From: Felis catus
Lineage: Eukaryota
DNA length: 64,000 nucleotides
Reading direction: 5' to 3'
NCBI RefSeq assembly: GCF_018350175.1
Contig: NC_058383.1
Coordinates: forward strand, 7,254,001-7,318,000
The position numbers and the translations under genes are program-made. Of this stretch, positions 1 to 64,000 are shown piece after piece. The number at the start of each line of letters is the position of its first letter. Within the stretch, counting starts at the first letter, position 1. The notes beneath the pieces are model-generated. The model was not told the DNA's origin, ran no database searches, and saw only the letters and a list, made by a program, of their open reading frames with translations.

Positions 1-478
1 TGAAAACTGAGAAGTCAAATGAGTCAAATCCTTACATCCTAGCACAGCCTCCTAGGCCTAGGGCCCAGAGATGGACTGAACTCTATCTTGCCTGTTCCCA
101 TGGGTTTGGCATGTGTGGCCTCCCCCTTGTCGCTTCTTCCTGCTCTGCTGCTGTTTCCCATCAGCCTTCTGTGCTGGCTTGCTTGTATTTGTTCTCCCCT
201 ATCTTCTGAAAGCCACCATCTCCCCACTTGTATTTGCAGTCTCTGACCTCTGTGGGGACTTTGTCACTTCATTGAACAGCATGTCCTTTCTCTTCTGTTT
301 TTGGTTCCCTGCCTCTGCCTGGTCTGTCTCCCTCTCTTCCCATCTCCAGCCTTCTCCTTACTTCTAGCTCTTCTTGCTTTGATTTTGCTTCCTGCCTTTC
401 TCCTTCACTGTTTCCTCAAGGCAATTATCTTAGCATGCCTCGGCTGCCCCCAGCCTGGGCAGGTCTGCACGCAGGTAA

Positions 479-1660
<1,182 letters not shown>

Positions 1661-3834
1661 AAGACAGCCACACACCTGTTTTCCTCACTTCCTCTGAGTC
1701 TAAAGAGCTCCTGCCTTACTATATGAGTATGAATAACTTAGAATGTATCCCTTCCGACTCAACCCTTTCACTTTAGAGAATGGGGCAAATTGGGCAAATC
1801 CTCCTGGCACAGTGATGAAGCTACCTAGTCTGTTTCCCCAAGAATGACACCAGGTGGCGAGCGGCAGGTTAAGTGCTGCGAATGAGAGGGAGGCTCTGGG
1901 ACTTATCACCTTCCATTCTGGAAGGGAGTTTGCACTAGACCATTTCTTTCACACCAGAGGAGCCTTTCTTTCCAAGGTGGGGAATGGAAGCACAGTAGGA
2001 ATAAAATTCCAAGGATTCCTGTAGTCGGGAGTCAGTATAGTCAGCACAGAAGGCAGTGGAAAGAATGTTCTGAGTCCTATTTGATAAGGGGAAATGGAGG
2101 CTGTATTTCAAAGCCACTGTTCCTAATCCAGCTTTAAGTTTTGATAAGGAATGTGCTATTTTTTTTTGTTGTCTCATGACTTCATTAATTATGGAAAAAC
2201 TTGGTGCTGAGGGATGTGTTATTTTATTGGGGGGGGGAACCCCAAGAGGTTTTCTGTGGTAACTATTTTGCAGGGCTCTTGGAGCAGCAAGCCCAGGTTT
2301 CCAAGAGCAGCAAGGCAGGCAGTTTTGTTGGAGAACTCCTTGTACTTCCCTCCTGTGATAGATATGGTTGCGAAATCCATCCGAATACCAGTAAGTCTAA
2401 CGGAGAGGAGCAGAAGCGTTTGGCATTGGCCTGGTTTCCTTCCTGCTCTCTCCCTGTTCCTCTCCCCACTCCTGTGTTGCAAAGCAATTTAATCCAAACC
2501 CCCAGTTACTAGGAATGCTTTTATGGAGCTCACTCAGCCAGCTTGCCCTGCCCTCTGTCCCCTGTGACCTATGACACCTGGCCCCAGTAGCCGGATCCCT
2601 CCTGACCCCACTTCTGACTTCAGCAGCCAAGTATGAATGCAAAGAAAAAGCAAAGCCCAGAGAAGGGAGTCTCTGGCCTGACTGGGCCGCGTTGCTGGGT
2701 TAGGATGGAGCTCCCGAGTTTCCCAGCTGAAGGGATGATCTTTGGTTCTGTCTTCCCAATCCTGCTCATCCTGTAGCATAAATGAAGTGCACTATTAAAC
2801 AGAATAGTTTCTTAGAAGGAGAGATTGAGTGTGTTTTTGTGCAGGAGCACAAATTTATTTCAGTTAAAATAGGAAACAGTGACTATAACTGGAATCTTTA
2901 AAGATGAATCTTTAAAATTTTTTACAGATGACTATTTTTCTTTCAGTCACAAACACATGACCTCTTTCTCTCAAGACTCCAGGTACTGCCACAGACTCCC
3001 ATTTACACAGCTGCTCCCATCTCATACCCACACGTCGGATTTTGTGTGCCGTGTGCTCTTAAGACCAGCAACCAAAACTAGAAAGGTGTTACCGGGTGTG
3101 GGGCCCCTGACAAGTGTGTACATTGTTGGGTAGCAATGGGCATGTGTAGACTTCTTCTTTGGGCGCTTGGTGGGAGGGTGTTCCAGTCACGAGAAGGAAG
3201 GTTGAAATGAAAGTCTTATGCAAAAGATGAGGAAGTGTCTGGAACTGGCCTCTAAAAAACTTGGGAGCATATATTGTGATCACCTAATATATTTTTAATT
3301 TCTTAAAGCTATAATGAAACTCATTCTTTTGGCTCTTCTTTGACAGTCACCACGTACTTGCAGGTTGATTTTGTTCCTCAAAGTGTAGACCATGAACTAT
3401 CCATATTAGAATCATTAGGCTGCTTATTAGTAGTGTAGGTTTCCAAGCCCCCCAAGTCAGACCTATAAAATAATTTCTGAGGATGGAACCTAAACATATA
3501 CACTGAAGAGGATGAACCAGTAATGGAAAAGAGAAAATTTCTGGGAAGAGAGAAAGTTGAGCAAGATCTTGTAAAACATTGTATGTTTTAGAGAAGAGGT
3601 TCCAGGCTGGACGGTTTGGGGTGGGCCGAGCATGTTCACTTACGTGGAGATTCCTGTTGCGGAGCTCTGGAAAAGACCCCTGAACAGGCAGAGCTGCTAG
3701 CTGATGAATAGTCCCTGCACATGATCGACCACTGCTCTGCCCACACGCTGAACTCCCCCGCCACGCAAAGACCTCATGACTCCCTCCTTCAGGGCATCTC
3801 AGACCTGGGACTGATCTGGACCACTGCATGAAAT

Positions 3835-4270
3835 TGGGTTTATTTTTTAAATATCTTTTTAAAAATTATTATTTTTTTAATGTTTGAGAGCAGGAGCAGG
3901 GAAAGTGGGAGACAATTTGAAGCATGCCCCATGCTGTTAGCACAAAGCCCAGTGGGGCCTGAACCCACAAACCGTGAAATCATGACCTGAATCAAAGTCA
4001 GATGTTCAACTGACTGAGCCACTCACACGTCCATATTTTTTAAGTATCTTTTTTTTTTTTAAATGTTAATTTTTGAGAGAGAGAGAGAGAGAGAGAGAGA
4101 CAGAACGTGAGCAGGGAAGGGGCATGGAGAGAGGGAGACAGTCTGAAGCAGGCTCCAGGCTCTGAGCTGTCAGCACAGAGCCTGATGTGGGGCTGGAACT
4201 CATGAACTGTGAGACCATAACCTGAGCTGAAGTTGGATGCTTAAAACCAACTGAGCCACCCAGACGCCCC
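3835..4270 (-). mobile_element. Two tandem felid-type Can-SINEs (SINEC_Fc-like), reverse orientation
   Basis: Reverse complement of ggggcgcctgggtggctcagtc...gtcatgatctc...gctctgtgctgacagc...(CT)n...poly(A), at about 3835-4035 and 4050-4270. Confidence 0.85.
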
Positions 4271-5956
4271 TTTTTAAATATCTTTGAAGTTGCCATAACA
4301 TTTTATTCATCTGATTCTCCTAATTATCCCTATTTCCCATAATGATTCCTCTTTTCTCACTCCCTGAGTACTCAAAGGAATGTTTGGTCATCATGCCATT
4401 TTGTCTCTTCTACACCATTACCCTTGGAACCCAATTACTCCTGTGGTCTCAACTATTCCCTCTATGTGAATAAGTTTTAAGTTTGCACCTGTGATTCTAG
4501 TCCCTCCCAAGTTCCAGTCTTGGGTCTCCAGCAGACTGCAGGGCACTTATATTTGGACCTCTAAAAGTTTCACGTTACAAGTTTCAAACCAGATACATCT
4601 TTCCCATAAACTGCCCCCTCTTAAGATTTCTGTAAACTCAGGGTTAGATCAGAGGTTTCTTTGGTTCCTCTCATCTTCCTACATCTGAATTGTATCAAGT
4701 CCTGGGCAGGTTCAGTAAGCATGGACTGGGAAAGGCTTCAGAATTGAGGTCGTGGGAGAGGTGGGATTTCCAAGTGATGGTAGTAATAGTAGCTGGCATA
4801 TGGCATATACTCCGCCTGGCCCTTTTCCAGTGGTTTTCAGGTGATTAAGCCAGGTCATCGTCACAGCCTGTGTGTGAAGCAGATGTTCATAGTAACCCCA
4901 TTGTACAGATGAGGAAACCAGTGAACTTGCCGGGTGAGGTAGGACAAGGAGACCCAAGAATGGAAGACCCTGGGTTGCTCTACTTAGTGAGAAGCTGGAC
5001 CATGTGTCCCGGACGGCTGTGTGGTGAGTGGGGAGGCGTGTGAAGAGGAAGCCTCCCTCACCCAAGTGATGGCCTTGTCTTGTCCCTTACGGTTCTACAT
5101 CTCTTTCATAGTCGTCTTTGTTTCCATTGCTGCTAAGCTCAGGGTTCAGGTCCTTATTACTCCTCCCCTGGAGTATATGGTCTCCTAAAGGGATTATTAT
5201 CTTTATTTGCTCTCAGTTTCCCTAAAACACTACACCTATCTTGTCACTCCTTTATCAAAAAGTTTCAGTATCTTCTCCCTTCTTAGAGAATAAAATGCGA
5301 AATCCTTAGCCGCGTAGCCCAGGCTTTCCTTGAGCTGGTCTCTGCATGTCTTATCTTCACACATCTAAAAGCCAGATTTGTGAAAAAGTGCTGGTCAGTA
5401 GGGCAATAAAAATATTTTTTATTATTCAGTACTCTTGCAATAGGGGAACAGAGGCCTCTCCATAGAACTGGGCTAATGTCTGAATACTGCTGGTCAGGTG
5501 GGAATTCATAACCAACCAAAGGATGGTGGGGAAGGAGGGTAGTCAGTGAATAGAAAATTCCTAAGAGAAAAAAATATACATAAGGGGGAGCAAGAGGGGT
5601 TTTGGATAAACTGACCCCTAACTGGATTCTTGCTGAAGATGGGTCTGAGTGAGTAGGTCCCCCACCCTGGGGTGACGGTGGAGGATGAGGGACTCATCCT
5701 GACTTCACAGGGTTCTTGCTAGAACTAGATTTTACAAGGAAATGCGCAGATGGGCCCAGGAGAAGGTTCAGGACCCTGAGTTTGCTTTGGTGAAGCAAAG
5801 AATTTTTGTCACATCAAATAGCGGTAATATAACAGGGTCCCCTCCACACCTTACATTTATGCCCATGGGTTTGCTCACACAGTGTTCCCCCTGTTCTGCT
5901 CTGGCTTCTCACAATCAATAAAAATCAGTCCAAGAGGGCCTTAGAAACCATCTTCA

Positions 5957-6148
5957 GGGGGGCCTGGGTGGCTTAGTCAGTTAAGCGGCCGACTGTTGAT
6001 TCCGGCTCTGGTCATGATCTCGTGGTTGGTGGGATGGAGACCCACACAGGGCTCTGCACTGACAGTACGGAGCTTGGGACTCTCCCTTTCCCTCTGCCTT
6101 TTCCCTGCTCACTCTGTCTGCCTCTCAAAATAAATAAACTTTAAAAAG
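5957..6148 (+). mobile_element. Can-SINE
   Basis: ggggggcctgggtggcttagtcagttaagcgg head, CT-rich segment, aaaataaataaac tail. Confidence 0.85.
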
Positions 6149-6689
6149 AAGAAACCATTTTCAACCTCCTGCCTTAGTGCCTGACTGACGACCATCCATT
6201 CTCTACTGTCTTCAGGATGAGGACTCACTGTAATACCCAGCAAAAGCAGGCAAGTTCTCCTGTTGAGCATTCTACTTGCTGGAAGTTAATTTGAGCTGAA
6301 TTCTGCCTCCTTGTACGTTTCTGCCTTCCATGGTTAGCTTCTGGTTTTGCCTCTCATCTGTGAAATGAGAGGGATGGGCAAGATTTCCAAGGACATTATC
6401 TGCCATAGCAAAAGCATTTTCATTCCTAATGCCTCTCACCCATCCCAAGTCATATCTGTTCTTGAGATCCAACTCAAATAGTTCCGAGAAAGGATATTAC
6501 GTGGTAAGTTTCCAAGTAAGGGAAAACCCTGGTTTTACCTGAACGTGCCGGCTGACAGAAGTATGAATCACAAAGCAGTGGTGGAGAAGAAAAATGTTTT
6601 GTACTTCAGAAAAAGAAAAATAGAGCCCAGTCAGCTGCATTGTTTTAAGTATGCCAGTAATGAAGAACTGAAGAAAAAAGTATACGGAC

Positions 6690-6790
6690 TAGGGGCAGTG
6701 TCAGAGCCAGCTCAGTAGTTAGAGCATGTGACTCTTGATCTCAGGTCATAGGTTCGACCCCACCTTGGGTGTAGCGCTTACTTAAGAAAA
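6690..6790 (+). mobile_element. Short tRNA-derived Can-SINE
   Basis: gctcagtagttagagcatgtgactcttgatctcaggtcataggttcga: tRNA-like A and B boxes followed by a SINE tail. Confidence 0.65.
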
Positions 6791-8904
6791 CTACATGGAC
6801 GATTTTTTTACATACGAAGATAAAGCCGGTCACCAGAGTGGTTTCTCTCCACAAGCAAATTTTTCTTTGTGTATTTCCTACTTTGGTTGCTGCCATCATC
6901 CACTTCCCAGTCAGCTAAGCCAGAAACCTGGGAATTGTTCTGGATGCAGTGTTTCTCTGCAACTCCTCACCCCTACAGTTGTCAGGCAATATCTAGCCCG
7001 TCCTGTGTTGCTCACCCTTGACTCCTGTGTTGGCCTGGGCTGTCCTTAACTCGTTCTGGGACTCTGGCCCTAGCATTACAGAAGTGTCTTTGCTTCCAAA
7101 GCCTTGCTCTCCGATCCATTCTTGGCACCTCTACATGAGCTCTCTAAAATGCTAAGTGTGTATATGACGCCCCCTCTGAACCTTTCAGCGGCCCCTTCTC
7201 ATTCCTTAGGTCGACGTCCAAACTCTATTGAGGGGCAGGACTTTTCATTTCCTAGCCCTGCCTACTTCCCCACCCTGCCTCGTAGCACACCTCTTACTCT
7301 CCCAACCCCCACATAACTGTACACTGGAGCCATGCAAAACCACAGTTACAGGAGCACACATGCTGTTTCATGCCTCCGTGCCTTTGCACATGCTGTTCCT
7401 TCCTCCTGAACGCCCTCCCCTCCTTGTCCACCTAACAAACTCTTGTTCATCTTTGAAAGCCTCCTCGTAAGCTTACCTTTTCTGTGGAGCTTTTCCAGAG
7501 ATTATGCTTGTCCCCTTCTGCCCCCACCGAGTTCATTCCCTCTGAGCTGCCTCTGCATCATCTCGCGCTCACTTTCCTTATTGCACTTATTCCTCGTCTC
7601 TTATTATTTGCTCATGTATCTGACTCCCTCACTGTGGTGAGTTTGTCCCTACCTTTTCACACTTTACCACAAATAAGCATTGCTTTCTTAATCAGAAAAA
7701 AATAAGCATGAAGAAAAAGAAAGTAGTAAGAAGGAACATCACGGAGCACTTACGCTGCGTCACGCATATTGTTCTAAACGCTTTCTATGTTGCCTAATCT
7801 AACCCTCATCACGGTTCCATGAGGTAGGTACTGTTATTGCCCCCATTTCTGTCCCCTTTCTTCAGGAAACGAGGAAGGGAGGGGAGCCCCTCAGGCACAG
7901 CGAGGTACAAAGGCGTCTGGAGCCCACAGCCGGGGCTTCATCTCCTTATCACTCCCCCCAGACCGCCGGAGGGAACCCCCAGCCCTCTTGCAAGGCCCCT
8001 CTCCTCCCACCAGTCCCTGGAGCTCTTCAGCAGCAGTTCTGTCATTACTGAAGGGGACACGATGGTGAAAGAAGCGTGGTTCCCACACTGAACGGGACTC
8101 GGGTCGCCTGGGAGACAGGAAGCCTGCATGGATAAAACAAAACAGAATCAGACGCCAGGAGAGGTACAGTGACCGTGTACCTCATCTTTACTGACCTCTG
8201 ACCTCCATGCCCGTGTGTGTGGTCTTCACAGCAATCATAGACGCTGCTAGGCTATTACTACCCCTGTTTTGCAGATGACAAAACCAAGGTCCAGAGCAGT
8301 TAAGTAATTTGCCCGATGCTACAGAGCTAATAAGTAGTGGAGCAGGGATTTGGACCCCAGCAGTCTGGCTCCAGAGCTTGGGCTCTTAATTCCACTGCTG
8401 TACTATCTCTACAAATGAAATGGAGGCATTCAAAGAACGATGGCTTGTGTTCTGCTTGGGGAGATGCGAGGCACAGAGCCGTCACAAAAGGCTTCATCAA
8501 GGAAATGGCATTAAAGCTAAATTAGGAACGTGGATAGGTGAAACAGAACCATTTCTCTTTCCCTCAAGACTCCATCATATTCCTCTAGAGTTCCTCTGCG
8601 TGGTGCAAGACTTAACACTGTGGGCGGGTAGGAATCGTTAGGACAGAACTATTTATCCAGAAACAGGAAATACCACCGTCACCCCTCCCTGCACTCCTGT
8701 CTGCTTCATCACAGGGCAGACGCCGGGATGAAAAGTGCCAGTGAAAAGAAAGTTTAGGTTGTCTTTTCTGTGGGAAGAAGCTGATGTACCATCAGAATGA
8801 AAACAGATAAATAGTAACAAATGACCCAAGCTGAACCAAACCGAACCAAAACAAAACACTTTTCAAGCTACTTACATCACCTGTCTTGAAAATATAATTT
8901 AAAA

Positions 8905-9095
8905 AAGTTTTTTAAATTTATTTTTGAGGTGGGGGGAGGGGCAGAGAGAGAGGGAGACCCAGAATTCAAAGCAGGCTCCAGGCTCTGAGGTGTCAGCACA
9001 GAGCCTGACGCAGGGCTTGAAACTCATCAACTGTGAGATCACGACCTGAGCCGAAGTTGGACTGTTAACCGACTAAGCTACCCCCACGTGCCCCT
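8905..9095 (-). mobile_element. Can-SINE
   Basis: ggctccaggctctgaggtgtcagcacagagcctgacg...acctgagccgaag, the reverse-strand SINEC core. Confidence 0.85.
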
Positions 9096-9869
9096 GAAAA
9101 TATAATTTCTTAATAATACTTATCTGCTCTAATTACACCACAGAGAGACCTTACCACGGCAGCTGCACGTGATTCTTCATGTCTCACGCCTGTTCAGGAA
9201 CTGTCCTGGGGTCCCGTCATAGATTCCCATCACCTACTCCATGACCTGGCATTCAAAGCCAGTGACCTTCCCATCCTTCCATTCTTCCCAGGACCCACAC
9301 AGCATCTTCTCTCTCGAGCGTGCCACTTACTCTCCAGCATCCTGCCTCTGCTGGCGCTGTTCCCTCTGTTTGCAATGTCCTTCCTTCCTTCCCTGACTGC
9401 TAAAATCCTAGTATGTTAATATGGAGCGAAAGCATTCTCAGTGGGAGGAACAGCCACTGCACTGGCTCCTTGGAGAGGAATGTTCTTGTCCCATTCCAGG
9501 AACAGCAAGGGCATTGCAGTCTAGGAAGGGTTGCATTCTAAAAGCTAGATCATCAGATGTGAAGGGGTTTTTTTTCGTACAGAATCCTTAATCTCTAGTC
9601 CAGTTGAAATTCTGATAGAAAATTTCGCTACCCTTAATTATAGTTACAAGGATAACTGTTGGTGTGGATCTTTTCACGTCAAGCCACATCTGACCCCCAC
9701 GTGCAGCCTCTACTAAGAAGCGGCTCGTGTAGACACCCAGGGTGTTCCTTGGCGTGAGTCCTCGCCTGCTCCACCAACTCTGGCCTTTTGGCAAAGGCTC
9801 TGCATGCCTTATGTTCCCGAGGTAACTGCTTGCTTGCTTGGGTTTCTTTGTGTGTGTGTTTTTAAAATA

Positions 9870-10800
9870 ATAACTGTATTATCATTCATACACCATACAG
9901 TTCACCCGTGTGAAATACACAATTCAGTGACTTTTAGTATTCAGAGCTGTGCAGCATTACCATAATCCATTTGAGAACATTTTCATCATCCCAAAAAGAG
10001 ACCCCATACCCTTTGGCAGTCGCCCCCATACCCCTCAGTCCCTCAGTCCCTGGCAACTTCCAGTCTGTGTGTCTCTCTGGATTTGCCTCTTTTGGACACA
10101 TCACGTAAATGGAACTGTCATCACACAATGTATGGCCTTTTGTGTCTGGCTTCTTTCGCTGAGCATGGCGATGTCAGGTTTCATTCACGTATGTTGCAGC
10201 GCGAATCTGTACTTCATCCTTTTTAATAGCTGAGCAGCCTTCCACTGTACGCATGGACCACAGTGTGTTTATTCTTTCCTCCACTGGTGGCCATTTGGGT
10301 TGTTTCCACTTTGGGGCTATTAGGAATAACATTGCTGTGAACATCGTGTGCACATTTTTGTGTGGACATATGTTTTTGTTTCTCTTGGGTATATACTTAG
10401 GATGGGAATTTCTGGGTCAAATGCTTTATTTAATCTTTTGAGGGAATGCCAGACTGTCTTCCCAAGTGGTTGCCCCACTTTGCATTCTCACCAGCTGTGT
10501 ATAGGCTTCTGATTTCTCTATCCTCAACACACTTGTTACTATCCTTTTTATTATGGCTGTTCTACTGGGTGTGAAGCGGCCTTGCTGTGGTTGTGATTTG
10601 CATTTCTCTGACAGCCAGTGATGGCAAGCATCTTTCCATGTCCTTGTGGTCCATGTTTAGATCTTTTTTGGAGAAATGTTTGTTCAGATCCTTTGTCCAT
10701 CTTTTAATTTGTTGTCTTTTTATTATTGAGTTGTATGATATATTCTAGATGTAAAACTGATCATCTATGCCTGATTTATAAAATGTTTCTACCATTATGT
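9870..10800 (-). mobile_element. Old L1 (L1M-type) 3' region, antisense
   Basis: Typical antisense L1 3'-UTR text: caccatacagttcacccgtg..., ggccatttgggttgtttccactttggggct, ccagactgtcttcccaagtggttg, ttgcatttctctgac. Confidence 0.7.
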
Positions 10801-10819
10801 AGGCTCTCCTTTCACTTTA

Positions 10820-11047
10820 TTTTTAATGTTTATTTATTTTTAAGAGCAAGAGAGAGAGAGCACAAGTGGGTGAGGGGAAGAGAAAGAGAGGGAGACACAG
10901 AATCCAAAGTAGGCTCCAGGCTCCAGGCTCCAAGCTGTCAGCACAGAGCCTGATGCAGAGCTGGATGTGGGGCCTGAACCCACCAACCGTGAGATCATGA
11001 CCTAAGCTGAAGTTGGATGCTCACCCACTGAGCCACCCAGGCTCCCC
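10820..11047 (-). mobile_element. Can-SINE
   Basis: Reverse SINEC core with small internal duplications (aggctcc x3). Confidence 0.85.
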
Positions 11048-11149
11048 TCTCCTTTCACTTTCTTGATGGTGGCCTTTGAAGCACAAATGTTTTTAATTTT
11101 GGTGATGCCTCATTTATCCATCTTTCTTTTGGTTCCTTATGCTTTTGGT

Positions 11150-11440
11150 GTCTGTAGTAGTCAGGGCTCTCCAGAAAGACAGAAATAATAGGATATATAG
11201 AGAGAGACAGAAGAGGATATTTATGATGGAGATTGGCTCATGTGATCGTGGAGGCCCAGCTGTGCCATGATATTCTCCCCTAGAAGCTGGAGAACCAGGA
11301 AAGCTGGTGGCATAATTCAGTCTCAAAGGGCTGAGAACCCTGGTTGGCCTCCGGTGTAATCCCCAGAGTCTGAAGACCTAAGAAGCAAAGACAGCCCCAG
11401 TGTTGGAGGGCAGAGGATGGATGAGAAGGAGGGAGGAAGG
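11150..11440 (-). mobile_element. MLT2-like (ERVL) LTR fragment
   Basis: tgtagtagtcagggctctccagaaagacagaaataatagga...ttggctcatgtgatcgtggaggc...agctggagaaccaggaaagc resembles the reverse complement of an MLT2 3' end. Confidence 0.6.
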
Positions 11441-11509
11441 GCGGGAGGGAGCGAGAATTTACCCATTCTCTGCATATTTTGCAGTCTCAAAAATAAAACG
11501 TTAAACAAA

Positions 11510-11735
11510 TTTTTAAAAAATTTTTTAATGTTTTATTTATTTTTGACAGAGACAGAGCATGAGTGGGGAGGCGGGGCGGGGGGGGGGGGGGGAGGGAGAC
11601 ACAGAATCCAAAGCAGGCCCCAGGCTCTGAGCTGTCAGCACAGAGCCCGACGCGGGGCTCGAACTCACAGACTGTGAGATCATGACCTGAGCCGAAGTCG
11701 GACGCTCAACCAACTGAGCCACCCAGGCACCCCTA
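11510..11735 (-). mobile_element. Can-SINE (young, CpG-rich)
   Basis: gagcccgacgcggggctcgaactcacagactgtgagatcatgacctgagccgaagtcggacgctc, close to consensus. Confidence 0.9.
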
Positions 11736-11759
11736 AAAAATTTTTTTTCAGTTAAACAC

Positions 11760-12480
11760 ACACATACAATATGACCCACAGTCCCAATCCTAGGGATCTA
11801 CCATAGAGAAATGAGTTATATTCACACAAAAATTTGTACACTGATGTTATAACAGCCTTATTCATCAACTCCAAAACTGGACCCAAGTCAAATGTGGGAA
11901 TAAAGAATGGATCACTGAGTTATTACCAAGTCGCAGTACATCGCACAGTGGAATACCGTAAAATGGAATATAGTCAATTGGATTGAGCTATGGACACTCA
12001 CCAACGGCTTGGATGAATCTAAAAAACATTATGCTGAGTGAAAGAAGTCAATCTCAAAAAGTTGCATGCTGCGTTACCCCATTTATATGACATTCTTGAA
12101 AAGACAAAACTGTAATGATAGAGAACAGGTCAGTGGTTGCCAGGGGTTAGGAGTGTAGGGAGGTTGTGTCCTAAAGGGCTAGCAAGAGGGAGTCTTTTTT
12201 TTTTTTTTTTAAGTTGATTTCATTATTTATTTTGAGACAAAGAGTGTGAGTGGGGAGGGGCAGAGAGAGAGGAAGAGAAAGAGAATCCCAAGCAGGATCC
12301 CCACTATCAGTGCAGAGCTGAGGCAGGGCTCCAACCCACAAACTATGAGATCATGACCTGAGCCAGTCAGATGCTAAAACTGACTGAGCCACCCAGGCAC
12401 CCCAGGGAGTCTTTGATGGGACCTTTCCATAGGGGTTCCACGAATCTATATATGGGCTAAAATTCTCAGAACTGGAAAAA
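11760..12480 (+). mobile_element. Old L1 3' fragment interrupted by a reverse Can-SINE (about 12198-12403)
   Basis: L1 3'-end text (ggatgaatctaaaaaacattatgctgagtgaaagaag, cagtggttgccaggggttagg). The SINE is flanked by the target-site duplication agggagtcttt at 12187-12197 and 12404-12414. Confidence 0.7.
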
Positions 12481-14269
12481 AGGAGAAAAACTCACTTTGC
12501 CCTCTCATTTTAAACCATTAGAAAATTAAAAATAACTACCTCACGGATTGTGGAGTAAACAAAATAATCTATGTCCAGTGCGGGGAAACGGGCACTTGAT
12601 GTGCACCTGATGTTCGCTGGCAGGTTGATTCGGTGAGACAGGAAGCACGTTGTATGTGAAAGGCCCGGCAGGCAGTCTGGACACCACGAGAGAATCCACA
12701 GGAAAGATGGTTTGGGAAGCCCTGGGAGGGGCTGATCACAAGGGCAAGCGCATCCCGCCTGTCCCCGAGAGGGCCATCTGAGCCCTGCGCAGAGATGGTC
12801 AGTCTGGGAGGGCCCACAGCCCCCAGAAGGGAACATCCCTCCCCACACCCTCACCTACCCCAGGCCCTGTCTGCCCTAGGGCCCCTTCCCCCCCACTCCG
12901 CCCCCGCCACTTTCGACTCGAGGTGCTGGGTGCTGCCGACTGTGTGAAGCGGGGCTGGGCGGAGGACACCCCACCCTCGACACTGCCCAGGAAGGATTAT
13001 GCGATTGAGGGCAGGGCCTGCACTGCTCAGGTTTCTTACACACCCCATCCCCACCCCCCACCAGAGGGTGATCTCCATGCAAAACCAAGTTTGGGAACCC
13101 TGACTTAAATCCTCTTTCAGCCACTAGGCAATCCACAAGGTGGGTGCTCTGATGGAAGTGGGAAAGAAACAGTGTGCCCTTTCCTGGTCTGTAAATCCAC
13201 TCCTTTCCCTGACACTTGCACCCCCTTTACAGACATTTCCAGACCCCCTGAATCCCAGTGGCCAGCAACTGGGAGCTCCCTCTCTAAACCGTCACCTCAT
13301 GGCCAGACAAGCTGGTCTAAATGCTGGCACTGGGCCAGGTGAGGGGTCGTAGCCCCAGAGAAGAGAGGCCAGCCTAGGCTGAGAAGAGCAGTGTCCGGAA
13401 CAGCAGGACTTCTGGGACCTCTAACCACCGAATTCACCAAAGCAGAAAGGATGGCTCTGCTGGCCAACTTGGAGTCCCCTCGGAGGAGATGAGCCTGCAG
13501 GGTGGAGAGAGGGGAATCTTCCATTGTGGAGAAGCCCAGGGGTGCACTGATCCCTGTTTGGAGAAGTTCTCCAGACCAGCTGTGTAGGGGGAAGGAGGGC
13601 AGGTGGCCTGGGAGGGGGTTCCCCCAGGAGAATGGAGGTTTGCAAGCAAGGTGATTCTGGGAGAAACATGAGGGTGCTCAGCTGTAACTGAGTCCCACAA
13701 TACGATGGGCCTGACAATAGGCCACTGGGGTCTGAGTCTGTGTGGATAGAATGTGGGAGGTGAGAGCCCTTTTCTTTACCTGAGGGATGTGTGGGGAGAA
13801 CACGCTTGCTTTGGCCACCATGCAGAGGACATGGAGGCTGGGAGACAGCAGAGGCGTGCAGGTGCTTGTGGAAAGTTGGGAAGGGCTCTGCCAGGGAGAG
13901 GAGACGGAGGCTGGACAGGGTCTGGGGCCAGGAGGGGAAGCTGCCGAGAGAGAGGTTTGGTCCGGTGTATGGAGGTAAAGGCATGAACAGAGAGGAGGGT
14001 GCCAGTCACGGGGGCAGGAATGTTTGGAAAGGGGCTGGGTGTTACAGCAGAGGGTCAAGCATCACATGAAAGGTCGCACACGCGTTATTCAATTAATGTT
14101 TATTAAGCAGCTTCCCAGGCACTGTGGCAAGCCTGCGGGTGCAGGAGGGAACGAGGCAGTCCCTGGAGCCTCTGTTCAAGTGGCAACAGAAATAATAGGA
14201 AGCAAAGGGAGGGCAGGGGGTTAAGCAGCAGAAAGTAAGGTCAGAGAGGCAAGGAGATGGGATGCTTTC

Positions 14270-14595
14270 CTGTGTCAGCCTGCCCAGGCGACAGTCCCCA
14301 GACTTTCAATCAAACAGTAATGTAGGTGTAGCCATGATGTGATCTGTCCATGTAATTGGTGTGATCATCCATAATAATCTGGGTGGGATGGATTCAGTTG
14401 AAAGGCCCAGAGCAGAGCTCCTTTCCCAGAAGAAAATTCGCCTGTGGGCAGCAGTTTCAGCTTGAGCTGGAGTTCAGCCTGCCGTTCCGATGGCCTGCCC
14501 TGTGGATTTCAGACCTGCCTAGCCAGCCCCCACAATCAGCTAAGCCGCTCCATTGCAGGAAAGCTCTCAGTCTGCCTGTATCTTTCCTCTGACTG
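14270..14595 (+). mobile_element. MLT2-like (ERVL) LTR
   Basis: gaagaaaattcgcctgtggg...ggcctgccctgtggatttcagacctgcctagccagcccccacaatc resembles an MLT2 LTR. Confidence 0.6.
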
Positions 14596-14934
14596 ATGGA
14601 GGGGGCGTGCCATGTATGGCAATGGTAGCCGTGATTGGGGGTTTGACCTGATTCCTGAGCCATCTGGAACCACAGGAGGGCTTCAGCAGAGTGACCACGG
14701 TCTGACTCCCATTGACAAGGGCTCACTCTGGGCCAAGGAGTCCTGTTGGAGAGCAGCAAAGAAAAGTCAGATTAGGAATGAAATTGATGTGTCCTAACGA
14801 TGTGGTGTTACCTTGTTACTTAGCTGTAATTGGAAAGGCAGTGGGGACTCACTGTATTTATTTAGTTATTTATTTTGAATCCGTGACTAGCATAATGAAC
14901 TCAAAATGTGGTCAAGTCCTGGTGGAACTGAGAC

Positions 14935-16856
14935 AAACTTTTTCTTTAAGTAAGCTCAACACCCAACCTGGGGCTCAAACCCACAACCTTGAGATCAAGA
15001 GTTGTATGCTCTACTGACTAAGCCAGCCAGGTGCCCTGGAACTGAGACAGACTTTAATCCCATCAGATCTTTGAGGTCATGGGCATTACCTATCAAGCCA
15101 TTTTGTACTTGTTTTGAATTCAGTCTGTTTTCAGTATGTGATCTTGCCACAAACCTAAACAGATGTTGTGATGGTCTGCTTAACTGCCCCTGAGACTTGC
15201 TCAGTCGGTCCGTATCTGTATGGAGCCAACACAGTGGGTTCTACAGTCAGATGTTCTTAGCTTTGTCCCTTGACTTGCTGTGAGTGACCCTTTGGCAAAT
15301 GACGCACCTTCTCTAAGCCTCAGTGTTCACTTCTGTGAACAGTAGGTACTTGATAAGTAACTGGCTTAAATGCCAGCATGCTGGTGAAGCATTTGCCTAG
15401 AGGCTGCTTGGAGTATGTGCTCAGAACCCATTACCAATCATTCATATCGGGAGGAGTATCTGCCAGGAGCAATTCATGGCTTAGGGAGACGTCAGACAGT
15501 CCTGCAGTGTCTCTTTCCAGACAGAACGGATATACCTCAAACAATTTTTAAAAAGCATTTACAAACTCAGATTGATCTCATCTGTTGTGAGACGAATTCT
15601 GAGTTTGTTTCTTTTTAAGTAATTTTATTTTTATTTTTTAATGTTTATTTTTGAGAGGGAGACGAGCGCAAGAGAGGGAGGGGCAGAAAGAGAAGGAGAC
15701 ACAGAATCTGAAGCAGGCTCCAGGCTCTGAGCTGTCAGCACAGAGCCCGATGTGGGACTCAAACTCAGGAACCGTGAGATCATGACCTGAGCCGAAGTCA
15801 GACGCTTAACAACTGAGCCACCTAGGTGCTCCGGGAATTTTGAGTTTTGATATACTTTTGAGCTACCATAAAACATCTACTGTCTCTAACATACTCTAAA
15901 TTTCCTTAAAAGGTAGACTCCACAGTTGTAGAATATGAGTCAAAAGTCTGGTAGCCTTTTTTTTTTTTTTTTTTTTAAGTAGTCTCCATGTCCAATGTAG
16001 GGCTTGAACTCACGATCCTGAGATCAAAAGTTGCATACTCTACTGACTGAGCCATCCAGGCACCCCATTAGTCTTTTTTTTTTTTTTTTTTTTTTGGTAA
16101 AAAATGGGATATATTGCATACACCAAGCACACTAAACTTCTTTGGCAATTTTTCCTTTTTTGTTAAATTTTTTAAATATTTATTTATTTTTGAGGGAGAC
16201 AGAGAGTGAGAACAGGGGAAGGACAGAGAGAGGGAGACACAGAATCCAAAGCAGGGTCCAGGCTCTGAGCTGTCAGCACAGAGCCCAATGCGGGGCTCAA
16301 ACTCTCGAACTGTGAGATCGTGACCTGAGCTGAGGTCAGACACTTAACTGACTGAGCCACGCAGGTGCCCCACTTTTTTTGGCAATTTAAAAAAATTGTG
16401 GTAGGGGCGCGTGGGTGGCTCAGTCGGTTAAGCGTCCGACTTAGGCTCAGGTCACGATCTCACATTTCATGGGTTCGAGCCCCGCGTTGGGCTCTGTGTG
16501 GACAGCTCAGAACCTGGAGCCTGTTTCCGATTCTGTGTCTCCCTCTCTCTGACCCTCCCCCGTTCATGCTCTGTCTCTCTCTGTCTCAAAAATAAATAAA
16601 CATTAAAAAAAAATTTTTTTTTAAATTGTGGTAAAAGATATTTAACATAGGGGCACCTGGGTGGTTCAGTTGGTTAAGCCTCTGACTCTTTCTGACTCTT
16701 GATTTCAGCTCAGGTCATGATCTCACAGTTTGTGGGTTCAAGCCCCTCATTAGGCCCTGCACTGACAGTGTGGAGCCTGCTTGGGATTCTCTTTCTCTCT
16801 CTCTCTGCCCCTCCCCTGACTGTGCTAGCTCCCTCTGTCAAAAGTAAATAAATAAA

Positions 16857-16860
<4 letters not shown>
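14935..16860. mobile_element. Cluster of six Can-SINEs: reverse at about 14935-15035, 15620-15834, 15958-16067 and 16155-16370; forward at 16403-16620 and 16650-16860
   Basis: Each copy has the SINEC head, core and tail. The ORF track shows the typical SINE-derived peptides (SAQVMIS..., EPASDSVSPSLS). Confidence 0.85.

Positions 16861-16914
<54 letters not shown>
16859..16914. repeat. (TA)28 microsatellite at a SINE tail
   Basis: Directly visible perfect TA run. Confidence 0.95.
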
Positions 16915-16918
<4 letters not shown>

Positions 16919-17164
16919 ACATAAATTTTACCACTTTTGTGTGTACAATTAAATGCCATTAAGTACATTCACGATGTTAGAGTCTTTTCAATACGGCAAA
17001 CTCACAAGGTTTTCCTGAAGTATGAGTTTGGGCATTTCATGACAATTGCAGGGCCCCCCACTAGTGTGGAGGTCCTACATGATCATAACCTCGTACAACA
17101 GATTTACTGTATGTGAGATGAAATCCTAACTCTGCTTGTGAAGACCACCTCAGGCATTCCCTTT

Positions 17165-18826
17165 AGGTGAGCTCTCAGGTGCTTGGTGAGGTCCATCTTA
17201 AGACAGAAGTTTCTCTGGCACTGACTCCCTGTGTAAAGGGCCTCTCTCTCGTGTGGATACTGATGATAAGACTCAAGCTCTGGCTGAAAGCTGTCTCATA
17301 TGTATGCATATGTGAGGTTTCTCTGCAGCATGGTCCCCCTGGTCTGCTGAGACCCCCCTGTCAAGGCATAATGCTTTGTCACACCTGGCACAATTATAAG
17401 GTCCCTCTCCTGTGTGGACACACTGATGGGTGGGAAGATTGGACTTTTGACAGAAGCTTGTCTCACTGCTTTTATAAGGCTTCTCTGCAGTGTGAGCACC
17501 CTGATGTTTGGTGGGATCCCTACTCAAACAGAAGGTTTTCTCCCACCAATCAGACACATAGGGCCTCTCTCTGCTGTGAATGGTTTGGTGTGTGATAAGG
17601 TTTGAACTCCACAACCACTGCATTTATAAGGTTTCTCTCCAGTGTGGATTCTGGGTTGTATGAGAAGGTTTGATTGCTGACAGTAAGTTTCCCCACAACG
17701 AAGGCACGTGTGAGCTTTCTGCCCAGCGTGCGCCCCCTGTGTGTGGTCAGACTTGGTTTTCTGATAGGTTTCCCCACAGTTGTTGCATTGATGAGGTTTC
17801 TCTCCAGTGTGGAATATCTGACTTGAAAAAGCCATGAGCAATTCCTAAAGGCTCTTCCACACTCGCATTTATTTCTCTCTAGAACGAATTTTCTGATGGC
17901 CAATGAGGCGCGTTCTGCCTCAAGGGTTTTCTACGGTCACTGCACTTAAACGGCTTCTCCCCATGATGGATTTTCCAACGCTGAGTAAGGGTGGAGCGCC
18001 CAGTGAGCGCTTTCCCATATTCATCACACGCTGAAGGGCTGCTCTCTCCAGCATGTTTTCTCAGACGCTAGAAGGTGGGGCTTCTGACCTAGGTTTTCCT
18101 ACAATCACTACATAATAGGATTTCTTTAGTTGGGGGATTTTCTGATGCTTACTGGTGGCTGAACAACCCAATACATTTCTTTAAAAAATTTTTTTTTAAT
18201 GTTTATTTGAGAGAGAGACAGAGCAGGAGCAGGGGAGAGGCAAAGAGAGAGGGAAACACAGAATCTGAAGTGGGCTCCAAGTGGTCAGCAACATGGAGCC
18301 CAACACAGGGCTTGAATTCACGAACCGTGAGATCATGACCTGAGCTGAAGTTGGATGCTTAACTGACTGTGCCATCCAGGCATCCCCCGCCCAATACATT
18401 TCTTACAATATTTTAATATTATTTAATATTTAATATTTAGTATTAATTTTTTTTTAAATTTAAGTAGGCTCCGTGCCCAACCTGAGGGTTGAACTCACAA
18501 CTTCGTGATCGAGAGCTGCATGCTCTACTGACTGAGTCAACCAGATGCCCCAGAGATCTTTCTTCTTATGGGATGTTGACATCTCTATCAGCTTTCTTAT
18601 GATTGAAGGCTTTTTCTCCAATGGGGGGTTTTCTGGGGATAACTGTTGTTCTGCTAGAACACGACCTGGGGGAAGGAGATACTTTTCTTTCTTTCGTGGA
18701 ATTTTGCTGCTATTTCTAAATAGCTCATAGATTTAGAATATTCATCAAATCTTCCATTTATATCTGCTGCTTTACGACCACCCCCTCCTGGAGTACTCAG
18801 GTTATTTTTGGTTGTCAATTTTTGGT
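17165..18826 (-). pseudogene. Decayed C2H2 zinc-finger gene last exon (about 12 degenerate fingers), interrupted by two SINEs
   Basis: Acceptor ttttctatttatcatcttag|ACC at 18826. Linker remnants HGEKPF, HTGEKPH, HTGEKPY, HSRERPY, HTAEKPY, HTGEGPY. Many stops, frameshifts and lost Cys/His ligands. SINEs at about 18182-18388 (TSD cccaatacatttctt at 18167-18181 and 18390-18404) and about 18445-18550. Confidence 0.85.
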
Positions 18827-19177
18827 CTAAGATGATAAATAGAAAAAAAGGAAAATGACATTAATCTCTGTGGTAAAGGAAAGAAACATTCTATTAAAAG
18901 TCTGGAGTGATTTACATCACTCTGAGATAAATGCGCAGGCAGCTTAGGCATTAGAGGCAGACAGAGCCTCAGTGAGAATTCTAGCTGCACCACTGAATTG
19001 GTTGGAGTGCTGAGTCTGTTTCCTCATGTGTAAAATAGCAATATAAACTACCTCCTAAGTCACAGATTCTTCTGAGTATAGAATGTATGTAAAAGCCTTA
19101 AGCACTGTACATGACATACTAAGTTACCATGTTTATTCAGTAAACAGTAGCTACTGTAATCAAAAAGCACAATGCTA

Positions 19178-19305
19178 GGGGCACCTGGGTGGCTCATTCA
19201 GTTAAGTGTCTTACTCTTAGTTTTGGCTCAGGTCATGATCTTACAGTTCATGAGATCGAGCCCTGCATCGGGTTCAGAGCTGACAGCTCAGAGGCTGCTT
19301 GGGAT

Positions 19306-19341
<36 letters not shown>

Positions 19342-19420
19342 TCTCTCTCTGCCTCTTCCCCCTGCGTGCTCTCTCTCGCTCTCACTCTCAAAATAAATAG
19401 ATAAAAACCAAAAAAAACGA
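19178..19420 (+). mobile_element. Can-SINE with an expanded (CT)n tract
   Basis: ggggcacctgggtggctcattcagttaag head, long ctct run, aaaataaatag tail. Confidence 0.9.
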
Positions 19421-19840
19421 AAGCACATGCTAAATATATTCCCCTGACATTGGTCGGTGTGGGTCTCTGGCAGCGCCAAGAGGAGACAGAGGAGAGCGTC
19501 GAATGCTCTCAGAAACTCAGAATGCGTCAGAAACTCATCAATTTCACGTCCGTGTTTTGAATGCTTCAATCCTCTGCTAACTGCATCTCCCTTCTGAAGA
19601 TACTTCACTTCCAGTCACTGTCTGCCTTACCCCTGCTGCCACATTCCTGCCCCAGCAACCGGCCCGGAACCCATGTTTTGTCACTACCTGTGGTCTCTCG
19701 GTGACAGAGGGATGCTGTCAACACATCGGAAGCAGTAACACATTTGGATTAGTGGAGATGGGCCCAATTTGATAGATGAAGGAAAAGACTTGCAGAATAA
19801 ACTTCGTCTCCTACTTCCAATGAAATGTGATCGTGCCATT

Positions 19841-19990
19841 GGGGCGCCTGGGTGGCTCAGTAGGTTGAGAGTCTGACTCTTGATCTTAGCTCAGGTCTTG
19901 ATCTCAAGGTCGTGAGTTCAGGACCCATGTTGGGCTCCATGCTGGGCATGAGGCCTACTTTGAATAAATGAATGAATGAATGAATGAATG
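19841..19990 (+). mobile_element. Short Can-SINE with a (GAAT)n tail
   Basis: ggggcgcctgggtggctcagtaggttgagagtctgactc head; tail aatgaatgaatgaatgaatg. Confidence 0.8.
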
Positions 19991-20848
19991 ATCTTGCCAT
20001 TATTCAAGACATACTACTGTAGTAGGTTGCATAATGGCCACCCAAAGGCTTTGTCAAGTCCTAATCCCTGGAACTTGTAAATGTTATTTTATTTGGGAAA
20101 AGGGTCTAATTAAGTTAAGGAATTTGAGATGAGATCAGCCTTTTATTTCTAACTATGGGGAAACAGAACCCAAAGCTCTTCTGCTTAATCTGACTGAGGT
20201 GTCACTGCTATATCACATTAACCAGGAAGATATTCACAGAAGAAAATGGCTCAGGAGGAAAATCCCCGTAATTAAGGTAAGGTAAGGGGAATGGAGGGAG
20301 GTCAGCTGGGACAAAGGTCTGTGGCAACCAGATCTTCCTCACATGTCTATACTTTCACCCTAATAGCAGAAATCAAAGACTTAAAAAGAACTCCCCCCCC
20401 CCCCATTTCAGAATAGGTATTATAAATTCTTTACTGGGAAAGGAGTCCAGTAAAGATGGATGATATGCCTGCGGTTAACATTCTGGTTGGCAGGCAGACA
20501 GTGCTGCTGGAACGTGAGGGAGAAAAGTTTACATCACAGGCAGCCGTTTGCTGTGCAAAATGAGGCTCTGGAGTCGGCATTTTATACTTTAATATCTTTT
20601 GCTGGATTCTTATACTTGACATTTGTAAATGCTTCTTCAAACAAATCAAGTTAATCCACTAACTTTTGCAGAAAATTTGGTTAATTTCCGGTGAATTGTT
20701 TTCTGGAGAACAAGGCCTGAGTTCTGTTCTTAGAGGCCCCATTCTCAGATGAGGCTCTTTTTGCACATGCCGGCCTGGCCACGACACAAACTGTGGTGCC
20801 ATGGGCCACTCAACCACCACTGAAATGGACTCCAAATAAAAGATGAGA

Positions 20849-21010
20849 GGGGCGCCTGGGTGGCTCAGTCAGTTAAGCATCTGACTTCAGCTCAGGTCAT
20901 GATCTCACAGCTCATGGGTTCGAGCCCCACATGGGGCTCTGTGCTGACAGCTCAGAGCCTGGAGCCTGCTTCAGATTCTGTGTCTCCCTCTCTCTCTGCC
21001 CCTCCCTCCC
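20849..21010 (+). mobile_element. Can-SINE running into an N gap
   Basis: Consensus SINEC_Fc head and core, truncated by the gap at 21011-21143. Confidence 0.9.
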
Positions 21011-22571
21011 NNNNNNNNNNNNNNNNNNNNNNNNNNNNNNNNNNNNNNNNNNNNNNNNNNNNNNNNNNNNNNNNNNNNNNNNNNNNNNNNNNNNNNNNNN
21101 NNNNNNNNNNNNNNNNNNNNNNNNNNNNNNNNNNNNNNNNNNNGGATCAACCCATGTGTGATATATTGTCATATAATATTGATTGACATTCCTCAAAAAA
21201 CTTTAAAGGAAATATTGTTTGACTCAATTCTCCTATTTTTAAATTGGGAAAAGTCATTATTTAATCTAAAAACTGGACTTTGGTTTCTGCAGTTTTCCCC
21301 AATTTATTAGAAGTGTGTTCAATCAGTTGCATGTTGCTGCATTTCACCCTGCGGTCCATCCCACCTGGGCCTCCCCTGTGCCCAGCACCCCATCCTCATC
21401 GCCAGCCACTCTGGGCTGTATCAGGAACCAGGTAGTGCAGCTGGGTGGTGAGCCCAGCCCAGACGACACTCAGGCCACTGGCTCTATGCAGCGCTGGCCA
21501 AAGGCGACTGTCCAGATGCCCCTGCCTGCCTTGCACAGGGAGCCATGTCTCTCACAGAGCCACCCATGACTGCCCCCTCTGGGCCCATATTATTGAAAAC
21601 AAGTGGGCTTGTTACCAGGCTGGGTTGGACAGGCCTCCTGAGTCAGTCACTTTCAGCAGTGCTCCATGTCGGCTGCAGGTCACAAAATCCCTGTCTCAGG
21701 AGCTGGCCTCCAGCCCATTCCTGTAACCCGCAGCCAGCTGGTCATCTGTGGGCAATTCCACATCGTGTAGGCACTTTCTCCACCCAAACCATCACAACCA
21801 CGATCACACATGTACACACACGCACACGCACACATACGTCCCAATACCACACACACACACACAGCTCAGCTCGTTGTCCGGGAGGATGGACTGAGAGAGG
21901 ATAAGGTGTTCACTCTCCATTTAGTCCTGGAAGTGGCCAGAGGAGTGTAATCTGTAAAGAAAGCATCGTTAACTTTCTAATTGATTAAGGTTCCATGGAG
22001 TTACAAAGAGAAATTGGTCCATGAGCCTCCACCCTAGGAGTTACAGTCTGGAAAACAAAAGTGAGCAGTTCGGGAGTTGCAGGAACTAGGAGACTGAGCC
22101 CATCCCGTGCACTGAGAGGCAACTTATTCTCTCTTCTGATCCTCCGTGGCCCTCGTCCTGGGCATTTAATCGCTTGCCAGGTGCTCTTGCTTCTACCGCC
22201 ACGAGATCTCCATAGCAACCTCCTCCTCCCATTGCTGCCTCCTCTCCCCTACAACCATGACGCCACTAGGCCCTCGGGTGCCAAGAGCGGCTCTGCTCAC
22301 CACACCCCATGCCAGGCGCCCAGGCCGGGCCCCTAATGGGAAGCCTGTCCTCTGCAACCCTGACCTTCACCGTCGTCGGGCCTCCTGCCTCACCGAAAAT
22401 CAAGGCTCTCTGGTCTGACTTATCTCAACTTCCTGACCTCTCACCTAACTCAGAAGGTCTGCACATCCCCACCATCTCCTTACCTGCAGTTGTGGAGGAA
22501 GAAGCTTACACCTAGTCCCTGAGAAGCGGCTTGCAGGAACCAGCCAAGACTGGACGGCACGCCTGGGGGGT

Positions 22572-22572
<1 letters not shown>

Positions 22573-22605
<33 letters not shown>
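22573..22605. repeat. (AGC)11 / (CAG)10 trinucleotide repeat
   Basis: Directly visible perfect run. Confidence 0.95.
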
Positions 22606-22608
<3 letters not shown>

Positions 22609-23460
22609 GACGTGGAAGGGCCACAGCCAGGGGCGGCCACTGGGAGGTGACCTGTGGGAGTAGGTGGGCCGCTCCGTCCACCGAAAAGCAGCAGCGAGGC
22701 TCTGGGCTCCAGCCTGGCCGCATCCTTACGCACAGACGCTCACAGGGCATGCCGGCACAGGGGCTGTGGCTGTTTCTCCAAAAGTGAATAACTTCATTTG
22801 CACAAAACCCACATGAATTTTTGCCACAGCTGAAAATACTATCTGTCAAGTGAGATGACCTCACCTGCCAGCCGCCCCCACCCAGCCCCCCGTATCCCAG
22901 CTGAGGCCCCCCTGGCCTGTGGCCATCGCCGAGAACCGCTCCTGGATATGAGTCTATCTCCTCTGTCCCTCCAGCCTTAGTGAAGCCCCCTTACAGACGA
23001 GATGTGGCTGAGCCCCTGACGGTGCCTCCAGAGGATCCTGTGGTCCTGTGTGGGTGCTCATGAGTGAGCAGAGGGGGCTCGTGTTTGGACACACAGGAGA
23101 AAGTGGGGCCAGTTTCCATAGACAGCAGCCGTGTCTCTTGCAGTCCCATGAGCCCCGATGCTGACTTGGATCCTGCCTTTGGATTCTGCGATCTCTCTGT
23201 GCCGCGTATCACCCTCCCTTCCCCACTTTTCACTGGACTTAGTCTGGAGAGGCTAAGTGATAAGCATTTATGAAAGTTTGGATTATAGCACTAACCACTC
23301 TCCTGGACCAGGAACCTCTGACCACTGGCAGGAAGCACTTAACACCGTGACTCCCCAGAGCAGCTGTTGCCATGGGCATGTACATGGTAGAGCGATGATC
23401 CAAATGAATCAGCACAGCAGTTCCGACCAGAAGGTAAGGATTTAAGAGGCCTCCCTCTGG

Positions 23461-23615
23461 AGTGCCTGGGTGGCTCAGTCAGTTAAGCATCCAACTTCAG
23501 ATCAGGTCATGATTTCATGGTTCATGAGTTGGCTTGTGCTGTCTCTCTCTCTCCCTCCCCCACCCCCCACCAAATCAAAAATAAATAAAGATTAAAAAAT
23601 TAAAAAAAAAAAAGA
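23461..23615 (+). mobile_element. Internally deleted Can-SINE
   Basis: gtgcctgggtggctcagtcagttaagcatccaacttcag head joined to the CT tract and A tail. Confidence 0.75.
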
Positions 23616-25289
23616 TGCCTCCCTCTTATTCCACGACTTGCAGAGACCATCCCTGTGTAGTCTCAGGGCACTTGGTTTAAAGGTGACAGAGAACTATGGA
23701 ATCATGTATCCATTTCCAATAACAACTAAAAACTAGCTCGAGTATCACCCTCATTCAGTTTGGGATCCAGGTCCCCAGTCACAATGCTCACATCCATAGA
23801 GCTGTAGCAGAGAGATGTCCAGATGGCCCATCTGTCCCTCCCCATAGCTTCGGCCTGCTCCCTCTCTACGTGTCCAGGCTTCCTGAGTGTTTAGAGGCAT
23901 CTCTTGGGTCCTGCACTGAGATGTTGGACAGGAGGGGCCAGGTGCTGGGAAGAGACTGGCCTCGTGGTGAGGGTTCCTGAGCACAAGGCTGGAGCAGAGG
24001 TCTCTTGCTCCCGGGCTGGCCTTGGGACAAGCACAGCGCCTTGCCCTCAGGACCCAGCTCTTACAGGCCAGCTACCCTCCCCACAGGGTGTCACTCAGCG
24101 AAGGCAGCATCCAGCCAGATGGGTTAAAGCTCTGTTTTACCCCCTACACCCAGGGTGTAGATGGCCCTGAAGCATAGAGATGGGACAGTTTCCGGGCCAG
24201 GTGTCCTGTAGGGCTGGGGCTGCAGGAACATGGTCGAATCTCTCCCAAAGGAAACACCAACTGCAGGAGAGATATTGTCCCCAAAGCCATGCTTGGAGTG
24301 TGGTTGTGCAAGCTGGTAACCGGCCCCAGCAGCTACTTCAAGAGCCAAGGTGCTTCCCAATCCTCCGCAGGTCTCTGAGGGAAGGCAGCTCTCCTAAACT
24401 AAGCTCAGGGACAGAGCTTTTCACAGAATGCCAGGAGGTACCACCCCTCCCCAGGACGGCGGAGGCAGTACTGAATAGTGGCTGCTGACCTTGGAGTCTG
24501 ATGCCAGGGGAAAAAAAGAAGGCTGAGGGTTCTGTTTCACCTGTTCTGCCTCCACCAGACCCTGCCCTCTCAGTCTGAAGGATTGGTGTGGTCTCCTGCT
24601 GATTGTCACTGGTTGGCTGGTTGTCGTTGTAGCCACTGAGAACGTGTTAGATTCCTCGGTCCTTGTTTCTGTAGGGGAAGACGAGCCTGAATTCAGCAGA
24701 TGGGGTCTGGACAAGGTTTGCAATTGGAGAAATGTAGCTGCAGTGATCTTGTGTGGGGCCTGATGTCTTTGCTGCTTCTACACCTAAACATGTAAGTAGG
24801 AAGCGGTGGGTCATATGCTCGCAATTTTCCAGTCCCTTAAGTGTTAGAGGGGATTTTCCCATTCAGGGACTGCCGTAGGTAGACGTAGGTAGACATAGGT
24901 AGACGGTGACGGGACATGCAGATCGCCAAGCGAAGGAGAAAGGGAAATCCCAGCTTTACTCAAAAAACGGGGCCAGTGTTCCCAGGGAAGCCATTTCTCA
25001 GGGTGACAGTGCCACCTGTGGGACACAGCCATCAGGCGCACCTGCTCCCGAAGAACTCCAGACTCCGGAGGCTTTGTAACTCTCCAGCCTCATACCCCCA
25101 TTTTGGGGTGAATCAAGTCAAAGCTGATGATTAACAAGATGGGAGTAGCCTAAAATGTCTCTCTAGTAAGACAGAGATGGTATATTTAAGAGTCCGAGAG
25201 GTTTTACATGAAGAAATGGCACCGCTGCTTTGGAAGCAAACACCTGAAAAAAAGACATGGGGCAGTGGGAACTTCAGGTCTCAGAGTTC

Positions 25290-26700
25290 CCCTAAATGCC
25301 TGGGTTTCGTTCACTGATGGCCCAGCCTAGATGAAACCTGATGGGGTCCACTGGGTGGCTGACGCTACCCAGCTTCAGGGCCGGCGACGCAAAACTGAAA
25401 GCCAATGTCACGGCTCTGCTCAGCAGGGAGAACTCAAAGCTGTTCTCATCATTAATGTGGCCAGCATTCCACTGAGCTTTTACTGACTTGGGCTGTTAGT
25501 CAATGGCCTGGCTGCTTGGTTTGCCACTTGAAGATGACAGAGACAATTAAAGGCATGCCCTTTGGGGCAATGCACTTTGGAAACACACCTTGGCTCTGAC
25601 AGCTGAGTCACTCATGTGCGTGCCCAAGGTTGGGACCTGGTCTCAAAGGCTGGCACTTTTAAGATGCTGATCAAGGAGCATCTGCATGGCTGTCAGTTGA
25701 GCATCTTATTCTTGGTTTCGGCTCAGGTCATGATCCCAGGGTCGTGGGATTGAGCCCTGCGTCCGGCTCCGTGCTGAGTGTNNNNNNNNNNNNNNNNNNN
25801 NNNNNNNNNNNNNNNNNNNNNNNNNNNNNNNNNNNNNNNNNNNNNNNNNNNNNNNNNNNNNNNNNNNNNNNNNNNNNNNNNNNNNNNNNNNNNNNNNNNN
25901 NNNNNNNNNNNNNNNNNNNNNNNNNNNNNNNNNNNNNNNNNNNNNNNNNNNNNNNNNNNNNNNNNNNNNNNNNACACTGCCTAGAAGCTCCCTCCCACTC
26001 CTCCTAAATCGTCTCCACCAAACTTTCAACACTTTTTAGGGGCTTTCTTGGTGCCAGTGTCCCTGGTCCATTCTGATGGAACTTAGACCACATCGTTATG
26101 GCCCTTGAAACTAAGCTGTGTCATGTTTTAGGCTTTGTAGACCATCTACAGTCTGACATTTGGTGCACCTTTTGTCCCCAGATCTAACCAACAATGGGCC
26201 AACAGTCAAGGTGTTGGATGGACATTCCACACTCCCTACCATCCACAGCATCTGAGTGCCAAGGGCTGCAATGGCCTCCTCCAAATTATCCCTACCTCCC
26301 TCACCTCCTCCCGAGTAAGGTGTCATGGTCGCTACAGACCCTAGTAAGGTGTCATGGTCGCTAAATGTGGCTGCTGCCTGAAAGTGTTCATCTCCTCTTG
26401 GTTGGCCACCATCTCTTGGGTAATGATCAGGATGAAAGGGAGCTTTGTAGACTTGTTTTAAAAATTAAAGATTCTGCCCTGACCATTCCTGAGTATGACA
26501 GTTCTTCCCCCGGCCTCCCATGGCTACCCCAGGCCATCCTGGTTGGTAGACCCTTTGGATACAGCCCAGCCAAAAGGGAGCCTAGGGAATTCCAACTTAA
26601 TTCTGGTTCAGCCACCAGGATTCTCTTCATGGACTGACATAATTCTAGATCACAAAGACAATGACCATTCAACTGAGGGCATTGCTCTCCAGTTCCCCCA
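25290..26700 (+). mobile_element. Degraded ERVL-class retroviral pol (RNase H and integrase remnants), split by a SINE and an N gap
   Basis: Hand translation across stops and frameshifts: WVSFTDG (25301), SAQQGELKAVL (25415-25447), NGLAAWFAT; LQSD and QQWANSQGVGWTFHTPYHPQ...NGLL (about 26150-26284). These resemble ERVL RNase H and integrase core motifs. Confidence 0.7.
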
Positions 26701-26717
26701 CAGTGGCCCACATGTGC

Positions 26718-27025
26718 TGTGGCAGGCTGAACAATAGTCCCCAAAGACAGCCAGGTCCTAATGCTTGGAACCTGTGAATGTTACTTTACAGGGAAAAAGA
26801 GATTTTGAAGATCTGATTAAGTTAAGGATCTTCAGCAGAGAGATTATCATGGCTTTAGGATTAAGTTAAGGATCTTCAGATGGGGAGAGTATCCTGGGTT
26901 ATCCCAGTGGGCACTACGTGTAATCCCAGGTGTCTTTATAAGAGGGAAGCAGGGAGGGATTTGACTACAGAAGGCAATGTGACAGTGGAAACACAGAGAC
27001 AAAGAAGGATTTAAGATGCTGCTAA
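26718..27025 (+). mobile_element. MLT1 (MaLR) LTR fragment, MLT1C/D-like
   Basis: tgtggcaggctgaacaatagtccccaaagac...ggaacctgtgaatgttactttac...gattaagttaaggatctt...cttataagagggaagcag. Confidence 0.7.
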
Positions 27026-27339
27026 AACCCTGGACTTGAAGATGAGGAAGGTGATAAACCAGAACACATTTCCTGGTACCACTGGTCATGGGCACTGGAG
27101 TGGGCTCTGCAGGGTCAAGACAGTGGTCTCCACCTGCTTTCTGAGAGCTTACACTTTGGGTGTGATACAGACACTTACCCCAGAGAGCCAGCCAGACAGA
27201 TTGTGGGGCAGCAAGAGGGGTAAATGCAGTGTACACACCTTGCTTGAGTGGAGGAGTGGGGACAGGCCTGGAAACGGCTAGGTTTGCCAGAGGTGAGTTT
27301 TGAAAGGCTGTTGGGAAGGGTTAGAAAATGCCGGGAATG

Positions 27340-27455
27340 GGGGCACCTGGTTGCCTCATTCCGAAGAGCGCAGGACTCTTGATCTCAGGGTCTTGTGAGT
27401 TCGAGCCCCGTGTTGGGTGTAGAGATTACTTGAACACATAAAACTTTTAAAAAAT
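27340..27455 (+). mobile_element. Short Can-SINE
   Basis: ggggcacctgg...ggactcttgatctcagggtcttgtgagttcgagccccgtgttgggtgtagagattac. Confidence 0.75.
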
Positions 27456-27949
27456 GCTGGGAATGTTCCTAGCATGGTAGGTAATATGGTATGTGGAAGG
27501 AGAAAAGATTGGACATACAGATGAAGCCACTCGCAAACAGGCTCCACCTCAAATTATTCATTCACTGGAAAAACTATTTAGGTGCCTGTGTCAGGCACTA
27601 TGTTGGTCACAGAGGTTACAGTGAGGAACGCGACAGAGGTCCTTATGTGGGAATGTGTGGGCGAGTGAAGGGAACTGACGTGAGAGCCAATGTGGCTGAA
27701 GCACGGGGCCCAAGTGGCAAAGTAGAGGACAGTGCCGTCTGGAAGGCAGGGACCGGATCATGCAGGGCCTTGCATGCAGTGGTTAGGGGCTTGGATTTTA
27801 CTCTGAGGGCAGTAACATGATTTTTCATTCATTCTGCAACAGCCTTAGGAACTAGGACGTTTTATCCCAATTTTACTGACGAGGAAGGTCAGGTTGGAAG
27901 GGGACAGGGTTAGGTAATTTGCTCAAAACTCAGCCGCAGCTGCACGGGA

Positions 27950-30616
<2,667 letters not shown>

Positions 30617-31564
30617 GGGTGCTTGAAGGGACGATGCACAGGTTGGACAGTGGTCCCACAGGGGAGGGGTGTTACACTCCCTTTAGAGAAACCTCTGTCA
30701 ATAATAAAAGGGGAGCAGCCCCTCAGCACCCCTTCCGATGGCTCTGTCCTCTCTGTTGGGCCCCACGCTGGTTTCTCAACTTGGATCTCAAAAGGAGGCC
30801 CTTAGTTCCAGCCTTCCTCGGGCAGGACATCCTACGGGGATTGGGAGCTCACTGCCACTTGAGGTGACCCCTCGTCCAGTCGGGTGGAGCACATCTATAC
30901 TGAGCTAAAGGCTGCCTGCTCCCACTTCAGCCATCTGTGTTCTCTTTAAGGTTTCTCTGGGACAGCAATGCACATAGACCAACCTCTAAACTTGACCAAT
31001 GACTGCTCCCCAAAGCTAAGTGAATTTAAGTCTTTTTCACAAAGGAGCAGGGGTATTGAGCAGGTTTCTAGGAGGGACAACCTGAAAGCTTTGACCCCAT
31101 GGACCCAGTTTACTGCTGAGGGAGAGGTTTCTCACTGCTGTTTACTGAATGCTGATCACACAGATGTCTACACCTGACCTGTAGTACCTCAACCCTAAGA
31201 GGCAGAGGTTCCAGTGCCCACACTTCACACACTTTCTCAACCTTGGCATGTCCCTGTCTATAACCCCCAGAATGTACAGTCTGGGAAGCAGCAAGGAACA
31301 TCAGTGTGGGCAGGTGTAATGGGTGCTTTACATAGTAAATTCAGAGTGAACAAGATAGGAATCTAGGAAACTCATGATACCTCGTATGAACAGAATACAG
31401 CAACCTACACGTGCTTTATTAGCAAAAAGAATAAAACAAGTGCAGCTCAGGAGAAAAGAGCAGGTCCCTCCTCTCCCTGCAAAGGCATCATCAGACCGTT
31501 CCAGGAAGGGGTGGGTCGGCACACGGGATGCAGAGTGGACCCCAGGGTCTCAAGCTGGTTGGAC

Positions 31565-42576
<11,012 letters not shown>

Positions 42577-42866
42577 GGCTCCCCAAATGAGGATGCGGGC
42601 AGCAAAGGCAGTAGTCTGTGGAACCAGAGAAGGACGATACTGTCTTTTCCACCCTTCCAGACCATGGTCATGGACCTGGATGCAATGTCCTGAGTCCTGA
42701 GAGTCCAGGAGACCAGTCCTAGTTGACATATTTGACCTTCCTGTGGTACCTGACACAGGAAAGGCCGGGGTGGATCAGAATTTACAAATCAAACTTTTAT
42801 TCTGAGGAACTGGCTGTACAATATCTAAAAGTAACATGGAAGAAGCAAACCATTACTTCCTTCCAC

Positions 42867-42869
<3 letters not shown>

Positions 42870-42943
<74 letters not shown>
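42870..42943. repeat. Compound (TG)20(AG)n microsatellite in the TAF6 3' UTR
   Basis: Directly visible between the TAF6 stop (42982) and its AATAAA (42801-42796). Confidence 0.95.
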
Positions 42944-42945
<2 letters not shown>

Positions 42946-42981
42946 CGGGGAGAGAAGAAGGTTGGCAGATGTGTGACAGCA

Positions 42982-47680
<4,699 letters not shown>

Positions 47681-47876
47681 TTAGTATTGGGTGTAAGAGA
47701 AGCAGGTAGTGATCTGACCCGGTTCAACAAAATGTACTGAGCTCTGATTCTGTGCCAGGTGCCATGCAAGTGAGATATACGAGAACAGACGTGTCTTCAA
47801 TTTAAATCCTGGCCCTAGATTACTTAGCTGGGTTATTTGGGCAAGTTACTTACATCCTCCCAGCTTTGGGTTTCTT

Positions 47877-48390
47877 CCCAATGCAGGGCTTGAATTCACG
47901 GCCCTGAGATCAAGACCTGAGATGAGGGGTGCCTGGGTGGCTAGTCAGTTGAGCATATGACTCTTGATTTCCACTCAGGTCATGATCTCTTAGTTTATGA
48001 GATTAAGCCCCGTGTCAGGCTCCATGCTGGGTGTGGAGCATGCTTAAAATTCTCTCTCTCCCTCTGCCTGTCCCACCTCTTTCTCTCTCTCTCAAAATGA
48101 ATAAACATCAAAAAAAAAAAAAAAAAAAAAAAGAAGAAGAAGAAGAAGAAGATGACGACCTGAGCTGAGATCAAGAGTCAGACACTTGGGGCGCCTGGGT
48201 GTCTTGGTCGGTAGTGTCTGACTCTTGATTTTGGCTCAGGTCATGACCTCATGGCTTGTGGGTTCAAGCCCCTGTGTAGGGCTCTGTTCTGACAGTGTGG
48301 AGCCTGCTTGGGATTCTCTCTCTCTCCCTCTTTCAAAAAAAACAAAAACAAAAAGAGTCAGATGCTTAACCAACTGAGCCACCCAGGGCC
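47877..48390. mobile_element. Nested SINE trio: a reverse short Can-SINE host with two forward SINEs inserted
   Basis: Inserts at about 47926-48156 (TSD gacctgagatga/gacctgagctga) and 48188-48352 (TSD aagagtcagacactt/aagagtcagatgctt). Confidence 0.8.
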
Positions 48391-48719
48391 CCAATGATCG
48401 CAAACTGCCTGACAATCATACCACACCTCAGTGCACTCAGTCCCCCGGTCCTACATACCACCTCTCCTCCGCACTTTACGCCATTAGAAGAGACCCCCAT
48501 AGACTCCCACTGCATCCACCAACCTAACAGCACTGGCGCCCACATCTTCTGCCTTCCTGCCTGTTACCGTAGAGAAGCCATTCGTGCCCCTTGCCAGCTC
48601 CAACACTGCTTCCATCTCCCTGCATCACCACCACGTTTTCAACCTACTTGGTCGATGGTTCCCATCAGCCTCCCAAATGCACTTATTTCTCCCTTCTCAA
48701 GAAAACAAGACAGTGGTCT

Positions 48720-49330
48720 ATCCACACAACAGACTAGTATCGAGCCTGAAAAAGGAAGGTGATTCTGACACATGCTACGACATGGGTGAACCTTGAGGAC
48801 ACCATGCAGAGTGAACTAAGGGAGCCAGAAAAGGGCAAACAGTGTTATGATTCCACTCTTATGAGGTTCTTAGTGGAGTCAAATTCATAGACTCAGCAGA
48901 ATGGGGTTGCTGTGGCTAGGGGAGGGAAGAATGGGGAGTTAGTGTATAATGACAGAGCTTCGGTTTTACAACATGAAGAGTTCTGGAGATGGATGGTGTG
49001 ACGGTTGTAGATCATGAATGTATTTAATCCTGCTAAAGTGTACACTTGAAATGGTTTCAGATGGTGAGCTTTATGTTATGTGTATTTCACCACAATTAAA
49101 AATTTTAAATGTTAATTTGGGGTGCCTGGGTGGTGGTTAAGCATCCAACTTTGGCTCAGGTCATGACCTCACAGTTCTCAAGTTCGAGCCCCCCATCAGG
49201 CTCTGTGCTGACAGCTCAGAGCCTGGAGCCTGCTTTGGATTCTGTGTCTCCCTCTCTTTCTGCCCCTCTCCTGCTCACGCTCTCATTCTCTCTCAAAAAC
49301 AAAAACATTTTAAAAATTAAAAAAAAAAGT
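48720..49330 (+). mobile_element. Old L1 3' end (about 48720-49105) followed by a Can-SINE (about 49118-49330)
   Basis: acatgggtgaaccttgaggacaccatgcagagtgaac...gagttctggagatggatgg...caccacaattaaaaa, then the SINEC core. Confidence 0.75.
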
Positions 49331-49339
49331 TACTTTTCA

Positions 49340-50690
49340 TTCCACTTTCTCTAGAAGAGCCCCATGTTTCGGCTCCTCCTTGCAACCAAACTCCCTGAAA
49401 AAATTATCCTGTTTCTACTTCCTTTCCTTTCTTGCACCTACTCCAATCAAGCTTTTGACCCCACCAGGTCCCTGAAACAGCTCATCAAGGTCGCCGATGA
49501 CTCCACACTGTGGAATCCAAGGTCCACTCTCTGTCATCATCAGACTTGACCTGCTGGCAGCATCTAGTATAGCTAGACTACTCCCTCCTGAAGACACTCT
49601 TCACTGCACTGCACACTACCTTCTCCTGGCTTCCTCCTATCTCACTGGCCACCCCACCCCCCTCGGTTTCCTTGACAAGTTCTTCCTCTTCTCATCTTAG
49701 AAAAATACATAAATAAAACTGCCTAATGCTGGAGTGTCCTGGGCTCAGTCTTTGGTCTTCTTCTGTAGCTACACTTAATTTCTTTGGTAATATCAACTAC
49801 CCTCAATTTTCAGTATTGCTTACAGGCGGATGATGGCCAAATTTCTATCCCCAGCCCAGGGCAGTCTTCCTAACCCCAGTGTTGTAGATCAAACTGTCGA
49901 CTTAAATCTCTTCTACAGCTGAACTCCTGATCTCTCGCTCCCCACCAGCTCCAGCCTGTTTTCTTCATCTTCATGGCAATGCCATCTATCCAGCCACTCG
50001 CTCTTTATGGGAGCCCTCACATCAAATCAGTTGGGTGATCCAACCTGACTCCTCCACTCCCAACGGCATGCCCAAGTCACCACCATATCTCGCCTGGCTA
50101 ATTCCAATAGTCTCCTGACGAGGTCTTCCTGCTTCCACCCTTGCTCCCCACATCGCTTCCTAACACAGCAGCCAGACTGATTCTGTCAAAACATAAATCA
50201 GACTGGGTCATTTTTTTGTTCAAAACCCTGGAGTGGCTCCACATTTACCCTAGAGTAAAATCCAAAATCCTAATTATAGTCTATAAGGCCCTTCATAATT
50301 TGCCCTCACTCCAATCACATCTCTGATCTGTTTTCCTTCCTTCTTCCATCTTGATCCAGCCTCATTCTCCTCCTGCTGTTCAAACCTCACAGGCAAAGCT
50401 CTTGCTTTTTGGCCTTTGCTCTTTTCCTTCTGCCTTGAACGCTCTTCCCCAGATGTTAACTTGGCTGCCTAGTCCCATCACCCTATTTAATACCACACTC
50501 CAACCCCCCTCTGCTCTTTTTTCCCCCACGGAAAAATTTGACATCTGCTAATATACACTGTATCATTTCTAATTGTTTATCACCACCACTACCTTCCCTT
50601 TGTGTTCACTGATGTATTCCAAGACCCCGGAATGGTGCCCGAGACACTGTACTCAGTAAATACTTGCTGAATAAATTAATGAAGTGTAGG
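49340..50690 (-). mobile_element. L2 (LINE2) remnant
   Basis: CT-rich antisense L2 text: ctcacaggcggatgatggccaaatttctatc, acagcagccagactgattctgtcaaaacataaatcagac, gtactcagtaaatacttgctgaataaat. Confidence 0.6.
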
Positions 50691-51149
50691 GCTTAGAGAT
50701 GTAGGGGCTCAGTGAATACATGGCACCCCTATTCTCTTGATGAACAAGATACAGGTCCAAGTTTGGAACCTGCTTTGTGGCCAAAAGGAGAGTGGCTCGC
50801 TTGGAGTTAGCATTAGGAAGACTAAGGTCAAAGTGTTTAGGACTGACGGTGAGGCACTGATGGGGGCGTTCTGGAGGGGTGAGCACGGGGGCCAAAGAGA
50901 ATTTGGTCTCCGCCTCCACTGTTTTAAGTCGTACGTTCATGGAAAACATTTATTCAACACATACTCTGTGCCCGGCACTGGGTAAACAAGACGCTGTCGT
51001 GTCCCAGGTCAATGGCGAACTCTTACTAATCCTTCAATACCCTCCGTACCCTCTGCCAGTAAACAGCTCACGAAACACGCTACGGCCTCAGGAGCCCCTC
51101 AGGTCAGTGGAGTCGGCAGGAAAGCTTCACAGAAGATGGTTAACATGAG

Positions 51150-52240
51150 CTAGACTTGGGTAGTGGCCTCCCCGGCAAGGAAGCGAGTCGAAGGTCCCCA
51201 GGCAACGGGTACAGCGCGAAAGAAGGCGCTGAGAGCCCACCTCATCCCCCCAACATCCCCCAATGCGAACATACACGTACGGAGTCCCCTCGCTCACGGA
51301 CACACAACCCACCGCCCTCCTCCCGGTTCCCACATGGGCCCTTCAAAGGGCCTCGTCCCGGGTAGCACTCAGACCCTTCCCCGCCAGCCGAACGCCCCAC
51401 GCATTAAAAGTCTCTCACCGCCGCCAAAGCGCCGCTCACCCGGCGCTCGGCGCCATGTTCGCCCCGCCCCCTCCCGGGAGCAGGTCCTGGTAGAGACGGA
51501 GAGCAAGTCACTGCCCCTTCCCCGAGCCGGAATGAGTCTCCTAGGCTCACGGCCTGAAGTGGTATAAAAAACGGGTTTCTCTGTCTACGTGTAAGGAGCA
51601 CATACTCCTGCTGCAATTAACTTCAGTTTATTCCTTCACTACCCGGCGGCCAGGACCCCAAGAGGCGCCACAAAACCGAGGCGGGACAGCCAGGAGCGCT
51701 ATGAGGCTCCACCTCCTTTCCAGCCGGGACTGCGCGTGCGCCTCGCAAGCCAGGCTGGCTACAAGCTCCCGCCGACACTGCCTCGAAATTTAAAGGGCCC
51801 GCTGCCTTCACGAAGTTGGTTTGAAGGCAAGGGGTTGTTGGTTTGGAGAGCACTTTGTCATGGGACCTGTGCGGTTGGGAATGTTGCTTTTCATTTTGGC
51901 TGCGTACGGCGCTTGGGTTGGGACGTCGAAGGAGGACGATGACACAGAACGCTTGCCCAGCAAATGCGAAGGTATCTGAAGGGAGTAGCTAGCCCCTATT
52001 CGCATCCCTCTGCCCATCTCTTTAGTCTGGGCCGAACCAAATGGACCATGATGGGTGGGTCACTAGATCTCTTTGAAGACCTCAGGGAGACTCTGGCTGA
52101 ATTTGAAGGGGGTCAAAGGAGGGAACGTAGAGCGCTACCCCACAACTATGGCACTACAATTCCCATAGGACATACAGAGGGAGTCCGCTTTTTCTTAGTA
52201 GCGTAGCCCCAGTGATTTGTGGGAATTGTAGTTCAGAGAT
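51150..52240. promoter_or_regulatory. Bidirectional CpG-island promoter of TAF6 and CNPY4, including the probable non-coding TAF6 exon 1 (donor at 51440/51439)
   Basis: CpG island; minus-strand donor CGG|GTGAGC; YY1-like aacATGGCG at 51459-51451; GC box ccccgcccc; inverted ACTACAATTCCCA motifs at 52153-52165 and 52220-52232. Confidence 0.7.
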
Positions 52241-55200
52241 CGTGCCCAGGATCGCCCACTTTACTGAGCATCTAAAGTGTGTGTTTCCCCCATGTCACTA
52301 AACCTAAGTCTGGGGAACCTGCAGGAGCTGGGTATGAGGCTCATACCTTTTGGCCATCCTCTGCTCCACCCTTTCAGAGACGCTCTCAAATTACAGGCCC
52401 CACGCTCTCCTGGGGCAGGTTTGGAGGTAAGGAAATAAGCCCTTGAAGCTCATAAAGGAGAGAGGAGGCCACATAAGTGGAGGAGGTTCCCTGTAGGTGT
52501 AAGGGTTTGCAGAGGATGTATACTTATGGATTTTGCTGTGAACAGCATCTTATATGGCTGCACCACATTGGTGGGGGACGTGTGCAGCTGAGAAGAGACA
52601 CTTAAGAGCTGGGCCATTGAGTGCCGTGGTTCCCTAGTTTGTTGCTTTCCTGACTTTAATTTCTTCCCTGGATTCTTTTTCCCTTCACCTCACTCCACAG
52701 TGATTTCATTATCAGTATTCTGCATGACCTGGACCTAACCTCTCCTTCATTTGTGTCCCTGCTTTTCTCCCCACGCCTGTCATTTTTCTACACACAGACC
52801 TGGTCATGTCAGTCCTTGCTGTAACATCTCTGCAGGCCTCCTGCTGCGGTCGGAATACAGCCATTTTTGACACAGTCTCTGTTGTATGGTCCCCACCTCT
52901 CTTACATTTCGGTACCTCAACTCCCTTCCTCAAAGTGCCCATGCTTCAGCCTTGCTGAACTTTCTCACCTGTCACCGAGCCTGCCTTATCCTCTTGCACC
53001 TCTGTGCCTTAGCACACTGTTTTTCCTTTTGCCTGGAATAACCCTCTCCCTTCTGCATTTGGTTCTTCAAGGCCCAGTTCAGATGTCAATTCCTTTGGAA
53101 GCCTTCTTCCTTTTGTCCCCTCCCACTATATTGTTAAGCCCGTGGAGGAAAGGAGAGTACCTGTCTCTGAGGTCCTAGCGTAGTGTCTGGAACATTTTAG
53201 GCACTTTTGTTACCTGCCCTGTGTTTAGTTTGCGTGGCACTTCTGTATAGGCCACTCCCTTTTTTGGGGACCCACCTCATGCCAGGCCAGGTGCTATTTG
53301 CTGGAAGACAGTGGTGGAACATACACAACGCTCATCCTTAAGGAAATCACAAGCCGGTAGGAAGTCAACACATGACAATTTCATGAATTTTGCATTTCCT
53401 AATGAGATTAAATCTGTTAACCTCTAGTGCAGGGCCCATCACAGCACACTGTCATCATTTTATTTGTCCCCAACTGCATCAGCAATGTCTTGTGGATGGG
53501 GTCATGGGTCTTATTGCTATGTTGCTGTTGTACATATAGGAGCTCAATAAATAACTGCAGAATAAAAGCAAACACATACAGTGCTCACTATATGCCAGGC
53601 ACTATCCTAGGGGCTTTTTGTAGATTGATCTATTTAATCCTCACAACCCCCCTCCACAGGAGGTCCTATTATATTATTATCTCCATTTTAGAGATGAAGA
53701 AGCCAGGGCACAGTGGAATTGTCACATAGCTATAAAGTGGCTGAGTCAGTATTCTAACCATGCCAGTCTGGCTCCACGGTCTGCACTTGTAACCGTCACG
53801 TTCTGCTGCTTTTGCTCATCTACAGAATGAGTTGCTGGTATGTTTGTTTGTCTTTCACATCCTTTTCGACATCTAGTGTGTAAGCTGCTAAGCCTGGAGC
53901 TACAGGAAGAGCTGAGTCGCACTGGCCGATCTCGAGAGGTGCTGGAGCTGGGGCAGGTGCTGGACACGGGCAAGAGGAAGAGACATGTCCCTTACAGTGT
54001 TTCGTGAGTTCTTTTTGGTGCTCCCTTACCTTCCAACCCCTGAGGGAGCCCTGGGAGTGCCCACAGCATCCAAGGAGTCTTTGTTTCCCCTCTTCCCACA
54101 GAGAGACAAGGCTGGAAGAGGCCTTGGAGAATTTGTGTGAGCGGATCCTGGATTACAGTGTTCATGCTGAGCGCAAGGGCTCACTGAGATATGCCAAGGT
54201 CAGACCCTTCCCTAGGGCAGCATTCCACTTTTCAGAAACAACAATGGATATCCCCTGGGACCCATCTCCCTCCAGCTCTGGAGAGTGTCACCACCCCATT
54301 GTTAGACTCCCTCATCTCACCGTCATGGAGCTCACCCCTGGGTCTCCAGTAATTGACAGTGCTGATATGGCAGAAAGGGGAAAAAAGAGGTGGGGCAGGG
54401 GGCTCGGCTGATTCTAGATTCCTATCTTTCAGGGTCAGAGTCAGACCATGGCAACACTGAAAGGTCTGGTGCAGAAGGGGGTGAAGGTGGATCTGGGGAT
54501 CCCTCTGGAGCTGTGGGACGAGCCCAGCGTGGAAGTCACATTCCTCAAGAAGCAGGTAGGATGGGGTAATGCACTGCCAGGGCAATGAGAAGGGAGCCTG
54601 AGGGGAGAGCTAGATCCTAGGGAGGTCTACCTCTGAGCAGAGAGAAGGGGGCAGAGTGAGGACTCTATCATTGATTGAAGTGGGCCCAGGAGCATATCAA
54701 GGAGTAATAGTAGAGGCTAATAATATCTACTACCACTTACTGAGCACCTACTATGTGTCAGATTCAGGCTCCCATACTTTCCAGCTGCTGCCTCATTTTC
54801 CTCTCAAAGCACCCTCACACGGTAGGTACTATTACCATTTCCCATTTTATAGGCAAGAAGCCTGAGACATAGAGTTTAATAGTCTACTTGGTAGAACAGG
54901 TACTAGTAAATGTTTGATGAATGAATGAGGACCACACAGCTAGTAAGCAGAGTTTAGCCTCCTGGCTACCTGCCTCTTCAAGGTAGGGTGGGCAGAAAGG
55001 GAGTGAAGAGTAGAGAGGAGGATTTCCAAAGCCCAGCAGAGCATAGTTCCTTCTGACCCTTCCATTTGATCAGTGTGAGACAATGCTGGAGGAGTTTGAA
55101 GATGTTGTGGGAGACTGGTACTTCCACCATCAGGAGCAGCCCCTACAGCATTTTCTCTGTGAAGGTCATGTGCTCCCTGCTGCTGAAACTGGTAAGTGTG

Positions 55201-55440
55201 TGGGACTGGCCCCCTTCCTGCCAGACCACAACCTCCCAGGACTAATACCTACATTGTTTTCTATCACCTAACCTAGCGTGTCTACAGGAAACTTGGACTG
55301 GAAAGGAAAAGATCACAGATGGGCAAGAGAAGACAGAAGAGGAGGAGGAGCAAGATGAGGAGGAGGAGCAAGATCAGGAGGAAGAGGAAGGGATGACTAA
55401 CACACCAGGGCACCCCAAGCGTGACCCAGAGGATCTTTGA
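51860..55440 (+). CDS. CNPY4: Protein canopy homolog 4, 6 exons, 246 aa (signal peptide, saposin-like domain, acidic tail, C-terminal PEDL)
   Basis: Exons 51860-51971, 53877-54003, 54102-54198, 54433-54555, 55074-55191, 55277-55440; sum 741 nt. [13 protein letters not shown]...[13 protein letters not shown]...[21 protein letters not shown]. Confidence 0.95.
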
Positions 55441-56770
55441 CCCCTGCTTTTGTTTGAGTCCTCAGGAGGGGCAGGGGTCCTGGAGAAGAACCCTCTGAAG
55501 TCTGAGCAATCCCTTCCCTGACCCACATAAGGGTTCGTGTGTATGTGCGAGGGATCCCACCCCAAGGCTTGTAACTGTTCTCTCCTATCTGGTCTCAGGC
55601 AGGATCCTGGTGGTGCAGCATGGCATGGCTACGGGGACAAAGGTGGGAGCAGTAGGTGGAAGGCCTGCCCCAACAGATCAGCCCTCTGCCTGCCATCTAG
55701 CCCCTTAACTGTCAGGTGTGTGGAGGGACAGTATTGAAGGCTTTCCCCTTTAAATATCTCTCCTACTCCCCACCCCACCCAGAGGTCAATGAAGGCATTG
55801 GAGCTGTGGGCCTTAGGAAAGTCACTTCGCCCCTCGGGGGTCTGTTTTTAGACCCTTCCGAGGAAGAAGCCAGCGCGGACATTCTCTACGACCTATACAC
55901 ACGCTGCCTGCATCTAGGAGGCTACAAGCCGACAAATTTAACACGACGGGGACACTGTAACAGGATGGGGTGATGTTGATAAGTGGGGTAGATATTTGGT
56001 CTACTTCATATTAATTTCACCGAGGGCCCACCATGGGATTTCACAGGTGCCAAATTTTCTATATCGCTAGTAAATTTTTTAAAAATACCAGCTGAGCCTG
56101 TAGTTGCAAACAACTGACCTGCAAACAACATAGCTAGCCGATATGGCAGCGCCCACAGAATAAGCCGTTGGTCGCCGTCTGTTAGAAGCTAGTAGTGTTT
56201 TGTAATTTGCAGTTCAGGGAGACTAGCAGGGGTCCCTGGCTGATAACTACTTAGGCTAGGATCTGTGCGGCCCCTCTCGGCGCCTGCGGGAGAATACCCT
56301 GGAATTCAAAATCAGCGTGCGGGAGCGCGCGTCGGCCACCATACTCTGGGTTTACGGGAGCTCGCTGGGGACAAAATCCCTCACGCTTTTCGAGGGCCGG
56401 TGTCCCCACGGAGAGGCAAGAATTAAGAGAAGCGGTGAAACTAAGTCCAAGACGGGGAACGGCTCCGGTTAGAATGAGGGGAATAAAGAGGATATCCTTA
56501 GGGGAGTGATGGGTGGGGACCTACCGCATAGGAGCGTGGCGACGGCCGAAGACACTGAGGGACTGGCAGGCGAGCTCACCCTAAGGGATGATTGGACGAT
56601 ACCATCTACGGGAGGGGGTTGGGGCGATACCATCTTAAGGGTGAGAGGGGGGGTGGCAAAGAACTGAGACTTGGAAGGTGCCACGCGGCGGAGGCAGGCG
56701 CGTGTGGGAACCCGAAGGGACTGGGCAGTCCCCCATAGCCCCACTTTCCTTCCCCAGCCGTCCTTCTGCC

Positions 56771-57523
56771 ATGAGCGGTCTAGTGCAGACCGAGCCGCTG
56801 CTCGGGGAGCCGCCTCTGCTGGTGCGCGGCGACCCCTACTCGGTGGTGGTCCTTCTGCAGGGCTATGCGGAGCCCGAGGGGGTGGGCGACGCGGTGCGCG
56901 CCGACGGCTCCGTGACGTTGGTGCTGCCTCAGGCCTGGGGCCCGGCTTCCAGCCACCGAGAGTCCCCGCCCGAGGGCGGCGGGGCGAAGACCGCCCTGGA
57001 GGAGGCGGCCCGTGGTCCCATCCTCGTAGACACCGGGGGCCCTTGGGCCCGGGACACACTCCTGGGGGCCCTGGCGCGGCAGGGCGTGGCCCCCGGAGAC
57101 GTGACTCTGGTGGTGGGCACCCATGGACACTCGGATCACATCGGGAACCTGGGGCTGTTTCCCGGGGCGGCTCTGCTGGTCTCTCACGACTTCTGCCTCC
57201 CCGGGGGCCGCTACTTCCCCCACGGGCTAGGTGAGGAGCGGCCCCTGCGGCTGGGGCCGGGGCTCGAGGTGTGGGCCACGCCGGGCCATGGGGGCCAGCG
57301 GGACGTGAGCGTAGTGGTGGCGGGCACGGTCTTGGGCACCGTGGTGGTGGCGGGCGATGTGTTTGAACGCAGTGGAGACGAAGACTCGTGGCAAGCGCTG
57401 AGCGAAGACCCGGTGGCCCAGGAGCGGAGCCGGAAGAGGGTCCTAGGCACAGCGGACGTGGTTGTGCCTGGTCACGGAGCCCCCTTTAGGGTGGTCAGGG
57501 AAGCCCCTCAACCACCGAACTGA
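56771..57523 (+). CDS. MBLAC1: Metallo-beta-lactamase domain-containing protein 1 (histone pre-mRNA-degrading endoribonuclease), single coding exon, 250 aa
   Basis: Start gccATGagc at 56771. Metal-binding THGHSDH motif, plus TPGH, AGD and VPGH motifs. AATAAA at 57726-57731. Confidence 0.95.
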
Positions 57524-57929
57524 CGTCCAGGAGAACAGAGGACCCAGTCGGCTGAGTCGGAGGAATCAGGGGTGATGGCTTCCAGCTGTCGCAAGAAGCT
57601 GGTTTTCCAGCAAGGACAGTCACCGATATCACTGCAACCAAACTAGGACCAAGCACTGACTCAGCCGTGTGCCACCTCTTTGGGCCTCCGTAAAATGGGA
57701 GAGTGTTCTTGGGAGAGTCGTCCAAAATAAAAATAGAAAACTGTATGGAAAATCGTACGGCCCTCATGTAAATGCGAATCATTAATAATGACAGTCCTGA
57801 AATTTGGTAGTTAGCAGCTGCAGCAGGGGGACACTTTGGCCAATTGCTTATTTCTCATAAGATAGAGATTTGCTGTGAAGGTGCAGGGCATATAAGTAAC
57901 ACCTTAGTCATGTGATTATCATCCATCTG

Positions 57930-58560
57930 TTCAAGGAATATTTAACAACCTGCAATGTTTCAAACACTGCCCTAGGTCATGGGGATGCAACAGTGAGCAA
58001 GCTAGACAAACTCCCTGTCCCTTATGGAGATTACATTCTAGAGACAAAGACAAGTAAACAACAATAATAGTAAACCAAATAATTACAGATTGTGAATAGT
58101 GACATGAAAGAAAAGGAGGGCAAAGGGGATGGAGTGCCAAGATGGGAAGATGACCTCTTTTATTTAAGGTCGTCAGGAAGAGCCTCCGAGGAGATGATGT
58201 TTGATCAGGGAACCAAATGAGAAGAAAGCCAACCATATGAGGATCTGGCAGTTGTGCATTCCAGGCACAGGAACAGCAGGTATAAAGGTCCTGAGGCAGG
58301 ACAGCTTGACCTGCTTGAGTAGCAAGACTGTGGGGTTAGAATGTAGAGTGCCAAGGAAGAGTGGCAACAAATGAGGACAAAGAATTAGGCCAGGCCATCA
58401 TGGACCATGGTTAAGGGTTTGGATTTATACTGAGAGAGAAGCCTTTGGCTTTTGAGCAGGCTAATGACTAGTTCTAAAGTTCTACTCTGAGTGGAGAAGT
58501 GGTCAGAGTAGGGCAAGAATAGAATCAGCTGGACTGGTTAGGAAACTACTGTAGTCTTTC
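57930..58560 (+). mobile_element. L2 remnant
   Basis: gttcaaggaatatttaacaacctgc...cctgtccttatggagattacattctag...gaggcaggacagcttgacctgcttgag...caggccatcatggaccatggttaagggtttggattt. Confidence 0.6.
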
Positions 58561-58682
58561 AGGCAAGAGAAGTTAGTGGCACCTGCTCTTCTCCCAGAAA
58601 TGCTGTTCTGGCTGTGGCCCTCTTTACAGCTGTGCCCCAGGCCCTCCATCCACACAGTGTCAGAACCCACAGAAACACTCGG

Positions 58683-59203
58683 GGTGGGGCAGATGAAGGA
58701 GAGGAGCAAGTCTACCTTGTTGCGGATGATGAGACACCCTGGGTGGATGCTGTGGCGGCAGGGCCAGACTGAGGGTTATTTTCCAGGCATCCGCAAAGGC
58801 CAGGTGGAGGTCACCAAAGGCAGCTCAGAGGAGCTGGTTAACCTAGAGGGTGAACCAGTACCTGCCATACATAGACTCGTAGTTGGTGTTGACCAGTTTG
58901 ATGACCACAAGAGTGCACAGTTCCCAGGCCAACGGTGCAGCCACAGCCGCCCAGATCCCTGCCAGTCATCAGATAAAGATAAATGAAGTGAAGGTGGCGA
59001 TGTGGGCACCCAGCCTCAGAACTATCACGGTGTGGGGGCCCCTGGCCAGGTTCCCCACCTTCTGGGCCACAGAGTGTGGGGAGGCCACTGGTGTGCGGAG
59101 GGAGTGTAGGGGCCAGCTGTGTGCTCACCAATGCAGCACTGTGCCCTGAGTGATCTCCATGGCCCCATCTGATATGTGGAGTGTAGATCCAATAGCTTCA
59201 GGG
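58683..59203 (-). pseudogene. NXPE-family (SGNH/PC-esterase, Nxpe5-like) terminal exon, pseudogenised
   Basis: Acceptor ctcatag|CC at 59203. Translation LKLLDLHSTYQ...VLHW*AHSWPLHSLRTPVAS...GPHTVIVLRLGAH...**LAGIWAAV...TLVVIKLVNT...WFTL*VNQLL*AAF...DAWK...IHP...LLSFICPT. Stops at 59127-59125, 58971-58966 (two), 58845-58843 and 58827-58825, plus two frameshifts. Confidence 0.85.
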
Positions 59204-60737
59204 CTATGAGGGGGATGAAAAGGAGGGGATGGGGGTTATAGAGAACTATGCACTTTCAACTTGTACAAATAAAAATTCCAATCCCGACTTACTTTCCATA
59301 ACATGGTACTCTTGCCCATGATTCTGGTCTGGTCATCTAGAGCCAACACATCTCTTTGGCCACACTGACTGTCTCCACAATGGACAGGTCACCTAAGCTA
59401 GTCCAGGTTTGGTCATCTTAGGGGTTTTGCTGGAGCTAAAAGAAAAGTCAAGTTCTTTCCTGAAAGACTGACATGGGAGATGTATGGAAGTGTGGAATCA
59501 CTATATTTACATACATCACTATATGAAGTGATGCTACACTGAAGCTAATGCTACACTGTATGTTCACTAACTGGAATTTAAACAAAAACTTAAAAAACAA
59601 AAAACAAAAACACCACACTGACCTGAGAGGATAGGTCATTTGCCACTCTGTGGGAAGAGCCCAGGGCTCTGGGGCCAAGTGGAGGCTGAGAATGAAGCTG
59701 AACTGTAGGGGGCAGAAATGAGCAGTTATGAGAAATAGACCCCGGGGAGAAATCTGAGTGCTGAATTCAAGCCAGATCCGCTGCTGAACTCCTGAGTCAC
59801 CAGGGCTAATCAACCCCTTTGCTGCCTGAAAGGCTTTGACTGTGTTTTCAGTCACAACAAGAGGAGTCCTGGGTGGATACAAACACAGGTGGAAATGACC
59901 CATTAGAGAGAGAGGCCTCGGAAATGGCGGGAAAGCAGCATTCGAGGTGGGGCCCAGAGTGACTGTACTCTTAGAAGTTTCTTTTAGCTTCCTTCTTGTG
60001 TAAATTCTTAGGAAAACTTGACCCATATGATTAGATACTTGTACTTGCAGATATTCAGTGGCTCCACATCGCACACTTTCTCGTCCAGTCATCTCTGAGA
60101 CAAACTTTCCCTGCTCCAGTTTGGCAGGACTGCCTGCTTCCTTCCAGACTCCTCTACTCCTTCTCTCCTGCAGGCCTTTGATCCTGCTCTATTCCTGCTG
60201 GCCTCCCTCTGTTCTGTACCATCCATGGATCCAGGCTCAACTCAGCTCATCTACAGAAAAACCTCCCCTGATTTTTCCAGCTCTTCTTTAAACTCTTGCA
60301 GTGCATTCTATGTATTATTCACTTAACATTAGATATACCCAGTGTTGATAATTTTTTCTGGAAATGTCCTCTCCTCATTGTGCCCCTTGAGAGCAGAAAC
60401 TAAGGAAAAAACAAAACAAAACAAAAAAAAACTTCTCTGAATGCTCCAGAGCTTGTGTTATGTCTACAAATGCCATGTAATAGACACATGCTATTTTTCT
60501 CAGCTCTGACTCCTTGCCCAGGACTTCAGGGTCTGTCTCTGCCCATTCTCTGGAGAAGTTCCAGTATCCTGTGCACTCTGCGAACAAAGGGGTGCCACTC
60601 AGAGCCCTCCTGTTCACCTCTTCCTATATGAAGCTCCAGGTGTCTTGCCAGAGGGCTTTGGGGCCGGGATCCCAGGGTGGTATGGGAGTTGATGGATCAA
60701 AGCTGTAGGAGGGAGAAAAACAGAACAAGCTAAATAA

Positions 60738-61031
60738 CGGGAAGCTCCCCAAAGCAAGGCTGCAGGAACCAGCCTGTCTGAGGACAAATAAGCCAGGATG
60801 CAGCCAAAGGGCCTGCCCCCACCAGCCCATCTTGGGGCCTGTCCCGTGGTGGGGAAAGAAGGTTCAAGGGGTTCTCAGGAAGCTGGAAGTGTCCCCCATG
60901 ACAATGAAGCCTCCAGTGACCTGGACCTGGAGCAACTCCTGGAAGATGTTGGAGAAGAGCCGGAGCAGCTGGAGGAGCCACAGTGTGGAGATGACCCTGG
61001 GGAGTTCACCACGACCTTCTTTGAGGAATAG
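60738..61031 (+). pseudogene. ZCWPW1: ZCWPW1-like C-terminal exon fragment with in-frame stops
   Basis: EAPQSKA...SQEAGSVPHDNEASSDLDLEQLLEDVG...FFEE* matches the recalled ZCWPW1 C-terminus (APQSKA...QEAGSVPLEDEASSDLDLEQLMEDVG). In-frame TAA at 60789 and 60735. AATAAA at 61173-61178. No upstream ZCWPW1 exons recognised. Confidence 0.65.
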
Positions 61032-61934
61032 CTGTGTGCTCCTGCCTCACCCGCTTCCACAGGAGCAGCAGAGAGAGCCCCTCAGAGGGTCCCTGGGAAG
61101 CTACTAAGTGTGGGGTTTGTTCCTCAGCTACAGGTCAATTGGCTAAAGTCACGGCTCTGCAGTTTATGTGTTAATAAAACAGGTTACCGGCTTAAGTGGT
61201 TCCATTCGTCTCTAACCACATGCTTCCCTTGGCTTCTCTCCCCACCCCCCCCACCCCGGTCCCTGTGGCATGTCCCTGTTTCTGGTGGGAGGCCGGCACA
61301 GTACAGGGATCTGGGAAGGCAGTGAGACGCAAGTCCTGGAAGGAGGCCGTCGAGAAGGGCAGGTCTGGGTTCAGACCTGGCTCAGCCACTTACTAGGTGT
61401 GTGGCCTTGAGAAAAGCACTAACCATTCTGGGTCTTCTCTTCATGCCTCCGGTGAGTGCATCCAGGACTGTATAAGGTTGTTGGTGATGCTTACATGAGT
61501 GATGCACTTAACGCGGTACATGTTATGGTAGCAGAAGTAGAATGGTTAGATAAGGGGGCAGAGTCTGGGCTCTGGGCTGGCTGCCAGTGTTTGGTGTCCC
61601 CCACCTGGCCTGAAGGCAGTCACTGAACACCAGCCCTGGAGGAGGGATCTTGGGTGTGAGCTACTTTCACAGCTCATTTTTGGCGAGAAGGAAAAGACAG
61701 AAGATGCCATCAGTTTCTCCTTAGGTGCCTTCAGGCAAATCCTACTAGTACTTTTATTTTTGTGGGCAAGGGCTGGGCAGTTGAAGAGGGAATGGAAGCA
61801 GATGGCTCTGTTTCTCTCTGGTCCTTGGTGGCCTTCCACACCCACTGGCTTTTGTCTGTGTCTGGCCAGGGTTATTACTAGAAGCTGTGACCTTCTGTGC
61901 AGCTTAGTCTCAGGGAGTCCCCATTCAGTCCTGC

Positions 61935-62069
61935 TCACTGGGCCTTTCCGATAGAGTACAAGGTCTCCTGCGGGCTCTCCTTGGGAGGGGTGCAGGGAGG
62001 GGCTGCCGGTGACGAGCTGGAGAGGGTGAGGGAGGCATAGAGGATGCTGCTGTCATCCTGCACTTCATC
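61935..62069 (-). CDS. PILRA: PILRA-like inhibitory receptor, terminal coding exon with an ITIM (intact frame; functional status unknown)
   Basis: Acceptor ttttccttctttctcccccag|GAT at 62069. DEVQDDSSILYASLTLSSSSPAAPPCTPPKESPQETLYSIGKAQ* resembles the recalled PILRA end DDGIVYASLALSS...SPQNETLYSVLKA. AATAAA at 61758-61753. Confidence 0.72.
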   Translation of the reverse strand, partial: DEVQDDSSILYASLTLSSSSPAAPPCTPPKESPQETLYSIGKAQ

Positions 62070-63329
62070 CTGGGGGAGAAAGAAGGAAAAGGCGGTAGAC
62101 AGCAGAAGGGGAGTGGCGGCTGTTTCCCCTCCCTCCCTCCCCCTGCCGAACCTCAGGGCTGGAATGGGTGTCTGTGCTGCAGCCAGTTCCTCTCCACCCT
62201 CTGCCACTGAAACCTCTGCTGTCCCCCTGCCACCATCTCCCCTCCTGTCCTTCTGAGTCTGTCTACAGCGTTTCCCAAGGATCAGCCCCTGGTTCACAGA
62301 CATCCCCCCCACCACCCAACACTATCCTGGGAGGTCCCATCATCGACAGGGACAGCCCTCTGAACACACAGGACTCCTATGTCCCCCCAACTCTAGTGAC
62401 CTCCACTCCACTCAGCCATACCCTGGACTCCTTTTTATCCCTGGGATTGAGAACTCTGAAATATTAAGTGCCAGCATCATTTTTATGCTACAACTTTCTT
62501 TCCTTCCAGCTCTTTTTTATCATCAGCCTGTTTGGTATATCTGTGTTTTGACCCCCTGAACTCTTGTCCCTTAATAATCCACTTTCTTTTGGGCTGTCCA
62601 AGCTCCCTGCTCATCCTCTACTCTCTACTCCTGCCCTTTCACTAGCTCCTTGACCGCCTGTGTTCCTCTGTCCTTATGCCACACTTAGCTGACACAGCTC
62701 TAATTCTGGATGTGGCTGATGGTAGAGAATGCTATTAGCTTACCTAATATCCATTCATTTCTTCTTATTCAGCTACAGAACCTTGATTTTATTTGGGGTG
62801 GCAGTGTGCTGCCCTACTGACAGATGTGGGACATAGTACATCCTAGCCAGTAAGATTCAAAGGGAAGTTGTGGGTAGTGTTTTCAGGAAGACTCTTTAAA
62901 ATGAGGACAGACAGCTGTGGCATAGTCTTTTTTTTTTTTTTTTTTTTTTTTTCCTTTCTTCCTTCCTCCTGTTTCCTGTCTGGATTCAGAAATAATGGCT
63001 GGAGTCTGAGCAGCCATCTTGGATCATGAGGCAACCTTCAGGATAAAAGCCAGTAGCCGTAACAGTGAGCAGGAAGATAGAAGCCTGAGTGCCTAAGGAC
63101 AGTGTCCTCTGCTATCTGCTTCCTCATCCTTTTATATGAGGGAAAACAATAAACTCAGTCTTATTTAAGCCCTGTTACTTTTGGTCTCTGGTGCCAGCAG
63201 GTGAACGTAACTCCTAATGAACAAGTCCCAGAGGGTTCTAACCTGCATGAGGAAAAACATGAGGCAATGCCTTTACAGAGTTTATGGCTTCTCATCTGAG
63301 TTGAATCCTTAAATACTGTCTTCTATATC

Positions 63330-63850
63330 CTCAGTGACTATGTCATGTTTTTCTTCATCTCCAACCCTCATCCTCACTCTAGAGACAACCACTGTGATTT
63401 TTTCCTCTGCAGAATTAAAAACAATTTGTATATATTTGAGTTTATCAATATTTTTATTCATGGCTCTTAGGTTTTATGTTATACTTAGGGAGATCACCTC
63501 TACTCCATGGTTATAAAATAGTCTCACGTGCTTTATTCTGATGCTAGGGTTCTTCCCCTCCCCCCCATGCCGTCCACCCCCCATTTAACTCTTTGATTGA
63601 TCTCCATGGAATTTATTTTGGTGCAAATTATGAGATAACATTTTCTCAGATGGCTGCTCAATTGTTCCCTCACCATGTATTGAATTACTCATCTTTCCCT
63701 ATTGATTAGAAATGCCAGTTTTTAACCTACTAAATTCCTGAATATATTTTGACTTATTTTGTCCTGCCTATATTTGGGCTTTTCTCTTTTAATACATTGG
63801 TTTATCTGTGTATGAACATGACAGCATCGAATCATTTTAATTATTGCAGC
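63330..63850 (-). mobile_element. Old L1 fragment, antisense
   Basis: AT-rich antisense L1 text (ttaggttttatgtt, tctccatggaatttattttggtg, ttctcagatggctgctcaattgttccctcaccatgtattgaa). Confidence 0.55.
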
Positions 63851-64000
63851 TTAATAATTACAGGTGCTAGTGCTCACATAGTCCTTATTCTGTGCCAGGA
63901 TCTGTTCTCAATGAATTACATTTAATTGTCATGACAACCCCCAGGGTGAGTACTATCATTATTCTCATTTTACTGATGAGTAAGTTGAGGCACAGAGTAA

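What the first reader, a model, noticed from the sequence alone, without database searches (positions are those of the whole stretch)
59204..62069. Displaced, inverted ZCWPW1-tail / PILRA-tail block next to MBLAC1
Seen: a ZCWPW1-like last exon (+, two in-frame TAA, own AATAAA at 61173) converges on a PILRA-like last exon (-, AATAAA at 61758). Recalled: PILRA and ZCWPW1 are tail-to-tail neighbours in human, but next to MEPCE, several genes beyond MBLAC1 and in the opposite orientation to COPS6/MBLAC1. Inference: a segmental duplication or inversion moved a PILR locus here and carried along a dead ZCWPW1 3' end. There is no room for ZCWPW1's zf-CW/PWWP exons between 59.2 and 60.7 kb. This may mark a lineage-specific expansion of paired Ig-like receptors. 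If no other copy exists, it would instead mean loss of the PRDM9-mark reader ZCWPW1.
Basis: partly seen in the sequence, partly recalled or inferred. Interest (0 to 1): 0.78.

Follow-up and report, generated by a model that had tools for sequence, protein, structure and literature searches.

The report
Dead ZCWPW1 tail beside cat PILRB
Just downstream of the cat MBLAC1 gene lies a leftover copy of the junction between an immune-receptor gene (PILR) and the meiosis gene ZCWPW1; the ZCWPW1 piece is a dead duplicate, the working ZCWPW1 is intact elsewhere, so this is an ordinary relic of gene-cluster duplication and not a gene loss.

Summary
Window 60741-61031 (+) is homologous to the last coding exon of ZCWPW1 (tblastn E down to 3e-33). 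It carries two in-frame TAA codons, and no other ZCWPW1 exon lies anywhere in the 64 kb. Window 62070-61938 (-) is an intact PILRA-type ITIM tail exon, with a canonical acceptor and its own AATAAA.

The duplication reading is supported and the ZCWPW1-loss reading is rejected. Cat and nine other felid records have full-length ZCWPW1 with zf-CW and PWWP domains. Their own tail differs from the window copy (83-87% identity over 87 aa). On a tree the window copy is sister to all felid functional tails, with a 4-10 times longer branch. This fits a duplicate made on the felid stem, or one last gene-converted there.

The PILR exon differs from cat PILRA's tail at 6-7 of 46 residues. It belongs to a gene model (P0162) whose Ig and transmembrane exons lie beyond 64000. 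That transmembrane segment has the lysine signature of activating PILRB.

Not tested: whether the position next to MBLAC1 is felid-specific, and how the block got there. The scan had not noted this block before. Interest is low to moderate.

The parts
56768..57523 (+). MBLAC1 coding ORF, the conserved left neighbour
   Evidence: Pfam Lactamase_B E 2.8e-12; ORF list
58663..59203 (-). NXPE-family last-exon remnant with several in-frame stops. Its upper end at 59203/59204 is a canonical splice acceptor.
   Evidence: Pfam PF24536 NXPE4_C E 9e-7 on 58972-59124(-), profile positions 73-124; weak match E 0.11 on 58663-58824(-); acceptor context; six-frame reading
59204..60709 (.). Spacer that must hold the left edge of the duplicated block, at an unknown position. 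It includes an L1-like 3' end at about 59470-59612 (read by eye). It has no ZCWPW1 or NXPE exon.
   Evidence: No tblastn hit; 214-aa ORF 59448-60092(-) has no Pfam family; sequence read
60710..61031 (+). Pseudo-exon: paralogous copy of the last coding exon of ZCWPW1. In-frame TAA at 60735-60737 and 60789-60791; natural TAG at 61029-61031.
61032..61178 (+). Former ZCWPW1 3' UTR with AATAAA at 61173-61178
61753..61937 (-). 3' UTR of the PILR terminal exon: stop TGA at 61937-61935, AATAAA at 61758-61753 on the minus strand
61938..62070 (-). PILRA-type terminal exon, open for 44 codons. The first ITIM (SILYASL) is intact. The second tyrosine motif has Gly where felid PILRA has Val at +3. Canonical acceptor at 62070.
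62689..62724 (-). 12-codon 'exon' of gene model P0162, without AG or GT flanks; probably a gene-build bridge
63378..63419 (-). 14-codon 'exon' of gene model P0162, without an AG acceptor; probably a gene-build bridge

Best explanation
The block is a paralogous copy of the 3'-to-3' junction between a PILR receptor gene and ZCWPW1. It now sits about 3 kb downstream of MBLAC1, in a felid genome (most likely domestic cat).

The ZCWPW1 part is a non-functional pseudo-exon. It is the last exon only, has two premature stops, and lacks the zf-CW and PWWP exons. It arose from, or was last gene-converted by, the functional gene on the stem lineage of Felidae.

The PILR part is the terminal exon of the neighbouring PILRB-type (activating, DAP12-type lysine) gene. 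That gene's Ig-V, stalk and transmembrane exons lie just beyond the right end of the window.

Shown: homology of both exons; the stops; the difference from the functional cat ZCWPW1 and PILRA tails; intact ZCWPW1 in felids; and that residues 238-302 of model P0162 map exactly onto the window.

Inferred:
- P0162's first 237 residues lie beyond 64000.
- The ITIM exon now serves mainly as the 3' terminal exon. PILR exons 2 to 4 end in phase 1 with a G, so a transmembrane exon spliced to 62070 (or to the CAG 12 nt further in) would read GGA TGA, that is Gly-stop. This gives the short cytoplasmic tail typical of PILRB.
- The route to this position is open: a tandem PILR duplication that copied the ZCWPW1 tail, followed by an inversion, or an inverted duplicative insertion into the NXPE pseudogene.
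For: ZCWPW1 homology, and only of the tail.

Stops and signals.

Felid ZCWPW1 is intact: 10 felid records with precomputed zf-CW+PWWP; Pfam on cat P0091. The Wells 2020 source data list cat, tiger, leopard, cheetah and puma orthologues, described there as matching all 31 conserved residues.

The window tail is not the functional tail: 83-87% identity over 87 aa. It shares the felid-only states Trp-to-Ser, Pro-to-His and the 'TTTFFEE' ending, but keeps ancestral 'TSLSEDK' where all ten felid records have 'TNFPEDK'. On the tree it is sister to the nine felid functional tails included (supports 87/65 and 84/89), with branch 0.11 against 0.03 or less.

PILR exon. It differs at 6-7 of 46 residues from cat PILRA XP_011288699.3 and from other felid PILRA tails.

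Gene model: P0162 residues 238-302 map at 100% to 63419-63378, 62724-62689 and 62060-61941. Its Ig domain matches solved PILRB and PILRA structures (E 4e-34) and Pfam V-set. Its transmembrane segment aligns with canid and walrus PILRB-type segments (VVKVAL..KTAILGL).

The true pair is adjacent elsewhere: cat ZCWPW1 and PILRA RefSeq protein numbers are consecutive (…697, …698, …699). This is soft evidence.

The same ITIM-exon ORF occurs on five independent short contigs. 14 DNA runs from 7 studies hold 92-96% of the sampled words of 57600-63500.

Literature: PILRA has an ITIM and PILRB signals through DAP12 (PMC6235402). The PILR locus is known for duplication and conversion (Wilson et al. 2006, as cited).
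Against: No DNA of the true PILRA-ZCWPW1 locus or of other species could be compared, so the extent and edges of the duplicated segment are unknown.

Adjacency to MBLAC1 rests on the assembly alone.

P0162 is an unnamed automatic model, and two of its exons lack canonical splice sites. Its linking of the PILRB-type exons to this ITIM exon is therefore unproven.

Tree supports are moderate, on about 80 usable columns. The C-terminal 41 residues of the pseudo-exon are identical to the functional felid tail, which could reflect later gene conversion rather than age.

Caniform PILRB models also end in an ITIM exon, so the duplication may be older than Felidae and since homogenised.
Confidence: 0.72

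Rival explanations
1. One inversion with staggered breaks did the whole job, leaving a single PILR cluster. The block from LAMTOR4 to the PILR genes was inverted. The ZCWPW1 tail was duplicated at the breakpoint, so one copy stayed with ZCWPW1 and one travelled with the PILR gene to the MBLAC1 side, splitting the NXPE pseudogene.
For: The orientation fits exactly: pseudo-tail on +, PILR on -, directly after the NXPE last exon and MBLAC1. Only the last exon of NXPE is present on this side.
Against: The PILR tail here differs from cat PILRA's tail, and the gene model is PILRB-type. The PILR copy therefore already existed.
Confidence: 0.3
2. Assembly misjoin: the block is a real paralogous copy, but its adjacency to MBLAC1 is an artefact of a chimeric contig between 59.2 and 60.7 kb.
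For: The PILR region is duplicated and repeat-rich. An L1 fragment and A-rich runs lie in the spacer. No read evidence could be obtained.
Against: There is no N gap between 47107 and 64000. 14 DNA runs hold 92-96% of the sampled words of the stretch, although this has little power for a single junction.
Confidence: 0.06
3. ZCWPW1 is broken or lost in this species, and the tail is all that remains.
For: Only the last exon is present here, and it has two stops.
Against: Full-length cat ZCWPW1 proteins carry zf-CW and PWWP and have a different, open tail. Cat is listed among species with a ZCWPW1 orthologue and a complete PRDM9.
Confidence: 0.01
4. The PILRB-type gene here encodes a hybrid receptor that joins the lysine transmembrane segment in frame to the ITIM tail. 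The ITIM exon would then be coding, not a relic.
For: The exon is open, with an intact acceptor and an intact first ITIM. Automatic models in walrus, raccoon dog and African wild dog join a PILRB-type transmembrane segment to an ITIM tail.
Against: No homologue of the two middle cytoplasmic exons lies in the 1.9 kb upstream. Direct splicing from a phase-1 exon gives Gly-stop (inference). The second tyrosine motif is degraded, Val to Gly. P0162's bridging exons lack canonical splice sites. The wild-dog model is flagged low quality.
Confidence: 0.12

Closest known systems
PILRA/PILRB paired-receptor locus beside ZCWPW1 (human 7q22.1, mouse chr5; Wilson et al. 2006, Physiol Genomics 27:201, cited)
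   Same: An ITIM-bearing PILRA-type terminal exon lies tail-to-tail with the ZCWPW1 last exon, each with its own poly(A) signal. The locus is known for duplication and gene conversion.
   Different: Here the junction is a second copy. Its ZCWPW1 side is a single dead exon, its PILR side belongs to a PILRB-type gene model, and it lies next to MBLAC1. By my recollection of the human and mouse maps it should lie next to MEPCE; this was not testable here.
Functional felid ZCWPW1 (e.g. cat P0091, 638 aa)
   Same: The last 87 residues are 83-87% identical. The final 41 are identical, including the felid-specific ending.
   Different: No zf-CW, PWWP or any other exon. Two in-frame stops. Five to eight private substitutions. 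It keeps three ancestral residues that all functional felid copies have changed.
Cat PILRA (P0172, XP_011288699.3, 295 aa)
   Same: The terminal exon has the ILYASL ITIM and a TLYSI motif, with 80-85% identity over 46 aa.
   Different: 6-7 of 46 residues differ. The second motif lacks the hydrophobic +3 residue. The associated model has a lysine-bearing transmembrane segment and no homologue of the middle cytoplasmic exons.
Carnivore PILRB-type gene models (walrus P0170, raccoon dog P0167, African wild dog P0171)
   Same: The transmembrane signature VV(K/I)VAL..(I/V)xKTAILGL, and a PILRA-like ITIM exon at the 3' end of the model.
   Different: In those models the ITIM tail is nearly identical to that species' PILRA tail. 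In the cat window it has diverged.

Membership tests
ZCWPW1 (functional gene) | CW-type zinc finger (PF07496) | tested here: not met
   No similarity to the zf-CW region of eight ZCWPW1 proteins anywhere in the 64 kb
ZCWPW1 (functional gene) | PWWP domain (PF00855) | tested here: not met
   Same tblastn searches; only the tail at 60741-61001 matches
ZCWPW1 (functional gene) | Open reading frame through the last exon | tested here: not met
   TAA at 60735-60737 and at 60789-60791, inside the aligned coding region
ZCWPW1-derived sequence (homology only) | Significant similarity to the ZCWPW1 C-terminal exon | tested here: met
   phmmer E 3e-19; tblastn E down to 3e-33 with felid proteins
PILRA (inhibitory receptor) | Cytoplasmic ITIM, (I/V/L/S)xYxx(L/V) | tested here: met
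   SILYASL is present and open. The second motif, TLYSIG, has lost its +3 hydrophobic residue
PILRA (inhibitory receptor) | Uncharged transmembrane segment, plus middle cytoplasmic exons joining it in frame to the ITIM | tested here: not met
   Model P0162 of this locus has lysines in the transmembrane segment. No homologue of the middle exons lies in 62.1-64 kb. The transmembrane exon itself lies outside the window.
PILRB (activating receptor) | V-set Ig domain of PILR type | tested here: inconclusive
   Present in P0162 (PDB PILRB 4nfd E 4e-34; Pfam V-set), but encoded beyond 64000. The link to the window rests on 65 exactly mapped residues.
PILRB (activating receptor) | Lysine in the transmembrane segment, for DAP12 pairing | tested here: inconclusive
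   P0162 shares the motif VVKVAL..KTAILGL with canid and walrus PILRB-type models. DAP12 pairing is from the literature. The exon is not in the window.
PILRB (activating receptor) | Short cytoplasmic tail without an ITIM | not testable with these tools
   Needs cDNA or RNA reads. The Gly-stop prediction is an inference from exon phases.
Segmental duplicate (paralogous copy) | A second, distinct copy of the same sequence in the same genome | tested here: met
   At protein level only: the cat ZCWPW1 tail (P0091) and the cat PILRA tail (P0172) both differ from the window's copies. DNA of the other copy was not available.
NXPE-family pseudogene (left flank) | NXPE4_C domain similarity with disrupted frame | tested here: met
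   PF24536 E 9e-7, above the curated cut-off; stops between the pieces

The most novel reading that the evidence does not exclude
Felid PILRB (and perhaps carnivore PILRB in general) is caught part-way between an inhibitory and an activating receptor. It keeps a spliceable ITIM exon behind a DAP12-type lysine transmembrane segment. Alternative splicing could then yield either a hybrid dual-signalling receptor or a truncated activating one. In addition, a felid-stem rearrangement moved this gene next to MBLAC1 and copied a ZCWPW1 exon on the way.
Probability: 0.12. Interest if true: 0.5.

Novelty: new member of a known kind. Interest (0 to 1): 0.24.

Why it matters
It removes a false alarm.

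It adds a dated example, felid stem by tree and site patterns, of how the PILR paired-receptor locus grows. The duplication unit overshoots into the neighbouring gene and leaves a dead exon behind.

For annotators it flags three things: a pseudo-exon that could be mis-joined to ZCWPW1 or mistaken for a small ORF; a PILRB-type gene whose 3' end carries an unused or ambiguous ITIM exon; and an old automatic model (P0162) with two exons that lack canonical splice sites.

The functional consequence is probably nil for ZCWPW1 and modest for PILRB.

Tried and rejected

- Read laying on 58001-64000 with two DNA and two RNA runs. This was meant to test the join, to find paralogous contigs and to see splicing. 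In local scripts they were written as X.

- Pfam on the tail ORFs gave nothing useful.

- The ZCWPW1-loss reading was rejected.

- The start coordinate 59204 as a rearrangement breakpoint was rejected as shown. It is the splice acceptor of the NXPE exon.

- Wilson et al. 2006 is not held in the library.

- Word searches of the scan's notes for the neighbouring genes found nothing.

- The human ZCWPW1 entry (P0131) was never selected. One unnamed hit (P0008) turned out, when its tail was printed, to look primate-like; it had been in the Pfam scan and was not used afterwards.

Exons were searched apart, by reference.

- N stretches were left alone.
Full report
**Setting.** The window is a mammalian block with these genes, by ORF content:
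- a SCAN/KRAB-type zinc-finger exon at 0.5-1.7 kb (+)
- another zinc-finger exon near 17 kb (-)
- COPS6 near 28 kb (+)
- MCM7 at 31.5-38 kb (-)
- AP4M1 from 39 kb (+)
- TAF6 at 42-47 kb (-)
- MBLAC1 at 56768-57523 (+)

The gene names come from reading the ORF translations. MBLAC1 is also supported by Pfam Lactamase_B. I recall this as the order and orientation on human 7q22.1; that is recollection, not a test.

The genome is a felid, most likely domestic cat:
- Feline metagenome RNA runs and 14 whole-genome-sized runs of one organism hold the stretch.
- A database gene model maps to the window at 100%.
- Other agents' notes on this genome call it cat (unchecked AI notes).

**The ZCWPW1-like exon is real.** The stop-free stretch 60792-61028 was searched with phmmer against 1.84 billion representative proteins. 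It gave 21 hits, best E 3e-19, and the long ones match at their extreme C-terminus. Those long hits carry zf-CW and PWWP domains and are named ZCWPW1.

tblastn of ZCWPW1 proteins onto the whole window finds one region only, 60741-61001. E is about 1e-10 to 3e-16 for the full-length bat and other zf-CW/PWWP representatives, down to 7e-21 for short tail fragments, and down to 3e-33 with felid proteins. The alignment runs through the TAA at 60789-60791, where every functional protein has Glu. A second TAA lies at 60735-60737, and the natural TAG is at 61029-61031.

**ZCWPW1 is not lost.** A word-indexed search with a bat ZCWPW1 returned full-length proteins with both domains from Felis catus (P0091, P0126), Lynx, Neofelis, Panthera, Prionailurus, hyaenas and caniforms. 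Pfam on cat P0091 confirms the domains. The source data of Wells et al. 2020 (PMC7494361) list cat, tiger, leopard, cheetah and puma ZCWPW1 orthologues, described there as matching all 31 conserved residues. They also list a complete KRAB-SSXRD-SET PRDM9 for cat.

**The window copy is a paralogue of the functional tail.** It is only 83-87% identical to the functional tail of any felid over 87 residues.

Site patterns:
- It shares felid-only derived states: Trp to Ser in 'KEGS', Pro to His, and the 'TTTFFEE' ending.
- It keeps ancestral 'TSLSEDK' where all ten felid records have 'TNFPEDK'.
- It has about five to eight private changes, including the stops.

A maximum-likelihood tree of 20 tails places it as sister to the nine felid functional tails included. 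Support is 87/65 for the joint clade and 84/89 for the functional clade. The group sits inside Feliformia (95/95). The window copy's terminal branch is 0.11, against 0.03 or less for the others.

The simplest reading is a duplicate made on the felid stem, or last converted there, and evolving freely since. The places 60904-60952 were written as X in this analysis.

**The PILR exon is real.** On the minus strand, 62070-61938 is open for 44 codons. It is preceded by a polypyrimidine tract and CAG, ends in TGA, and is followed by AATAAA at 61758-61753. A region-restricted search found annotated PILRA of Prionailurus (85% identity, E 7e-14) and meerkat. A second search from that protein brought in cat, lynx, hyaena and caniform PILRA.

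The window's tail differs from cat PILRA (XP_011288699.3, P0172) at 6-7 of 46 positions. That is too many for the same gene. The first ITIM (SILYASL) is intact. The second tyrosine motif has Gly where felid PILRA has Val at +3.

**The gene it belongs to.** An unnamed UniParc/MetaClust protein, P0162 (302 aa), maps with residues 238-302 at 100% identity onto 63419-63378, 62724-62689 and 62060-61941. It is therefore a model of this locus, and its first 237 residues must be encoded beyond 64000.

- Its Ig domain matches solved PILRB and PILRA structures (E 4e-34 and 7e-32) and Pfam V-set.
- Its transmembrane segment carries the lysine-containing signature shared with canid and walrus PILRB-type models, not the uncharged PILRA one.
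- PILRA signals through an ITIM and PILRB through DAP12 (PMC6235402).
- The two short exons that bridge P0162 to the ITIM exon lack canonical AG/GT splice sites, so they look like gene-build artefacts.
- No homologue of the two middle cytoplasmic PILRA exons lies in the 1.9 kb upstream of the ITIM exon.

**How the exon may be used (inference).** Comparing the cat PILRA isoforms P0150 and P0172 shows that exons 2 to 4 end in phase 1 with a G. A transmembrane exon spliced to the acceptor at 62070, or to the internal CAG 12 nt further in, would therefore read GGA TGA, that is Gly-stop. This would give the short tail typical of PILRB. The ITIM exon would then serve only as terminal exon and poly(A) site. 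This is untested.

**Left flank.** The stretch 58663-59203 (-) is the last exon of an NXPE-family pseudogene. Pfam NXPE4_C gives E 9e-7 on 58972-59124, and stops separate the pieces. Its upper end at 59203/59204 is a canonical acceptor. The finding's start coordinate is therefore an exon edge, not a demonstrated breakpoint. The edge of the duplicated block lies somewhere in 59204-60709, which also holds an L1-like 3' end (read by eye).

**Where the true pair is.** The cat RefSeq protein numbers for ZCWPW1 (…697, …698) and PILRA (…699) are consecutive. Puma shows the same pattern. This suggests that the canonical PILRA-ZCWPW1 adjacency persists elsewhere in felids. The evidence is soft.

**What could not be done.**
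There is thus no read evidence on the join, on paralogous contigs or on expression.
- The 92-96% word shares in 14 DNA runs from 7 studies show that the sequence is present in many individuals. They have little power for a single junction.
- The ITIM-exon ORF recurs on five independent short contigs with a few differences.

**Verdict.** The block is a paralogous relic of the PILR/ZCWPW1 tail junction, and its ZCWPW1 part is dead. The PILR part is the 3' end of a PILRB-type gene. ZCWPW1 loss is refuted. Whether the placement next to MBLAC1 is felid-specific, and whether inversion or inverted insertion produced it, remains open. This is a new instance of a process already described for this locus: duplication and conversion (Wilson et al. 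2006, cited).

Noticed in passing
window 58663-59203 (-): NXPE-family last-exon pseudogene right after MBLAC1 (Pfam NXPE4_C E 9e-7). Its upper end is a canonical splice acceptor, so 'truncated by the rearrangement' at 59204 is not shown. The upstream NXPE exons are simply not within 59.2-64 kb.
   Followed up: partly
window 62689-62724 and 63378-63419 (-): Two tiny exons of database model P0162 map here at 100% but lack AG/GT flanks (one has only a GT donor). They look like frame-keeping bridges of an automatic gene build.
   Followed up: yes
proteins P0170 (walrus), P0167 (raccoon dog), P0171 (African wild dog): Automatic caniform PILRB-type models join a lysine-bearing transmembrane segment to an ITIM tail nearly identical to that species' PILRA tail. 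A PILRA-like terminal exon behind PILRB may therefore be general in Carnivora and kept similar by conversion.
   Followed up: partly
proteins P0013 and P0020 (P0013 is giant pangolin, Smutsia gigantea; P0020 is unnamed and pangolin-like by sequence): P0020 fuses a Ribophorin II N-terminal domain to a ZCWPW1-like acidic tail, and P0013 shows a similar short N-terminal stretch read by eye. Copies of the ZCWPW1 tail exon seem to sit at other loci in pangolins too.
   Followed up: no
protein P0002 (Logan contig, species unknown): A 70-aa ORF whose first third is in the +1 frame of the ZCWPW1 tail and whose rest is in the true frame. This is a frameshifted ZCWPW1 tail in another, unidentified mammal.
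   Followed up: no
protein P0188 (ENA contig) versus window 61938-62315 (-): The same intron-plus-ITIM-exon ORF as the window, but with the PILRA-type residues Ser and Val near the end. It is either another felid's copy or a conversion tract from PILRA.
   Followed up: no
window 59470-59612 (+): A short L1-like 3' end with an A-rich tail, inside the spacer that must contain the edge of the duplicated block. Identified by eye only.
   Followed up: no
window 1293-1444, 21011-21143, 25782-25973, 46911-47107: Four N runs of 133-197 bases, one inside a zinc-finger exon.
   Followed up: no
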